IMG/VR virus record: IMGVR_UViG_2706795947_000001
Location: 12,973-76,972 of that record
Reading direction: 5' to 3' (one strand)
Length of the DNA: 64,000 nucleotides
Origin: a virus
Lineage: Duplodnaviria; Caudoviricetes
A model generated the notes under the pieces. That model ran no database searches and had not been told where the DNA came from. It saw nothing but the letters and a program-made list of their open reading frames with translations. This document shows positions 1 through 64,000 of this stretch, piece by piece. Position 1 is the first letter of the stretch. Each line of letters begins with the position of its first letter. Both the position numbers and the translations under genes were made by a program.

Positions 1-11
1 AGTACGCATTC

Positions 12-308
12 TTGTGTACACTGCGCACCGACCTTCCCGGCGCGGACGTGGCGCAGAGAGCTGTTGAAGGATACGGTGCAACCGAACCCTCGCAGGGCAT
101 TGCGTTTGTCCGAAAGCTTGGAGCTGGGTTTGCAACAGTCTCCGCGGGGGCGCCACCCGAGACCGCAATAAGCGGTCGCGAGCTTGCGTACATCTCGTAC
201 GAGGCCGCTACCCAGTCGCTTGTGTTCACCTGGCGTACCGTTAACTCGGGAGACTCGACAGCAAAGAACATGAAGAAGAACTTCCTCATGACGTTCTCGC
301 TGTTCTGA
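12..308 (+). CDS. Hypothetical protein (possibly 5'-truncated by the window edge)
   Basis: ORF in head-gene orientation with phage-like codon use. Confidence 0.6.
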   Translation: MCTLRTDLPGADVAQRAVEGYGATEPSQGIAFVRKLGAGFATVSAGAPPETAISGRELAYISYEAATQSLVFTWRTVNSGDSTAKNMKKNFLMTFSLF

Positions 309-336
309 TCTACAACCACAAACAGAAATTGGTGCC

Positions 337-642
337 ATGAAACCAGAGTCGAGACACCCACTGAGGTGTACGTGCAGGACACAGCCGCTGTTGGCTTACT
401 ACGGCAGGAACAACCGGGGCCGAGCGTTCGTTCATGTAGCTTCATTCAAGAACAAGCGGCCGATCTCGCAGGTGTACACGACTGCGCCTATATCAATCTG
501 GTGCCCGTCGTGCGGGAAATGGTGGAACATCTTCGTGAAGAACGAGAAGCTCACCGCGGAAGAACGGCAGAGTGCTCCCCCGGTTCCCGAGCAAAAATCC
601 AAATCGCGGGTATTGCTGGACAACCCGCCGGATGACCAGTAA
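337..642 (+). CDS. Com-like zinc-finger protein
   Basis: LRCTC...LLA...IWCPSC Cys4 pattern like Mu Com. Confidence 0.55.
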   Translation: MKPESRHPLRCTCRTQPLLAYYGRNNRGRAFVHVASFKNKRPISQVYTTAPISIWCPSCGKWWNIFVKNEKLTAEERQSAPPVPEQKSKSRVLLDNPPDDQ

Positions 643-645
643 GGT
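617..645 (+). promoter_or_regulatory. Putative SigA-like promoter for head genes
   Basis: TGGACA-17bp-TAAGGT, 11 nt upstream of ATG 657, which has no clear SD. Confidence 0.4.
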
Positions 646-656
646 TTGGTGACATT

Positions 657-1892
657 ATGACAACGGCCACGCTATCGCCCGCGCAGAGGCGGAACTGCGT
701 CTTTGTCCGCAACCTCGGAGCGCCGACGAAGTCCTACACCAAGCAGGTGGACGACAAGTCGGGCAACGGCGGAACGGTCGAGGCGCTCATTGTCGAAGGC
801 AAGCCGATCTTCCGGAGCGGTACCTTCTCCGACAGCATGGGCATTGAGCACACGTGGGAAACGCTGCACATGAATCAGATGGTGGATCATGCGTCGCTGC
901 TTTCCAGTCGTGGCATCTTCGAAGACGTTCCGGTTCGCAAGGGCCATCCCGACTGGGGTGGCCTGTTCAGTGATCCGGTTCGGAACGCGATGGACGAGCT
1001 CATCGGATACATGGGCAACTTCCGTACCGAGGAGCGGGTCAATCCGGCAGACGGACAGACCTACACATACTTGCTCGCAGACCTCGAGATTCTCCAAGAG
1101 GACGCGATCAAGAACATCAAGTCCGGTCTCTGGCGGAATGTGTCCGCCGAGATCAGCACATACGTCACCAACGGTAATGCCGAGTACTGGCCTGTCATGT
1201 ATGGGGTGGCCTACGTAGACATCCCAGCTGTTGAGGGCCTCAAGGCTCAGCACTCCAAGGCGGCGAATCAATTCAGCATCATTCTGGAGGAAGACATGGG
1301 ACCGACGCCCAACAACCCCAACCCGCCTGTTCCCAACGAACAGGGCGGCAGCGGGGATCAGAACAACAACGGTGGTGCGAGCAACCACAGCGCACCGACC
1401 CCCACTCCGGCCCCGGCTGCTCCGGCATTCTCGTTCAGCATCGGCGGCCAGCAGACCACCGACTTCTCCGCCGTGCAGGCTCACATCACCAACATCGAGA
1501 CCGAGAACACTTCGCTGAAGCAGTTCAAGCGGGAGTCGGTCGAGGCCGGCCGAGTCGCGTTCGTCAACGGTCTCGTCAAGGCGAACAAGATCTCCGCCGC
1601 CGACGAGGACAAGTGGGTCGAGTACGCGAAGAAGCAGGACGACGCGGGCTTCGCGCAGTGGAAGGAGCTCATGGAGGGTGTGCCCGCAATGCCGGTCACC
1701 AACCCCCAGGGTGCCGGGTTCTCGCAGAGCCACGACCAGACCCAGCAGACCGACGCCAAGACCGAGCGCATCGACGTGCTCAAGTCCATCGTGTCGGCAC
1801 ACAAGCTGGGCAACCGCATGACGACCGCCCAGATCATGGAGCAGCCCTCGTACAAGGAGCTGCTGCAGCTCGAGCCGTCCTTCACCCTCTAG
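657..1892 (+). CDS. Capsid maturation protease fused to scaffold (Mu gpI-like)
   Basis: IKSGLWRNVSAEI and VAYVDIPAVEGL motifs, low-complexity linker, helical C-terminus, position before capsid genes. Confidence 0.8.
   Translation: MTTATLSPAQRRNCVFVRNLGAPTKSYTKQVDDKSGNGGTVEALIVEGKPIFRSGTFSDSMGIEHTWETLHMNQMVDHASLLSSRGIFEDVPVRKGHPDWGGLFSDPVRNAMDELIGYMGNFRTEERVNPADGQTYTYLLADLEILQEDAIKNIKSGLWRNVSAEISTYVTNGNAEYWPVMYGVAYVDIPAVEGLKAQHSKAANQFSIILEEDMGPTPNNPNPPVPNEQGGSGDQNNNGGASNHSAPTPTPAPAAPAFSFSIGGQQTTDFSAVQAHITNIETENTSLKQFKRESVEAGRVAFVNGLVKANKISAADEDKWVEYAKKQDDAGFAQWKELMEGVPAMPVTNPQGAGFSQSHDQTQQTDAKTERIDVLKSIVSAHKLGNRMTTAQIMEQPSYKELLQLEPSFTL
1296..1892 (+). CDS. Nested in-frame scaffolding protein
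   Basis: GGAGG SD 5 nt before in-frame ATG 1296 at the domain boundary. Confidence 0.55.
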   Translation: MGPTPNNPNPPVPNEQGGSGDQNNNGGASNHSAPTPTPAPAAPAFSFSIGGQQTTDFSAVQAHITNIETENTSLKQFKRESVEAGRVAFVNGLVKANKISAADEDKWVEYAKKQDDAGFAQWKELMEGVPAMPVTNPQGAGFSQSHDQTQQTDAKTERIDVLKSIVSAHKLGNRMTTAQIMEQPSYKELLQLEPSFTL

Positions 1893-1928
1893 GTTCGCGG
1901 CCACCCTCAACAAGAAGGAAGAAACACA

Positions 1929-2399
1929 ATGGCTGATTTCGTCAAGGGTCGCGAAGAGTACGCGGTCCACGGCAAGCGCCAGATCCTCCGGCACGCTCAC
2001 CCCGGCTCGTTCACGGTGGTCTCCAAGACCATCTCGCACGAGGCTTTCCCGGTGGCCGAGGACGCGGACGGCAACCCCGACTACGTGCTGCAGGAGGGCG
2101 AGGTCCTCGTCAACCTGACCTCCGGCCCGCACGCGGGCAAGTGCGTTCCGTTCCAGCTGGACCCGACGACGCCCTTCACCGACGGACGCTCGACCACCGC
2201 CAACCTGGTCGGCGTCTGCAAGGACTACTTCGGCTGGGAGCTCTCCGAGCGCGATGTCGAGGCGGGCGTTCTGGATCGGGGTCACCTGGTGCAGAACTGG
2301 TGCACCATCCGCGATGCAGATGGGAACCGGGTCACCCTGACCAACACGGTAGCCGACGCGCTCCGTAGCAAGAAGAACCTCGACATCCTCTTCTCGTAA
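1929..2399 (+). CDS. Capsid decoration protein (lambda gpD-like)
   Basis: 156 aa between scaffold and capsid; AAGGA SD. Confidence 0.7.
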   Translation: MADFVKGREEYAVHGKRQILRHAHPGSFTVVSKTISHEAFPVAEDADGNPDYVLQEGEVLVNLTSGPHAGKCVPFQLDPTTPFTDGRSTTANLVGVCKDYFGWELSERDVEAGVLDRGHLVQNWCTIRDADGNRVTLTNTVADALRSKKNLDILFS

Positions 2400-2411
2400 G
2401 GAGACGAACAA

Positions 2412-3611
2412 GTGACCGCATCACTGGGCATGTTCAACAAGCCCCAGCCCAACGCCTACGGCGCGCAGCCGCTGGACAAGCTCATCCGCAAGGAGGTGGC
2501 GCTCGGCGTCATCAAGGAGATCGTCAAGCCTGAGGATCACCTCGGCCTGACCCTCTTCCCCTTCAAGGACGTGCCGACCGACGACTACATCTTTTCGTAT
2601 GTCAAGGGTCTGACCACCGGCCTGGCACCCGCCATCGCCGAGTCGGCCGAATCGGAACTGGCCCAGAAGGACAGCGGCCTGGCCAACCAGGGCCGTGCGT
2701 CGATCATCGACTGGCGCCTCAAGGACCACTACGACGCCGCCGACGTGCAGCGTTTCCTGGACCTACAGCTCCTGGCCGAGGCCAACCAGTTCGGGCCGTA
2801 CGGCCTGCCGAACACCCTGCTGGGTGACATCAACCAGCTGCCGCAGCGGATGCAGCGCGACACCGAAGAGCGTCGTCGTCGCCTCGACAACCGAGCCGAG
2901 TGGCTCATCATGCAGTCGCTGTCCAACGGCGGCATCGCTTACAACGACGGGAACATCAAGTTCTCCGTCGACTGGAAGCGTCCGGTTGACCAGCAGGCGC
3001 AGGCCCCGTCCTCGGGCACCTACGCCTCGACCACCCACGATCCCATCGGGGACATCAACAAGATCAAGCGACTGATCTACAACCGCTACGGCGTCCTGAT
3101 CACTCGCGCGATCTGCTCGAACAAGTTCCTGTTGAGCCTCATCAACTCGGACAAGTTCATCCTCCGTGCAGGACTGGGAACCGCAGCGAACTCGGGCATC
3201 GGTCAATCGGACATCCCCTACCTGATCAACGGCTGGGGTCCGCAGGTTGCCATCGACATCGTCGAGCAGCAGACCGGCATCAAGTTCATCGAGTACGATT
3301 CGGGCTACCGCAGCAAGCCAGACTTCGCTCAGGGGCCGGTGACCTTCAACCGGTACCTGCCCGAGACGCGCGTCATCTTCATGCCGGACGACAACGCGAT
3401 GGCCGAGTACGACTCCTCGGACATCGGCCTCGGCAAGATGCTGACCAGCCCGCACAGCATGGGCAACGGGTCCGCAGGGTTCTACATGTGGGAGCAGGAC
3501 ACCACGGACCCCTGGGGCAAGAACGTCGGCACCGGGATCAAGATGTTCCCGCTGTTCCCGCACATGGAGCTCACGTACACAATGGACGTGACCCTCCCCG
3601 CCGATCTCTGA
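2412..3611 (+). CDS. Major capsid protein (gpE-like)
   Basis: 399 aa, strongly biased codons, RLDNRAEWL...QSL and DPIGDI motifs, synteny. Confidence 0.88.
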   Translation: MTASLGMFNKPQPNAYGAQPLDKLIRKEVALGVIKEIVKPEDHLGLTLFPFKDVPTDDYIFSYVKGLTTGLAPAIAESAESELAQKDSGLANQGRASIIDWRLKDHYDAADVQRFLDLQLLAEANQFGPYGLPNTLLGDINQLPQRMQRDTEERRRRLDNRAEWLIMQSLSNGGIAYNDGNIKFSVDWKRPVDQQAQAPSSGTYASTTHDPIGDINKIKRLIYNRYGVLITRAICSNKFLLSLINSDKFILRAGLGTAANSGIGQSDIPYLINGWGPQVAIDIVEQQTGIKFIEYDSGYRSKPDFAQGPVTFNRYLPETRVIFMPDDNAMAEYDSSDIGLGKMLTSPHSMGNGSAGFYMWEQDTTDPWGKNVGTGIKMFPLFPHMELTYTMDVTLPADL

Positions 3612-3629
3612 TCGAAAGGAGTTAGCGAC

Positions 3630-3824
3630 ATGGCCTCGAAGAGCACCGTCGTCGTGAAGAAGAAGGGCGCCCGAGGTGGCGTCAACCCCGGCACTGCGGG
3701 CACCGGGGCAGGCCTCCTGCCCTACGGCGCGCAGACCGGTGGACAGTCCAGCGCCGATCCGGTCAAGTCGGTGAAGGCAACGCAGGACAAGAACCGCCGG
3801 GCCATCGGGTACGGCGAGCGCTGA
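3630..3824 (+). CDS. Small basic virion-associated protein
   Basis: AAAGGAG SD; Lys/Gly-rich. Confidence 0.7.
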   Translation: MASKSTVVVKKKGARGGVNPGTAGTGAGLLPYGAQTGGQSSADPVKSVKATQDKNRRAIGYGER

Positions 3825-3830
3825 CAGACT

Positions 3831-3873
3831 CTACGCCGACCGAGTGGCCTTCCCTAGCACTCGGTCGGCGTAG
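3831..3873 (+). terminator. 16-bp perfect stem-loop after capsid operon
   Basis: CTACGCCGACCGAGTG-11nt-CACTCGGTCGGCGTAG. Confidence 0.7.
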
Positions 3874-3896
3874 TCTCGCATCCGCAAAGGAGAATC

Positions 3897-4214
3897 ATGG
3901 CAGAGAACACCGAGGCTTCGGTCAAGGCCGAAGCCGACGACAACAAGCCGATCGGCCGTCCCGACTCGCCGAACGCCGAAGAGCCCGCCAACGAGGTAGA
4001 CGCCATCGTCTACTCGGACGAGGAGCGCGAGGACTACGAGCGCTTCGGGGCAACCCCGCCGCCCGAGCATCCGAACTTCGGAGCTACGTACTTCGACAGC
4101 AAGTCGGAGGACGAGGACTCGGACGAGGGAAAGAAGAAGGAAGAGCCGAAGCAGTCCACGCCGTCGAGCCCGACTGCGCCGCCTGCTCCGCCCGCTCCGA
4201 GCGCAAAGGCCTGA
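3897..4214 (+). CDS. Acidic/Pro-rich hypothetical protein
   Basis: AAAGGAG SD, biased codons. Confidence 0.75.
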   Translation: MAENTEASVKAEADDNKPIGRPDSPNAEEPANEVDAIVYSDEEREDYERFGATPPPEHPNFGATYFDSKSEDEDSDEGKKKEEPKQSTPSSPTAPPAPPAPSAKA

Positions 4215-4221
4215 TACAGAA

Positions 4222-4740
4222 ATGCCGGCAAACCGCCCCGTGTACTGCACGACAGCGTCTATCCAGACTCACGTGCAGAATATCAAGCTGCCTCAGGGTG
4301 CTACCTGGGACAGCTTGGCCGAGACCGCTTCCAACGAGGTGGACTCGAATCTCGGTGTGCGGTACGTCACTCCATTTCAGGTCTCGCCCAGTGATCCAGC
4401 TCAGCGCGCCGCCGCCTTCTGGTTGCAGAACGTAACCAGTATGATTGCGGCGGCGCGCCTGATGCTGTCGATCTCGGCGCCCGGTTCGCAAGACAACGCA
4501 AACAGCTACGGTCAGTACTTGCTGCAGAATGCAACGCGACTGATGAACGATGTCATCAGCGGCAAGGTTGATCTCGCAGGAGTAGAAGAGATCGGAGCGA
4601 ATGACTCCGTCATTCAGGGTCCGACGATTCTAAATGAAGACGCATTCTCTCAGGTCGATGTCTTCTATGACAACTTCGCACCAGAGGGAATCATGCCCGG
4701 CCTTCGGCCCCGCGAGAAGGGTACGCCGTGGCCGAGATAG
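4222..4740 (+). CDS. Head-to-tail adaptor (Mu gp36-like)
   Basis: YCT...ASNEVDSNLGVRYVTP...A.RLMNDVISGKVDL pattern. Confidence 0.75.
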   Translation: MPANRPVYCTTASIQTHVQNIKLPQGATWDSLAETASNEVDSNLGVRYVTPFQVSPSDPAQRAAAFWLQNVTSMIAAARLMLSISAPGSQDNANSYGQYLLQNATRLMNDVISGKVDLAGVEEIGANDSVIQGPTILNEDAFSQVDVFYDNFAPEGIMPGLRPREKGTPWPR

Positions 4741-5225
4741 TTCTCGAGACGATCGTTGACGTAAGCCGTCCGACTCTCAGAATCAAAGCTTACCAGGACA
4801 GAGTAGAGGGCGCATCCCTTGCTGCATTCATGCAGGGATTCGCAGCCCCACTCCTCCAGGACCGTGCACACGACCGCTTCGAGGGTGAAGGCGATTCGGC
4901 TTCGGGCAAGTGGAAACCACTGCAGCCCTCGACCATCGCCCGCCGCGAGAAGGCCGGGCAGGTGCCCATCAAGATCAACGACAGGACCGGCACCATGCGG
5001 GCCTGGGTGGAGAACGCGCAGGGCAGGATCACCGCCGTGAAGTATGCGGCAGTGCTTGAGTGGCCAGGCACTCCGTCCAACAGGACGGTCGGCAAGAAGC
5101 TCAAGGTTGCGCAGATGGGCTTGCCCACTCCGTACACTCCACCTCGTCCTGTTGTGGCAATTGAGGGCGAGGACTTGTTGACCATCCTTGTCGCAATGGA
5201 GAACTGGATTGGAGCGGTGCCGTGA
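4728..5225 (+). CDS. Virion morphogenesis / tail completion protein (Mu gpG-like)
   Basis: RFEGEG...KWKPLQPSTI...DRTGTMR...PPRP pattern. Confidence 0.7.
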   Translation: MAEIVLETIVDVSRPTLRIKAYQDRVEGASLAAFMQGFAAPLLQDRAHDRFEGEGDSASGKWKPLQPSTIARREKAGQVPIKINDRTGTMRAWVENAQGRITAVKYAAVLEWPGTPSNRTVGKKLKVAQMGLPTPYTPPRPVVAIEGEDLLTILVAMENWIGAVP

Positions 5226-5707
5226 TTGAGAGTCCTGGCGATACCTTCTTTCCGTACAATGCGATCGAGGCTCTCGAGAATGGAACTCGAGCCTACATCG
5301 ACCCGACGCTGACATTCGAGCGTCGCAGACTTCTGGTGACGGACCCCAATGACACTGTTGGCATTGTTCCAATCAGTTGGAATCCGGCAGCAGGAGAGAT
5401 CGGAAGGGTTGAATCTTCGATCCAGCTTTACACGATCTACATTCAGACGTTGATCGTTGATCCTGACGAGGCGCGAGGACTGCAGACGCATTCCTACTTC
5501 GCTAAGCGCATGAGGGAAATGCTTGTGCGCAACCCGGTCCTTCGTGTAGCGTTGGGGAAACTCGAGACGGTTGACCCGGCGGGCGTGAAAGAAAAGACTT
5601 CAAACGTCACTGTTGGCGAGCAAGTCTTCCACAATCAGGAGACCGACGGTAACTGGCGGTACCTGAGTACGCTTGAGCTTCGGCTCGAAACCCAGATCAG
5701 TAACTAG
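5222..5707 (+). CDS. Putative tail terminator
   Basis: Size and synteny before major tail gene. Confidence 0.55.
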   Translation: MIESPGDTFFPYNAIEALENGTRAYIDPTLTFERRRLLVTDPNDTVGIVPISWNPAAGEIGRVESSIQLYTIYIQTLIVDPDEARGLQTHSYFAKRMREMLVRNPVLRVALGKLETVDPAGVKEKTSNVTVGEQVFHNQETDGNWRYLSTLELRLETQISN

Positions 5708-5720
5708 TAAGGGAGTTGTA

Positions 5721-6062
5721 ATGGCTGAAGCGCCAACCCCCGAAGAGCTCGCAGCCAAGCGCCGCGAGCTTCAGGAGCTGCGTCAGCAGAACGCTGACAC
5801 GCAGTCCGGTCGGGACCAGCAGGCTGCCGAGGAGCGCCGTCGTCGCGAGTACGAGGCGATCCAGGCAGACATCAACTACGAGCTCCAGGCCCAGGCGATC
5901 CTCGAAGGCAAGCCGCTGCCGGACTTCAACGAGCCGCCCGCCAACGAGCCGCCGGACACTGCGAGCGTCCCGGCCAACACCGAGCAGACCCGCACGCAGA
6001 CGTCCTCGCCGACGCCGCCGCAGGTCAACCTCGGTGACGACGACAACAAGGAAGGGGCGTAA
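5721..6062 (+). CDS. Hypothetical coiled-coil protein
   Basis: AAGGGAG SD before ATG 5721. Confidence 0.7.
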   Translation: MAEAPTPEELAAKRRELQELRQQNADTQSGRDQQAAEERRRREYEAIQADINYELQAQAILEGKPLPDFNEPPANEPPDTASVPANTEQTRTQTSSPTPPQVNLGDDDNKEGA

Positions 6063-6065
6063 GTC

Positions 6066-7085
6066 ATGGGCGTCAGTTCACAGCAGGGCGTCTTCGGGCT
6101 GAAGACCCAGACCGCCCGAGGTGTCGCTGCCACCAACATCGGGACCACCGGCGTCGCGATGTATCGCACAGGCGGCTCGATGACTCCGAACCGGGAACTC
6201 ATGATTCCGGACGCCGAGATCGGCGGCGGTCGCGACGTGCCCGACGCGCTGCTCGGACCCATCTCGTTCGGCGGCGACATCGAGTACTACACCCGATTCA
6301 ACTCCATCGGCATCCTGTTGAAGGCCGCCCTCGGTGCCCCGGTCAGCGCAGCGGGCACTGCCACCGGCACCAACGTGCACACCTTCACTCCGACGGATGC
6401 AACCACGCTTCCGTTCCTGACGGTGTACGAGCGCATCGGTGCAGACCTCGAGCGTATCCTGTACACCGATGTCGTGGTGAACACCCTGCACCTCGAGTCG
6501 GACGCCGACGGCTACCTCACCGGCACCGCAGGTCTCATCGCCTGCCGTGGCCTGTTCGGCACCCCGGACGTGGACGTCTCGGACGTGCTCGACGAGACCA
6601 CGATCACGGTCGGCACGAACATCCAGGTGCTCTACGACGGCGCGAACATCAAGCCGAAGTCGTTCAGCATCGACATCAACAACAACTTCGAGGACGACGA
6701 CTTCCGTCTCGGCTCCTTCTACCTGGAGGACCTCACCCCGAAGCGCCGCGAGGTCAACGGTTCGCTCACGCTGCGGCACGAGACCAAGGACCTCATGCGG
6801 CAGGCCCTGCTCGGCTCGTCCTCGGCCACCCTGGCTGGCGGTCTCACCACCAAGAAGCCGATCGAGATTCAGATCGACACCTACGGTGAGATCGAGGGAT
6901 CGGCTCCGGCCACCCCGTACTCGCTGAACCTGGAGTTCGGCAAGACGGTGTTCGAGCCCTTCGGCTTCGAGCCCTCGGGCGATGACATCCTCGAGTCGGA
7001 TGTCACCTTCCAGGCGCTGCGCCCGGTCGCCACCGATCCGGTGATGACCGCGACCCTGACCAACGGTCTCGCAGCCATCCCGTAA
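6066..7085 (+). CDS. Major tail (tube) protein
   Basis: 339 aa Thr/Gly-rich, HTFTP and FSIDINNN motifs, synteny. Confidence 0.85.
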   Translation: MGVSSQQGVFGLKTQTARGVAATNIGTTGVAMYRTGGSMTPNRELMIPDAEIGGGRDVPDALLGPISFGGDIEYYTRFNSIGILLKAALGAPVSAAGTATGTNVHTFTPTDATTLPFLTVYERIGADLERILYTDVVVNTLHLESDADGYLTGTAGLIACRGLFGTPDVDVSDVLDETTITVGTNIQVLYDGANIKPKSFSIDINNNFEDDDFRLGSFYLEDLTPKRREVNGSLTLRHETKDLMRQALLGSSSATLAGGLTTKKPIEIQIDTYGEIEGSAPATPYSLNLEFGKTVFEPFGFEPSGDDILESDVTFQALRPVATDPVMTATLTNGLAAIP

Positions 7086-7111
7086 GCACCCCGGTTACCT
7101 CCTGGGGAAAC

Positions 7112-7157
7112 CAGGCTCCCGCATCGAGACCGGCGAACCTCTCGGTGCGGGAGCCTG
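7112..7157 (+). terminator. 18-bp stem-loop after major tail gene
   Basis: CAGGCTCCCGCATCGAGA / TCTCGGTGCGGGAGCCTG, one G-U pair. Confidence 0.65.
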
Positions 7158-7161
7158 TCCA

Positions 7162-7235
7162 TGATCCATAGCTCAATTCGGCAGAGCGCCCGACTGTTAA
7201 TCGGGTGGTTGTAGGTTCAAGTCCTACTGGGTCAG
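7162..7235 (+). tRNA. trnN: tRNA-Asn (GTT)
   Basis: Acceptor TGATCCA/TGGGTCA, D arm GCTC/GAGC, anticodon arm CCCGA-ctGTTaa-TCGGG, T arm GTAGG-TTCAAGT-CCTAC; CCA not encoded. Confidence 0.95.
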
Positions 7236-7275
7236 CGCAGTACAGATGTCAACTAAGACCAGTGAAAGGGTCACC

Positions 7276-7869
7276 ATGACACACGCAGGAATCCCGACCG
7301 CCACGCAGGACACCAGCGACTTCGACGGTCGCCCCGAGGTGGAGCGCGCCAATGCAGCAGCCGTCGCCGCCGGGGAGAAGATCGAGGAGAAGCAGTTCGT
7401 CGATTACTTCGCCGCGCCCCTTCCGCAGCGCTGGTACCTGCCCGATGGCGTCCAGTACTTCGAGTTCCAGGAACTCCGCGAGGGCGGCAAGTCGGCTTAC
7501 GAGAAGCTGACCAACAAGGACATCCGCGTCCAGCGCTCCACCGGCGACGCGCGCCTGTCGGTCGATCCGGCGATCCAGCGCCAGTCGCTGATCCGCCTGT
7601 CGGTCACCGATGTGTACCTCCTGCAGAAGGACTCGGGCGGGCAGCCGCAGCCCATGCCCTTCAACAAGGAGCGACCCGGCAAGTTCTGGGAGAACCTGTT
7701 CACGTTCTTCCCCGCCGCCCTCATCGACAAGCTCCACCGCGAGATCGTCGACATCAACGCCTGGCTCGCCGCCGACGACGATGTCGATGCACTCAAGGAG
7801 GAGCGCGAGCGTCTCGACGAGCGCATCGCCAAGGCCGAAGAGGAGCAGGCAAAAAAGCTCTCCTTGTAG
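7276..7869 (+). CDS. Tail assembly chaperone (short form)
   Basis: Between major tail and tape measure; GAAAGGG SD before ATG 7276. Confidence 0.85.
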   Translation: MTHAGIPTATQDTSDFDGRPEVERANAAAVAAGEKIEEKQFVDYFAAPLPQRWYLPDGVQYFEFQELREGGKSAYEKLTNKDIRVQRSTGDARLSVDPAIQRQSLIRLSVTDVYLLQKDSGGQPQPMPFNKERPGKFWENLFTFFPAALIDKLHREIVDINAWLAADDDVDALKEERERLDERIAKAEEEQAKKLSL

Positions 7870-8144
7870 AACAGGCCGCCGACTTCGTCAAGGGAAATCG
7901 GATAGCCAACCCTCATCCCGCCCTGCTCATCTACGGCAGACTTGAGGCGATGAAGTGGTCGATCCCCTACACGCCAGGTGGGCTTGAGGATCAGAGCGTG
8001 ATGCTGCTGAGATGCTTCGATGTCATTAACCGCGTCAAGGCAGAGCACGAGCGACAAGAACAAAAGAAACGCGAACAGGAATCCAAGTCGAAACGACCCA
8101 ACCCAAGGGGCGGGTCTCGACCAACGGGCCGTCGCAAGAAGTAA
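7276..8144 (+). CDS. Tail assembly chaperone long form via -1 frameshift at A-AAA-AAG (7851-7857)
   Basis: In-frame slippery heptamer; -1 frame open to TAA 8144 (...WSIPYTPGGLEDQ...). Confidence 0.85.
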
Positions 8145-8181
8145 CAACGAGGGCGGTGCTTGCGGGCACCGCCCTCGTTGT
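8144..8181 (+). terminator. 16-bp perfect stem-loop overlapping a putative promoter (8160-8188)
   Basis: ACAACGAGGGCGGTGC-ttgcgg-GCACCGCCCTCGTTGT; TTGCGG-17-TATTAT. Confidence 0.6.
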
Positions 8182-8249
8182 GTATTATGATCAGCACTCA
8201 ACGGGCACACGAGGCCCATACTATTGGACCTCGAAGTCTGGAGTAAGCG

Positions 8250-11200
8250 TTGAACACGACTGCGGCGAATATCCTCGTCACCGCACAGGCCCGCCAGGCT
8301 CAGGCAGTTCTGGCTCGCGCACAGGCTGCGCTTCGGGGTCTGCAGTCTACCGCGCAAGGTGCGAACGCTGCCCAGGCTACCGCCGCGAACGCTGCTGCAA
8401 AGCAGATCGACGCGGCTGAGGCACGCAAGGCTTCGGCGGCTGCCAAGGCATCTCTGGCAATTGAACAGGCGAATCTTCGCCAGATCAAATCTGAACAAGC
8501 GGCGTCTGTAGCCGCGGCCAGATCGGCAGCCGCCATATCTCTCTCTCAAACAAAGGCGGCCGGTGCCGCCGAAGCGTCAGCCGCCAAGCAGGCGGCAGCT
8601 GCAGCGAAGATGTCGGCGGCAATGGAGCTCTCCGCCATGAAGCAGCAGGCTGCTATGGCGCAGCTCACGCTGGTCCAAATGCGTCAGCTCGCGCAGATGG
8701 AAGCGGCCTCGGCTCGTCAGATCGCCGCCGACAACCGCGCCGCGATGTCCGCAGCCAAGTCCGCTGCGCAGCAGGCTGCCGCACGCGAGTCGCTCACCAT
8801 CGCTACACTCCGTGCAGTCGCCCGCGAAGAGGCTGCATCGGCACGCAAGATCGCTGCCGATGCACGGGCTGCACTGCAGGCACAGGTGCTGGCGAATGCC
8901 GAGACCGGCAATCAGAATCGCGTAGTCACCGCCCGCCTTCGCGCCGCAGCGCAGACCGCGTCTGCCAACGCAGCGAAGATCAACTCGGACAACGGCGCTG
9001 CCATCGCTGCCGAGGTTGCCGCCAACCGCGAGATGAGGGCAGCTCGCGAGGCTTCGCTCGCCGACATGGATCGCGCCATGAAGGCGCAGGCTGCGAACGC
9101 ACGCAAGGCGGCATCGGACGCGCAGGCTGCAGTTAACGCGCAGGCAAACGCGATCAAGGAAGCTGCGGCAATGTCTGTCGCCGACACCGCGCGCATCAAG
9201 AGTGCCGCAGTAGCCGCAGCCGAGAACGCACGCAAGATTGCATCAGACGCCGCCGTGGCAAACACGGCGGCTATGACCGCTGGACGCGAGTCGGTTGCGA
9301 ACGCGCAGGCCGCTGCATCCGCCCGCATCGGCGCGCAGCAGAAGGTTGTCGCTGACGCACAGGCCAACGCCTCGCGAATGAATGCAGCAGCCGTTGCCGC
9401 CGCCGAGGCTTCGAAGATCGCTGCCGCCGAGGCGCGCGCCGCCGCCGCAGCCGAGAAGGCTGCTATCCAGATCACCGCCGCCAAGCAGCGCGAGATCGCA
9501 GCGAACTCCGCAGCCACCGCGTCCAACCGCTCCTGGTCGGCGAGCATGACGGCTTCTGGTTCTCGTATGCAGTGGATCGGTCGACAGCTGTCGCAGAACT
9601 TCACGGCACCGATGCTGCTCGCTACGGGCATTGGTGTCAAGTTCGGGCTGGACATGGAGAAGTCCATGACCCGGCTCGAGAAGGTGTACGCCGACCAGGC
9701 GCTCATCCGCGAGGCGGAAGCCAAGGGGATCAACCTCGTCAAGAATGAGACCGAGGCTCTCGAGAAGGCGTTCATTGCACTCTCGAACAAGTACGGCGTA
9801 CAGGCCGACGAGGTTGCGAACGTCGCTGCCGAGTGGGCTGCGGCTGGCGCATCGGGCAAGGCGCTGGCAACCCAGACTGACCTGACAATGAAGACGATGG
9901 TCCTTGGTGAGATGGATGCCGAGGAAGCCACCAAGGCTCTCATTGCAATTCAGGCACAGTGGGGCGCTGTTACTGAGACCAACCTGGATCAGCAGAACAA
10001 ACTCTCTCTCGGCACCTCTGGTCTAGCCAACGACCAGCTCAGCCTTACCTCGATTCTCCGACAGCTCAACGCAGTGGAGAACGAGACCGGCACCACGATG
10101 AACGACCTCGTCGTTGCGTTCTCTCGCGCATCGGGTGTCGCTCGAAGTGCCGGCCTTGATACGGCCCACCTTGCTGCCGCCGTTGCTGCACTCGTTCCCG
10201 CCGCAGGCAGTGCGGCCGAAGCCGGTAACGCACTCAAGACAATCATCAGCCGTACTCTGACGCCTACTCGTGAGGCTTCTCAGATCATGGAGCTGATGCA
10301 GATACAGACCCAAAAGGCTGCATGGCAGAGCATGAATGCTGGCCAGCGCCTCGAGGAGCTGGCCAAGCGGTTCGGCACACTGACCGGAGCGCAGAAGGCG
10401 CAGGTTGCTGCATCTCTCGGTTCGCGCTACCAGGTTAACAAGCTCGAGGTTCTGTTCTCCTCGATTGCAAACAAGGCCGGTTACTACCACAAGGCTTTGG
10501 AGAAGCTCGCCAACGAAGCCGACGTGGTGAAGATCGCTGAGGACGAGCTCAACACCGTCCTCGAGTCGCAGCCTCAGATGCTCAAGCAGGCTGGCGTCAT
10601 CATTCAGAATAGTCTCATGAAGACTATGGTTCCGCTGATTCCGGTTGTCATTCAGCTAACCCAGTGGATCGGCAAGGCCTTTGATGCCTTCGCCAACCTG
10701 CCGACCGGCGTGCGAACCACCCTCATTGGACTTGGACTGTTCCTTGCGACGGTCGGTCCCATCATCATCTTCCTGGGAATCTTCAAGCTGGCACTCGGCC
10801 AGCTCACCCCAGTGTTCTTGATGCTCGCTCGGGCCCTGCTGTTCCCGGTCACAATCTTTGGCAAGTTCGGCGCATTGCTGCTGAAGCCGATCATGAGTCT
10901 CGCGAAGCTGCGCGGTGCACTTGTACTGACTGCGCGCGCGTTTGCTCTGATCCCAGCTGCAGCCGTGCTCATGACGCGGATCGTTTCGTTCGCTCTCATG
11001 GGAATGCAGGCCACAGTCGTAGTCGGCATGGCGGGCCTGCGTGCGTCCTGGACTGCGGCCTGGGTCGCAATGGTCGCCGTGCAGACTGTGTCTGGCGTTG
11101 CAATGACCACGACCCAGAAGGTCATGTTCATGGTGATGCTCACCGCACAGAAGGTGTGGGCTGGAGCGTCGCTACTTATTCAGCGCGCGTGGGCTACTGC

Positions 11201-14200
11201 CAGTGTTGCAGTACATGCAGCCTGGGGTGCGGCCGCAGCGATGGTCACTGCGGTCGGACAGGCTATCATGCTTGCCCGCCAGCGCGCCTGGGCGGCGGCA
11301 TGGCTTGCGATAACTGTCGGGTGGGCCACCGCTAGCCTCCTGCTTCAGAAGACCTGGGCCGCAGCTTCGATCCTGCTGTCCGGCGTTTACTGGAAGCGCA
11401 TGTTCGCGATCTTCGCGGCGGGCAACAAGGGCCTGCTAGCGATCCTTGCAGCTGGCGGCAAGGCAATCGTCGCGCTATTCTCCTCGCCCTGGGCGATTGC
11501 TATTGCAATTGTCATCGGACTCATCGTCATGTTCCGCGAGCAGATTGCTCAGGCGTGGAACAACGTCGTCAATTACTTCAGGAACATTCCGAAGGAAACT
11601 TCGGCAGCCCTGTCGCCGCTGACAAACATCTTCGTTCGGGCGCGCAACGCTGTTGTTGGTGCGTTCAACTCCCTGCCCGAGGGTGTCAAGGGTGCGCTTC
11701 TCAAGGTGGTTGCGATCGTTCGCGCAGCCGCCATGAAGGTGTACGAACTCTTTAGCTACCTCAACCCGTTCGCACATCACTCGCCTTCGCTGGTGGAGAA
11801 TGTCACGAACGGCATGGCTGTCGTCAACGCCCAGTTCGCCAACGCCTCGCGCAACGCGCAGACCCACATCGGCAAGCTGCACAAGTCGATCAAGCAGCTG
11901 CAGGGCTTGTCTGCCCCGATGACTGCGCAGAACGACAAGGCGAAGGACGACGAGTTCCGTCAGACTGCAACCAAGGCTGGCGCAGCGGGATCGCTGCCTG
12001 CGTACGACGCGCTCAATGCTGATGTCAAGGCAGCGAAGAGCTACATGGATCAGCTCAACAAGTCCATGGAAGCTCATGAGGCGCAGCTGAAGAACATCAA
12101 GGCTGGCGTCGAGGCATACGACGCTGCTATCGAGCAGATGAACTCCGCTCTCGAGGTCACCAAGGCTATCCAGTCGGACGTGAACCGCGCCCTGGATGGA
12201 GCCAAGGCTCGGTTCGACCGATACTCCAACGCGCAGATCAAGGGTACGCGCGCCGCTGAAGATGCCATCTTCGATAACGAGATGGCACAGAAGCGGCTGC
12301 AGCTACAGATCGCGAAGATGGAAGAAGAGGCTGGCACTGTTGATAGTGTCACCGACTCGTACTCAAAGCTGCAGGGCGAGATCGAATCGCTGACTGCCAA
12401 GCAGACTGAACTTCGCAAGGCTGGCGCAGGGTCGGACGTACTCGGCACGTACGACAAGATGATTGCCGACCTGAAGAGTCAGCAGTCGGGACTGATGACC
12501 GGCGGTACCGACAGTCCAGCCGGTAAGATAGCTGCACTCAACACATCGCTTCAGGCTCTGCAGAAGCAAGCGGACATCATGGACCTCGAGAAGTCCTTGA
12601 AGTTCGATTCACTCAATCGGAAGATTGAGCAGTTCAGCAGCAATGTTGAAGAGATGCCGTACGGTCAGATCATGTCCGGCATGGACTCTTCGCGCACCTC
12701 GATCAACGCATTGCAGTACTCGTACGACCAGCTCGATATGGTCATGGCGGGGCAGCAGGCTCGCATCGACGCCACCCAGGCCCAGCGTGACGCACTGCAG
12801 CAGACCTACGACTCAGAGGCTAAGCGACTCGAGACCGTTCGTGCTAAGTACGAAGAGGTAGAGCAGGCCGTTCGCAGCGGCGAGGAAGCTCTCGAATCAT
12901 TCTCGTCGGCATCCGAAGAGGTTGTGCGACGCCAGGAAGAAGCTGCCCGCGCCGCGGAAGAGGCAAGCAAGAAGCTCAAGAAGAAGAAGGGCGGCGGCGC
13001 TGGTAGCGGGGACGAGCTCGCCCCTGGCGCTCAGAACTTCATCGACGGCGCGGCGGGAGACTTTGAGACCTTCGGTGGCACTGACACGATCGGTCGCGAG
13101 GGTGCTGGCCTGGATCAGTCTTCACAGATCGACGAGTTCACCAAGGGGTTGACCGACGACCTCGAGAAGCAGCTCGGTGGGCTCAACCCGTTCTCGGGAC
13201 TGAAGAACGCTTGGAACCGAACCGTTGACTGGTTCAAGGGCATGATGCCTGGGTTCGGCGACATCTTCAAGAACGTCGGCAATGGTATCGGTTCTGCATT
13301 CTCGTCCGACAAGAACGAGAACGTCAAGCGCTTCGGTGACGCTGTCTCTAACTCGGTCGAGTCACTGAAGAATGTGTGGGAGTGGATCAAGAAGGCTGGT
13401 TCCATAATTGGAAACCTCTTCGGTCCTGACCTTCAGTCGACGCTTCAGGGGCTTGGTGACGGGTTCAAGACCGTCATGGACAAGGTCAGTGGCCCCCTGT
13501 CGGAACTCGGCAAGGTTGCCATTCCGTTCCTGACGACAGCATTCCAGCACCTGTCTCCAGTTATTGGCGTGTTCCTCGTCGCACTTGAAATGGTCTGGGA
13601 AGTCATCAACGGAGCGATCGGCCCAGTGTTCAGCTGGCTCGGTGACCTGATTGGCGCGATCATTCGCGTCATCACTGGCGTAGTCAAGATACTCATGGGC
13701 GCCATGAAGGTGATCCAGGGCGTCATCATGGTGGTCATCGGTATCGTCAAGGGTGTCATCGGACTGTTGACCGGCCAGGGCTTGTCCGGGTTTGACATGT
13801 TCGGCGACGGTATCAAGAAGATCTTCGGTGGGTTCGGAGACATGCTCGGCGGTATCGTCGACATCGTCAAGGGCATCTTCATCGCGATCTGGAGTACAAT
13901 CAAGAACGCTGTCAAGCTGATCTGGAATGTAGTCTGGGGTCTCGTCAAGGGGATCATCGACTTCTTCACCACGCTCTGGGATGTCCTCGTCGGTCACTCG
14001 ATCGTGCCAGATACTATCAACTCGATCATTGACTGGTTCAAGGAACTGCCCGGCAAGCTGCCCGGCATGGTGTGGGGTCTCATCACCTCGCTCATCGGCT
14101 TCTTCCTGAAGCTGCCGATCATGATTGGCCAGGCGCTACTCAAGCTCGGCGGATTCCTGCTCGGAGCGTTCACGTCTGCAATGGCGTGGCTCCTGCCGAA

Positions 14201-17200
14201 GCTCCCAGGGTTCATCTGGAATATCGTCAAGTTCTTTGCGACCCTGCCGTTCAAGATCATCGGCGCACTCATCGGGTTCGGCGCGAAGCTTCTCGGCTGG
14301 CTCGGGCAGGCCATCGCCTGGCTGGTGCCCCAGCTCCCAGGCATAGTCTGGGACATCATCACCTTCTTCGCAACGCTCCCGTTCAAGATCATTGGAGCAC
14401 TGCTCGGATTCGGTGCGAAGCTGTTCGAGTGGGCTAAGAACGCATTCATCTGGCTCGCACAGAACCTGCCTGGTGTGATCGGCAACGTAATCAGCTTCTT
14501 CGCTGGCCTGCCAGGGAAGCTGATCGGTGCACTTCTTGGACTCGGCGCGAAGCTGTTCGAGTGGGCGAAGAATGGGTTCATCTGGCTAGCCCAGAACCTG
14601 CCGAATGCCATCGGCGCCGTACTCGACTTCGCCAAGGAGTTCCCCGGTCGAGTCATCCGAGGGTTTGGCAAGTGGGGTTCCTTCATCTGGGAGTGGATGA
14701 AGAAGGGCTGGGACTTCCTGGTCAACGAGATGCCAGGTATTGTCGCTGGATTCCTGAAGTGGATCGGCGGCATTCCCGGAATGCTGCTCGGCAAGCTCGG
14801 TGATGGCGCCAAGGTGTTGTACGACTACGGCAAGGACATGATCCAGGGCCTGATGAATGGCACCGCGGGTCTGCTCAAGAAGCTCGGCGACTGGTTCCTC
14901 GATAAGATTCCCGGCTGGATCAAGACGCCGTTCAAGAAGGCGCTCGGCATTGCGTCGCCGTCGAAGGTGTTCGCTGGCTACGGCGTGAATATCGGCGAAG
15001 GCCTCGTCAAGGGTATCGGCAGTATGCAGGGTCAGGTCGAGTCTGCCTCGGTTGCGATGGCTGCCGCTGCCGACAAGGGCGAAGTCGGAGGCATGGCTAT
15101 CTCGGCCGTTGCTGACACTTCATCGGTGGGTGGCTCCGTGTCCGCACTAGGGGACGCCGTTGCAGCATCCGGCCCGGTGGCGGTCGATACGGCGGCATCC
15201 CCGGACGCCGACATCCAACCGATGCTCGACGCAGCCGAAGCAGCGTTCGACGCTTTCGATGCATCCATGAAGACGAAGATGGCAGCCTTCACTGCTGCAG
15301 TGACAGTTATGTTTGCTGCAATGGCGACGGGCGTGCTGTCGTCCCTCGATCAGGTAACCATCGGAAGCGGCACCTCGTTCGCGGCGATGCAGGCCACTGT
15401 GGTCGGCATTGTCACAGCGATGGTATCGGCAGTGCAGGCGCAGCTTGCGCTACTCATCTCGCAGGTCAACACCTTCGGACTAAACCTGACCGCGGCCTGG
15501 GCGGGCGCATGGAATGCATGGAAGAGCGAGACTACCACCGGAGTTGACCACACGCTGACCGAGTGGCAACGCATGGCTGACGGTATGCGTTCGGTTGTAG
15601 ACAACTCGCTTACTCCGATGTTCGCTGACATCGGAGAGATGCTAACTGCGTTCGAGGGTGCGACCGTAACCACAGTCACCAACGTCGGCACCACTTGGGA
15701 TGGCATCAAGGAAAAGACTGCAGCGCCTGCGCGCTTCGTTATCAATGACGTTTATAACGAGGGTCTGCGCGGAGCGTGGAACAAGTTCAACGAGTTCCTC
15801 GGTATTGAAGCGCTACCCGAGTACACCGCTAAGTTCGCAGAGGGTGGTCCCGTCTGGGGTCCGGGTACTGGAACCTCGGATAGTGTCAATGCGAAGTTGT
15901 CGCGAGGCGAGCACGTCATCACCGCAAAGGAAGTCCAGAAGGCGGGCGGGCACAGAGCCGTCGAGGCTACCCGACGCTACTGGGCAAGTGGTGGACATAA
16001 GCGCACCGAGGCTGCGTTTGCTCAGGGCGGAGCTGTTGGCGAGAAGGTAGACTCGTACGCACAGGGAGGCGGAGTACGCGGCAAACTTCCGGTTACCGGA
16101 CACGCTGGCGCACAGGCTATCACCACCCCCATCCAGAGGGCGATGTGGGATGCAGTCAAGACTGCGTTCCCCAACGTTGACCTGCTGTCGGGCACTCGCT
16201 ACGCCGAGGTTGGTTCAGGGTTCGACTACCACATGCAGGGGATGGCGCTCGACTTGAGTCCGATTCCTCAGGTGGCGCGTTGGATCTGGGAGATGAACAA
16301 GAAGAATCCGGTAACGGAGCTTATCTTCTGGCCTCTCGGTGGGCACCCGAACAACATCAACGACGGAGTCCCCTTCGACTACGGCGCTGGTACGAACTCT
16401 GAGCACATGGACCACGTCCACTGGGCCATGCACCGCATGGTGGACAACGAGGGCAAGATCGTCTCTATGGCGGGCGCTAGTGGTGGACCTCGCCCGGTTG
16501 ACTACGTCAAAATGATCCGCGAGGAGTTCGACTCCTTCAAGAAGACTTACACCGAGAAGGACCCCAAGTTCGCGGGCGGTATCGGCAAGTGGGTGCCCAA
16601 GTCTATCGACAAGGGCATGGAGGCATTCAAGTTCCTCGAGCCCAAGGCGGCTGCACTCAACTCGTCGTACAGCAGCGGCAGCCAGGGGAACATTCCTTAC
16701 GACCTGAGTGCGGGCGTTGAGCAGTGGCGCAAGCTGGCCACCGAGATGCTCATCATGCAGGGCGAGTCGGTCACCTATGTTGACCGACTCCTCATGCAGA
16801 TGCAGTCGGAGTCGAGCGGTAATCCGAACGCGATCAACCTGGTTGACTCGAATGCAGCCAAGGGTACGCCGTCAAAGGGCCTCATGCAGGTCATTGACCC
16901 GACGTTCCAGACCTGGCGCGACCCGCGTCTGCCTAACAACATCTGGGATCCTGCTGCTAATATCGCCGCCTCGATCCGCTACACCAGAGGCGAGTACGGC
17001 ACGCTGGGGGCCTGGCAGGGGGTCGGCTATGACTCGGGCGGCATCCTGCCTCCGGGGTTCACGGTCGCCAATAACCAGACGGGTGGACCTGAGGCCATCC
17101 TCACGGCGGCACAATGGAGCGCTATGTTCGACATCGCTTCGAAGCCTCCGCTGGACGAGGATACAATTCAGGGTGCGGTCGAGGCTGCCAACATAGCGAC

Positions 17201-18233
17201 GGGTAACACTGACGACGCGACCACTGCAGCAATTATCAAGGGTATGGATGTCTGGTCTGCAGCGTGGACCCCAGAGATGGTAGACTCCACCGACAAGGCT
17301 ACCGAAGCCTCGGAGAAGGTCGCCGAGGCTGCAGACAAGCAGAGCTCCAGTACGGTGCTACTGAGCAAGAGCCTCGGCAAGTACGACGCTCAGATTGCAT
17401 CGCTGTCCAAGGTGCTCACCGCGTTCTCGAACAGTGCGCAGCAGTCGGTGAAGGTCACGGTCAACGTCACCAACGGTACGGCGACCACTGGCAATACCTC
17501 GACTGTCGGCACCAACGAGAAGGGTGAGCAGACTATCACAGTTGAGCAGCCGACCTTCGAGCAGTGGGCGCCCACCCTGAACGCGCTGGCAGACTTCTTC
17601 GACACGCTGCCGTACGCGGAGCGGGACTGGCAGGCCGACAATCCGGTCGCTGGCGAGACGGAGCAGCAGCGCAAGATGCGTCTCGCACAGAACAACCTGA
17701 CCAACTTTGCAAAGGGTGGGTACAATGTTCTGCGCGACATGGGTCCGGTGGTTATGCGCCACACTGCAATCATCGGCACCGCAGTCGAACGCCTGGTAAA
17801 GGAAGATGGACCGGCCTGGAGTGCGGCGCTGGCAGCTATCGCGTCGAACAACCCAGCGGGTTACGCTGTTGCCGTGATGCTAGTACTGAAGGAAGTGGCA
17901 ACCTTGCTACCCTTGATCCTAGCTGCCATCATGGACATTGTGCCCGCGTTGATCCGTGCTATCGTTAGGTTCCTCACCCAGTTCATGCCGGATTCAGTGT
18001 TCGCCTATGCGGACATGGCAGCTGCCGAAGCTGCAGTTACCGAGCAGCAGGCTGGTGGAGCGGTCGCGATGGGCCAGGGTCAGCGGTACCCGACTGATGC
18101 AATGTCAACTACGAGTGGCAACGAAAGTATCACATTGAACATGTACGGAGACTTGGTCATGCCGAACGTCAGCGATGGCAGCGATGCAAACGACTTTGTC
18201 GAGCAGCTCAAGCTGTTGGCGGCGGGCTCATGA
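8250..18233 (+). CDS. Tape measure protein with C-terminal peptidase-like and lytic transglycosylase domains
   Basis: 3327 aa, Ala-rich helical; 44-aa repeats; HMQGMALD...HMDHVH; ESSGNPNAIN...KGLMQ...NIAASIRY. Confidence 0.95.
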   Translation: MNTTAANILVTAQARQAQAVLARAQAALRGLQSTAQGANAAQATAANAAAKQIDAAEARKASAAAKASLAIEQANLRQIKSEQAASVAAARSAAAISLSQTKAAGAAEASAAKQAAAAAKMSAAMELSAMKQQAAMAQLTLVQMRQLAQMEAASARQIAADNRAAMSAAKSAAQQAAARESLTIATLRAVAREEAASARKIAADARAALQAQVLANAETGNQNRVVTARLRAAAQTASANAAKINSDNGAAIAAEVAANREMRAAREASLADMDRAMKAQAANARKAASDAQAAVNAQANAIKEAAAMSVADTARIKSAAVAAAENARKIASDAAVANTAAMTAGRESVANAQAAASARIGAQQKVVADAQANASRMNAAAVAAAEASKIAAAEARAAAAAEKAAIQITAAKQREIAANSAATASNRSWSASMTASGSRMQWIGRQLSQNFTAPMLLATGIGVKFGLDMEKSMTRLEKVYADQALIREAEAKGINLVKNETEALEKAFIALSNKYGVQADEVANVAAEWAAAGASGKALATQTDLTMKTMVLGEMDAEEATKALIAIQAQWGAVTETNLDQQNKLSLGTSGLANDQLSLTSILRQLNAVENETGTTMNDLVVAFSRASGVARSAGLDTAHLAAAVAALVPAAGSAAEAGNALKTIISRTLTPTREASQIMELMQIQTQKAAWQSMNAGQRLEELAKRFGTLTGAQKAQVAASLGSRYQVNKLEVLFSSIANKAGYYHKALEKLANEADVVKIAEDELNTVLESQPQMLKQAGVIIQNSLMKTMVPLIPVVIQLTQWIGKAFDAFANLPTGVRTTLIGLGLFLATVGPIIIFLGIFKLALGQLTPVFLMLARALLFPVTIFGKFGALLLKPIMSLAKLRGALVLTARAFALIPAAAVLMTRIVSFALMGMQATVVVGMAGLRASWTAAWVAMVAVQTVSGVAMTTTQKVMFMVMLTAQKVWAGASLLIQRAWATASVAVHAAWGAAAAMVTAVGQAIMLARQRAWAAAWLAITVGWATASLLLQKTWAAASILLSGVYWKRMFAIFAAGNKGLLAILAAGGKAIVALFSSPWAIAIAIVIGLIVMFREQIAQAWNNVVNYFRNIPKETSAALSPLTNIFVRARNAVVGAFNSLPEGVKGALLKVVAIVRAAAMKVYELFSYLNPFAHHSPSLVENVTNGMAVVNAQFANASRNAQTHIGKLHKSIKQLQGLSAPMTAQNDKAKDDEFRQTATKAGAAGSLPAYDALNADVKAAKSYMDQLNKSMEAHEAQLKNIKAGVEAYDAAIEQMNSALEVTKAIQSDVNRALDGAKARFDRYSNAQIKGTRAAEDAIFDNEMAQKRLQLQIAKMEEEAGTVDSVTDSYSKLQGEIESLTAKQTELRKAGAGSDVLGTYDKMIADLKSQQSGLMTGGTDSPAGKIAALNTSLQALQKQADIMDLEKSLKFDSLNRKIEQFSSNVEEMPYGQIMSGMDSSRTSINALQYSYDQLDMVMAGQQARIDATQAQRDALQQTYDSEAKRLETVRAKYEEVEQAVRSGEEALESFSSASEEVVRRQEEAARAAEEASKKLKKKKGGGAGSGDELAPGAQNFIDGAAGDFETFGGTDTIGREGAGLDQSSQIDEFTKGLTDDLEKQLGGLNPFSGLKNAWNRTVDWFKGMMPGFGDIFKNVGNGIGSAFSSDKNENVKRFGDAVSNSVESLKNVWEWIKKAGSIIGNLFGPDLQSTLQGLGDGFKTVMDKVSGPLSELGKVAIPFLTTAFQHLSPVIGVFLVALEMVWEVINGAIGPVFSWLGDLIGAIIRVITGVVKILMGAMKVIQGVIMVVIGIVKGVIGLLTGQGLSGFDMFGDGIKKIFGGFGDMLGGIVDIVKGIFIAIWSTIKNAVKLIWNVVWGLVKGIIDFFTTLWDVLVGHSIVPDTINSIIDWFKELPGKLPGMVWGLITSLIGFFLKLPIMIGQALLKLGGFLLGAFTSAMAWLLPKLPGFIWNIVKFFATLPFKIIGALIGFGAKLLGWLGQAIAWLVPQLPGIVWDIITFFATLPFKIIGALLGFGAKLFEWAKNAFIWLAQNLPGVIGNVISFFAGLPGKLIGALLGLGAKLFEWAKNGFIWLAQNLPNAIGAVLDFAKEFPGRVIRGFGKWGSFIWEWMKKGWDFLVNEMPGIVAGFLKWIGGIPGMLLGKLGDGAKVLYDYGKDMIQGLMNGTAGLLKKLGDWFLDKIPGWIKTPFKKALGIASPSKVFAGYGVNIGEGLVKGIGSMQGQVESASVAMAAAADKGEVGGMAISAVADTSSVGGSVSALGDAVAASGPVAVDTAASPDADIQPMLDAAEAAFDAFDASMKTKMAAFTAAVTVMFAAMATGVLSSLDQVTIGSGTSFAAMQATVVGIVTAMVSAVQAQLALLISQVNTFGLNLTAAWAGAWNAWKSETTTGVDHTLTEWQRMADGMRSVVDNSLTPMFADIGEMLTAFEGATVTTVTNVGTTWDGIKEKTAAPARFVINDVYNEGLRGAWNKFNEFLGIEALPEYTAKFAEGGPVWGPGTGTSDSVNAKLSRGEHVITAKEVQKAGGHRAVEATRRYWASGGHKRTEAAFAQGGAVGEKVDSYAQGGGVRGKLPVTGHAGAQAITTPIQRAMWDAVKTAFPNVDLLSGTRYAEVGSGFDYHMQGMALDLSPIPQVARWIWEMNKKNPVTELIFWPLGGHPNNINDGVPFDYGAGTNSEHMDHVHWAMHRMVDNEGKIVSMAGASGGPRPVDYVKMIREEFDSFKKTYTEKDPKFAGGIGKWVPKSIDKGMEAFKFLEPKAAALNSSYSSGSQGNIPYDLSAGVEQWRKLATEMLIMQGESVTYVDRLLMQMQSESSGNPNAINLVDSNAAKGTPSKGLMQVIDPTFQTWRDPRLPNNIWDPAANIAASIRYTRGEYGTLGAWQGVGYDSGGILPPGFTVANNQTGGPEAILTAAQWSAMFDIASKPPLDEDTIQGAVEAANIATGNTDDATTAAIIKGMDVWSAAWTPEMVDSTDKATEASEKVAEAADKQSSSTVLLSKSLGKYDAQIASLSKVLTAFSNSAQQSVKVTVNVTNGTATTGNTSTVGTNEKGEQTITVEQPTFEQWAPTLNALADFFDTLPYAERDWQADNPVAGETEQQRKMRLAQNNLTNFAKGGYNVLRDMGPVVMRHTAIIGTAVERLVKEDGPAWSAALAAIASNNPAGYAVAVMLVLKEVATLLPLILAAIMDIVPALIRAIVRFLTQFMPDSVFAYADMAAAEAAVTEQQAGGAVAMGQGQRYPTDAMSTTSGNESITLNMYGDLVMPNVSDGSDANDFVEQLKLLAAGS
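14187..14714 (+). repeat. 132-bp (44-aa) tandem repeat x4 in tape measure
   Basis: Trp codons at 14187, 14319, 14451, 14583 start WLxxxLP...FFA.LP.K.IGAL.G.GAKL units. Confidence 0.85.
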
Positions 18234-20761
18234 GTCGCATCATCCATCGGCCGAACCAGGCCGTAGACTACGGCACGGTCGAGACGAACGGCTCTGGAAA
18301 CGTACTCGGCGACAACAACAATAACACTCGGAAGCAGTATTACGAGGACTCGGGCAGTATCCTGCTGTACCCGACCTTCGATCCGACTGTCATCCCGCCG
18401 GGCCGGGAGATCATCGCAGTGCGCGAAGGTCACCGGCACGAGCAGGGTGGGTCGCTGATCGCACTGCACAACGGCTGGGTCATGGGGTTCCTGCGCATCT
18501 CCAACCAGCGGTTGGCTAACTCGCGAGGCTACAAGCAGGACGGGTACAGTACCACAGCTCGTGCCGTCGAAGGTCCGGCGATCTACAACTCGGCCTTCAA
18601 GCCCTGGGCGGCGTCCGACATCAACAAGATGACCACCGATGTTGGCGCAGCCACTGGCGAGTTCGGGCCGAACAAGAAGAAGCTGTGGTGCATCGCCACC
18701 GAGGCGTATATCGTTCTCGTACTGAACGATGATGTCGCAGTGCCGACGATCAACTACCCAGCGAACAACGCAACCATTGCCACCAGCTCGGTGGACTTCA
18801 AGGGCAACGTCACAGTCACTCAGGAAGAGCAGCCTGTTGCCTGCGTGTTCCAGGTCAGTCGGTCGTCGAGTTTCGATGACGACACCGTGGACACCTTCGT
18901 TGGTGGACTGGTGCAGACCGCAGGCCAGACGAGCAACTACGACTCGATCGTAGGCAGGGACTCGTACACAAACCTCGGTCCCGGCAAGTGGTACATACGA
19001 GTCAAGGGCAAGGACTACCGTGGAGTAGAGTCGGCGTGGGGTGCAACGACTTCGTTCACCATCACTCACGCTGCGCTGCCTGCTCCACAGATGACCAACC
19101 CTGCTGACGACGCTGTTCGCAACACTCCGTACGGATACCGCGAGGCGAACATTCCGAGCACGCCGCCGGGTGAGCGCTACGTTGGCATCGAGTGGCAGTT
19201 CTGTCAGGCGTCCGACTTTACCGGCACGATCGTGTCGTGGAAGAACAATAAGGTCGGACGCTACAACGCAGGCGTGATCGGATACTTCTCCGACCCTGAT
19301 CCCGAGGTACAGCCGGGACAGAACGGTGACAAGGTATCGACCGACGACCCGGATCAGTACCTGAAGCAGGGCACTTGGTACGCGCGTGCCAGGTGTGTTG
19401 ACGTGTGGAACCAGGTCGGCGCCTGGTCTACGGTCATTGACTTCACTGTCTCGCATCCTCCGGTTGTGAACGAGCCCTGGCCCAGCGGTGGCGCAGGCTT
19501 CGATGATGACGCGTTCCCTGTGCGCTGGCAGTTCGGCGACGCATGGAAGGGTGATACTCAGAGCGCCTACCGCGTGATCGTTCGCGACCCCTCGAACACC
19601 ACGGTCATTCACGACACCGGCAAGGTTGAAAGCCCCTTCAATAACGTGAAGGTGGTCATCCCCGACAACTGGAAAGAGCAGACGCTCAACCTGTCTATCC
19701 AGCTGTGGGATCGAGATGGCGTTGCCAGTCCTGTGTGGACCGGCACCTTCCGCCACTCGACCGCGCCCGTCATCACGCTGCCGTATCCAGCTCCCGACGA
19801 AGTCGTGATAACCGGCCAGCCGAACCTGACCTGGTCGGCGGTCTACGCCCCCGGTCAGTCTCAGAAGTCTTACCACATCGCTTTCATCCGACGTGATACT
19901 GGAGTTGTCGAGTGGAAGACAACCACGCATCAGCTGTCGACGAGCAACTTCTGGAACGCGCCTTCTGTTGTACTCAAGAATGTCTCGGCGTACCAGTTGG
20001 CGCTGACGATCACAGACACGCAGGACTTGTACACTACCCTGCTGCGGAACTTTAGCACGGACTATGTTCGGCCTCCGATGATCTACTGCTCGGCGTACAT
20101 CAGCAACTACGAGGAGGATGGCTACGTTCAGATACTGTGGCCAGCTACCGAAGTTGCTCCGCAGTTCGTTGAGTTCCGTTTGTATCGGCGCAACGTAGAC
20201 ATCCCTGGTTCCGAGTGGGAGCAGATCGGCACGGTCACCGACCCCGAGGTGTGGGAGTTCCACGATTGGAGCAGCTCGGGCCACTACCGCTACCAGTACT
20301 CGATCACGCAGGTGGTCATGCTGTACGGCGCGCTCGTCGAATCTCTGCCGGATGAGTATGGCGAGATACTCCAGATTCAGTCGAGCCACTACTGGTTGAT
20401 CGCTCCGGACAACGAATCGCTCAATACCAAGCTGTACCACATCACTGACGACAAGTACGTTCGTAAGATCGAGAAGAGTCGGCACACTATCATCGGTGGC
20501 GGCGAACGATTCAACTTCGGTAAGCCCATCGGCATTGAGGGTACGCTGTCGGGTCAGATCAAGGGCGGCTCGCCGGTGACCGTGCGTCAGGCTCGCGAGC
20601 GAATCGAGCGTATGCAGCTGGAGATGAAGTACTGCTACCTCCGCGACCCCTTCGGTAACTTCACCAAGATTGTGATTGACGACGTATCGGTCGGTCGCAT
20701 TGCAGGTGTTGGCACCTCTGAGTTCGTTGACATCGAGATTCCTTACATCGAGGTGAAGTGA
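18230..20761 (+). CDS. Minor tail protein with Fn3/Ig-like repeats
   Basis: Repeated WY.R.R..D....SAW motifs; follows tape measure. Confidence 0.8.
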   Translation: MSRIIHRPNQAVDYGTVETNGSGNVLGDNNNNTRKQYYEDSGSILLYPTFDPTVIPPGREIIAVREGHRHEQGGSLIALHNGWVMGFLRISNQRLANSRGYKQDGYSTTARAVEGPAIYNSAFKPWAASDINKMTTDVGAATGEFGPNKKKLWCIATEAYIVLVLNDDVAVPTINYPANNATIATSSVDFKGNVTVTQEEQPVACVFQVSRSSSFDDDTVDTFVGGLVQTAGQTSNYDSIVGRDSYTNLGPGKWYIRVKGKDYRGVESAWGATTSFTITHAALPAPQMTNPADDAVRNTPYGYREANIPSTPPGERYVGIEWQFCQASDFTGTIVSWKNNKVGRYNAGVIGYFSDPDPEVQPGQNGDKVSTDDPDQYLKQGTWYARARCVDVWNQVGAWSTVIDFTVSHPPVVNEPWPSGGAGFDDDAFPVRWQFGDAWKGDTQSAYRVIVRDPSNTTVIHDTGKVESPFNNVKVVIPDNWKEQTLNLSIQLWDRDGVASPVWTGTFRHSTAPVITLPYPAPDEVVITGQPNLTWSAVYAPGQSQKSYHIAFIRRDTGVVEWKTTTHQLSTSNFWNAPSVVLKNVSAYQLALTITDTQDLYTTLLRNFSTDYVRPPMIYCSAYISNYEEDGYVQILWPATEVAPQFVEFRLYRRNVDIPGSEWEQIGTVTDPEVWEFHDWSSSGHYRYQYSITQVVMLYGALVESLPDEYGEILQIQSSHYWLIAPDNESLNTKLYHITDDKYVRKIEKSRHTIIGGGERFNFGKPIGIEGTLSGQIKGGSPVTVRQARERIERMQLEMKYCYLRDPFGNFTKIVIDDVSVGRIAGVGTSEFVDIEIPYIEVK

Positions 20762-22989
20762 TGCCGCAGCCACCTCGGGAAGATATTCAGCGGGCATTTG
20801 TTGCGCCTACAGTTCAGGTCATTCGACGTATCGAGATCTATGAAGAGGATGGTACGACACCCTGGAAGCAGGAGCTCTGGGATGACATACTTATCAACGG
20901 TACAGTGAGTCTCGACTACAACCGTGACGAGCGCCGCGCACTGGATTGTGAGCTCGACAACTCCTATGGCGACCTCGATCCGCAGCACGGTGGGCTGTGG
21001 TACGACAAGCGATTCAAGCTGTTCTACGGCATAGAGCTCGACCAGGATGACCGTGGGGTTCGGGCGGTGATTGTTGAGGAGTACCTCGCTCCCGGCCAGG
21101 CGGCGGCATTGAAGCAGCACCTGTCAGCGCATGGGATCAGCGAGGTTCACTTCCTGCCTTCGGCCACTGACTATGCGCACGTTCAAGATTACGACGTGAT
21201 CGTCGCCATCTCTTCGACGAGCCTGCAGAAACTTTCCCTACTTAATCAGTGTTACAGCAAGGGTAAAGGAATTGTTACCTTTGCTAATGACCAGACATCC
21301 GCGTCGATGCCGTCTATGATAGGTAGTGCGGGCGCGGCAACGGTCCTCGCTGGCCAACAGCTTGCCTATGCTCCAATCAACGGGGCATCCGACCTATCCG
21401 TGGGGTGGGACGGTTGGAGTTCGAGTGACGATTCAGAGAACCTGGTCACATGGGGTGGCAAGGGGTTCGAGGATTTCAACCTTGGATTCCCAGGGGCAGG
21501 CGGGGCTGGCGCAACTATTGTGCAGATTCCCGATGGCCCTTTCGGGAATACCACAAAGGTGTATAACACTCCCTCGGTGGGGGCTTACGTGTCGAGCCCG
21601 GCACTGTTCACCTACAACGGACTCTCGAGTGACACATTTTACTTTGAGGCGTGGGTAAGGAAGACGACACCTGGGGTCACCGGCGGCATTGCGCTTGTCC
21701 GCAGGACGACAGAGCCTGGCGGTGCGAACCCGAACTACTCTGCTATCGGCATGAACCTGAGTGCTATGGTTCAGAATCAGTGGTACAAGTTGTCGGGTAC
21801 TGTGTCGATGAGTGCAACACGCACAGTCCTGAACCCTTATGTTCAGGTGGGGAACAACGTTCCGGCGGGCGAGATCATTCAATGGGATGACGTTTTCGTG
21901 AAGAAGATTGATCCCGAGGATTCGTACCGTAAGATTCTGTCACCGGCCGCAGGGGCGCAGACCGTCGCAACACTGAGCGATAGCGTCAACGGAGACTCGG
22001 TGGGAGCTGTGTCAAGGGTTGGGTCGGTGGGCCAGCGCTGGGTCCACACTGTCGCGTCGGACTTCACGGCACCCACCCTGGCTGGAGACTACGAGAGCTT
22101 CGGTCGCTACGTTTCACGCATCGTGTCGTGGGCCTCATCGTATGAGGCGCTCGATTACTGGGAGATTCAGCTCGGCGAGTTCATGGCCGACTCTATCTCA
22201 CTCGGAGGTTCCTATGCAACGGTCTCGATCTCAGGGCGCGATCTCACTAAGCTGTGTCAGCAGTCGAAGTTTGTAGCCTCGACTACGTTCACCAAGAACA
22301 CACCTATCGAGAGCGTCGTCAAGACCGTCGCAACGAACGCAGGGATTTCCAAGTTCAAACTGCCGATCACCGGCAAAGTCCTAGACAAGGATATGACTTG
22401 GGAGCGAGACACTGCTCGCTGGGATGTGATTCGTGATGTATCAAACTCAAACAGCTACGAGGTCTTCTTCGATAATGAAGGCTATCTTGTTATGCGTGAG
22501 TTCCGTGATCCACTCACCACTCCGGCCACTCTTGAGCTTAGCGTTGGCGTGGGAGGTAATCTCATATCTCGTGGCGGGAAGACCTCCGACGCAAATCTTT
22601 TCAATCACATTGTTGTTGTTGGCGAATCTTCTGATTCATCGACTCCACCTGTCTACGCAGAGGCAATTAATACTGCAGCGACTTCGCCAACCAGTGTGCA
22701 AGAGATTGGCGACCGGGTCTCCATAATCACATCGAGCCTGGTTACCAGCATCGCGAAAGCCCAAGAGTACGCCAATGCACTCCTCGCCGTGTCGGCGCTG
22801 GAGGAGTTCGAGCTCTCCTTTGAGTCGACCCTTCTTCCGTGGATTGAGGTCGGCGACATAGTCGAGATGAAAAATTCTGATGATCGTTACTGGGGACCAG
22901 ACCGTTACTTGATGACAAGTCTGACGTTCCCGCTTGACCTGAATCCCATGTCAGGTGCAGGTAAGAGAACGGAAAAGGTGGAGGGGTAG
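20758..22989 (+). CDS. Minor tail (hub-like) protein with inserted carbohydrate-binding-like domain
   Basis: Synteny; internal FYFEAWVRK...NQWYKLSGT...WDDV module. Confidence 0.75.
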   Translation: MMPQPPREDIQRAFVAPTVQVIRRIEIYEEDGTTPWKQELWDDILINGTVSLDYNRDERRALDCELDNSYGDLDPQHGGLWYDKRFKLFYGIELDQDDRGVRAVIVEEYLAPGQAAALKQHLSAHGISEVHFLPSATDYAHVQDYDVIVAISSTSLQKLSLLNQCYSKGKGIVTFANDQTSASMPSMIGSAGAATVLAGQQLAYAPINGASDLSVGWDGWSSSDDSENLVTWGGKGFEDFNLGFPGAGGAGATIVQIPDGPFGNTTKVYNTPSVGAYVSSPALFTYNGLSSDTFYFEAWVRKTTPGVTGGIALVRRTTEPGGANPNYSAIGMNLSAMVQNQWYKLSGTVSMSATRTVLNPYVQVGNNVPAGEIIQWDDVFVKKIDPEDSYRKILSPAAGAQTVATLSDSVNGDSVGAVSRVGSVGQRWVHTVASDFTAPTLAGDYESFGRYVSRIVSWASSYEALDYWEIQLGEFMADSISLGGSYATVSISGRDLTKLCQQSKFVASTTFTKNTPIESVVKTVATNAGISKFKLPITGKVLDKDMTWERDTARWDVIRDVSNSNSYEVFFDNEGYLVMREFRDPLTTPATLELSVGVGGNLISRGGKTSDANLFNHIVVVGESSDSSTPPVYAEAINTAATSPTSVQEIGDRVSIITSSLVTSIAKAQEYANALLAVSALEEFELSFESTLLPWIEVGDIVEMKNSDDRYWGPDRYLMTSLTFPLDLNPMSGAGKRTEKVEG

Positions 22990-24986
22990 TGGCTACAGGA
23001 TTTGGCGACTGGGGTAACAGCGTCAAGGTTCATAGTGTACTGCGTGAGATTGCCCGGAAGGAAGTGGAGCGACTCCGTCCTGCGCCACGCCTCGCTGAGG
23101 TTGTGAGCATTGACCATGATGAAAAGAAAGTCATGGTCAAGTTCATTGGCGAGACAAACGTGGTGCCTGTGCCTTACACTTCCACCGCACCTGCGAATGT
23201 GGGTCAGTGGGTTCGTATCGGTGGCACGACTCACGATCGCTATGTCGAAGATGTCATCGGCACTACGCTCACCGAGGCTCGGCTGGAGACGGCGGAGAGT
23301 CGAATCGGCTCGCTCATGGAGAGCGTCGTAGGTGAGGGCTGGGAAGACGAGGACGACGGCGAGCCCGGTACGTTCACTGGGATCATCAGCCAGTACTTCG
23401 GCGGCATCGAGGAGAATGCAACCGAGGCCCTCGGACTGGCCGGCCAGGCGGACACCAAGGCTGGTCAGGCTCAGACGACAGCAGAGAACGCACAGACCAC
23501 GGCGAGCAATGCGCAGACTACAGCTGACAATGCGAACACTACCGCAGGCCAGGCGCAGCAGACTGCTAGTGATGCCAGTGCGGCTGTCGGTGGCGCAGTC
23601 ACCGCAGCCGAGGACGCCGACGAGAAGGCAACCCTCGCGCAGCAGATAGCCCAGCACATCACCGACAATATCAATGCGCTCGGTGAAGGCGTTGCGGCTG
23701 GTACCGCAGGTGTTGCGAAGGTCTTCGATACGATCGCTGGCATCTTCACGACAGCAAGCGAAGCGCAGCAGAAAGCGGTAGATGCACAGACCGCACTGCA
23801 AAACCTGATTAACCAGAACGAAGGCGCGGCGGCAGGCGGTAGGTCTGGGCAGGACAACTTCGACCGCCCGAACTCATCTACCCTTGGTTCAGGATGGGTT
23901 TCTACTGCATACGGAAACATCCGTGCAGGTATCGACGCGAACGGTCGAGTAAACTTTCCGTTCGCCACTAACCCCAGCGGTGATGTGGGTGGTCTCATCT
24001 ACCACCAGTGGGCTGGGGAGACTTCGGTTGGCGACTACTTCCAGAGTACGATTGTTTTCGGAACTGCATTCAGTGGTAACGGCAGTCCGTTGGCGTATCT
24101 GTTCAATCGTTGGGACGGACTGTTCGGCACAGACAACGGCGTCAACACCACTCCTCTGAACTGTTGGGCAGTGCGTATCACACGCACAGGTGGTCTCACG
24201 CTCTACCGAGTTGTCAATGGAGTGATGACCTCGGTGGGTACAGGTGACGTAGCAAACATCAAATCAGGTGATGCCATCTCCCTCCGCTGCGGATCGCTCG
24301 CTGGCCCCGGCAACATCTCGGTCGTGGTCAACGGTCAGGTCGAGATAGCTTACCCAGACCCTGGCACAGGGATGATCGGTGCGAACTACCGCAAGCATGG
24401 GTTCTCGGGCTTCGCGGAGAACCAAGGCTTCCTCGGCTGGCAGCAGCCTGCGAGTGTCGCATCGTACAACTGGTCAGACATTCCCGGCGGAAACATCGTG
24501 CTCGGCAAGGGATTCCGCTTCGGTAGAACTACGGTTGCCAACCTTACTCAGGTGGTAAACGCACAGGTGCCGACGACCACATTCCAGACTGCAGTTTACA
24601 GCGAGTCGTGCAAACCACTCGCCGGCTCTACGCTCAATGCTGCACGCGGCGAGTTCGCCATCCCCTACGAGGGGTGGTGGGACTTTGAGTTCGGTTTCTA
24701 TGGCTACACAGTCAGCCTCTCGTCTGGTGCGTCTACAGTTCTGGAGCCGGTACTCTACAACGGGCAGGGCGCACTCTCGACAACCATCCCCATGCGCATG
24801 TCGAAGATTACCAACGGCGGCAGCACTGCAGCACGCACACAGATACAAGAGGTTGCCAAGTTCAGGAAGTACTGCCTTGTAGGCGAGCGTGTAGCTCCCG
24901 GCTGGGGTGCGACACGTCTCGACTACATGACCGCAGATGCAGGTGGACACACCTGTTACTTCAATGGAGTTCTACTATCACCTTAG
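22989..24986 (+). CDS. Minor tail / receptor-binding protein
   Basis: AQTTA coiled-coil repeats, DNFDRPNSSTLG motif, beta-rich C-terminus. Confidence 0.75.
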   Translation: MATGFGDWGNSVKVHSVLREIARKEVERLRPAPRLAEVVSIDHDEKKVMVKFIGETNVVPVPYTSTAPANVGQWVRIGGTTHDRYVEDVIGTTLTEARLETAESRIGSLMESVVGEGWEDEDDGEPGTFTGIISQYFGGIEENATEALGLAGQADTKAGQAQTTAENAQTTASNAQTTADNANTTAGQAQQTASDASAAVGGAVTAAEDADEKATLAQQIAQHITDNINALGEGVAAGTAGVAKVFDTIAGIFTTASEAQQKAVDAQTALQNLINQNEGAAAGGRSGQDNFDRPNSSTLGSGWVSTAYGNIRAGIDANGRVNFPFATNPSGDVGGLIYHQWAGETSVGDYFQSTIVFGTAFSGNGSPLAYLFNRWDGLFGTDNGVNTTPLNCWAVRITRTGGLTLYRVVNGVMTSVGTGDVANIKSGDAISLRCGSLAGPGNISVVVNGQVEIAYPDPGTGMIGANYRKHGFSGFAENQGFLGWQQPASVASYNWSDIPGGNIVLGKGFRFGRTTVANLTQVVNAQVPTTTFQTAVYSESCKPLAGSTLNAARGEFAIPYEGWWDFEFGFYGYTVSLSSGASTVLEPVLYNGQGALSTTIPMRMSKITNGGSTAARTQIQEVAKFRKYCLVGERVAPGWGATRLDYMTADAGGHTCYFNGVLLSP

Positions 24987-24995
24987 GAGTGTGAA

Positions 24996-25256
24996 GTGAT
25001 CGAACAGAAAATGGTTTACTTCGATAGCCTGCCGGGTGTGGCGATTCGCCTGACGCGTGGGCACGAAGAGTTCGGAGATGACTTCATCACCGCCGAAGCC
25101 TTCGACGAGAACATGAACCTCATCCCCGGAGGTGGTGGCGGATTCCGTGGACCTTCACCCCAGCCGCCGGTGATCGTGGAGCAGGAGCCAGAGCCCGAGT
25201 CCCCAGAGGTGGCACCCGAGGAGGTAATGTACGCCAGCGAAGAGGGTAATGCTTGA
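24996..25256 (+). CDS. Small acidic hypothetical protein
   Basis: AGGAG SD before GTG. Confidence 0.65.
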   Translation: MIEQKMVYFDSLPGVAIRLTRGHEEFGDDFITAEAFDENMNLIPGGGGGFRGPSPQPPVIVEQEPEPESPEVAPEEVMYASEEGNA

Positions 25257-25282
25257 CCTGTGGTACTAACGCCTGCTATCAT
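25253..25282 (+). promoter_or_regulatory. Putative lysis-cassette promoter with GTGGTACTA in spacer
   Basis: TTGACC-18-TATCAT with TGn extension. Confidence 0.55.
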
Positions 25283-25306
25283 GAGCAGATCTTACCAGGA
25301 GGTAGT

Positions 25307-25774
25307 ATGACCAACAACTTGCCACAGGCTCCCGGTTCGGTGCCGGTTGCCCCGCCGAACATCTTCAACGCTCGCTCGAAGAACGACTTCATCGCGCTGC
25401 TGTACTACTTCATTCCGCTCACGATGGGCATTCTCGTTCTGTACGGAGCGCTCGACAACAACACCGCGCTCTTCTGGGGCGGTGCAGTAACCTCGCTGAT
25501 CCAGCTGGTGTTCCAGTACACCCGCACCGAGGAGTTCGCAAGACGCGCGATCTACCTGGTGCTGAACCTCGTGAACGCCGGACTCCTGATCTACGTCGCG
25601 GGCTGGAGCCCGCAGCATCTCGAGAACCTGATGCCCCTGCTGTCCCTCATCCTGGGCGGCAGCGCCGCAGGTATCGCCAGCCAGAACGTGAACACCTCCG
25701 GTGACGGCACTGTCGTCCGCGTGGTCGAGGGTTCAGTGGTCGACGAGCCCCCGAACGCCTCCGGACTGTACTAG
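25307..25774 (+). CDS. Holin (about 4 TM helices)
   Basis: AGGAGG SD; hydrophobic segments ending G.A..NV; upstream of lysins. Confidence 0.7.
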   Translation: MTNNLPQAPGSVPVAPPNIFNARSKNDFIALLYYFIPLTMGILVLYGALDNNTALFWGGAVTSLIQLVFQYTRTEEFARRAIYLVLNLVNAGLLIYVAGWSPQHLENLMPLLSLILGGSAAGIASQNVNTSGDGTVVRVVEGSVVDEPPNASGLY

Positions 25775-25786
25775 TCAAGAGGTACC

Positions 25787-25829
25787 GAACAATCGCGGAT
25801 CAGGTCCCCTCCCTGATCCGCGATTGTTC
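25787..25829 (+). terminator. 18-bp perfect stem-loop
   Basis: GAACAATCGCGGATCAGG-7nt-CCTGATCCGCGATTGTTC. Confidence 0.7.
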
Positions 25830-25851
25830 TATCAACAGCTAGGACAAAGAC

Positions 25852-26175
25852 ATGATCGTCTATCACAGAAACAACTACAAGCCGGACTCGTACCCCGAGA
25901 CCGAGGATCACGTTCGCCAGCACATCTCGTCGGTAGCCAGCGAGACGGATGATCCGCGAGAGTTCTACGACGATGTCGAGATCGAGACCAGCGAGCTCGA
26001 CGGCGGTGGCATACGTGTCTACGGACAGCTCGACCGCGATCCTGCCTGCGACTACAGCGTGCCGGATGACTTCGAGATGCCCGACGAGTCCCAATACCAA
26101 CAGGGCTTCGGCGTTCGCGAGATGACTCCGGTCGAACTCGAACAGCACTTGATCGAGAAGGAGAACCGCAAGTGA
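25852..26175 (+). CDS. Acidic hypothetical protein in lysis cassette
   Basis: AGGA SD; GTGA overlap with the amidase gene. Confidence 0.7.
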   Translation: MIVYHRNNYKPDSYPETEDHVRQHISSVASETDDPREFYDDVEIETSELDGGGIRVYGQLDRDPACDYSVPDDFEMPDESQYQQGFGVREMTPVELEQHLIEKENRK

Positions 26176-26804
26176 ACGGAGTCGCAATCGTCGGCGCCAT
26201 CGCGCGCAGGTTTGTCGAGCTTGGCGGCAAGTCCGTCTACACGCGGGGCTGGGAAGGTCGAGGTAACGGTCAGTCGCCCGCATACAAGGGCCTCGTTATT
26301 CACCACACTGCCGGAGGTCGCAATGTCAACATCGACCAGATCCTCATCGACGGACGCTGGGACCTTCCCGGTCCGCTTTGCAACTTCTGCATCATGTATG
26401 ACGGAGACCTTGGCGTCATCGCTGCGAACCCTGCGAACCACGCTGGTGCGAGCGGCGGCTGGGATACTGCGCCGCTTCCGCGAACGGGGCTCTTCAATCG
26501 GGAAGTCCTGGGTTGCGAAGTTCAGTACCCCGGCGTCGAGCCGATGGCCCAGGTTCAGTACGAGTCGGCCAAGCGCCTCTCCGTTGCAACGATGGAGGTG
26601 CTCGGTCGCCCCGGCCAGTTCGACCGGGTGAAGTTTCACCAGGGCACATCCATTGAAGGAAAGTGGGATCCTGGTTACGCAAACGGCAAGACCTACGGCA
26701 TCACCCAGTTCCGCAATGATTGCCGAGGTATGCGTCAGGGCGAAGACGAGAACAGCGCAGACTGGCTTGACAACCAGCGTCAGCTGTTCGGGTACCCGCA
26801 ATGA
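26172..26804 (+). CDS. Lysin A part 1: N-acetylmuramoyl-L-alanine amidase
   Basis: VIHHT...ANHAG...LGCE...H...KWDPG amidase motifs. Confidence 0.88.
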   Translation: MNGVAIVGAIARRFVELGGKSVYTRGWEGRGNGQSPAYKGLVIHHTAGGRNVNIDQILIDGRWDLPGPLCNFCIMYDGDLGVIAANPANHAGASGGWDTAPLPRTGLFNREVLGCEVQYPGVEPMAQVQYESAKRLSVATMEVLGRPGQFDRVKFHQGTSIEGKWDPGYANGKTYGITQFRNDCRGMRQGEDENSADWLDNQRQLFGYPQ

Positions 26805-27637
26805 CCACGCGCTACCACCCCCTGAAGAAAGGGTACGTGGTAACCAGTCCGTTCGGTTGGCGCGCGTGGGACAACGCAGTGCATTACGGAATCGACTTCG
26901 GAGCCTCTAACGGTACCGCCGCCGGATGGGACGTGTATGCCATACAGGCTGGCACGGTGTTGCATTCGGGCGCAGCGATCGGCTACGGTGGCCCGGACCC
27001 GGCAGGCTGGATCGTGGTTGATTCGGACAACTCGCAGGGCAGTGGCGTGTTCGAGTACGGCCACATTATTCGCGAGAGCTGGGTCAGGCCAGGAGCCAGG
27101 GTCTCTGCCGGACAGAAGATCGGTCGGGTCAACGGGTCGAAGCTGACCAACGGTAATGTTGACCCTCATCTCCATGTCTCGTACATGCCCTACGAGTACA
27201 ACCCGAGCAAGAAGAAGGACTTCGCTCCGCTGCTGCGGGACGCGAGGTACGCGGGCACCGCGCCCGCTCCAGCGCCAGCTCCCAAGCCGGTGCCGAACGA
27301 AGGAGGAACCGTGAGTCATGCATCGGATGTTCGCATCCAGCTCCGAGGACCAGGCGACAACGGGTGGACCGGCCTGGCTCCACAGCCCGACGAACAGGGC
27401 AACCGTTTCAGCATCTTCAAGGGCAAGAACGTCACCGCCCAGACGGTGGTTGAGGGCCTCGCGACCGTGATCTTCGAGCTCACCTATCGACTGCCCAAGG
27501 CAGGCCGGGGCTTCGACGATTACAGCAAGCGCAAGGGCGACACCGTCCTCGGCCTGGCCGGAAATGCGGCTGCCATCGCCGCCGAGAACCAGGTGATCCT
27601 CAAAGACATCCAGCGCAAGCTCGACGCGCAGGGGTAG
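26801..27637 (+). CDS. Lysin A part 2: M23 peptidase with C-terminal domain
   Basis: HYGIDF...YGH...PHLH motifs, PA linker. Confidence 0.88.
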   Translation: MTTRYHPLKKGYVVTSPFGWRAWDNAVHYGIDFGASNGTAAGWDVYAIQAGTVLHSGAAIGYGGPDPAGWIVVDSDNSQGSGVFEYGHIIRESWVRPGARVSAGQKIGRVNGSKLTNGNVDPHLHVSYMPYEYNPSKKKDFAPLLRDARYAGTAPAPAPAPKPVPNEGGTVSHASDVRIQLRGPGDNGWTGLAPQPDEQGNRFSIFKGKNVTAQTVVEGLATVIFELTYRLPKAGRGFDDYSKRKGDTVLGLAGNAAAIAAENQVILKDIQRKLDAQG

Positions 27638-27640
27638 GGA

Positions 27641-28087
27641 ATGGCCAGGGGGGTTGGGCCATTCAAGAAAGTCCCGGAGGCCCGCGACAAGGTAGACGCC
27701 ATGCGGGTCTTTCTCGTGATCGAGGCCTACGCACTTTGCCTGTTCGCTACCTACTACGGTCTACTGACATTCTGGTTTAGCGATAGCCTGTGGCCTCCAG
27801 GCAGGAGTGCCTCGTCAGTGCCGGGAGCCCCAGAGTCCTGGGGAGTTGCGGTAATCATTATCGCTGTGCTTACCATGATCGCTTCTTCGCGGAGGTTGAG
27901 GTGGTCTAAGTACGTGTCATGGACAATGAGAACGATGTGTATGGTGTGGGGAACTTTCTCCATCACGTTCTTCATTGACATCATGAATGGAGCGCCACCA
28001 ACAGCTTACCCGCCAATGGGATCGTACCTCCTCCTGGCAGTGGTGTGCGCTAACAGAGCAAGCCTGGAGGATCAATGGAGAGAATGA
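27641..28087 (+). CDS. Membrane protein (about 4 TM)
   Basis: Hydrophobic helices; after lysins. Confidence 0.7.
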   Translation: MARGVGPFKKVPEARDKVDAMRVFLVIEAYALCLFATYYGLLTFWFSDSLWPPGRSASSVPGAPESWGVAVIIIAVLTMIASSRRLRWSKYVSWTMRTMCMVWGTFSITFFIDIMNGAPPTAYPPMGSYLLLAVVCANRASLEDQWRE

Positions 28088-28626
28088 AGCGCGCCATACG
28101 TGCTGGCGCAGGTACATTTCGCAAGACAATACGAGCTGTATTTGGTCACACGAGGATCGTTGCTTCAGGCTCATACCCGCTGTATAGACTCATCTGTATC
28201 GCGGGAGTCATATCCGCCATACTCACCTTCGCATACAGGACTTGGCCTGCGTCGTTCACAGAGACGACAGACGGCAACATGGTTGCCGGGATACTGTTCG
28301 CTTCGATGCAGCTGATCGGATGCTTGTCGGTACTCATCGGCATGTACTTCCATGCGGACACTGATCCGCTACCATCGAAGGTGCAGACGTCACTCGCGAT
28401 CGAGCGATTCGGAACCTGGCTTCTGATTCCAGTGATCGCAGTGTACACATACGGGGTAATCAAGTCCAACGGTGGACCACCTACCACATGGGCAACGCTC
28501 GCCCTGTTTGCCTTCGGTGTATATCTAGTGCTCCGGTCCATCGAGATCAAGGGAGCGCTTGAGGAGGTGCAGCGTCCAATTGAACAGTGCAATGGACACG
28601 ACTGCAAGGAGCTGAGGAGTGAATGA
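28075..28626 (+). CDS. Membrane protein (about 4 TM)
   Basis: Hydrophobic helices. Confidence 0.7.
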   Translation: MERMKRAIRAGAGTFRKTIRAVFGHTRIVASGSYPLYRLICIAGVISAILTFAYRTWPASFTETTDGNMVAGILFASMQLIGCLSVLIGMYFHADTDPLPSKVQTSLAIERFGTWLLIPVIAVYTYGVIKSNGGPPTTWATLALFAFGVYLVLRSIEIKGALEEVQRPIEQCNGHDCKELRSE

Positions 28627-28951
28627 CATCATCACTTTGCTGCTTGGCGGGGGGCTTGCCGCGAGTGTCATCGAAGCAATCAAGTTCGTTACAACACGCA
28701 GACAGGTAAAGCGCAAGGATGAGGCCGCATCCCAGAACGAGGAGGCCTCAGCTCAGGCCACAATCGGTGGGGCGTGGAAAGATCTTTGGCAGACCAATGA
28801 TCAGTGGAACCAGCAGCTGAACGGTTTGCTGCAGAAGGAAAGGGAGAAGGGCGAGCTGTACGTGGACATCATCCAGGCAGCAGCCGACCTTCTCCCTCCC
28901 GATAAAGCTGATCCGATACTCGATCGGATGTACGCGGTGCGTCGGACCTAG
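28619..28951 (+). CDS. Single-TM membrane protein with coiled coil
   Basis: N-terminal LLLGGGLAA helix; GAGGAG SD. Confidence 0.7.
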   Translation: MNDIITLLLGGGLAASVIEAIKFVTTRRQVKRKDEAASQNEEASAQATIGGAWKDLWQTNDQWNQQLNGLLQKEREKGELYVDIIQAAADLLPPDKADPILDRMYAVRRT

Positions 28952-29187
28952 TATTCAGAATCCAGTTGATGGCGAGGCCGGGGGGTATCGTCTCGAACGA
29001 GCGGGCCACGGCGGCTGAAGTCGTGGCCCGCTTCTTCTGTGCACGGCTTCTCGGTACCCTCGATTCGGCCACAGTGGCTGCAATACTTCTTCATAACTGT
29101 CACCCCCAATGCCCGGTTAAGGAACGTGCCAAGGACGAACATGCCTCCAATGATGCAGGCATAGAGTACGACGGTGTACCAGTTCAT
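28948..29187 (-). CDS. Small membrane protein with Cys/His motif
   Basis: N-terminal TM helix, then YCSHCG...C...H. Confidence 0.6.
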   Translation of the reverse strand: MNWYTVVLYACIIGGMFVLGTFLNRALGVTVMKKYCSHCGRIEGTEKPCTEEAGHDFSRRGPLVRDDTPRPRHQLDSEY

Positions 29188-29189
29188 TA

Positions 29190-30395
29190 CTACTCCTTGA
29201 TGAGCCGTTGCACAATTTTTGGCTTGGGCTCGCCGATGCTCTCCTGGACGGACGATCGTAGCCTGGACTTCTGGGCTGCGTTCAGGGCGTTGCCATTCAA
29301 GAGCTTGTCGATTTCACTGTTGTTGATCTTACCGAGTGAAGCGAAGAGGTTATCCCCGATGATCTCTCGCACCGTCGCTGGATCGTAAGACTTCCGGCGA
29401 GACGACTTAAACACGACGTGGTAGTCATCCGTATCGTATTCGATCTCGTCGTTCTCCATTGCATCTTCGAGCAGCTTTTCCATCACTTCTTCGATGGCAT
29501 ACTTGATGGCCTTCTGGGCTCCCTCAAGTTCCATGTACCGCTTCGCCATCTCGTTACGGTCGCCAGCCAGAGCCATGACCCCGCCCGCCTGTACGTTCTT
29601 TGTGAGAACGGGGCACGTAGCTTTCACTACGCAGAACTGGCATTCCGAATTGAGCGTACGCTTGCCGGGGGCCGGCTCGGCAATGATACGCTCGGCCACC
29701 TTGCGAACATACTTCCAAGTGGCGACGTTGTCGTCGCGGGTGAACTTCACCTCGACGGGATCGTATCGGAGCTGATCGAAGCACACCCAGACCTCGTCTG
29801 GGTTGAGCTCGAACCCCAGCTCTTTCGCGATCTCAGCCTTGGCCAGCATGATGGCCAGCCCGTACAGTCGACCCTGCGCCTTCTGTCGCAGACCCTGTGG
29901 CGTGAGATGCTGACGCCAAGTCTTGTAGTCCACCACGCGGACGATGGTCTTACCGTTCTCTTCGAACATATCGAGGCGGTCGAAGATGAAGGTGTACGGT
30001 ACCTCTCCGATGGAGGTCTTGATTGTGACCCGAATCTTGCGCTCGACCATGAGCACCTGAACCTTGTCGAGGTCGGTGCGCCCGAACCAGCGTTCAAGCA
30101 TCTCAATTCCGTCGTTGTACAGGTCATCCTTGGAATCCGGAATGCGCATGAACTGCTTCATGAACTCTTGCTTGAAGTAAGCAACGAGTACATTCCAGTC
30201 TAGTTCTTCGCGGGTCTTGCTGATGAACACCTCATCGACAATCCGCTCGAGTGAATCGTGCACGGCGGTGCCCAGCTTAGCTGGGTCCGAGCTACCCCCT
30301 GGGCTCGGCGTACGTTCAACCATCTCGGCGTGGTACCTGAAGGTGCAACCCTCGAACACCTGGATGGAGGATGCCGAGATAGTTCTGAGTTCCAC
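29190..30395 (-). CDS. Cas4/RecB-like PD-(D/E)xK exonuclease
   Basis: ISASSI...C, GTAVH, E, DR.D, VDYKT, Q..LY, C..C.....C; GTG start coupled (TAGTG) to the WhiB stop. Confidence 0.88.
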   Translation of the reverse strand: MELRTISASSIQVFEGCTFRYHAEMVERTPSPGGSSDPAKLGTAVHDSLERIVDEVFISKTREELDWNVLVAYFKQEFMKQFMRIPDSKDDLYNDGIEMLERWFGRTDLDKVQVLMVERKIRVTIKTSIGEVPYTFIFDRLDMFEENGKTIVRVVDYKTWRQHLTPQGLRQKAQGRLYGLAIMLAKAEIAKELGFELNPDEVWVCFDQLRYDPVEVKFTRDDNVATWKYVRKVAERIIAEPAPGKRTLNSECQFCVVKATCPVLTKNVQAGGVMALAGDRNEMAKRYMELEGAQKAIKYAIEEVMEKLLEDAMENDEIEYDTDDYHVVFKSSRRKSYDPATVREIIGDNLFASLGKINNSEIDKLLNGNALNAAQKSRLRSSVQESIGEPKPKIVQRLIKE

Positions 30396-30595
30396 TACTT
30401 GCTTCCCCTCTTCGTGGTAATGCCGCCCCATATGCCATCGGTCGAACCAGTGCGCTCGCGATAGTCGAGGCACTCGAGCTTAACGGGGCAGCTCATGCAA
30501 ATCTTCTTCGCGCGATTAGCGCGGGCCGCTTGTCCCCGGCCAGGGAAGAACGCGTCTGGGTCGTGATACCCTACACAGAGGGCGCGTCGGGTCCA
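30395..30595 (-). CDS. whiB: WhiB-family Fe-S transcription factor domain (start unresolved; absent from ORF track)
   Basis: Manual translation: WTRRALCVGYHDPDAFFPGRGQAARANRAKKICMSCPVKLECLDYRERTGSTDGIWGGITTKRGSK*; four Cys plus GIWGG. Confidence 0.88.
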   Translation of the reverse strand, partial: WTRRALCVGYHDPDAFFPGRGQAARANRAKKICMSCPVKLECLDYRERTGSTDGIWGGITTKRGSK

Positions 30596-30993
30596 CTCTT
30601 CGGGGACGAGACTGAAGGAGGCTTCGGGGGCGTCGGCTGTTCCGGCGTCGAACTCTTCTCCTTCTCCACAGTCGCAGAGCTCTCCGGTTCTGTCGGGTCG
30701 AAGAGCGAGGGCTGCGCAGATGCCGTTGCACCTAAAGGGCGGCGCCCCCCGGACATCTCCAGCTCGAATGCGGTCTTGGGTTCCTCGCCGTTGAGCAAGT
30801 CATCGGCGTCAGCTTGCGCATCGGCCTTCGCCTTCTGCTCCGACTGGAATGCCGTCTGCTGGAGGTGCTGCTCGAAGGCGGTCTGTGTCGGGGCCTTGGC
30901 TCGGAAGTCCTGGAATCCTTCCTGATCCATGCCACCTCGTACCGGGTGCAACTCGTTGGGACCAGCGGGCATTTTGAACTGCGGTTCAGTCAC
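30571..30993 (-). CDS. Hypothetical protein overlapping WhiB frame; QPSLF motif
   Basis: AAGGAG SD before GTG 30993. Confidence 0.7.
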   Translation of the reverse strand: MTEPQFKMPAGPNELHPVRGGMDQEGFQDFRAKAPTQTAFEQHLQQTAFQSEQKAKADAQADADDLLNGEEPKTAFELEMSGGRRPLGATASAQPSLFDPTEPESSATVEKEKSSTPEQPTPPKPPSVSSPKSGPDAPSV

Positions 30994-31053
30994 TGCGTTC
31001 TCCTTGTAGGTGGTGCTAGGCGTGTGCCGATACGTTAGCATACCGGCGCGGGA

Positions 31054-31185
31054 TCAACCCACGAATGCGGCGCGGCGCTCCACGATGTCCCAGAAATACT
31101 CTTGCATGAGGGCGCCGAGCATTACTTGGGCTCGCTTCTCCGGTGAGGTCCACCAGTGCTTACGATGCTTGCTTCGCTTGAACAT
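31054..31185 (-). CDS. Small hypothetical protein (43 aa)
   Basis: Manual translation MFKRSKHRKHWW...; AAGGTG SD. Confidence 0.5.
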   Translation of the reverse strand: MFKRSKHRKHWWTSPEKRAQVMLGALMQEYFWDIVERRAAFVG

Positions 31186-31195
31186 TACTTCACCT

Positions 31196-31291
31196 TTACT
31201 TCCAGGCGCTGACTGCTAGGCCGACACAGATCGCAGCGACCAGCATCAGCACACTCAGCTTGAGAACCACGCCCCACGTCAACCAGTCCAT
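31196..31291 (-). CDS. Small single-TM protein
   Basis: GGGGAGG SD; MDWLTWGVVLKLSVLMLV... Confidence 0.55.
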   Translation of the reverse strand: MDWLTWGVVLKLSVLMLVAAICVGLAVSAWK

Positions 31292-31425
31292 TACAGCCTC
31301 CCCATCTTTCTTAGTCGTTCGATCTCGAACACGCCGAGCTGTTTCCAGCCCGACATGCGCTTCCAGTGCGAGCCGCAGACGGGGCACTGAACTACAGTAC
31401 CCTCATTCTCGGTCTCGCGTGCCAT
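31291..31425 (-). CDS. Small CxxC protein (44 aa)
   Basis: Manual translation MARETENEGTVVQCPVCGSHW...; TAATG coupling. Confidence 0.5.
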   Translation of the reverse strand: MARETENEGTVVQCPVCGSHWKRMSGWKQLGVFEIERLRKMGRL

Positions 31426-31444
31426 GACTACCTTGTCACAGCAC

Positions 31445-32167
31445 TCACGCAAAGTCGGCGAACATGTCATCGCCTTCTTCCTCCAGCTTCTTAGCGGACT
31501 CGAGGAAGTTGCGCTCGTCTAGCTCAATCGCAACGGCATTGCGACCACAGTTGCGAGCGGCTCGCACGAGGCTTCCTGACCCACCGAAGGGGTCCACGAG
31601 GAACGCACCCTCCCGGGTGGAATGCTTGATAAGAGTCTCCAGCAAAGCCGGTGGCTTCTCGTGCGGATGAATGAGCTCATTCGGCCGGAGCTGCGAGAAA
31701 TGCAGTACACCGTTGCGCCGCTTGGCGTAGCGAGGCGCACGACCCTTCTTGAAGAAGATGATGAACTCATGACCCTGTCCCCATGATTCAAGATCGCCCA
31801 TTCCAGGGCCATCCTTCTCCCATACCAGGACAGCCTTGCGAACAAAGCCGAACTGCGCACAGAACTCGTCGAGCATGACCAGCCAGTCCGAGAGGACCTG
31901 GTACGCAGTGAAGACGTAGAGGTCGCAGTCGGGCTTGGTCTTGGTGAGCAGGACCGACATGACCTCCTTGAACACCTTGATTGCGATCTCGGGGGACTCG
32001 TCATTGGCGATCTTGCGTGCATACTTCTTGCCGCCCTCCGTGACGGCCATGTTGGAGAGGTTGTCTACCCCAAAGGGTGGGTCAGTGATGATGCAATCCA
32101 CCGACTCTTCCTTGAAGCGCTGGCACATCTCGACGGAATCGCCGTGCCAGATCTGATGAATCTTCAT
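31445..32167 (-). CDS. DNA methyltransferase (N6A/N4C, beta class)
   Basis: ITDPPF, HPHEKP, DPFGGSGS motifs. Confidence 0.92.
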   Translation of the reverse strand: MKIHQIWHGDSVEMCQRFKEESVDCIITDPPFGVDNLSNMAVTEGGKKYARKIANDESPEIAIKVFKEVMSVLLTKTKPDCDLYVFTAYQVLSDWLVMLDEFCAQFGFVRKAVLVWEKDGPGMGDLESWGQGHEFIIFFKKGRAPRYAKRRNGVLHFSQLRPNELIHPHEKPPALLETLIKHSTREGAFLVDPFGGSGSLVRAARNCGRNAVAIELDERNFLESAKKLEEEGDDMFADFA

Positions 32168-32259
32168 ATCACCTTCTCGTTATAAGTGGTATGTGCCGGC
32201 CTTGCCCCTACCGGATCGTGTGTACCCTCAACTTCCACTTTACACACCGCCCAGCGCGA

Positions 32260-32538
32260 TTAGTCGTCGATCTCGATCTCTTCGTCTTCTTCGATCTCGA
32301 GCTCGACGAGCTTGAACTCGGCGACCTGTCCACCGAGGTAGTCGGTGAGCGACTCGGTGATCTCCGGACCTTCGCTGTCGAGGAAGTCCTCGAGCGTAGC
32401 GGTCGCGACCTCCACCTTCTGGTCGGTGGTCAGCTCGTCGGTGTCCTCGATGTCGTTCTCGGCCATGAGGTCCTCGAGCAGGTCGTCATCGAGGGTGATG
32501 GCGCCTTCTTCGACCTTGATCTTCAGGGTGACAATCAT
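32260..32538 (-). CDS. Extremely acidic protein (DNA-mimic candidate)
   Basis: AGGAGG SD; 33 D/E vs 4 K in 92 aa. Confidence 0.75.
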   Translation of the reverse strand: MIVTLKIKVEEGAITLDDDLLEDLMAENDIEDTDELTTDQKVEVATATLEDFLDSEGPEITESLTDYLGGQVAEFKLVELEIEEDEEIEIDD

Positions 32539-32539
32539 T

Positions 32540-32767
32540 TCAGTTACCTCCTGTGTTGGTTGCGATCTCGTCAACAGACAAGACCTTTACGGTGACATCG
32601 CCACCGAAGTTGTAGATGACATCTTCGAGCGCCACTTCGCCAGCCTCGAACATGTCGAGGTCGTACTTGACGGCCTCTTCCGGGGTTGTGATCGGAGTCT
32701 CCGAGCACTTGTAATGGTCGAGGTCGATCTTCGGCTCGTCGATCTCGACAATCAGGTTGATCTTCAC
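32540..32767 (-). CDS. Acidic hypothetical protein
   Basis: AAGGAG SD, GTG start in TAGTG overlap. Confidence 0.7.
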   Translation of the reverse strand: MKINLIVEIDEPKIDLDHYKCSETPITTPEEAVKYDLDMFEAGEVALEDVIYNFGGDVTVKVLSVDEIATNTGGN

Positions 32768-33624
32768 TAGAGCTCCTTGGGTTCCATGTCTGCGAGCTTG
32801 CGTGCGATGTCGTTGGCGATCCACTCGGGGACCGTTACGCCGTCCACCTTGTACTTGCCGTACGAAGTGTGCACGTTGCTCGTTATGTACTTGATCCCCC
32901 GGTCAATAGTGCGCTTGAGCTTGGACCTGAATCGCAGGTAGCCGCCCAAGCCTTTGTATCCGTACTCGTCGCGAATCTTCTTCTGGAAGCTCGCACTGTT
33001 GAGAACGGACAGCGAGTACCCAACCCAGCCGAGCACGTCACCAACCCAGAACTTGTTGGTGAACACGCTGATCTCCTGGAACAGGTCCAGGCCTGGGTCC
33101 GAGCTGGCGATGATGTCGCCCGGTGCGCAGAACTGGAACACCCGCCCGCGTGCCCAGCGCCAGTCTCCGCGCTCCCCGGTGATACCCTGCCCGCCAGGGT
33201 CCGGGCCGACGACCTTGTCGTTGTGGTTGCGGCGCGGGTCCGAGATGCCGTAGTAGGCGACGAGGTTGTTGTCGAGCTCGGGGTCCGGGTGACTGTCCAG
33301 AACCCACTCCATGAACACGTCTCCGCCGATTGTGGCACCTTGCGAGTATCCCACGATGAAGACTGGGACATTCGGCGGGATGGCCCTGAGCATCTTGCGC
33401 AGGTTTGTCACGCCCTTGTGAACCGAGCTCTCGTAGCTCGCCTTGTCGCCGTATCCCGAGGTGTACGGCACAGACCAGTGCGTGATTGCCCACTTGTGGT
33501 CCGTCTCCATGAGGCGACCGAGCGCGGAGCTGATCAGCTTGGTCATCCCGGTAGGCGGCAATGGGCTCGGAGCGTCATGCGTCTCTGAAGTGCCGGGCAC
33601 CAGGATCAGATACGCCTCTCTCAT
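32767..33624 (-). CDS. lysB: Lysin B / cutinase-like serine esterase
   Basis: VPGT, GYSQG nucleophile, DPRR, CAPGD, terminal H..Y. Confidence 0.85.
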   Translation of the reverse strand: MREAYLILVPGTSETHDAPSPLPPTGMTKLISSALGRLMETDHKWAITHWSVPYTSGYGDKASYESSVHKGVTNLRKMLRAIPPNVPVFIVGYSQGATIGGDVFMEWVLDSHPDPELDNNLVAYYGISDPRRNHNDKVVGPDPGGQGITGERGDWRWARGRVFQFCAPGDIIASSDPGLDLFQEISVFTNKFWVGDVLGWVGYSLSVLNSASFQKKIRDEYGYKGLGGYLRFRSKLKRTIDRGIKYITSNVHTSYGKYKVDGVTVPEWIANDIARKLADMEPKEL

Positions 33625-34142
33625 GCGATCTTGCCGTGCTTGAAGGGGCGCGACTGGTTATAGCGGAGCTTGTAGATCACCGCTTCCGCCAGTGAGGCGT
33701 TGGCACCGGAGCGCTGGAGCTCCTCGGCCGAGTCTCCGAGGCGGATGATGATGTCTGCGAACTCGGAGAAGATGCCTTCGGCCTTGCGGATGGTGCCATC
33801 GGAGTTGTACGGGTCGGGATGACGAGCCTCATCCTTCTTGACGCCGACCTTCTTGTCATTGAACCAAAGCGGCGGCTCGTTCTCGCGCCATGATTCGAGG
33901 CCTTCGCTGACCTCGGAGTGGAGTAGTGCGGTGACCAGGCCGAAGTTGCGGGGCTCGCCGTTTTCCTCGTGGAAGCCGTGGGCATCGGTCGCTGTCCAGC
34001 AGCAGGCCTGAATCAGGTCCAGCGCTGTGGCGATCAGCGACTCGCCCTCGGTGGTCAGCTGCCCCGTCTGGTGGTTGTACAGATGGTCGACGGGCTGACC
34101 TGCCAAGAACGCCTCGGCCTGATCATGGGTGGGGTATGTCAT
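33621..34142 (-). CDS. MazG-like nucleotide pyrophosphohydrolase
   Basis: LHSEVSEGLE...EFADIIIR...KLRYNQSRPFKHGK. Confidence 0.85.
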   Translation of the reverse strand: MTYPTHDQAEAFLAGQPVDHLYNHQTGQLTTEGESLIATALDLIQACCWTATDAHGFHEENGEPRNFGLVTALLHSEVSEGLESWRENEPPLWFNDKKVGVKKDEARHPDPYNSDGTIRKAEGIFSEFADIIIRLGDSAEELQRSGANASLAEAVIYKLRYNQSRPFKHGKIA

Positions 34143-34144
34143 TC

Positions 34145-34309
34145 TTACTTCTCCTTAATCACAACGTGTCCGTTGATCCTGTTGAGGTATCTCTTCTGCC
34201 CCTTGTAGATGCCGTGCATTACGTCACCCTCGGGAGCCAGTAGCCACCGATGCAGAAACTCGAAGCGTTGCAAGAACATTCCAAGTCGATCGCGCTTCGA
34301 GTACGGCAT
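34145..34309 (-). CDS. Small basic hypothetical protein (54 aa)
   Basis: Manual translation MPYSKRDRLG...; TGATG coupling. Confidence 0.55.
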   Translation of the reverse strand: MPYSKRDRLGMFLQRFEFLHRWLLAPEGDVMHGIYKGQKRYLNRINGHVVIKEK

Positions 34310-34872
34310 CAGGGCTCCCACTCGTTGTTGGCGATTTCTCCACCGCCGAGCTCATTCTTCAGCATGGCTTCCCATGCCTCCTGTCCCTCCGGGGAGAACA
34401 GTTCTTCGATCGGACAGATCGCTGTTTCCTTCGGACGGAAGCCTTCGATGCTGTGGCGTATCTCAATCACCACATAGGGCCAAGTCGTAATCTCTTGCGA
34501 CGACACCAGGCGCGACATGTTTTGGATGACCGCGCGGTCGTTGGGCAGGAACACCCCCTGCAGGGCGTCCTCCGTTCCCTTTTGCATGTTGGTCACATCG
34601 GCCCAATTGCGGGTTACAGTTTTCGAGCGCGTCTCGTATTGAGTACGCTGTCGGCTAAACGAGTACCGAATTGAGTAGTACGGACCCGGCAGACTTTCCG
34701 CACCGCCCTCGAGTAGCTCCGCAACCAGCGCGTCCTGGTAGGACTTGAGGGTTTTGTTCGGTGTCACCTTAGGCCAGGGCTTGCGACCCTTGGTGATGAC
34801 CTGAACATCTCCCATTGCCCACGGCTCAGGGTTGAGATTCAGTGCCGCTGCCACGATGTTCGGGTATCCCAC
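34309..34872 (-). CDS. rusA: RusA-like Holliday junction resolvase
   Basis: DVTNMQKGTEDALQG...ND..V motif. Confidence 0.82.
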   Translation of the reverse strand: MGYPNIVAAALNLNPEPWAMGDVQVITKGRKPWPKVTPNKTLKSYQDALVAELLEGGAESLPGPYYSIRYSFSRQRTQYETRSKTVTRNWADVTNMQKGTEDALQGVFLPNDRAVIQNMSRLVSSQEITTWPYVVIEIRHSIEGFRPKETAICPIEELFSPEGQEAWEAMLKNELGGGEIANNEWEP

Positions 34873-34973
34873 TGTTCACCTCCTTCTCCGCAAGGAATCT
34901 TGCATATCCCTGCGGGTACTCGTCGGGCATATTCAGGGCGATCTCTCGAACGCGTTGCTCAAACTCATCTTCA

Positions 34974-35336
34974 TTAGACACGAGTGTCTCCGTACTGTGT
35001 GCGCACGAGCTTAAAGGTCTCGTTGATCTTCCATACACGCATGTGCAGAAAGACTGCGATGTCGAGTTCCATCTTCGCCCCCCGCGAAGCACCCCAGCCA
35101 GGCATGAGGACGAGGTCGGTGCACTCCAGCATGGCCTTGAGATCGGCGCGAACGTAGTCCTGGTAGGGCAGATCGCCGGGTTCGCCGGGAAGTGTGCGCG
35201 CAACCTCTGCTGGGCTGACCACATCGTAGCCCTGATTGCGCAGTTCCTTGGCGAACAGGTCAAACTTGGCGAAGTTGTGCCCTTCAATGCCGGTCATCGG
35301 ACCTGCGATGTAGAACTTCCGCAGCAATTCAACCAT
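34974..35336 (-). CDS. Nucleoside 2-deoxyribosyltransferase-like (DUF4406)
   Basis: YIAGPMTG...SPA...PGW..SRGA..E. Confidence 0.82.
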   Translation of the reverse strand: MVELLRKFYIAGPMTGIEGHNFAKFDLFAKELRNQGYDVVSPAEVARTLPGEPGDLPYQDYVRADLKAMLECTDLVLMPGWGASRGAKMELDIAVFLHMRVWKINETFKLVRTQYGDTRV

Positions 35337-36469
35337 TACTTGTCGCCCCTGTCTTTCGGAATGTCAACGCGAGGCATAACGCACGCCTCGAACCCCTCTT
35401 CTGCCGTGAACTTGACCATCGACGTGGTCTTAGAGGGGTTGTAATGCAGTGTGATTGTCTTGCCTGGCGCCTTGGAGACGACATCGGTGAAGGTCTCGAG
35501 TGAGAACAGATACTTCACCGGATCATGAGTCGATTCAACCTCAAGCATCAGGGACTCTTCGATCTCCTCGGCAGAGTCGCGGTCCTTGATTGCGAGTGTC
35601 AGCATGTCTCCGGCGATCCACACGTCTAGTGCGATCTGCCGATCAGACGAGCCGATCTTCGACACCCTAGATAGTACACCGACGATAGTTTCTTTGTCAA
35701 ACGAACACGAGTCCTCGTGCGGTTTGTCCATCATTCGACTGACCGGGTCGAACTTCTCCTCGAACAACGAGCACTTGATGTAGATGTCCTCAGTCGGAGC
35801 GATGACGAGGTTCGGACCGAGCACTCCGACCTCGCACTCCTCGATAGAGCGCAGGATCGGGCCTATGAGGTGATAAGGAATCACTACATTGTTGCGTCCG
35901 TCTGCAAACTTGTAGTCGTTCGGCACCCGCATGGCGACCTTGCCGTTCGAGGAGCACAGGTACTCCTCGGCCATGTAGAGGCCGGCCCTGGGCGGAAGGC
36001 CGTCATTGTTCACTCCCCACCCGATCAGTTCCATTCGAGCCCCGAGACCCTTTGTTGGGTACATTCCGTCAGGATCGAACATGAACTCCTCGCGACTCGG
36101 GTAGTCGCCACCCCTGAGGAAGGGTGTGCTAGCCCTCATGCGTCCGCTTGTGATGCGGAGCTTGCCGCCCTCGTCAATGAACTTGGACTTGCCCGACAGC
36201 GGAAGTGCAGTCACGATGCCATGAGTCGAGATCGAGGACACCCGCCAGGTGACCGGGGCTTCGCACTCGATGGAGAGGGGGTAGAGGAACTCGGTGTAGT
36301 ACAGCGAGCCGTTGGTTGTCCTCAGGGTTACGTACTCATCGACCGGATTGGCGTCGATAACGAACCCCTTGAACAGATCGAAGTCACGACCACGAGTCGG
36401 GGCCACGATATTCGCACGCTTGAAGGCATCCGCAAGCGTTGCGTTGTTGAACTCGATTGTGGTTCCCAC
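35336..36469 (-). CDS. dnaN: DNA polymerase III beta sliding clamp-like
   Basis: 377 aa three-domain layout, DYP, SSNG, terminal CVMPR. Confidence 0.8.
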   Translation of the reverse strand: MGTTIEFNNATLADAFKRANIVAPTRGRDFDLFKGFVIDANPVDEYVTLRTTNGSLYYTEFLYPLSIECEAPVTWRVSSISTHGIVTALPLSGKSKFIDEGGKLRITSGRMRASTPFLRGGDYPSREEFMFDPDGMYPTKGLGARMELIGWGVNNDGLPPRAGLYMAEEYLCSSNGKVAMRVPNDYKFADGRNNVVIPYHLIGPILRSIEECEVGVLGPNLVIAPTEDIYIKCSLFEEKFDPVSRMMDKPHEDSCSFDKETIVGVLSRVSKIGSSDRQIALDVWIAGDMLTLAIKDRDSAEEIEESLMLEVESTHDPVKYLFSLETFTDVVSKAPGKTITLHYNPSKTTSMVKFTAEEGFEACVMPRVDIPKDRGDK

Positions 36470-37096
36470 TCAGGCTCCCGTCAGGTCAGCGCACGCAGCC
36501 GCTGGGCCGGTGATCCACTTCTCTATGCGGCGCTCCATGTCGATGGAGTGCATGAGATCCTCGAGCGCGCGGTGTGTTGCCTTGTCGGGCGGGCTGACGT
36601 ACTTCGTAGGATCGGTGTCGATCTTCTTCCACAGCTCAGGACGCGTTGCCTTGAGTCGCTCCATGTCCGAGCTCGAGTCGACCACCCGGTAGTGGAAATA
36701 CTCGTTGAGCTTGGGCATCTTCTGCTCGAGGAACTTGCGATCGAAGTGCACCGAGCTACCCCACACCGGCAGGCCCTTGATCTGGAACCCGCTGATAGCA
36801 TCGAGGATGCGTGTCTCGATCTCCTCGTACTCGCGGGTCGGGAGTTTGCGCTCCATGAACCCGCGCAGCTTGGGGAACAGTCCATTCTTGTTGTGCATCT
36901 CACGCACAGGCTTGACGAAGCTGTTGTCGGCTAGGCGCTGGACGACCTGCGGGGTATAGAGAATGCCCGACAGAGTCTTGCCTTCGACCGGCGTCCAGGT
37001 CGTTGTGTCCACCACCACGATGGCGAACTCGATGATCTCCTCTGTGACCGGGTTCAGGCCGGTGGTCTCGAGGTCGATGAATACTGCATTACTCAT
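36470..37096 (-). CDS. orn: Oligoribonuclease (DEDDh exonuclease)
   Basis: FIDLETTGL, MH.KNGL, GSSVHFDR.FL, FHYR.VD.SS, HRALED. Confidence 0.9.
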   Translation of the reverse strand: MSNAVFIDLETTGLNPVTEEIIEFAIVVVDTTTWTPVEGKTLSGILYTPQVVQRLADNSFVKPVREMHNKNGLFPKLRGFMERKLPTREYEEIETRILDAISGFQIKGLPVWGSSVHFDRKFLEQKMPKLNEYFHYRVVDSSSDMERLKATRPELWKKIDTDPTKYVSPPDKATHRALEDLMHSIDMERRIEKWITGPAAACADLTGA

Positions 37097-37293
37097 TGGG
37101 TCTCCTTCTCTCGGCTGACGATGTAGTTGTGCACGTCCTGGCGTGGGATCAGGTACCCCTTGCCCGGACGGTGGGCGTTCGGGAACTTCCCCGCCTTCAC
37201 CAACTCCCGAACGTGGTTGACTGTCACCAGCAGGATCGCCGCCACCTGGTCGGTCGTCAGGTTGTCGTTCTCTGGCGCGATGTTCACGGTCAC
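37093..37293 (-). CDS. Excisionase/MerR-like HTH protein
   Basis: LTTDQVAAILLV...V.ELVKAGKFP...YLIP. Confidence 0.85.
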   Translation of the reverse strand: MTVNIAPENDNLTTDQVAAILLVTVNHVRELVKAGKFPNAHRPGKGYLIPRQDVHNYIVSREKETQ

Positions 37294-37555
37294 TTCTTTC
37301 GTAGTATCTGTCTATCAAGACAGATTCCTTGATGTCGCTCTCGGCAAGGACTTCTACTTGATCCACACAGTTCTCGCATATGGATCGAGTTCGTATCTGA
37401 GACGGCGCATTCCTGTAGTGCCTGTCATACTCGATCCAGTATGTGAACTGAAACACACCTGCATGATACTCGATACGAGCTGGGGTTATCTCCGCGTACC
37501 GATCACGCGGAAACTTGCAACCCCTGCGTTTCCACGCGCAGCCCGCAGCCCTCAT
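37290..37555 (-). CDS. Cys-containing hypothetical protein whose frame runs on into orn (end uncertain)
   Basis: ATGA-coupled start; C...C...CENC; no stop before 36470. Confidence 0.5.
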
Positions 37556-37836
37556 GCCCCCGCATGAACTCGCTGCATGATGGCATTGAGGTCCTTCTGT
37601 AGCGAATCGACCACCCTGGCGGTGGCCTTGTGAACCTCGTAGGCCGATAGTGCCTCATCCAGCTTCACCTTCGATTTACTCTCCTTGGAGACCTTGGTGA
37701 CATTGTCCTTGGAGGCCGCCATCTGCGCGCGGCTGTCTACAGCCAGGTCCATGAGGCGCTGCTCGAAGAGGTCGAGCACCCGCTTGTTGCGGTCCTCGAA
37801 CAGCTTTCCTACATTGACCAGTACGGTACGAATCAC
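37552..37836 (-). CDS. Helical hypothetical protein
   Basis: GGAGG SD, GTGA overlap. Confidence 0.7.
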   Translation of the reverse strand: MIRTVLVNVGKLFEDRNKRVLDLFEQRLMDLAVDSRAQMAASKDNVTKVSKESKSKVKLDEALSAYEVHKATARVVDSLQKDLNAIMQRVHAGA

Positions 37837-39365
37837 AGTGTGCCCTCCAATGCGTCGTTGAGCTTCTCCATGAAGCTCGCGTCCACGGAGCCCTTAGCTC
37901 CATTGCGGATGATGGTATCGAACGAGAACTCTTTGTCTTTGATGATCTGTTCGACGCGGTACTCGGCGGAGTTCTTCACCATGTAGTCGAACACTTGAAT
38001 CGAAGGATGATGCTCCGATCCAACCCTGCGCATACGACCGACACACTGGTCGTTCAGGCCGGGACTGAACTCCTTGCCGATGAACTGCCCGTGATTAGCA
38101 GCAGTCATATTCAAGCCCACACCCATAGCCTTGATGATCCCAATGATGACTCCCGGCTCCTTGTCCGCCGTCCAGTCCTTCACCACCTGCTGCCGCTTGT
38201 CCTTGTTTACCTTGCCGTGAATCTGGTAGACGGGCGTGCCGGGTCGAGCCTCTTCGAGACGCCGCATGTAAGCGGTGATGATCGGCATGAACTGGGTGAA
38301 CACAATGAGCTTGTGTCCGTTGTCCAGTATCTCGCACGCATCCTCGATGGCAAGGTCTAGCTTAGGTGACTCGTCCCAGTCAGGGAGCAGCGTGCATGTA
38401 GATGCACAGATCTGGCGCAGCCGCAGCTGTCTAACCATCGGCCACTCGAGCGCCTCATCCTGTTCGTCGGTGAACGAGGGCACGTACTTCTGTAGCTTGT
38501 GTTCAGTGGCCAGGTAGTTGTACATCTCACGCGGCTTGTCTACCAGCGACACCATGCGCTTAATGATCTGTACCTCAGGCAGGTCGATAACGTTGTCGAT
38601 CTCACGACGCAGCATGACCTGCGACAGACGCGCTGCCAGCTGTCGTTCATTCTTGACTGCCGTCACCTGCTTGCCATTAAACCCACCGAGCACACAGTAC
38701 TTCGCCTTGAAGCCTGCGAACGTGCCCCATTGACCGGGGGTCACCCAGTCGAGTAGGGTCCACAGGTCGTCCACCTGGTTGGTCATCGGCGTCCCACTCA
38801 TTGCGAGGCGACGACCGGAGGCCAGCTGGCTGATGTTCTTGTACGCGTTGGTCTCGCGGTTCTTGATGATGTGAGCTTCGTCGGCCACGAGGTAGTCGAT
38901 GTTCAGCGAGTTGAGCTGCTGAATGTGATCTTCGAGCGCCTCGTAATTGATGACCAGAATCTTGTGGTTGTCAATGCGCTTGAACTCCTCGATCTGCTTG
39001 AAGCGATCAATGAGTGTGCCGGTCGCCACGCAGTAGTCGAGCTTAGTGAACTTCACGATCTCATCGGCCCAGTTCATACGCAAGGAAGCTGGCACGACAG
39101 CGATCATAACGCACCGCTTCTCGGGGTCTTTCTTTACCGACGACCAGATGTGCATTCCGAAGGTGAACAGCGCCTGGATTGTCTTGCCGAGACCCATCTC
39201 GTCGCCGAGGATCGCGCCCTTCTTGTTCTTCAGCCACCGGACGCCCTCCTCCTGGTAGGGCTTGAGTTCGATCTCGGGACGAATCCAGTAGTCAAGGGAG
39301 CCTCGGCTGCGTGGGCCAGTAACGCCGGCAATCTTATTCTGCTGCTCGGCTAAGCCCGCGCTCAA
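37833..39365 (-). CDS. SNF2-family helicase (start approximate)
   Basis: LKPYQ, GDEMGLGKT, DEAH, SGTPMTN, GVGLNM, Q..GR..R.G. Confidence 0.92.
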   Translation of the reverse strand: MSAGLAEQQNKIAGVTGPRSRGSLDYWIRPEIELKPYQEEGVRWLKNKKGAILGDEMGLGKTIQALFTFGMHIWSSVKKDPEKRCVMIAVVPASLRMNWADEIVKFTKLDYCVATGTLIDRFKQIEEFKRIDNHKILVINYEALEDHIQQLNSLNIDYLVADEAHIIKNRETNAYKNISQLASGRRLAMSGTPMTNQVDDLWTLLDWVTPGQWGTFAGFKAKYCVLGGFNGKQVTAVKNERQLAARLSQVMLRREIDNVIDLPEVQIIKRMVSLVDKPREMYNYLATEHKLQKYVPSFTDEQDEALEWPMVRQLRLRQICASTCTLLPDWDESPKLDLAIEDACEILDNGHKLIVFTQFMPIITAYMRRLEEARPGTPVYQIHGKVNKDKRQQVVKDWTADKEPGVIIGIIKAMGVGLNMTAANHGQFIGKEFSPGLNDQCVGRMRRVGSEHHPSIQVFDYMVKNSAEYRVEQIIKDKEFSFDTIIRNGAKGSVDASFMEKLNDALEGTL

Positions 39366-39627
39366 GGGTACTGACGAAGGGCGTTCGTTCACCGTTGTCA
39401 CTGAGGATCTCCCACTTGATTGGAACTGATTCACCGAGATCGTTGGTGCCTTCGATGAACTCAATGCGACAGTCAGGGAAGTGCCGCTCGACCCAGTCGA
39501 TGTAGGCGATTGCTTCACTAACTGTTCGGGGGACAGAAGTGTTCCAGACTTCGGACAGACCTGCCTCACGATAGCGGTAGGCCTTGTAGGTACGGTGTAC
39601 GTCCTCTTCTTTCGGAACAAACTTCAC
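39334..39627 (-). CDS. Hypothetical protein
   Basis: GTGA coupling to upstream stop; protein-like composition. Confidence 0.6.
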   Translation of the reverse strand: MKFVPKEEDVHRTYKAYRYREAGLSEVWNTSVPRTVSEAIAYIDWVERHFPDCRIEFIEGTNDLGESVPIKWEILSDNGERTPFVSTLERGLSRAAE

Positions 39628-40292
39628 CCCCATTTCATCTTGTTCTGGCATCCCTTGCACCCCCCGTCGCGGTCGATGTGCTCTCGCATGTCCGCGATCG
39701 AGGCGTATGGCTTGCCGCATTTGCTGCACATCAGCGGTTGCTTGCCGGTCTTTATCCCGACCACACCGTGATTGAAGTTGTAGGTCTGAGTCTCCTGCGC
39801 AGGCGGAACCGACTTCAGCTTCGGCTGCGGTTCGGGAAGATCGGCAATGTCGCTCTCGAAGAACTCTCCCTCGAGTGGACCAGCATACTCGATGTCCTCG
39901 GTCTCCAACTCCGGCTCGGCCTCGGGCAGCTCGTCGATCGCCTTGGTTATCTTGTCGAAGACGTGGTCGCCGGGCTTGTCGTCGTCTCCACCCAGGCCGA
40001 GGGCCGCCTCGTAAGTCTGCCCGTCCACCATGCGGCCTCGCCGGTACACCCGCGCGCCGACGATGATGCCCTGAAGTTTGAAGGCGTACGCCATCTGCCC
40101 GAGCTCGCCGATCAGCTCGTGCAGGAAATCCATCTGGTCATCGGTGAGCTCGTCGATGAACGACGTGAAGGCTGCGAGGTCAGCGTTGTGACTCTCTTCC
40201 TTCTTGCGCGCGTTCTCTTCGTACTGCTTCTGTTGGAACTTCTGGAATTGCAATGCTTGCCGGAACTCTTCGGGCAGGTCTTCGTCGGGCAT
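39624..40292 (-). CDS. Hypothetical protein with C-terminal zinc finger
   Basis: CSKCGK...H...CKGC; AGGAAGGA SD. Confidence 0.7.
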   Translation of the reverse strand: MPDEDLPEEFRQALQFQKFQQKQYEENARKKEESHNADLAAFTSFIDELTDDQMDFLHELIGELGQMAYAFKLQGIIVGARVYRRGRMVDGQTYEAALGLGGDDDKPGDHVFDKITKAIDELPEAEPELETEDIEYAGPLEGEFFESDIADLPEPQPKLKSVPPAQETQTYNFNHGVVGIKTGKQPLMCSKCGKPYASIADMREHIDRDGGCKGCQNKMKWG

Positions 40293-40409
40293 GTGTTGTT
40301 CCTTCCTGTAGGCACCATAGTAAGGGGGCTGCAACCACAGTAGCAGCCCCCTTACTATCCTGGCCCTTCTGATCGACGGGTGATTGGCACCCTAGCAGGG
40401 GAAGCTCGA

Positions 40410-41537
40410 TCAGAAGGGGGGTTCTTCGTCCTCGTCGATCTGCACAGTGCCTGCGGCAGGTGCGGTGTTCGACAGAGGCTTGACCTTGCCCTTGGTGGAG
40501 ATGACCTGCTCCTCGGCAGGCGGTGAGGGCGGGGTCGGCTCGGGCGTCGGCTCCGGCTGGACCCGAGTCTGCGCTTGCGGCGGTGCCGGTTGCGCTGGCT
40601 GCGGGGTGGGAGTCGGTGTCGGTTCCGGCTGCGGAGTCGGCGTCGGCTCCTCCGGCACCACGTCAGCGTCGATGACGTTGCCCTCGATGTCGCCGTCCGG
40701 GACGGTGGCAGCAGCCTTCGCGGCAGCTGCTTCCTTGTCCTCGTCATCCCTCGGCATCGGGTACTGCAGCAGGAATCCCTGCGCCGACTTGAAGGAATCG
40801 AAGTAGTCCTGGTAGGACTCGGGGTTGGTCTTGGCGACCTTGGTGAAGATCGGCGTGCAGAACTTCACCATGCCACGCTTGTTCACGTCGAGCGTGAGCT
40901 TGGTTGCGACCGTGAAGATCGGAGTCTTCTTGGAGGCGAACGGCGTGACGTACTGACGAGCCGGCTTGATACCCGACCGGCGGATGGTGAACAGGGCGGG
41001 CACCCAGACCTCGGGGTCCTCCGGGTCCTGGTACAGGAGGGGGAAGGTCCACTCCTCGGAGCACCAGGGCTTCTTGCCCGACGGGTCGGTGTTCCACTCC
41101 TTGAAGTGGCAGTCCTTGCACCCGATGCTGGGCATCGTGAGCAGGTTCTGTTCCGGCCCGACGAACAGAGGCGATGCATCGTCCGGCCCGTAGACGTCCT
41201 GAGCTTCCCAGGGGAACTGCTTGCTCGTGGGCAGCTCGGTATCCATGTTCGGAAAGCCGTTGCGCATGTCGGGCGACTTGCAAAGCGGCGGGTCTTGGTC
41301 ATCGCCGTCGCTCATCTCGCCCCACATGATGCGAGACTTGTGCAGGCCGAGGAGGATCACGGTGAGCTCGTTGAAGAGCTCGTCGGTCTGACTGTTCTTG
41401 AATGCCGCCTCGGGATGGTCGATCGAGAGGCGGGGCATCGTCAGGTCGTTGGTATCGAAGTCCTCGAGGCCGGTCTCCATACCGTCCCAAGACACGACAT
41501 CGGTACCAGTCGTCTGACTGGGCTGCAAAGAAGTCAT
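40410..41537 (-). CDS. Putative ssDNA-binding protein
   Basis: D...PRL.I, Cys cluster, Pro-rich linker, acidic DEDEEPPF tail. Confidence 0.65.
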   Translation of the reverse strand: MTSLQPSQTTGTDVVSWDGMETGLEDFDTNDLTMPRLSIDHPEAAFKNSQTDELFNELTVILLGLHKSRIMWGEMSDGDDQDPPLCKSPDMRNGFPNMDTELPTSKQFPWEAQDVYGPDDASPLFVGPEQNLLTMPSIGCKDCHFKEWNTDPSGKKPWCSEEWTFPLLYQDPEDPEVWVPALFTIRRSGIKPARQYVTPFASKKTPIFTVATKLTLDVNKRGMVKFCTPIFTKVAKTNPESYQDYFDSFKSAQGFLLQYPMPRDDEDKEAAAAKAAATVPDGDIEGNVIDADVVPEEPTPTPQPEPTPTPTPQPAQPAPPQAQTRVQPEPTPEPTPPSPPAEEQVISTKGKVKPLSNTAPAAGTVQIDEDEEPPF

Positions 41538-41616
41538 GTAGGTAGACTCATTTCTTTGTTGTCTTGCAGGTTCATCGGTTCGCTGTTTTACTATCGGTAT
41601 TCCTACCGATCTCTAC

Positions 41617-41645
41617 ACATTACTACATATGCGGATCGTTGTCAA
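41617..41645 (-). promoter_or_regulatory. Putative SigA promoter
   Basis: TTGACA-17-TAATGT on - strand at an intergenic gap. Confidence 0.65.
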
Positions 41646-41965
41646 CCGAATCTTTGCGGACGTTTCTTTGCCATCAATCGCGCGTTGCGCTGCTCGCTAA
41701 ACCTGATCCCCTTCGTCTTGAGCCAGAGCTTGAAGTCCGTTTCCGACACGCGCCAGATAGGCTTCTCGTCCGGGGCTGATATGTTGACGACCCTGATCCT
41801 GCCCTTCATCGAGCCGGTCGATCGGCCGGCGAAGTACAGGACACGTTCCTCGAGGTACGACCGAGAACAGTCCAGCATCAGGGCCACCTGCTGCACCGTG
41901 TAGAAGAACTCCCGAGCCGGGAAGTGCACCTCGGAGGTCATGATGTCCTCTTGGAACGAGCTCAT
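41642..41965 (-). CDS. HTH DNA-binding protein
   Basis: FYTVQQVALMLDCS...WRVSE. Confidence 0.75.
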   Translation of the reverse strand: MSSFQEDIMTSEVHFPAREFFYTVQQVALMLDCSRSYLEERVLYFAGRSTGSMKGRIRVVNISAPDEKPIWRVSETDFKLWLKTKGIRFSEQRNARLMAKKRPQRFG

Positions 41966-42315
41966 CGGATTATCGCGGACTGGTCGGCGGTACGAATCGG
42001 AGTCCAGTTCCGCGAGCGCACCTCGTCCATGATTCCACCGCTGCGCGTGACACCGAACATGAGCGCATTGCAGTACGACTTGATCTGTTCCGCCACCCAG
42101 GGGTTGACGAGTATGGCGTAGGCACCGTGCCCGGTCTCGCGGAGCCCCTTGTTGTGAATGGCGTTCAGCTCGACCATCATGTCGATGATCTCCTGCGGCG
42201 CACCGTGTGCAACCGAGTGCGACTCGAAGCGGACGTACACGTACTTGCAGTCACCGAAGGTCTCGGTGCCGGACCAGACCACATTGTCAGGCGGCTGGGG
42301 AATGGTGAGTGTCAT
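41962..42315 (-). CDS. Hypothetical protein
   Basis: GAGGAGG SD, coupled stops/starts. Confidence 0.7.
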   Translation of the reverse strand: MTLTIPQPPDNVVWSGTETFGDCKYVYVRFESHSVAHGAPQEIIDMMVELNAIHNKGLRETGHGAYAILVNPWVAEQIKSYCNALMFGVTRSGGIMDEVRSRNWTPIRTADQSAIIR

Positions 42316-42590
42316 TTCTTGGTTACCTCCTCGTAGGTATTGCGAGCCTTGTTCACAGATGAGGTGAACGCGTACGAAGGATCACGCGGAGTCTTTCCGA
42401 TCAGCCACTGAAACGGCTCGATTGAGCCTACGAACAGAACCTTCAGTGATTCGATCGCCTGCTCTGGTGTATCAAACGAGCCTGGTGATTCGGCCTGTCC
42501 GTTTCCTCTGGCGTCGTTGACCCTCCAGTACCAGCGGTGTGCCGCAGGACGGCTATGAGTACCGCCTCGCTCAATCCGTATCTGCCTCAT
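42312..42590 (-). CDS. Hypothetical protein
   Basis: WYWRV...NG..AES motif, GGGGAGG SD. Confidence 0.65.
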   Translation of the reverse strand: MRQIRIERGGTHSRPAAHRWYWRVNDARGNGQAESPGSFDTPEQAIESLKVLFVGSIEPFQWLIGKTPRDPSYAFTSSVNKARNTYEEVTKK

Positions 42591-42774
42591 GTCGAATCAC
42601 CTCCCCCTCTCCATCGTCGTTCCACTCAATCTCGAGGACCGAGCCATCATCGAGTGTTGTCTTGCCATCGACGAGCAGGTCGAGCTCGTGACCGAAGACC
42701 TTCTCCTGGAAGGCCGGGTCCTTGACAGTCTCGGCCATCGCCTCGAACATGCCAGCCATATCCATGCCATCCAT
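42571..42774 (-). CDS. Acidic hypothetical protein
   Basis: TGATG coupling. Confidence 0.6.
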   Translation of the reverse strand: MDGMDMAGMFEAMAETVKDPAFQEKVFGHELDLLVDGKTTLDDGSVLEIEWNDDGEGEVIRHEADTD

Positions 42775-42908
42775 CAGCGCCCAGTCCTCTTCCGCTTGGC
42801 TCGAGCCTTGCGCTTCTTCTTGAAGAACCGTTCGGCCCGCTGCTCGGTCTTGCGGTCCTCCTTCTCGATCTTCTTGATGTACTCGTCGTAGTCGCCATCG
42901 AAGCTCAT
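42774..42908 (-). CDS. Small protein with highly basic C-terminus
   Basis: MSFDGDYDEY...KKKRKARAKRKR; ATGA overlap. Confidence 0.6.
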   Translation of the reverse strand: MSFDGDYDEYIKKIEKEDRKTEQRAERFFKKKRKARAKRKRTGR

Positions 42909-43534
42909 CGTGACTTCGCCTTTCGTCGGAGGGCTTCGAGACCATCGCGCATACCCTCGACGGTGTAGTGCTGGAAGTACAAGGGCTTGCGGTGAATCTT
43001 GGCGTAGCCGATGGTCTCCCAGCGATTGAACACTGCGCCGATAGCTCCGGTGCTCGGTGGGTTGTCCGGGTTGATCAGCAGTGCGATCGCTTGCGGCGTC
43101 ATGAGCTCGTCGAACTCGCCCATCATGGCTCGATGACACACGGCCTGCACTTCGGATTCCAGCTGTCCACGTTGGCGCTGCCCGGTCGGCGTACCGGTGT
43201 AGACGGGTGCCAATTCCAATAGGCCAGGAGCCGATTCGCTCGGACGTTCGCGGGGCACGCGTGTCGGTGCACCCCCCGCCAATGAAGCACCCTCGAGTTC
43301 GACTGTGGGCGTCAGATACTCGGACATGTCCGGGTACTGATACGGCACGTAGTTGGGGTTCTCGTGGAGCCTTCGCTCCGTGTTTGCCATCTTGTACATG
43401 CGATCGAACTTGGCATGACACTCACACTTGCACAGCTCGTGCGCGGTGCACACCTTCATCGGCTTGCCGGACGGACTGACCGGCGCAGTGCCTTCGCAGT
43501 GGCCGATGCCACAGAAGCCTGTCTTGTACATCAA
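42905..43534 (-). CDS. Cys/His-rich N-terminus plus winged-HTH-like C-terminus
   Basis: C...HC...C...CKCECH; MTPQAIA...PSTGAIG. Confidence 0.65.
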   Translation of the reverse strand: MMYKTGFCGIGHCEGTAPVSPSGKPMKVCTAHELCKCECHAKFDRMYKMANTERRLHENPNYVPYQYPDMSEYLTPTVELEGASLAGGAPTRVPRERPSESAPGLLELAPVYTGTPTGQRQRGQLESEVQAVCHRAMMGEFDELMTPQAIALLINPDNPPSTGAIGAVFNRWETIGYAKIHRKPLYFQHYTVEGMRDGLEALRRKAKSR

Positions 43535-43543
43535 GCCTCCTTT

Positions 43544-44101
43544 CTAATCGTCATCCTCTGGAGAGTCGGCGAACCCGGTGTCTTCGTCCAGGTCTTGGCT
43601 AACGGTGGTCTGGTACACGACAGGTGCGTGTGACTTGGATACTACCTCGGGGTGCGGACCCTCCCATCGCTCGTCAAGGTAAGCGTACTCGGCAGACCAT
43701 CGCTCACCTTCCCGCTTCCACAGCACAGCCGGGTCACGGAAGGATCGCGAGTAGTCAGCTTCACCACTCTCGAGCGCCCGCATTGCGTGCTCATCTCTGA
43801 TTGCGCAGGTGCGATACGCGTGTGCGAAGGCAAGATCGAACACACCCTTCAGTGCGGTGAGCTCATCGACACGTAGCCCGGTCAGCTCCAGTGTTGTCTT
43901 GCCGAACTGATTGCCAACCTCGATCTTCACATCGGGTCCGGGCTCCACTCCGCCAGGCTCGGGGAAGAGCTTCATCACCGCCTGGGTGGTGAAGACCTTC
44001 GTCCAAGCCCGCCGAGTCTGGCCGAACACGCCAGGCGCGTGACCCTTACGCTTGATCAAGTCGCTCTTCTTTTTCCCTGGCCCTCGCTGCAGCGGCGGCA
44101 T
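43544..44101 (-). CDS. Hypothetical protein
   Basis: AAAGGA SD near MPPLQRGPG start (start approximate). Confidence 0.65.
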   Translation of the reverse strand: MPPLQRGPGKKKSDLIKRKGHAPGVFGQTRRAWTKVFTTQAVMKLFPEPGGVEPGPDVKIEVGNQFGKTTLELTGLRVDELTALKGVFDLAFAHAYRTCAIRDEHAMRALESGEADYSRSFRDPAVLWKREGERWSAEYAYLDERWEGPHPEVVSKSHAPVVYQTTVSQDLDEDTGFADSPEDDD

Positions 44102-44309
44102 TGCGCATCCTTTCTGCGCGTGAGACATCGCGCGGGTAGTTGTAGTCAGGGTCTTTGCCGAGGCAGGAATCGCACAGCCAGTCGACCACCCTCGACCTGA
44201 ACACGGTCGTGGCATTGCCGATGCCTGCGAACAGAACCTTCTTACTCGAGAGCTGATCTCTCGGAAGGTCTTTGCCGCAGCGGGTGCAGGCGTAAATCGG
44301 TTCGGGCAT
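44046..44309 (-). CDS. Zinc-finger hypothetical protein
   Basis: CTRCG...LCDSC. Confidence 0.65.
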   Translation of the reverse strand: MPEPIYACTRCGKDLPRDQLSSKKVLFAGIGNATTVFRSRVVDWLCDSCLGKDPDYNYPRDVSRAERMRNAAAAARAREKEERLDQA

Positions 44310-44320
44310 GATCTCTCTTT

Positions 44321-45193
44321 CTACCAGGGTTGAGGTACTGAACCAGGGAAGTTCGGGGGCTCCATTTCCAGGCACACCCGACAGACTCCCATCGTGGACA
44401 GCAGGGCACGGTCGCTACTGGCTGTGTCGAGTGCGGAGTAGCTGACGTTACACTTGCTGCAATCGTACTCGAAGCCAATGCCCAGGTCGATCACTCCGTC
44501 CAGGGCGGCGAGGTAGCCCCTGACCAGGAGGTCGGAGGTTACCCAGAAGTCCAGGGGGAACTCCCCGATGTTGAGCGTGATCGTATCAACAACCCGGATG
44601 GGAGCGGATGGAGGCTTGGGATCTTCGAACGTAGGGCGACACAGTGCAATGATCTTGCACCTCTTGTTGTCCCAGTTGATCTTGGCACGGAAGCGCGCAT
44701 ACCCTGTTGCGGTGTTGCCGTAGATGTCTCGGCCGGAAGTCACGGGCCAATCGAAGAAGCACTCGCTGGCAATCATCCCCTTGATTGCCAGGTTGGACAT
44801 CGGCACCCACTCGACTCCATTCTGAAGAAGATCACAGGAGAATACGGGCACACTCGCTGCGTGCCCGAACGCGCGAGGGTACATATCTGCGATGAACTTC
44901 TTGTTGATCCCAGTATGCATCACCCTACTCAGACCCATGATGCACTGGGGCCTGCCGTTGGTGGTGGTTAGTGTTATGCCACCAGAATAGACAGAAGTTT
45001 CTTGACGATGACGCTCGACGGGTCCGCTGCCCAGCTCTTCCCTCACCGCAATCGTGGTGCCGGTGTCAGGTGCATGATTCTTCATGAAGTCCACGAGCAT
45101 GGGGATAGCTCCAGACGCTTCGTGGTGCTCGCGCACGTCGTAGAGTGGCTCCTCAAGACGGGCTATCGCTTTCTTCAGTCCATCTATCGACAT
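44321..45193 (-). CDS. Hypothetical protein with C-terminal CxxC...CxxC
   Basis: AAGGAGG SD before ATG 45193. Confidence 0.65.
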   Translation of the reverse strand: MSIDGLKKAIARLEEPLYDVREHHEASGAIPMLVDFMKNHAPDTGTTIAVREELGSGPVERHRQETSVYSGGITLTTTNGRPQCIMGLSRVMHTGINKKFIADMYPRAFGHAASVPVFSCDLLQNGVEWVPMSNLAIKGMIASECFFDWPVTSGRDIYGNTATGYARFRAKINWDNKRCKIIALCRPTFEDPKPPSAPIRVVDTITLNIGEFPLDFWVTSDLLVRGYLAALDGVIDLGIGFEYDCSKCNVSYSALDTASSDRALLSTMGVCRVCLEMEPPNFPGSVPQPW

Positions 45194-45614
45194 GTTCGTC
45201 ACCTCCTTCGATGTGTGCTGCGACCAGTCCTCCTGATAGGGGAGGGGAGAGACAGTCACTGAACCGTCTCTGCTCACCGCTGTCGAGTAGCCCTGCCATG
45301 TTGAGATTTTGTATTGCTCGTAGCTCCGCAATGGGTCGACCCCCGCGACGACGGGAGCGCCTTGAGGCGGGCCTGCTATTAGCGGACCAGAGGTCGGACC
45401 CCATCTCCTCGGCTGCTGGTTCCGGTTGTCCGCCTTCTTCTTGCGGGACTTCTTCTTTTGTTTCTCCCCCTCTAGCAGGCGCTCCCTTTCCTGCTGCCTT
45501 TGTTGCGCGCTTTCTTGGAGCTGCTTTCTTCGCCTTCGGCTTGGCGACCCCATCGCATTCACAGGGTGCCGCCTCGCAGAACATGCATAGCTCCGGGCCT
45601 TTCTTTGCCATCAC
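45153..45614 (-). CDS. Hypothetical protein (CxxC-xxxx-CxC, Lys/Ala-rich)
   Basis: GTGA coupling. Confidence 0.6.
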   Translation of the reverse strand: MMAKKGPELCMFCEAAPCECDGVAKPKAKKAAPRKRATKAAGKGAPARGGETKEEVPQEEGGQPEPAAEEMGSDLWSANSRPASRRSRRRGGRPIAELRAIQNLNMAGLLDSGEQRRFSDCLSPPLSGGLVAAHIEGGDEHVDRWTEESDSPS

Positions 45615-45781
45615 TCAACCGGCTTGATGAGTGCTACGTTCTTCCCGTCGATTCGCTTGAAGTCTCCGGTGGGCTCGAATACCTCGTTGTTCTCTGCGTC
45701 CACCAGATACACCGGCTCGGTTCCCGAGCGATGCTTGCAGGCGAGCTTGACCAGCTCCTCCTTGAAGTCGAACAGTCTCAT
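45611..45781 (-). CDS. Small hypothetical protein
   Basis: GGAGG SD, ATGA overlap. Confidence 0.55.
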   Translation of the reverse strand: MRLFDFKEELVKLACKHRSGTEPVYLVDAENNEVFEPTGDFKRIDGKNVALIKPVE

Positions 45782-46041
45782 GCTGGCCCTCCCATCTGCA
45801 TAGTGTGGTACCCAGCGGCGTACCCAGCCAGGCCGACGGCCTCGGCGTGAGTGCCGCCGATCAGTGTCGATCGGTACTGCTCTGAGCTCTCGAACGGAGA
45901 CGACAGTCGCAGCGAGATCATCATGCAAGCGATCACCTGCGACTCATCGCCAGCCCCGGCTGCCACGAGGTATTCGTGCACCGCTTCTTGCACCTTGTGT
46001 TCGTACTCTTCCAGGTTACTCAAGTGTATGACCTCCTTCAA
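45778..46041 (-). CDS. Hypothetical protein
   Basis: Just downstream of a promoter; start may be a few codons later. Confidence 0.65.
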   Translation of the reverse strand: MKEVIHLSNLEEYEHKVQEAVHEYLVAAGAGDESQVIACMMISLRLSSPFESSEQYRSTLIGGTHAEAVGLAGYAAGYHTMQMGGPA

Positions 46042-46053
46042 GTTGATAAGCGA

Positions 46054-46083
46054 ATGGTACCATACGCGGTACTAGTTTGTCAA
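46054..46083 (-). promoter_or_regulatory. Putative SigA promoter with AACTAGTACC in spacer
   Basis: TTGACA-18-TACCAT, TGn extension. Confidence 0.7.
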
Positions 46084-46087
46084 ATCG

Positions 46088-46816
46088 TCAGAGCTTGCTG
46101 ATCTCGTGGTCGTACTGCTCCTGCGAGATCTTCAGCATACCCATGATCGGGCCGGCTGGAATGCCCTTGCCGTGCATGTTGATCAGGTGCTGGCGCTCGT
46201 CATCGTTGAGCGCCTTGAACTTGCCGGTCTTGGGGTCCGACGCAGGTGAGCTGGCCTTGGGCTGCGGTCGCGCCGACTTGATCTCCCTGGACGGAGGAGG
46301 CATCGGGTTGTACCCCTGACACCCTGGCGTATCCATGAAGTCAATCTCGCCGGTGTTCATGCGGTATCGCTTGAGGGACCACTTGCTCACCTCGCCGACG
46401 TTCGCGAAATGCGGGACGCTCGTCATCTGAATTGCGATGGCAAGCCCCATTGCCTGACCTTGGAGTTTGAAGTAACCCTCGAGTTCCTCGGCGGTCATCT
46501 CGTCGTTCTTGAACCGGGGTCGCTGCTCCATGATACCCTTGGTCACACGGTCCAGCTCGTCCCACATCTTCTCCAAGATGCTCGGTCCTCTTGCCACTAG
46601 CCTGCCCTCCTCGCCTATTGTGTACACCGGACCGAGGTACGGGCACTGATCGTTGTCGTGATGACGCTTCTTCTCTGTGCGAGCGCCTTCCTTGCTGCGG
46701 TGGTAGGTCATCCACCGACAACCAGGAGCACCACACTCGAACGTCCAGTCGAGGTGGTGCTCATGGTCTGGCTGGTTCAGTGTCGGATATACCTCCGGCC
46801 AGGTGGGGTACGTCAC
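46088..46816 (-). CDS. Hypothetical protein: N-terminal C2H2-like finger, C-terminal HTH
   Basis: CGAPGC...HH...C; LNDDERQ...GIPAGPIMGMLKISQ. Confidence 0.7.
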   Translation of the reverse strand: MTYPTWPEVYPTLNQPDHEHHLDWTFECGAPGCRWMTYHRSKEGARTEKKRHHDNDQCPYLGPVYTIGEEGRLVARGPSILEKMWDELDRVTKGIMEQRPRFKNDEMTAEELEGYFKLQGQAMGLAIAIQMTSVPHFANVGEVSKWSLKRYRMNTGEIDFMDTPGCQGYNPMPPPSREIKSARPQPKASSPASDPKTGKFKALNDDERQHLINMHGKGIPAGPIMGMLKISQEQYDHEISKL

Positions 46817-46825
46817 TGTCCTCCT

Positions 46826-46969
46826 TTACCAGATCTCGTCGATGATCTCTTCCTCATCCGGCGTGAGCGGGACGCTCAGGTCACCCCAGTACTCGGAGTG
46901 CCTGAGCATCTCGCACTCGAACTCCCACTCCTCTTCGGTAAGAGGGTAGTAGTAGTCAGGCCCCAGCAT
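46826..46969 (-). CDS. Small acidic protein (47 aa)
   Basis: Manual translation MLGPDYYYPLTEEEWEFEC...; TGATG coupling. Confidence 0.55.
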   Translation of the reverse strand: MLGPDYYYPLTEEEWEFECEMLRHSEYWGDLSVPLTPDEEEIIDEIW

Positions 46970-47391
46970 CAGATGCAGTAGGTGAACTCGCCGCCACTGC
47001 CGCCGATGTCGCTGGACTCGCTGACCATCCGCCCGTTCTGGTAGATCGCGCAGTAGATCTTACCCGGCTTGAATGACTCGATGCTCGCCGAGAGCCCACC
47101 GAACCCGCCGTCAGCGGCGACGGTGTAGTCCCAGGTCGCGCACTTCCAGCCGGGGATCGAGGTGCTGCCGATGATGTCGACGTGATCGGTCTCGTCGTTG
47201 CCGTACTGGTTCGTGCGCTCGAGGACCACCGGGTTGGTGCGTGCCTCGGTGCAGGTGACGATGCGGATGCTGTCCCACTCGTCGACGATGACTGCCTCGG
47301 CGGGCGCGCCGACGAGGGATGCTCCGGCCAGGGCGCCCACGAGGGCACCGGCGGTTACGAGATGTGTCTTCATGTTCTTCAGGATGCTCAT
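46969..47391 (-). CDS. Exported MmpS-like protein
   Basis: Signal peptide (AEA); C-terminal IYCAIYQNG...E...TYCI. Confidence 0.55.
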   Translation of the reverse strand: MSILKNMKTHLVTAGALVGALAGASLVGAPAEAVIVDEWDSIRIVTCTEARTNPVVLERTNQYGNDETDHVDIIGSTSIPGWKCATWDYTVAADGGFGGLSASIESFKPGKIYCAIYQNGRMVSESSDIGGSGGEFTYCI

Positions 47392-47437
47392 TGTGTACCT
47401 TCTTTCAGTTGGTGTGGATCAGTACCGGGGTGAGGTG

Positions 47438-47779
47438 TCAGTCTTCGGCCGGCTCTTCGGCCGGCTCTTCGGCCGGCTCTTCGGCCGGCTCTTCGGCCTC
47501 GGGCTCGTCGAAGTAGGTCGGTGCTTCGTAGGTGTACTCGGGTCCGTCGAAGGGCAAGTCACCCATGTTGATCGGCTCGCTGTTCGCGCCGCCTCCGATC
47601 TGATCGCCGTTGGTCGAGACGATCGGCGGCGGGCAGGGTGCGTTGCCGGTGGGAGTGACGATGGTGCAGCCGACGGTGACCTGTGCGGGAGCGGGGTGCG
47701 GGCTGGCGACGGCTGCTGCGGGTGCGCCGAGTGCGAGAGCGAATGCCGACGCGAGTGCTGCCTTCTGGAAGATGTTCAT
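47438..47779 (-). CDS. Exported low-complexity protein with EEPA repeats
   Basis: Signal peptide; AAAGGAG SD. Confidence 0.7.
   Translation of the reverse strand: MNIFQKAALASAFALALGAPAAAVASPHPAPAQVTVGCTIVTPTGNAPCPPPIVSTNGDQIGGGANSEPINMGDLPFDGPEYTYEAPTYFDEPEAEEPAEEPAEEPAEEPAED
47442..47498. repeat. 12-bp tandem repeat x4.75 (TCTTCGGCCGGC)
   Basis: Directly visible; encodes (EEPA)n. Confidence 0.95.
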
Positions 47780-47836
47780 GTGGTACTCCTTTGTTCGGTG
47801 GATGAGATAGAACTGGTACTACTAGGTGGCGAAACT

Positions 47837-47869
47837 AAGCCCGAGCCGTGATCCATACGGCTCGGGCTT
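47837..47869 (-). terminator. 13-bp perfect stem-loop
   Basis: AAGCCCGAGCCGT-7nt-ACGGCTCGGGCTT. Confidence 0.65.
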
Positions 47870-47928
47870 GGTTGCCCTGACACTGACTCACGAGTTTACC
47901 AATTGGGAGTGACTCGCAAGTACTGTGG

Positions 47929-48357
47929 TCAGCCTTGGGCTGACTCTTCCTTGGCCTTGGCCTCGTCCTTGTTGGCGGGCGGGTCCGCATGGAAGTGAGA
48001 CAGCGGAGTGTGGTCGATGCTGTCGTGGAAGCCGAGTGCCTCTTCCGGAGCCATCGCGTTGATGTCTGCGAGAGCGTAGCCGTGGCGGTCCACGAGGTGA
48101 CGCTTGACCGAGTCGAGGTTGACGAGGTTGAGGCGGCGCGCCTTCATGTCCACCTCCGCCTCGGGTGCGATGCGGATGTCTGCGATCTGCTCGGCAGGCA
48201 CGAGGGTCAGGGACGAGCGTCCCTTCTCCTTGAAGGCGATCGCCTGCGGCGAGGCCGAGGCGACGGTGCCGATGACCGCTTCCTCTGCGCCGACGGTGAG
48301 AAGTTCGACACGCTTGTCTGCGTAGTCGGCGAGCGCGAGCTCGGTTGCTGCGGTCAT
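47929..48357 (-). CDS. Hypothetical protein (Sm/SH3-like N-terminus, His-rich C-terminus)
   Basis: AGGAGG SD; own promoter. Confidence 0.7.
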   Translation of the reverse strand: MTAATELALADYADKRVELLTVGAEEAVIGTVASASPQAIAFKEKGRSSLTLVPAEQIADIRIAPEAEVDMKARRLNLVNLDSVKRHLVDRHGYALADINAMAPEEALGFHDSIDHTPLSHFHADPPANKDEAKAKEESAQG

Positions 48358-48414
48358 TGTGTCCTCCTATGTAGCGTTTCCGGTGGTCAGGGCGGTGGTC
48401 CGCCGTACCCGTTC

Positions 48415-48444
48415 ATAGTACCACGGGCACGGCGGCACCCGCAA
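48415..48444 (-). promoter_or_regulatory. Putative promoter
   Basis: TTGCGG-18-TACTAT with TGn; GTGGTACTA overlaps -10. Confidence 0.6.
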
Positions 48445-48479
48445 CCCCGAAAACCCCACATCTTTCGGGGGCGCGTTCT

Positions 48480-49043
48480 CTAGACGCCGCGCAGGACCTC
48501 GAGAGTCTTGAGGCCTTCGAGCCCCATGAACTTCACGAGCTCAGCCCACGGCATGGGCGCGATCGTACGCCTGCCCGCAGAGACGTACCACATCTGCCGG
48601 AACTGGTAGATGTTCAGGTACGGACTGTCCGGGTTCTGGGTCACGTACTCCTCGGCGATACCGACGGCGACGAAGTCGTAGAGCTTCCCGGACTTGTCCT
48701 TGGAGTAGCGCTTGCTGAAGGCGACGACCGGGGTCTGGCCGGCTGTGTTGGGCTTCGGCTCGCGGGAGAGCATCTCTCGAGTCAGCGCTTCCTGTGCCAT
48801 CTCGGCATTGCGCTGGTGCTCCTCGACCCGAGCCTCGGCGTAGCGGAGGGAGTCGAGTGACGAAGCCAGCAGGTTGGCGAGCTGTCCGATGCTCATACCG
48901 TCGCCGGTGGTGTTCATGCCCACCTCGGCGGCAGCCATCTGCGCCTTCTCCTCCTGGGCGGTACGCTTCGCCTTGCACTTGGCACGCTCGTGCGAGGTTG
49001 CGGGGTGCTTGCAGTCCTTGTGACTCATTCGTTTGGTTGCCAT
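48480..49043 (-). CDS. Hypothetical protein
   Basis: H..C.H......RA.C motif; AAGGAGG SD. Confidence 0.7.
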   Translation of the reverse strand: MATKRMSHKDCKHPATSHERAKCKAKRTAQEEKAQMAAAEVGMNTTGDGMSIGQLANLLASSLDSLRYAEARVEEHQRNAEMAQEALTREMLSREPKPNTAGQTPVVAFSKRYSKDKSGKLYDFVAVGIAEEYVTQNPDSPYLNIYQFRQMWYVSAGRRTIAPMPWAELVKFMGLEGLKTLEVLRGV

Positions 49044-49049
49044 GTGTGG

Positions 49050-49271
49050 TTACCTCCTTGGTCGTTCGGCCTGGAGTCTGATCTTCAAACCCAGGTATTC
49101 ACTCGACGGGAGCTCCTCATACTTGCCCGTCTCGTCGTTCTTCTTCTCGATGATCGTGAAGATGTAGCGGTCATCTATCTCAATCATCGCACGCACAGCA
49201 TCTTCAAGCTCCGGCCAGGTGTTCGGGGTCACGAGCTTGTAGGGAGTGTGCGTGATAGCGCAGCGGTACAT
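49050..49271 (-). CDS. Hypothetical protein
   Basis: AGGAGG SD. Confidence 0.65.
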   Translation of the reverse strand: MYRCAITHTPYKLVTPNTWPELEDAVRAMIEIDDRYIFTIIEKKNDETGKYEELPSSEYLGLKIRLQAERPRR

Positions 49272-49523
49272 CTAGAGCTCCTCCTGCTCAAGGAACTCAC
49301 GACAGTTGCAGAAGTACTGTGAACAGTAGTGGTCGACGCCTTCGTCTTCACTGTGATCCTGCTTGAGGTGACCACAGATACAGATCTTCGCTCCATTGGC
49401 GACGACCCTGTCGAAGATCTCACGAAGCTCTGGAGGAAATCTTGTACCGAGTGGGTGATCGACGAGCTTCTGGTATTCCTCCTTCGTAACCCCACGGTAC
49501 TCGGCATCCCAGTCCTCGGCCAT
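49272..49523 (-). CDS. Hypothetical protein with C-terminal Cys/His knuckle
   Basis: CICGH...H...C...CNC..F. Confidence 0.7.
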   Translation of the reverse strand: MAEDWDAEYRGVTKEEYQKLVDHPLGTRFPPELREIFDRVVANGAKICICGHLKQDHSEDEGVDHYCSQYFCNCREFLEQEEL

Positions 49524-49810
49524 TAGAAGTTCCGATCCAGCGAGTCGATGTACTCCTGCGCGTCCATCTCGCCAGGATCAATGCGACGAGCGGCTTGCAG
49601 AAGCGCTGTCACCACGTTGTCGAGATCCATGTCCACTCGGTGAGCCTCGCCATCGAGAGTGTTAATCATCGAGCCGGCGAAGTCGTTGGACCACTCGATC
49701 GACACGATTCTGTCGAGTGCTATGACCACGACAGCCTTGCGGTGGCGTGCCGTTGCCTGCGCCACTCGGTTCGGCCGGTACTCGGGGAACCTGATGAACT
49801 GCATGGTCAC
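49523..49810 (-). CDS. Hypothetical protein
   Basis: AAGGAG SD, coupled. Confidence 0.65.
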   Translation of the reverse strand: MTMQFIRFPEYRPNRVAQATARHRKAVVVIALDRIVSIEWSNDFAGSMINTLDGEAHRVDMDLDNVVTALLQAARRIDPGEMDAQEYIDSLDRNF

Positions 49811-50094
49811 TCCTTCTTCTCGTCCTCGTCGAGGGTCATGGTATACCTCGGCTCCTCCGAGGGAGGATCGGGGATGACGGTCTCGCCCCTGTTGTGGCCC
49901 TCGGGGCGCAGGGCGTCCACCATCTCCTGCATTCGCTTACTCCTGGTCTCGGCGTCCTCGAGTGCGCGAACGCTGGCGAGTGCGCTGGCGCCGAGTGAGA
50001 TGAACTCGTCGGGCTGGATGTCCTTCTTGCTGGTGAACAGCTCGACCCGGAACTCGTCGTCGTTGTCGTCTTCTATCTCGAACGTAATGCGCAT
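49807..50094 (-). CDS. Acidic hypothetical protein
   Basis: Operon packing. Confidence 0.65.
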   Translation of the reverse strand: MRITFEIEDDNDDEFRVELFTSKKDIQPDEFISLGASALASVRALEDAETRSKRMQEMVDALRPEGHNRGETVIPDPPSEEPRYTMTLDEDEKKE

Positions 50095-50601
50095 TCAGGT
50101 GCCCTCGATTCGTCTTGTCTGGTTGCGGTACTCGGGTGGTGGCAGCACTCTGTGTGCTATGTCCTCGTTACGTGGTGGCCAGGGCTTTATGCCTGGCCCA
50201 GTGATCGGCCCGTTGATCGGATAGCTTCCGACTAATACTGCTTTCTTTCTCTGCTTGGCGAGTATCCTCCTGCCCCGCTTGTTCCTGCCTTGCTCTGTGT
50301 TCACCCGCCTGAGCCATTGCCCCTCGGACTCGTCGTACCATCGACCGATCTCCTTTGGCCCCACCCAGATGGTGTGCTCTGGGAGGCGATGGCCTCGCCT
50401 TCTGTTGCACAGCATGTGGGTTGGCCTTAGGTTTGCCTTGGAGTCTGTGCCGCCGAGAAACTTTGGAATGTAATGGTCCGCATTGAAGTACCAGTACCCC
50501 TTGGTAAGCGTGTAGTCGATTTCTTCACCGCATATCCAGCACGGTGGCTGAAGGATACGACACTCTCGCTTGAAGCTCCTGATGGGCCGGGGATCGGTCA
50601 C
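50095..50601 (-). CDS. HNH endonuclease
   Basis: CWICG...DHYIP...GG...NLRPTH..CN..RG; GTGA-coupled start. Confidence 0.85.
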   Translation of the reverse strand: MTDPRPIRSFKRECRILQPPCWICGEEIDYTLTKGYWYFNADHYIPKFLGGTDSKANLRPTHMLCNRRRGHRLPEHTIWVGPKEIGRWYDESEGQWLRRVNTEQGRNKRGRRILAKQRKKAVLVGSYPINGPITGPGIKPWPPRNEDIAHRVLPPPEYRNQTRRIEGT

Positions 50602-50885
50602 CCGAACCCGCCAGACTCCATCACCTTCAGTCGAACCTTGCCACGCTGTGCGCGGTCGAGTCCGCCCTTGATGTGGTACCCCTTGGGATAGGTGTAGGTG
50701 CGGTTCTTGATGTAACCAGTGCGGCGCTCGACCAGCGCCCGGCGACGCAGCCCACACCGCAGGCATCCGAGTGTTTCCCAGTACCCCTCGGCATTGAAGA
50801 TGATGTCGCCAACTGCGTCCCAGGCGTGGCCGTAGATGCGGCAGCGTGCGTGGTCATCGTCGAGGTTGACCTTACCTATCTTCAT
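50598..50885 (-). CDS. Hypothetical protein (CR..GHAW...C.RC)
   Basis: GGAGG SD. Confidence 0.7.
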   Translation of the reverse strand: MKIGKVNLDDDHARCRIYGHAWDAVGDIIFNAEGYWETLGCLRCGLRRRALVERRTGYIKNRTYTYPKGYHIKGGLDRAQRGKVRLKVMESGGFG

Positions 50886-50888
50886 GCA

Positions 50889-51233
50889 TCACCTCCATTT
50901 CTTTTCGGGCTCGTCCCACACCTTGACACCCGAGTCAGGGTGATCGAGGTATGTATCGAGTCGTTCGTGGTAGTCGTACTCGGCGGTGACCACCTGCCCC
51001 TGGTTGAGTACTACCAGTCCGGCGTTGCCGTGAGGGGTGGGCGGGAACAGGTGGGCGATGCGCAGCTCGCCGATCTCGCAGCTGTCTACATCAGCGCCGT
51101 CGAGGACGATCTCGTAATCGTCAGGCACATCGGCAAGCGCAGCCTTCATCTCGCCAACCGAAGCGGACCACTTGTTCGACCACTTCATGTTCTCTGGGTC
51201 ATTGCCTACCGGCTCGGGCATGAACATTCCCAT
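50889..51233 (-). CDS. Hypothetical protein
   Basis: GGAGGA SD; SVGEMKAALADVPDD motif. Confidence 0.65.
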   Translation of the reverse strand: MGMFMPEPVGNDPENMKWSNKWSASVGEMKAALADVPDDYEIVLDGADVDSCEIGELRIAHLFPPTPHGNAGLVVLNQGQVVTAEYDYHERLDTYLDHPDSGVKVWDEPEKKWR

Positions 51234-51469
51234 CAGTCCTCCTCCTTTGTCTCGGCGTTGTAGAAGCCATACCCATACCCGCTTGTGTATGCATCCCAGG
51301 CGTCCACCTGCCGTCCGCCTCGGTGGTACACCTTGCCAGCCTTGCGGGCGTAGGCTTCGATCGTTGAGAGGGCTCGAAACTTCTCGAAGTTGCAGTACCC
51401 ACATCCTCCCTCCAGGCAGGTTGCGTCCGGGTTGGGCCAACAGATACGGCGTGCGACAATCTTCGACAT
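51233..51469 (-). CDS. Cys-rich hypothetical protein
   Basis: C......C..GGCGYC. Confidence 0.65.
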   Translation of the reverse strand: MSKIVARRICWPNPDATCLEGGCGYCNFEKFRALSTIEAYARKAGKVYHRGGRQVDAWDAYTSGYGYGFYNAETKEED

Positions 51470-51888
51470 CAGTCCTCCTCCTTCAGGGGCCTGAGTCCAC
51501 CGAGTGCTAGCCGCAACTTCTCTGGCGTGACACCTTCGGGTGACTCAAGCATCTTCATGTATGCATCTGGGTACTTCTCGTACAGGCGCTCGTGTAGCGC
51601 CACGTCCTCAAGACTCTCAACCTCCCACTTAGGTTCGGGATTCAGCCCACCGAGTGCCCATCGAACCTTTGCAGGATCGAGACCCTCGGGTGACTCGAGC
51701 ATCTTCATGTACGAGGTGGGGTCCAAGTTCCATAGCCTGACCTGGTCGGCCACCTCCTCCTCGGAGTACTGACTACCAGCTGGTCGCGGCAAGGGCTTGG
51801 GTTTGCGAGCGGCGTACACTCTCCATGCCACGGTGGCAATGAACACTGCGATCCACAGGGGAATGATGACGTACCACTCAAGCACCAT
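51469..51888 (-). CDS. Membrane-anchored protein with internal duplication
   Basis: N-terminal TM helix; YMKMLESPEG...ALGGL.P twice. Confidence 0.7.
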   Translation of the reverse strand: MVLEWYVIIPLWIAVFIATVAWRVYAARKPKPLPRPAGSQYSEEEVADQVRLWNLDPTSYMKMLESPEGLDPAKVRWALGGLNPEPKWEVESLEDVALHERLYEKYPDAYMKMLESPEGVTPEKLRLALGGLRPLKEED

Positions 51889-51890
51889 AG

Positions 51891-52190
51891 CTACCCCCTG
51901 ACTGTAGTGATCTGCTCCACCTTGAAACCCGAGTGTCGGGCGATCACTCCGTACACCCAGCGGGCTGCGCCATCGCTACCGCCACCCGGATCAGCGGCGA
52001 AGCGATAGATGCTGCCGATGCCTCGAGAGATACCGGGCGAGACGCTGAGGATCACGTCACAGTCCCAACCACCCTGTGGGTTCTCGATGATCTTCGCTGT
52101 GTAATCACCGACCTCCAGGACGTGCATGGGAGCGGTGTGGTTGACCACCTGCCACTCGCCTTGAACGCTGAGTACTACCTTCGTGCTCAT
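51891..52190 (-). CDS. Hypothetical protein
   Basis: AAGGGG SD. Confidence 0.65.
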   Translation of the reverse strand: MSTKVVLSVQGEWQVVNHTAPMHVLEVGDYTAKIIENPQGGWDCDVILSVSPGISRGIGSIYRFAADPGGGSDGAARWVYGVIARHSGFKVEQITTVRG

Positions 52191-52201
52191 GTTGATCCCC
52201 T

Positions 52202-54115
52202 TTACTTCAGTCGCTTGCCCAGGTGCTGCACTACCTTGCGGTAGTCCTCCGGCCCGTCCACCTGGCAGGTGTCGAAGCCGTGCTCACGAGGGGTGTCTAC
52301 CCCCATCCCTACTGCCATCAGTGTGATGTTGTTCTTGTTGCAGTACGCGATCTCCGACTTGAGAACACGGAGCTCCTCGGTGTAGTTCGAGGCGGGCATC
52401 GCACCATCTGTGTAGTACATGAGGATGCGATCGGTTGCACGCAAGGTCTCGAGTCGCTTGCGGTAGAACTGCAGCGTGTGTCCGTCCAGGTTGCCCGACG
52501 AGGAGTCGATCATCCGCAGCGCGTTCACCTGCTCCTTGCCCCAGGGCTCGTCGCCCATCTTGATCTTGTATAGGGCGGGTCTGTCCTGGTAGTTGGTGCC
52601 ATACTCCGAGGTGTGTGCCCACACTTCGAACTTGATACCGAGCCGGCTCAGTACGTCAGCCATTGCCATGACTGCGAACTTCTCCTCGACGATGGTGTGC
52701 CCACCTGTCGAGCCGGAGATGTCCATTCCGATCACGACTGCGTAGTCCTTCTTATCAGGCGTGATCCGCTTGGCGAACAGCCTGTCGTCACCGAAGGGCA
52801 CACGCTTGGCGAGTGTCTTGCCCGACACTCGCCCGCTCCGCTGGTTGCGGATGCGCTGGCTGCGTGCGTTGTCGCCGAAGGTGACACGTGCCTGCGTCAG
52901 TGCGGGGGTGAGGTTGCGCTCGTCGGATTTGAACGACGCTGCACTGAGCGGTCGGCTGTACCCGCCTCCGTAAGCATTGCCCCTTAGTCGCTCGTGGATA
53001 ACGGGCGAGCCGATGTTCTCGGGCACATGATCGAGGTGCTTGAGTGATTCGAGTGCATCCTTCACGTCCTCCGGACGCAGCCCCTGCATACCACCAGCAC
53101 TGTCGCCCGAGCCGCCGATGTGCTTGCTGCCCTCGAACTCCTCGTCGGACTCGTCCGGCCCCTTCATGTGGATGCCGTGACCGAAGATCGCCTTGAGCAA
53201 TTCCTGGATTGCCTTGAGCAGCTCGGTCAGCTCCTCGTCGGTGTCAGGCTTGGCGAGGTACCCAGCCTTGCGGAACACCATGAGTGCGTTGGCTGCGAAC
53301 GCGAAGGTCTCGACCGTGTCGATTGCCTCGCACGAGCCTTCGATGATGGTGCGTACCTGCTTGGTGTCGATGACTTCGAGGAGTTCCTCTTTGAAGTATC
53401 CCTCAAGCTCATCGACTGTGAACCGTGATGCGAACAGGTATGCCATGCACAACTGCTGGTCATCTTCCATGTCGATGTAGTGCTTGGTCTCGCCGGTCTC
53501 GATCTTGGTCACGCCGTTGATCAGGTAGCTCAAAGACAGTGCATCGAACACATCCTGCTCGGACGGATCAAAGTTCATCCGCGCTGTATCACAGCGCATG
53601 TCCTCGCCAATGAGCATGAGTGCCGACAGCCAGGGGTCGCGTGCGTTGTTGACAGCCGAGACCATCGTCGAGCCTGTTCGGTATATCCCGTTGTTGATTG
53701 CCGCAGCCGTGTCCGTGTCGAGGTCATGGACGTACCCCCTGCGTCGGGCGACGACATCGAACGCTCGAGCCTTATCGTACTCGTCAAACGATCCGTGCAC
53801 GATGTGCCCGATCTCGTGGTTGAGTACCTCCATCACCTCCTCCTGGGTGGCGCACGCGGGACACACAGACATGCCGTCTGCCCTGCTGTTGCACATTCCA
53901 TTGTGCCGCTGCACCAGGCCCAGCTTGACGGGCGGCTCGATCCAGATGGTCTTGCCGTCCGTCAAGCTGTTCGGTCCCGCCTCGAGCTTGAGGTTGGGGT
54001 TGCCTGACACCTTGCGTGCGTGGCTGCGCAGTGCAGGGATCATGCGCTTGAACTTGCGAACCGCTGCCTCGGCCTGCTTCTTGCGAGCCAAGTCCTGTGC
54101 TTCAGTCAAATCCAC
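52202..54115 (-). CDS. VWA-domain protein (CobT/NorD-like) with HExxH N-terminal domain
   Basis: TDGKTI, NHEIGH, ED.R, DISGS MIDAS, TDG. Confidence 0.85.
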   Translation of the reverse strand: MDLTEAQDLARKKQAEAAVRKFKRMIPALRSHARKVSGNPNLKLEAGPNSLTDGKTIWIEPPVKLGLVQRHNGMCNSRADGMSVCPACATQEEVMEVLNHEIGHIVHGSFDEYDKARAFDVVARRRGYVHDLDTDTAAAINNGIYRTGSTMVSAVNNARDPWLSALMLIGEDMRCDTARMNFDPSEQDVFDALSLSYLINGVTKIETGETKHYIDMEDDQQLCMAYLFASRFTVDELEGYFKEELLEVIDTKQVRTIIEGSCEAIDTVETFAFAANALMVFRKAGYLAKPDTDEELTELLKAIQELLKAIFGHGIHMKGPDESDEEFEGSKHIGGSGDSAGGMQGLRPEDVKDALESLKHLDHVPENIGSPVIHERLRGNAYGGGYSRPLSAASFKSDERNLTPALTQARVTFGDNARSQRIRNQRSGRVSGKTLAKRVPFGDDRLFAKRITPDKKDYAVVIGMDISGSTGGHTIVEEKFAVMAMADVLSRLGIKFEVWAHTSEYGTNYQDRPALYKIKMGDEPWGKEQVNALRMIDSSSGNLDGHTLQFYRKRLETLRATDRILMYYTDGAMPASNYTEELRVLKSEIAYCNKNNITLMAVGMGVDTPREHGFDTCQVDGPEDYRKVVQHLGKRLK

Positions 54116-55662
54116 ACCTTACCCTTCACGTTCTGGCTCACGACGTTGCCGACCATCGACTTCGTCTCGGGCTCGAGGTAGTCGAGCACCGCCAGGTTGT
54201 ACGCCTTCTCGATCGGGAACCAGGCGGTTGCTCGTGCGACCTTGATCTGGTTGCGGATGCCCCAGGTCAGCGGCACCTCGTCGTTGTTGCTCATCTCGCG
54301 GATGGTTGCGGCGATGCTCATGATCGAGTCGAGCACCTGCCTGGGGATGTCGTACCCGTCGAGCTTGCAGCGCTCCTCGATGATCTGTCGTTCGAGCTGC
54401 TCGGGTGGCATGTCCACGAAGATGTGCATGAGGCGTGACCCGTCAGCGTCACCGATGACCTGCGCGCCGACGTTGCGATGGTCCCAGGCAGGGTTCATAG
54501 CCATGCCCAGGAAGCAGAACTGGTTGCGCGGCACCGCCTCGCCCTCGTTCGCGTCGTTGATCAGCTGCTTACTGTTGTCCGTGAGTGGACGAATGAACTG
54601 CCACACCTCGGGCGGACCTGTGTTGGGCTCGTCGAGTACCACCACGTTCGGCTTCTTCCAGGCAGCCACGATGCGCCCGTCCTTGAACACGGTCTCGTTG
54701 TCCTCAAAGAACATCTTGCCGGCCAGGTCGTCCTTCTCTGACTCGCCGGTGATCGAGATGCGCTCGAAAGGAATCTGCATGAGCCATGCCATGTACCGGA
54801 AGAACTCCGTCTTGCCTGTGCCTGCCTTGCCGTGCAGTGCCGGGGTCTCGTCGAGCATCAGCCACAGTGCGGCGACTGTGAACGTCAGCCCCATGTGGTC
54901 GATGTAAGTCTCGGGATGTTCCTGGTCACCAGTCGCAGGGATCTTGGCCTGCTCCTCCGGCGAGAAGATCTCACGCTTGAACACCGGCAGGTACACCTCG
55001 CGTCCGTCCTGTGTGATCTTACGCCACGCTCGGATGCCCGCCTTGTCCTGCGCAGGACTGACCGGCTTGTCAGTGGGGTAGGTGCTCGGCTCGATGCTCG
55101 TGTCCACCGAGTCCTTGTTCCACAGCTTCGAGCCACCAGGCACGTCGTGCGGGGTGAGGTACTTGGCCAGGCCGGGGTCGAGCGTGATCGAGGACAGCAT
55201 CGCTTCACGGTGCTGCTCCACGTCGGTGACCTCGCCACGCTTGGCTTCGCTGCAGCCGCGTGCGATGTCCGCTGCCCGCATGTCCGGGATCAGCTTGCCA
55301 AAGAAGGCACACGCTCCCATCGGGATGCCTAACTTGTTCGACACGGCGACAGGAGCGATGTAGAAGTAGCAGGCCTTGCAGGTCTTGGCGATGCCACTCG
55401 ATGCGACAGGTCCGCTGGGTGTGCCCACTCCGATAGTCGGAGCGATGATGACCTCGCTCGTGTTCTTGCTGTGCATCGAGCAGGTGCTGCCAACCTCGGT
55501 CATCCGATCGAGGATCTGGCTGGAGGTCATGGACTGCGTGCCAATAAGTATGCCTCGGGCTCGGCAGGTCATCAGCGATGTGGGCTTGCCGTAGATGCTG
55601 GTCTGCTGTGCTGCGTCAGCAGCCTCGACGAGGTGGGGACAGGTTCCGCATGATCTTGTCAT
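54106..55662 (-). CDS. MoxR/CobS-like AAA+ ATPase with Cys-rich N-terminus
   Basis: GKAGTGKT, VVLDEPN, AMNP, SR; AAGGAG SD. Confidence 0.88.
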   Translation of the reverse strand: MTRSCGTCPHLVEAADAAQQTSIYGKPTSLMTCRARGILIGTQSMTSSQILDRMTEVGSTCSMHSKNTSEVIIAPTIGVGTPSGPVASSGIAKTCKACYFYIAPVAVSNKLGIPMGACAFFGKLIPDMRAADIARGCSEAKRGEVTDVEQHREAMLSSITLDPGLAKYLTPHDVPGGSKLWNKDSVDTSIEPSTYPTDKPVSPAQDKAGIRAWRKITQDGREVYLPVFKREIFSPEEQAKIPATGDQEHPETYIDHMGLTFTVAALWLMLDETPALHGKAGTGKTEFFRYMAWLMQIPFERISITGESEKDDLAGKMFFEDNETVFKDGRIVAAWKKPNVVVLDEPNTGPPEVWQFIRPLTDNSKQLINDANEGEAVPRNQFCFLGMAMNPAWDHRNVGAQVIGDADGSRLMHIFVDMPPEQLERQIIEERCKLDGYDIPRQVLDSIMSIAATIREMSNNDEVPLTWGIRNQIKVARATAWFPIEKAYNLAVLDYLEPETKSMVGNVVSQNVKGKVWI

Positions 55663-55670
55663 GTGTTGGT

Positions 55671-55691
55671 GCACTCCTTACGGTAGTGAGA
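55671..55691 (-). repeat. 21-bp start-associated repeat, copy 1
   Basis: GCACTCCTTACGGTAGTGAGA identical at 58425-58445. Confidence 0.85.
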
Positions 55692-55717
55692 ATGTGTTGG
55701 TCAGCTGCACGGTGGTG

Positions 55718-55747
55718 ATACTACCATGTTTGACAGCTATTGTCAAA
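55718..55747 (-). promoter_or_regulatory. Putative SigA promoter with palindromic operator
   Basis: TTGACA-17-TAGTAT; TTTGACA-5-TGTCAAA inverted repeat. Confidence 0.7.
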
Positions 55748-56399
55748 TGTTTTCTTGTTCGCGGTTCCTCTGCTGCTCGTAGTTGCGCTTGCGCTCGTGC
55801 CGTCCGCACATCGGCACAACTCGCTTCGGGTTCACCTGCACCAGCGGGCAACCCGTCTCGATCTCGGCGTGGTCAATGTCCATGATCTGCTCGCCGGCCT
55901 CGACGAACTGCTCGGCGACCTCACGCACACACTCAACACACTTGCGTGAGGGGTGCACGAGCATGTAGCTGAACTTCTTCTCGGCTGCGTAGATCGGGTT
56001 CGGCAAGATCTCATACGGGTACGAGCCCTGGTAGGCGGCGAGCTTCTTGAGTATGCCCTTCACCCGACTGATCTTGACGTAGTAGTCTTGCCACACCGCC
56101 TCACCCTCACTCGACACGAGTCCAGCCACGGTGACCGGGAACACTGGCTCGCGGTCCTCGGTGTGCATTGATCCGTTGAACAGGCAAGCACACTCGGTGG
56201 TGTCCTCGTCGTCCCAGGTGTCATTGAAGATTGACTGCAACCAGTGGTAGTGGGTGATGGTGTAGTCGCCGACGTTGACCTCGGTAAAGGTCGGCTCAAC
56301 TGGCATGTCCATCACCATGATCTCGAGCCGAGGTGGGTTGACGTAGTCGCCGGACAGCGCCGGGTCATACACCTCCGCAGCGGTGACACTCAGTCCCAT
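55743..56399 (-). CDS. Hypothetical protein with Cys/His motifs
   Basis: CAC...H; H....CVEC; C...CGRH. Confidence 0.65.
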   Translation of the reverse strand: MGLSVTAAEVYDPALSGDYVNPPRLEIMVMDMPVEPTFTEVNVGDYTITHYHWLQSIFNDTWDDEDTTECACLFNGSMHTEDREPVFPVTVAGLVSSEGEAVWQDYYVKISRVKGILKKLAAYQGSYPYEILPNPIYAAEKKFSYMLVHPSRKCVECVREVAEQFVEAGEQIMDIDHAEIETGCPLVQVNPKRVVPMCGRHERKRNYEQQRNREQENI

Positions 56400-56536
56400 A
56401 CCTCTTCATCCTCCTCCTTGTCGGTGCACTGGTTGCCACGGCGGTCGATGTGGTTGCCCTCGTGTCCGTCCTCGAGCTTGCACACCGAGGCGTAGGGCCA
56501 GATGCCTGGGTTCCACTCCCTGCCGCAGGTGCTCAT
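56390..56536 (-). CDS. Small C...C.L..GH.G.H protein
   Basis: Manual translation; ATGA coupling. Confidence 0.55.
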   Translation of the reverse strand: MSTCGREWNPGIWPYASVCKLEDGHEGNHIDRRGNQCTDKEEDEEVWD

Positions 56537-56757
56537 CCCGACATCGCCTCCCGTACCACCTCGACCTTGCCCTCGCGTACGAGGTGGAACCAGGTCACGT
56601 CACGCCTGTCGTTGTCGGTCGGCTGCGTGCAGGGCTTGCCTGCCCGAGCGAAGCACGCCTCGCACTCGAAGTTGAGCGGCGTGATCTCGGTGCCGTCGGG
56701 CATGGTGTACTTCTTCACCGTCTTGTGTAGCGTCACTGTTCCTCCTACTTGAGACAT
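56533..56757 (-). CDS. Small zinc-finger protein
   Basis: CEAC.A..G.PC...H..R. Confidence 0.65.
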   Translation of the reverse strand: MSQVGGTVTLHKTVKKYTMPDGTEITPLNFECEACFARAGKPCTQPTDNDRRDVTWFHLVREGKVEVVREAMSG

Positions 56758-57167
56758 GGGTTGCCGTCCTCCTTGTACCTGTCCAGCTTTGAGTTGGCAT
56801 CGCCAATCGCAACCCAGGCATTGTTCATCTGGTTCTGAACACTACTCATCTTGCCTTGAAGTTCCTTGATCTTGAATGGGTCTTGCGTAAAGACATTCAC
56901 CTGCATCTCGTCAAGCATCTGCTTCATGCGACCCTTCGCAAGCGACAGCTCCCACTGTCCATCGACTAGGTTGTCGACCTCCTCAAGGTACCACTTGCAT
57001 TCCTCGCTAGCCTTGCGAGGTACTTCCACCTCCACTTGCTCAGTAACGTACACCTGCGTCGGCTGTTGGGGGTCGTTGTCCATGACTGCACTGGAGGACT
57101 CGGCCACCCAGATAGCACCTATCATGGACGCACCGAGTACAAACCCCAGTAGCTTCTGCTTGTTCAT
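56745..57167 (-). CDS. Membrane-anchored or exported protein
   Basis: N-terminal hydrophobic helix, coiled coil. Confidence 0.7.
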   Translation of the reverse strand: MNKQKLLGFVLGASMIGAIWVAESSSAVMDNDPQQPTQVYVTEQVEVEVPRKASEECKWYLEEVDNLVDGQWELSLAKGRMKQMLDEMQVNVFTQDPFKIKELQGKMSSVQNQMNNAWVAIGDANSKLDRYKEDGNPCLK

Positions 57168-57170
57168 AGC

Positions 57171-58082
57171 TCAGTCTCGGGACGCAGCTCCGGGTGTCCA
57201 CGCTCCGAAGTTGTTGTCGACGTACTCGACCACGTCGTGACGACGAGTGATGCACTCGGAGCCGAGCCTGTAGTACCGTGACTTGTCATCGGTCAGCTCC
57301 CTTCCGCAGTTCACACACTCCTTGAAGCGCTCGCCATACCTATCAGCGCACCCGCCCTTGTCCATCATGACCTGCACCAACAGGTCGGCGACCACTGATC
57401 CGTGCACCTCGTTGCGCCCGGTCACCATGCCCGAGGCATAGAACCTCTGCAGCTCGAGCCAGTCATCGCTGGACTTGTAGCGCAGGTCACGGAACTTGTC
57501 CGCCTCCCTGGACGGGTCACCGCCGGACACGGTACGAGTGGCCAGCTTGAGGAACACTGTCTGCTTGCCATCGTCCGAGGTCACCGCATACCTGCCGTCA
57601 GGTATCATGCGCAGTACGTTCATGTCCAGCTTGTCGGTGACAGGTTGCGCTGGCTGCGGCGCGCCCGAGCCGATCGCACCTGTATAGTCCCGGTCCTCCT
57701 CGGCCACGTTGCCCAGCACCTTGAGCTCGGCGATGACCTGGCTGGCTTCCAGCATGGTGGAGATCGGCGGGTCCACGCGTGCGAACTTCTCGTCACACAG
57801 CGAAGCGATGAAGCCTCGCTGCTTGGCAGAGGGGCTGAAGTTCGAGCGCTTGTCACCGGGGTTGGTCGGACCAGCGCTCACGATGCGCTGGCGTACCTTC
57901 GTACCTGCTGCGGGCGTCGGTGCCACGCTACCCTGTAGCGCGAGCTTCGCCGCCCAGGTTTCCAGCGTGTCAATGCTGATCAGCACCGAGGACAGGGCTG
58001 CCGTGTGCCGCTTCTGTTCGGCGATCACTTCCTTCTTGAGCGCCTCGATCTGGTTCTGCACCGAGGTGTACGGATCAGTCAT
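57171..58082 (-). CDS. DUF6011-like protein
   Basis: DGRYAV; CVNCGRELTD..S....LG.EC; GAGGTG SD. Confidence 0.7.
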   Translation of the reverse strand: MTDPYTSVQNQIEALKKEVIAEQKRHTAALSSVLISIDTLETWAAKLALQGSVAPTPAAGTKVRQRIVSAGPTNPGDKRSNFSPSAKQRGFIASLCDEKFARVDPPISTMLEASQVIAELKVLGNVAEEDRDYTGAIGSGAPQPAQPVTDKLDMNVLRMIPDGRYAVTSDDGKQTVFLKLATRTVSGGDPSREADKFRDLRYKSSDDWLELQRFYASGMVTGRNEVHGSVVADLLVQVMMDKGGCADRYGERFKECVNCGRELTDDKSRYYRLGSECITRRHDVVEYVDNNFGAWTPGAASRD

Positions 58083-58419
58083 GCCGCACCTCAGTGATCG
58101 AAGCGGAGCCAATTGCCTGCCCGTCGTGGTCGACCACCTCGAACTCGCAGAAGCTGTCTGTCTCGAGGACCAGCTTGAGTCCCACGTTGTCGCCGAGCCG
58201 GACCATCAGGTGGTCGAGCAGCGCACGCTTGGCCTTGCGGTAGTCGTGATGTCCGCTCGTCATGAAGTCATGCATGTTGTTGGAACCAGCGTGCTCCCGA
58301 CTGGTCGCTTCACCACACCACGTCGGTGACACGTGCAACGCTAGAGCGTCGGGCTCCGTGCCAGCGGGGGCGCAGCGATCGGCGTCGGTGCCGTCGGTCG
58401 GTTCGGGTTGGTCGTTCAT
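58075..58419 (-). CDS. Hypothetical protein
   Basis: AAGGAG SD within the repeat. Confidence 0.6.
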   Translation of the reverse strand: MNDQPEPTDGTDADRCAPAGTEPDALALHVSPTWCGEATSREHAGSNNMHDFMTSGHHDYRKAKRALLDHLMVRLGDNVGLKLVLETDSFCEFEVVDHDGQAIGSASITEVRHD

Positions 58420-58424
58420 TAGGC

Positions 58425-58445
58425 GCACTCCTTACGGTAGTGAGA
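58425..58445 (-). repeat. 21-bp start-associated repeat, copy 2
   Basis: Identical to 55671-55691. Confidence 0.85.
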
Positions 58446-58462
58446 TGTGTGTAGTTGTTCGG

Positions 58463-58585
58463 TTACTCGTCGTCGGCTGCCACGTCCGCGTGCTCATCGC
58501 ACAAGTACGCCTGCTCGTGATCGCACCAGTCGAAGATGGGATGCACCAGCTCTCCACAGCTGTTGCATCTTGGGAAGGCGGTCAC
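58463..58585 (-). CDS. Small Cys/His protein (40 aa)
   Basis: Manual translation ...CNSCG...C.H....LCDEH; GGAGG SD. Confidence 0.5.
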   Translation of the reverse strand: MTAFPRCNSCGELVHPIFDWCDHEQAYLCDEHADVAADDE

Positions 58586-58586
58586 G

Positions 58587-58769
58587 CTAGTCCTCCGTTG
58601 TGTCTCGCTTTCGGATACCGAGCAGACGCTCGTGCCTGATGTCGGACACGCGGCGCGACTCGATCTCGACTCGGTCCCGGTCCGAGTGCAGCTCGGCCTG
58701 CAATGCGGCGAGCTCCTCGTCGGAGAGCTTGTTGAGCTGCCGCGTTGTACGCGGCTCCATCATGCTCAC
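58587..58769 (-). CDS. Small coiled-coil protein
   Basis: GTGA coupling. Confidence 0.6.
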   Translation of the reverse strand: MSMMEPRTTRQLNKLSDEELAALQAELHSDRDRVEIESRRVSDIRHERLLGIRKRDTTED

Positions 58770-58870
58770 CCGCGTGACCCGAGGAACTTCACGAGGCTGA
58801 CACGCTTGGTCAGGTTGACCCGGTACTTGGTGACGGGCTTGCGCTTCGGATGATTGTAGCTGATGGTCAT
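58766..58870 (-). CDS. Small basic protein (34 aa)
   Basis: GAAAGGGG SD; manual translation MTISYNHPKRKP... Confidence 0.5.
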   Translation of the reverse strand: MTISYNHPKRKPVTKYRVNLTKRVSLVKFLGSRG

Positions 58871-58901
58871 GGTGCTACCCCTTTCGGTGGTGTGGTGGAA
58901 T

Positions 58902-58940
58902 GGAAACAGGCCACGTCACCCTCTCGAGTGACGTGGCCTG
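58902..58940 (-). terminator. Intrinsic terminator
   Basis: CAGGCCACGTCAC/GTGACGTGGCCTG stem followed by TTT on - strand. Confidence 0.7.
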
Positions 58941-58962
58941 CGGTACTGCGGTGACCCGTAGG

Positions 58963-59934
58963 TCAGTTCTTCGTGGCGCCCTTGGTCCCGGCCTCGTTTG
59001 TGCCGGGCGTGATGCCCTCGACGTTGCACTTGGACGCGTCACCCTGCGGGAACAGGCGGGCCGACACTGCGCCCGAGCTGGGTGCGTCGTCACCGTACTC
59101 CTCCGAGCGGTGCTTCACGATCTCGGACACGGTCAGGAAGGTGCCCGACTCGACGCCCTCGAACGCGCTCGAGATGTGGTTGCCCACGTTGCGGCGAGTC
59201 CCGGTGAAGGGTGCACGCGGCGCGCTGGTCCCGGTCCGGCGACCACCGATGCCCTTGCCATTGAACACCTTGACTGCGGCCGCTGCGATCGGCGACAGCT
59301 CCGGCTCCTCGCCACGCGTGGCTTCGTCGGCCTCGCTCCAGTTGAGGTAGGCGACGGCCTGGTTGTACGCGGCGTCCACCGAGGGGACCTCGTAGTCCTC
59401 GGCCTCGGCCGGGACACGGTCGGTCAGGAGCTGCAGCCCCAGCTCCAGGATGGCGACGCGCTCGCCGAACGCCTCCTTCGGGTCGACCTTCGGGGCGCTG
59501 GCCTTCGGCGCAGCCTTCGTGGTGCGCAGCTTCTCGCTGACCTCGTTGTACGAGACGGCCTTGATGTACTCACCGGCGGGCAGCGCGGCCTTCATCGACT
59601 CGTCGACGAAGTCCTTGGCGAGGTTCTTGTACTTGATGCCACCGGTCACGCCCCGGTAGGCCTCGGCGACCTTGTCGAGGTCGGCCTCGGACACGGTGCC
59701 CGTGCTCGGGTCGGCGGCCTCGACGGCCTCGGTGACAACGGCCTTGAACTTCTCGACGTTGGGCATGTGCTCGGCGTCGGCGGCAGCCTGCTTGGCTGCC
59801 TTGTCCACGTCGCTCTCGGTGGCGGGCTTGGTCTCGGTGGTGGGTTCGGTCACGGTGTCCTCCTGGTTGGTCTCGGTGGCGACGACGGTGCTGTCGTCGG
59901 TGGTGGTCTCGTCGAAGATGTCGGTGCGTGCCAT
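58963..59934 (-). CDS. Probably abundant protein with winged-HTH-like C-terminus
   Basis: AGGAGG SD, very biased codons, own promoter and terminator; LTVSEIV...PSSGAVSARL. Confidence 0.75.
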   Translation of the reverse strand: MARTDIFDETTTDDSTVVATETNQEDTVTEPTTETKPATESDVDKAAKQAAADAEHMPNVEKFKAVVTEAVEAADPSTGTVSEADLDKVAEAYRGVTGGIKYKNLAKDFVDESMKAALPAGEYIKAVSYNEVSEKLRTTKAAPKASAPKVDPKEAFGERVAILELGLQLLTDRVPAEAEDYEVPSVDAAYNQAVAYLNWSEADEATRGEEPELSPIAAAAVKVFNGKGIGGRRTGTSAPRAPFTGTRRNVGNHISSAFEGVESGTFLTVSEIVKHRSEEYGDDAPSSGAVSARLFPQGDASKCNVEGITPGTNEAGTKGATKN

Positions 59935-59993
59935 GATGATTACCTCCTGGTTGGTCGGACCCGGCGGGTCCGTTGTGTTTTTCGTGATGGTTC

Positions 59994-60040
59994 ACCCTAC
60001 CCTGGCGAGTAGGTGTAATGCAACTGCCTCGGTACTAGTT
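59994..60040 (-). promoter_or_regulatory. Putative promoter with upstream AACTAGTACC motif
   Basis: TTGCAT-18-TAGGGT; motif at 60031-60040. Confidence 0.5.
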
Positions 60041-60049
60041 CGGTGTGAT

Positions 60050-60340
60050 CTACGTCACACGGTCGTCGGTCACGTATGCCACCGTGTCACCCTCCCTCCA
60101 TACAGCGAACGAGAGCTTCAGCTCCTTGCCTAGTCGCGTCCACACCAGCTCCCGCGTCGTGTTCGGGTTGCACAGTCGAATCCACGCCTCGGTGCCACCC
60201 AGGGCGCCCGCGAGTGTCTCGTAGGTGTCCGACTGAATCAACCTGCCCGCGCGCCAGGTTGCCACGCGGTAGCGTCCGGTGGTCGGCCACTCGTCCGGGA
60301 CCAGGTAATCGGGCAATTTCGCCACGTTCGGCAGTGCCAC
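60050..60340 (-). CDS. Hypothetical protein
   Basis: Operon packing. Confidence 0.6.
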   Translation of the reverse strand: MALPNVAKLPDYLVPDEWPTTGRYRVATWRAGRLIQSDTYETLAGALGGTEAWIRLCNPNTTRELVWTRLGKELKLSFAVWREGDTVAYVTDDRVT

Positions 60341-60341
60341 G

Positions 60342-60627
60342 CTAGATCACCGCCAACAGGTCGCCGATCGACGCCAGCTCACCATCGAGCTGCCACAGGA
60401 TCACATTGTCACCCTGGAGCCAGGCGATCAGGTCACGCGTGTTGTCAAACCACGCGTACTGTTCACGGTCACCCTTGTTGGTTGTCCACGCCGACCACCC
60501 GGTACGCCAGCCGAACTCGTACCAGGTCAGTGTCACGTCCTGGTCGGGACTGCCGTAGTCGCTGTTGCGACGCGCGAACGCGTAGGTGACGGTCGCGGTC
60601 AGTTTCACGGTCGTTTCGGTAGACATT
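60342..60627 (-). CDS. Trp-rich hypothetical protein (start approximate)
   Basis: AAGGGG SD before MSTETT. Confidence 0.6.
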
Positions 60628-60871
60628 GTCAGTTCCCCTTCTTTGCACAGCAGGCGTACACAATCACAGCGATGACGCACACCATGAACAGGTGCCCACC
60701 GTTGAAAACGATAATCGGCATGTCACAGCTCCCCTGGCATCTTCGCGTCGGGACCACACACGCCGTTGCCCATCGTGGCGCAGTCCCAGAACAGGTTGTC
60801 TTCGTAGATGGTCGGGTCGCCATTCTGGGTCAGAATCGCGTACCACGTCGACAGCACCTCCCACACGGCGC

Positions 60872-61036
60872 TCATGCGTTGCCACGCTCGGCGCTCGAGC
60901 GGACCCAGCCCACGATCGGCTGCACGCCTGTCGCCTGCATACGGTCGAGCTCACGCAGCTCCGACGCGCGTAGGCGTCGGCCACGGTGGAGCTGGTTGTT
61001 GGTACGGGTTGCGTTGCGCTTGATTGTCTTTCCCAT
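60872..61036 (-). CDS. Small basic protein
   Basis: CACCGAAAGGG leader before ATG 61036. Confidence 0.55.
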   Translation of the reverse strand: MGKTIKRNATRTNNQLHRGRRLRASELRELDRMQATGVQPIVGWVRSSAERGNA

Positions 61037-61136
61037 TGTGCTGCCCTTTCGGTGCTGGTTTGGTCGAGCCGGGTGACTCCCACGGTCACACGTGGCATGG
61101 TGCCACGTGTGCCGGTGGTACATCCGGGTCAGTCGG

Positions 61137-61490
61137 TCAGAAAGCCTGCCGATCGCCCACGTAGTAGGTAACCCACGACTGCTGCCCGTCGGTCGCGTTC
61201 TGGTTGTGCGTCCAATCGCGGTCCTGGTCGGACTGCACGATGCCCTCGGCGTCAATCCACACACGCGCGGACTGGATCTCGAACTCGGCGTTTCGATACA
61301 ACTCCATCACGATGCACCGACCGTCACCGACCTTGAGGTCGTCGATGTACCCATGATTGACCGCTTCCAGTTCCCAGCCCACGTTTGTCATGTATTCCAA
61401 ACATGCGACCACGCGGTCGGTCTGCGGCTCGGTACGCGTTTCCGCGAACGCGTCGATGACCAGTTCCTTCTTGGCATTAATATCGAACAT
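61137..61490 (-). CDS. Hypothetical protein
   Basis: CACCGAAAGGG leader. Confidence 0.7.
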   Translation of the reverse strand: MFDINAKKELVIDAFAETRTEPQTDRVVACLEYMTNVGWELEAVNHGYIDDLKVGDGRCIVMELYRNAEFEIQSARVWIDAEGIVQSDQDRDWTHNQNATDGQQSWVTYYVGDRQAF

Positions 61491-61547
61491 TGTGCAACCC
61501 TTTCGGTGCTGTTGGTTGGTAGTGCTAGGTGTGTGTTGAATGACGGT

Positions 61548-61775
61548 TCACAACTTGACGATGACGTACGATGCACCGTCGTCGCATACCACGCCCCAAT
61601 GGACGATACGCGTTTCTGGATCGACTTCACGTTCGATACCCGTGATGCCAACGGACTCACGCTCGCAGTCGTCCATCACGATGTCTAGCGCGTCGTCTAG
61701 CGTCGGGACGGGACGGGACTCAAACGGCTGCCCGTCGGCGTCGGCGGGCGGGTAGTACGTCACGGTGTAGTTCAC
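61548..61775 (-). CDS. Acidic hypothetical protein
   Basis: GAAAGG SD. Confidence 0.65.
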   Translation of the reverse strand: MNYTVTYYPPADADGQPFESRPVPTLDDALDIVMDDCERESVGITGIEREVDPETRIVHWGVVCDDGASYVIVKL

Positions 61776-61816
61776 AATCGTGCCTTTCGTGGGTTGGTTC
61801 GGGTTGGTTGGTGGGA

Positions 61817-62221
61817 TTAGCGTGCGCGACGACGTGCCAGTTTCGCGGCCGCTTTTTCACGTTTCGCGGCGGCGGTTTCACGCGCGATACGTTGCGGCGA
61901 CTTGGTGTCGACGGTCCGGACCGGGACGGTGGTCAACTTCGGCGCGCGGAATTGTGTGTTATTCAATTCTTTCATTTCACGATCCGCGTAGTATTCGCGC
62001 CAATTGGTGTCGGGGTCGTAGCAATCAAGTTTTCCATCCACGTGCCAATTGTTCTCGTTTGCGGCTTCGCGGATATTGGCGTCCATTTGGTTCAATTCGG
62101 CGCCGGTATGGCCGAGATTCTTCGATAGTGCCGTGCCACGTGTAGCCGTTAGTGACTTTCGTTCGGTCACGCGCACATCGTGCATGATGCCGTAGCCGCG
62201 ACCGGTGATGTTGTGTTTCAT
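61817..62221 (-). CDS. First right-arm gene; basic C-terminus
   Basis: AGGGGA SD; AT-richer codons. Confidence 0.65.
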   Translation of the reverse strand: MKHNITGRGYGIMHDVRVTERKSLTATRGTALSKNLGHTGAELNQMDANIREAANENNWHVDGKLDCYDPDTNWREYYADREMKELNNTQFRAPKLTTVPVRTVDTKSPQRIARETAAAKREKAAAKLARRRAR

Positions 62222-62241
62222 ATCTTTCCCCTAATGTGTAA

Positions 62242-62688
62242 GAATTGTGCCACGCTAGCTATTCGTAATTCTTTTACGAATTACTAGCGCGAAACAATTC
62301 GGTTAATGGATCTAATCGAATTGTATCGCTAATTTGTCTGATTCATTAGTTCGCATTTAATGGTACTAGCGTTATTCCCATTAACCTAACAATTCAGACA
62401 CAACGTAATGTAGTCGTTCGCGATTACCGGGACATGTCTACCGATAGTTGTCGCTATCCCCTACGCTACGTTTCATTTTTCGCACCATATCCGCGTGACC
62501 GCTAACCACATCTAACATGGTTGGTCATCCAATTTTTCGGACGCCCGCGTGCGATTGTCTAGACCACCGCTAACCCGTAGGTGCGCTAGTGGTACTAGTT
62601 GTTAGTGGCCGCTAGCGGTGGCGCGTCCCGGACCGGGCGACCGCGCGTCGCCCCGACCGGGACGACCACCGAACTAACTAACGACTAA
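62242..62688. ncRNA. Candidate structured RNA or long leader (strand unresolved)
   Basis: At least six consecutive hairpins, no ORF. Confidence 0.45.
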
Positions 62689-62696
62689 CACCGACT

Positions 62697-62790
62697 ACGT
62701 TACGGGTCGTGGTACTAGTTGTCTATAATCAAATCGTTATGATCGGAAGTCGGAAAAACCTTGACATAGTGGTACTAGTTGGTGTATCAC
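62697..62790. promoter_or_regulatory. Divergent promoter hub
   Basis: - strand TAGACA-17-TAACGT (62697-62725); + strand TTGACA-18-TATCAC (62761-62790); GTGGTACTAGTT in both spacers. Confidence 0.55.
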
Positions 62791-62954
62791 GCCTGCATCG
62801 CGGTATAGAAACGTAGCGGCTTTTGTACCAGCGGTTGTACCAACCCGGCGGCCGGCCTCCCCAACAAAGATGTGATTCATTATGGCAAAGATTAACCATA
62901 GTGAATCTAGGGTTTGAGATAGCAAAGAATTTGCTAGGGTAAAGATTCTTTGTA

Positions 62955-63144
62955 ATACTGAATGTTCTTTGTGATAGTGCATTTAATTCAGTGTAGTGAA
63001 CTTAATTGTAGATAATGAATGTTCTTTGTGATACTGAATGTTTTTTGTGATAGTGCATTTAATTGTGGATACTGAATGTTCTTTGTGATAGTGAACTTAA
63101 TTGTAGATACTGAATGTTCTTTGTGATAGTGCATTAGATGTAGG
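62955..63144. repeat. Ten contiguous 19-bp AT-rich units (iteron-like; candidate origin)
   Basis: A=ATACTGAATGTTCTTTGTG, B=ATAGTG(C/A)A(T/C)TTAATTGT(A/G)G; order ABBAABABAB. Confidence 0.9.
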
Positions 63145-63154
63145 ATAGCAAAGA

Positions 63155-63173
63155 ATAGGTAAGCCTTACCTAT
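63155..63173. promoter_or_regulatory. IdeR/DtxR iron box 1
   Basis: ATAGGTAAGCCTTACCTAT, 17/19 to TWAGGTWAGSCTWACCTWA, perfect palindrome. Confidence 0.8.
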
Positions 63174-63266
63174 GTGTAGGGTGCATATGTACTAGGGCAT
63201 GTAGTGCTACAATGACTGGTACAATGACTGATAGTTGAATGGTGCAACTAATAATATGCGGGCATG

Positions 63267-63285
63267 TTAGGTAAGGCTAACCTTA
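63267..63285. promoter_or_regulatory. IdeR/DtxR iron box 2
   Basis: TTAGGTAAGGCTAACCTTA, 19/19. Confidence 0.88.
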
Positions 63286-63696
63286 GTTGGTACAATGGTT
63301 GGTACAAAGTAGACATGTGTCTAGCCATCCGTCCAGGTGGTACAACGCATGGTACAAAGACGAGAATCGTGGGAGTGTACACCATGAATCGCGATGCGCC
63401 TAATCGCGAGTCCCACAATGTGGGAATAGAACGTGTTCATCGCATGTTACCGAACGAGTCGTGTAACGCGGAAACGTCGTGGTCGGCGTGGTACTAGCGG
63501 GTTACCGGACCGGTCTGTAACGAACGCTAGCGGCCGAAAATTGGGTTAGTGGTACTAGGTCTACCAAACGGGGGTTCAGCGCGTCTACGGGCGTTCTAGG
63601 GGCCAGAGCACACGAAGACGTTTTTGTCAAATCGGCGAGAAAACCCTAAACGTTGGGTTTAGGGTTGACATCGTCGGAATTGTGTGCATAGGGCGG

Positions 63697-63715
63697 AAAG
63701 GTTAGCCTCACCTAA
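63697..63715. promoter_or_regulatory. IdeR/DtxR iron box 3
   Basis: AAAGGTTAGCCTCACCTAA, 17/19. Confidence 0.8.
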
Positions 63716-63920
63716 ATATGCTATAGCGAAGTCGTGGTGCACCAGCGCGAATTGTTGGCGATGTCGAAAGATCGACTTTAGGATAGTGGATGTGTGGTCA
63801 TGCGGCGTAGTGCATCTTTATTCAGACCACGCCCGTGTTCAGTTGAGAATTGCAACGACTTTTGTTGCGCGTTGCATCTGATAACGTTGCAAGTCGCAAC
63901 TAAATCGACGCCGACCAGAG

Positions 63921-63939
63921 CAAGGGAAGGCTAACCTAA
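63921..63939. promoter_or_regulatory. IdeR/DtxR iron box 4
   Basis: CAAGGGAAGGCTAACCTAA, 17/19. Confidence 0.8.
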
Positions 63940-64000
63940 CTTTGCCAGCGTGAATGTGGGATGCAACTTTGGAAAGGGTGTGTGCTAGCGTGAAGCTCTC

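Follow-up and report, generated by a model that had tools for sequence, protein, structure and literature searches.

Clustered IdeR/DtxR-type iron boxes in the non-coding right end of lytic Gordonia phages

Why would the non-coding end of a lytic phage genome carry a cluster of sequences that look like operators for the iron repressor of its host? The DNA that raises this question is a 64-kb window, the whole stretch analysed here, which covers bases 12973-76972 of the 76,972-bp virus record IMGVR_UViG_2706795947_000001. The source phage is a lytic Montyvirus (actinophage subcluster CS2) of Gordonia, and the window is its right 64 kb. A search with the last 1.6 kb of the window matched 42 Gordonia phage records at their right ends, and in 34 of these the match covered at least 80% of the query; every match reaches the end of its record, with a top identity of 95-96%, and the relatives that we fetched range down to ~80%. 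The first 191 bases of the record are exactly the last 191 of the window, and a 191-bp direct terminal repeat has been published for CS2 phages (PMC5559632, Table 1). No tyrosine or serine integrase scored above the cut-off in the phage, and a genome announcement calls these phages unlikely to be temperate (PMC4982279).

In an annotated relative of 96% identity, genes 39-108 all point away from the right end, to the left, and the last 1.78 kb holds no annotated feature. The last gene of the window likewise lies on the minus strand (134 aa, start at 62221). Beyond it lie:

62222..64000, no strand: non-coding right end, upstream of the leftward right-arm genes; GenBank relatives annotate nothing there
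63810..64000, no strand: right copy of the direct terminal repeat, 191 bp, identical to the genome start

To follow this region across relatives, we compared 15 right ends, those of 14 complete relatives (about 96% to ~80% identity) and that of the window. Small open reading frames in the right end were rejected as genes: 4 of 15 ends have the one at 63264-63497 intact, and 1 of 15 the one at 63684-63881. No Rfam family was found in 62000-64000, where there was a single sub-threshold miRNA match.

At up to 3 mismatches, TWAGGTWAGSCTWACCTWA occurs at exactly four sites in the 64-kb window, 63155, 63267, 63697 and 63921, with 2, 0, 2 and 2 mismatches, respectively:

63155..63173, no strand: iron box 1, ATAGGTAAGCCTTACCTAT, 17/19, both mismatches outermost
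63267..63285, no strand: iron box 2, TTAGGTAAGGCTAACCTTA, 19/19
63697..63715, no strand: iron box 3, AAAGGTTAGCCTCACCTAA, 17/19
63921..63939, no strand: iron box 4, CAAGGGAAGGCTAACCTAA, 17/19, within the terminal repeat

An earlier note on this DNA had reported four such 19-mers, and we recovered them at the same coordinates and with the same scores (17, 19, 17 and 17 of 19). It had also seen no comparable site elsewhere in the window, in agreement with our finding no other at ≤3 mismatches, and had placed the boxes in the phage's non-coding end, where they do lie, inside its 1.8 kb. Its distance of 10 bp between the boxes and an iteron array, however, needs correcting: the array delimited by TRF ends at 63135, and box 1 begins 19 bp past that end.

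The four boxes are spread across 785 bp with neighbours 112-430 bp apart, and are not in tandem. Because box 4 lies within the terminal repeat, it is present at both virion ends, and its left-repeat copy at 112-130 is the single additional site in the whole 76,972-bp genome; the reversed pattern, searched across the whole genome as a control, gave 0 sites. Shuffling the window 100 times with dinucleotides preserved gave 0.02 matches on average and never as many as four, and when the AT-rich 1.8-kb end was shuffled alone, 0 of 200 shuffles had any match.

The published IdeR/DtxR consensus is TTAGGTTAGSCTAACCTAA, and one consensus is common to most IdeR/DtxR proteins (PMC8464063). As described in the same source, one IdeR subunit takes each CCTAA repeat, of which there are four per site; the pentamers follow a (C/G)CT-core rule; and native IdeR sites carrying 2-3 mismatches are bound. 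Read by eye, this core is intact in all 16 pentamers of the four boxes in the window. The motif is also widespread among Actinomycetota. Among the 120 stretches listed as perfect matches in reference genomes, 118 were from Actinomycetota, judged by record titles, and none from Mycobacteriales. A tally of 301 sampled Actinomycetes genomes, including two unpublished ones (G015 and G024), found a site at ≤1 mismatch in 130, with a maximum of 13 and with a reversed control of 0 in every genome. Two of the variants in the phage boxes, G at position 6 (box 4) and C at position 13 (box 3), recur among natural actinobacterial sites. One Streptomyces genome of 8 Mb carries 9 sites at ≤1 mismatch; selected open reading frames adjoining two boxes there gave no Pfam match, and none of its five IucA/IucC genes lies close to any of the nine sites. 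In Gordonia paraffinivorans, 10 of 11 genomes are reported to have an ideR homologue (PMC9001696, Table 2).

A six-frame search of the phage itself for the DtxR N-terminal domain (PF01325) found none at E ≤1, whereas its control was detected in 14/14 genomes. Among the phage proteins, those recognisable as DNA-binding are two small HTH_17 proteins and one with a WhiB domain. The gene for the latter (30398-30700, minus strand) contains a full WhiB domain (Pfam E 1.5e-16) when its frame is read further upstream; a close relative annotates the same gene as a 33-aa WhiB family transcription factor, and that annotated start may be too far downstream. Elsewhere on the minus strand, neighbouring genes at 52205-55662 form a chelatase-like pair, one coding for a CobT_C/VWA-domain protein and the other for an AAA_5 ATPase.

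The earlier note had named lack of conservation as a refutation of its reading; all 15 related ends carry 3-4 boxes each at ≤3 mismatches, amounting to 57 sites with 23 distinct sequences. At ≤2 mismatches, the 14 complete relatives contain 49 sites, which all map to the terminal 1,124 bp or to the left repeat at 112-131, with none in the remaining ~75 kb of these genomes, and the reversed-pattern control gave 0 in 14 of 14. Box 2 is the most regular (15/15 ends at ≤2 mismatches): positions 2-18 are invariant apart from the S/W positions and an A-to-G change at position 7 in one phage, and further variation falls at the outermost positions. An aligned box 1 site is present in every end, 11 at ≤2 mismatches and 4 at 3, and box 4, which sits in a highly conserved repeat, has ≤2 mismatches in 11 ends and 3 in the other 4. 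Box 3 is poorly conserved (conservation percentile 13.6), being found at ≤3 mismatches in 9 ends and absent from 6, and three of the 15 ends, from divergent phages, have an extra box ~1,100 bp from the end. The spacing between boxes 1 and 2 ranges from 110 to 147 bp, and this variability, together with the absence of box 3 from 6 of 15 ends, speaks against a strict geometry.

The changes that do occur fall at particular positions. In the 23 distinct sites, mismatches lie at positions 1 (18 sites), 6 (7 sites) and 19 (5 sites), plus positions 13-15, and the (C/G)CT core is retained in 87 of the 92 pentamers that these sites from 15 phages contain. The sites therefore exist far above chance, are confined to one region, are conserved and keep the bases that IdeR contacts. 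As far as sequence can establish it, the IdeR/DtxR-type identity first suggested for them is well supported: one site matches at 19/19, boxes recur in place and number in 15/15 ends, the mismatches spare the core, and the phage itself encodes no DtxR-like protein.

Other members of cluster CS set a limit on what the boxes can be for. The CS3 phage Woes has one site, syntenic with box 2 and with the same inverted repeat and palindrome alongside, and Katyusha (CS4) and GTE7 and GMA7 (CS1) have 0 sites at ≤3 mismatches. The boxes are thus dispensable for the basic life cycle, and we conclude that they are a lineage-specific overlay, outside the core machinery of cluster CS.

Do such clusters occur in other phages? 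An exact-consensus scan of 2.9 million IMG/VR contigs matched 36 stretches, nine of which are related to one another at 73-100% identity and unrelated to the window. These nine contigs (G302-G304; loci L141, L146-L148, L151, L155, L159, L162 and L171) form an uncultivated lineage of about 45% GC. Its portal protein shares 73% identity with its counterpart in Actinomycetia phage DSL-LC01 and 59-65% with those in large Microbacterium phages; no box occurs in its named relatives DSL-LC01 and Pumpernickel. Each contig carries 2-4 boxes inside one ~1.5-kb intergenic region, upstream of an HTH gene and the portal gene, and one genome of 125.8 kb, 93% complete, has its 3 sites at ≤2 mismatches within 390 bp, with none elsewhere. 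In that intergenic region 8 promoter-like sites were counted where 3.6 would be expected. Among them, four are strong and sigma-70-like (TTGACT-N17-TAGAAT or TATAAT), arranged in tandem on one strand, and two of the boxes begin 36 and 47 bp past the -10 element of such promoters. The 1.5-kb region, at L151 6750-8220 (G304 ~79,000-80,400), also contains the short repeats GCGGTAATGC and TCCTAATGA. Two further IMG/VR contigs, L144 (4333/4374; 64% GC) and L164 (3876/3928; 55% GC), each pair a perfect box with a 2-mismatch site 41-52 bp off and are candidate phage DNA or prophage host flanks.

The recurrence of box clusters in an unrelated lineage argues that actinophages acquire them by selection. 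It bears directly on the idea that the boxes are passengers without a function, perhaps left over from host promoter DNA that was once captured. No phenotype is known for them and other CS subclusters manage without, as that idea would have it, but passengers would hardly be kept in 15/15 ends that are as little as ~80% identical, with changes compatible with the consensus, or appear as an independent cluster in another lineage, and we regard this explanation as very improbable.

Boxes 1 and 2 stand among several other repeated or symmetrical elements:

62589..63558, plus strand: GTGGTACTAG, five copies (62589, 62709, 62769, 63488 and 63549), 0 expected from shuffles
62823..62842, minus strand: TGGTACAA pair, pointing toward the right-arm genes
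62946..63135, no strand: tandem array, period 38, 4.8 copies (TRF), 30-33% GC, the most AT-rich stretch
63205..63225, plus strand: TGnTACAAT pair lying between boxes 1 and 2, spaced by 12 bp and extended -10-like; putative promoter
63232..63250, no strand: inverted repeat TAGTTG-N7-CAACTA, directly left of box 2, read by eye, conserved in the alignment and in Woes
63288..63357, plus strand: two more TGGTACAA pairs, 63288/63300 (deleted in 7/15 ends) and 63338/63350 (kept in 15/15)
63310..63323, no strand: palindrome TAGACATGTGTCTA, right of box 2, read by eye, in 15/15 ends with ≤2 changes, box-adjacent in Woes

Boxes 1 and 2 border a trough of 30-39% GC. TGGTACAA has seven copies, paired at 12 bp, that resemble TGnTACAAT extended -10 elements, and GGTACAAT in the region of the TGnTACAAT pair is conserved across the alignment. 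At the settings used, an inverted-repeat finder returned nothing in the region; the TAGTTG repeat and TAGACATGTGTCTA are by-eye readings. At ≤1 mismatch, GTGGTACTAG also has three minus-strand copies at the genome left end (232, 496 and 704; locus L003), and because the right-end copies are on the plus strand, the two sets converge on the terminal repeat. Two copies of GTGGTACTAG are located between -35-like and -10-like hexamers. GAATGTT-core repeats likewise flank the terminal repeat, as the period-38 array on the right and as scattered TAGGAATGTTT on the left (L003 370-650), and may be candidate sites for a phage replication or packaging protein. The highly conserved stretch 63395-63560 includes a palindrome, TCCCACA-A-TGTGGGA, and two inverted repeats of the form GTTACC-N11/12-GTAAC, with spacers that differ from phage to phage.

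Promoters in the window are weakly called: a standard scan found 4, not above the 3.3 expected by chance. A relaxed scan, run without a control, put -10-like elements on the plus strand ahead of boxes 1 and 2, at 25-42 bp upstream, as well as minus-strand -10-like elements whose -35 positions fall inside these boxes; we treat these promoter-like elements as leads, not findings. The nearest gene start is 930-1,700 bp away from the boxes, which leaves no clear regulated gene.

With so many phage-specific repeats in the region, which must bind something, the iron boxes might themselves serve another binder, a phage-encoded regulator or some other host factor, and merely resemble IdeR operators. 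Along with its two HTH_17 proteins the phage has many proteins of unknown function, and 18 of the 23 distinct phage sites depart from the consensus at position 1. Set against this are the 19/19 match to a consensus of roughly 33 bits, variation that tracks its degenerate positions, the lack of a DtxR-like domain in the phage and the presence of the same motif in an unrelated phage lineage. A binder other than IdeR is, on balance, quite unlikely.

The explanation that we favour, tentatively and with a probability of roughly 0.45, is that the boxes are genuine host Fe(II)-IdeR operators with an effect in cis on the terminal control region. IdeR binding of the boxes, the sign of its effect and the process that it targets are all parts that we infer. 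When iron is sufficient, host Fe-IdeR would occupy the boxes, two dimers per box. Bound there, it would act in cis on the adjoining promoter-like elements and the repeat array by occlusion, as a roadblock, or by remodelling an AT-rich nucleoprotein complex. The outcome would be that terminal-region transcription, and perhaps initiation of replication as well, follows the iron status of the host. IdeR is described as repressing where its box overlaps a promoter or transcription start, and as activating bfrB from four tandem upstream iron boxes by antagonism of Lsr2 (PMC9132128); both modes, repression and bfrB-like activation, are conceivable at the phage boxes. We favour control in cis because boxes 1 and 2 are fixed in a conserved composite module and because the boxes of the second lineage lie just downstream of strong promoters. 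It counts against this reading that repression under iron-replete conditions would bring the phage no obvious benefit.

The earlier note had proposed two mechanisms, a sponge and gating of replication or transcription in cis. In the first, the boxes would have no target in cis and work as decoys. Replicating genomes, with 4-5 boxes each, would then titrate Fe-IdeR, so that host siderophore and uptake genes would be derepressed and ferritin induction lowered, and iron would become available for phage-directed synthesis. The total per region stays at 3-4 while box 3 and the extra box turn over, and such turnover fits selection on box number. No gene adjoins the boxes, and the phage encodes a WhiB-domain protein. 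WhiB-domain proteins need iron-sulphur clusters. Host sites may also be few: with only 9 sites at ≤1 mismatch in the 8-Mb Streptomyces genome, a few hundred phage copies could outnumber those of the host. In Rhodococcus infected by phage WC1, iron-uptake genes rise and bacterioferritin falls (PMC10986025), the one published actinophage case of a host response resembling an IdeR-off state. As an example of a sponge, however, WC1 had to be rejected: it has 0 sites at ≤3 mismatches, so that the Rhodococcus iron response needs no boxes. Moreover, each genome has a single perfect box, and a pure decoy would not require boxes 1 and 2 to be fixed in a conserved module. We consider titration as the sole function of the boxes unlikely.

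Control in cis and titration could also follow one another in a single infection. With the iron sensor of the host as input, Fe-IdeR would occupy the boxes and keep the terminal promoters or origin in one state while the phage genome is present as one copy; multiplying genomes would then out-titrate IdeR, flipping the switch as a copy-number timer and derepressing host iron uptake, an arrangement that would have evolved independently in the second lineage. This combined scheme is speculative, and we rate it as rather doubtful.

A third way in which IdeR might serve the phage starts from the composition of the region. Lsr2 prefers AT-rich DNA, and Fe-IdeR might displace or reshape it on the AT-rich terminal DNA, so that promoters or origin would fire in iron-replete cells and be deferred in starved ones. 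Boxes 1 and 2 edge the 30-39% GC trough of a phage of 58.9% GC, compared with 67.8% for the host (PMC5559632), and bfrB, with its four tandem boxes and Lsr2 antagonism, provides a precedent (PMC9132128). The phage boxes, by contrast, are 112-430 bp apart rather than tandem. In mycobacteria, Lsr2 is described as required for productive phage infection and as marking phage replication zones (PMC10066036), so that its removal may not help the phage. Anti-silencing of this kind is therefore improbable in our view.

How far would control of phage DNA through host IdeR be without precedent? The classic case is the DtxR operator at the tox gene of corynephages, a gene that is itself phage-borne. Regulation of tox by iron and DtxR is documented (PMC13001254). 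Like the CS2 boxes, the corynephage beta tox operator belongs to the same consensus family and sits on phage DNA, and it is read by the iron repressor of the host, as is proposed for them; unlike them, it is a single box at a lysogenic-conversion gene of a temperate phage, whereas CS2 phages are lytic and have 4-5 boxes in a non-coding end with no adjacent gene. Another parallel is the virulent Bacillus phage phi29, in which several Spo0A boxes lie near early promoters and the genome ends and development follows host physiology. Clustering and lytic lifestyle match in CS2, where the identity of the region as promoter or origin is putative. The two differ in regulator, phage type and signal (sporulation in phi29, iron in CS2), and the phi29 mechanism is proven, whereas for CS2 we infer one.

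Further comparisons fall on either side. Four IdeR boxes act on mycobacterial bfrB from AT-rich DNA some way off its promoter (PMC9132128), an arrangement that CS2 may share, but bfrB is a host gene with tandem boxes, and those of CS2 are spread over 785 bp. The LexA boxes of GIL01 (PMC4551915) and the phosphate-stress control of a Synechococcus virus (PMC10976474) are described as placing phage promoters under a host stress regulator; in contrast to CS2, these systems use other regulators, and their boxes lie at identified promoters of identified genes. The second IMG/VR lineage resembles CS2 in having iron boxes, here 2-4 perfect ones, clustered in one intergenic region with no others and differs in its unrelated sequence and in boxes that follow strong sigma-70-like promoters. 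The literature matches listed contained nothing on IdeR boxes in lytic actinophages or CS phages. The earlier note's claim to know of no description in phages is too broad in view of tox. Host-regulator boxes on phage DNA are already known; the cluster of iron boxes in a lytic actinophage is well supported as an observation made on genome sequences.

If IdeR binds the boxes, naming them labels at least one element in the large unannotated terminal regions of CS2 phages. Binding would also make these phages a clear case of a lytic phage of mycolic-acid bacteria wired to host metal homeostasis, and would offer a handle on how iron supply shapes the outcome of infection in soil and wastewater actinobacteria. 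Because they are short, defined and conserved, the boxes allow the idea to be tested directly. The conserved cluster suggests that the phage reads or disturbs the iron status of its host.
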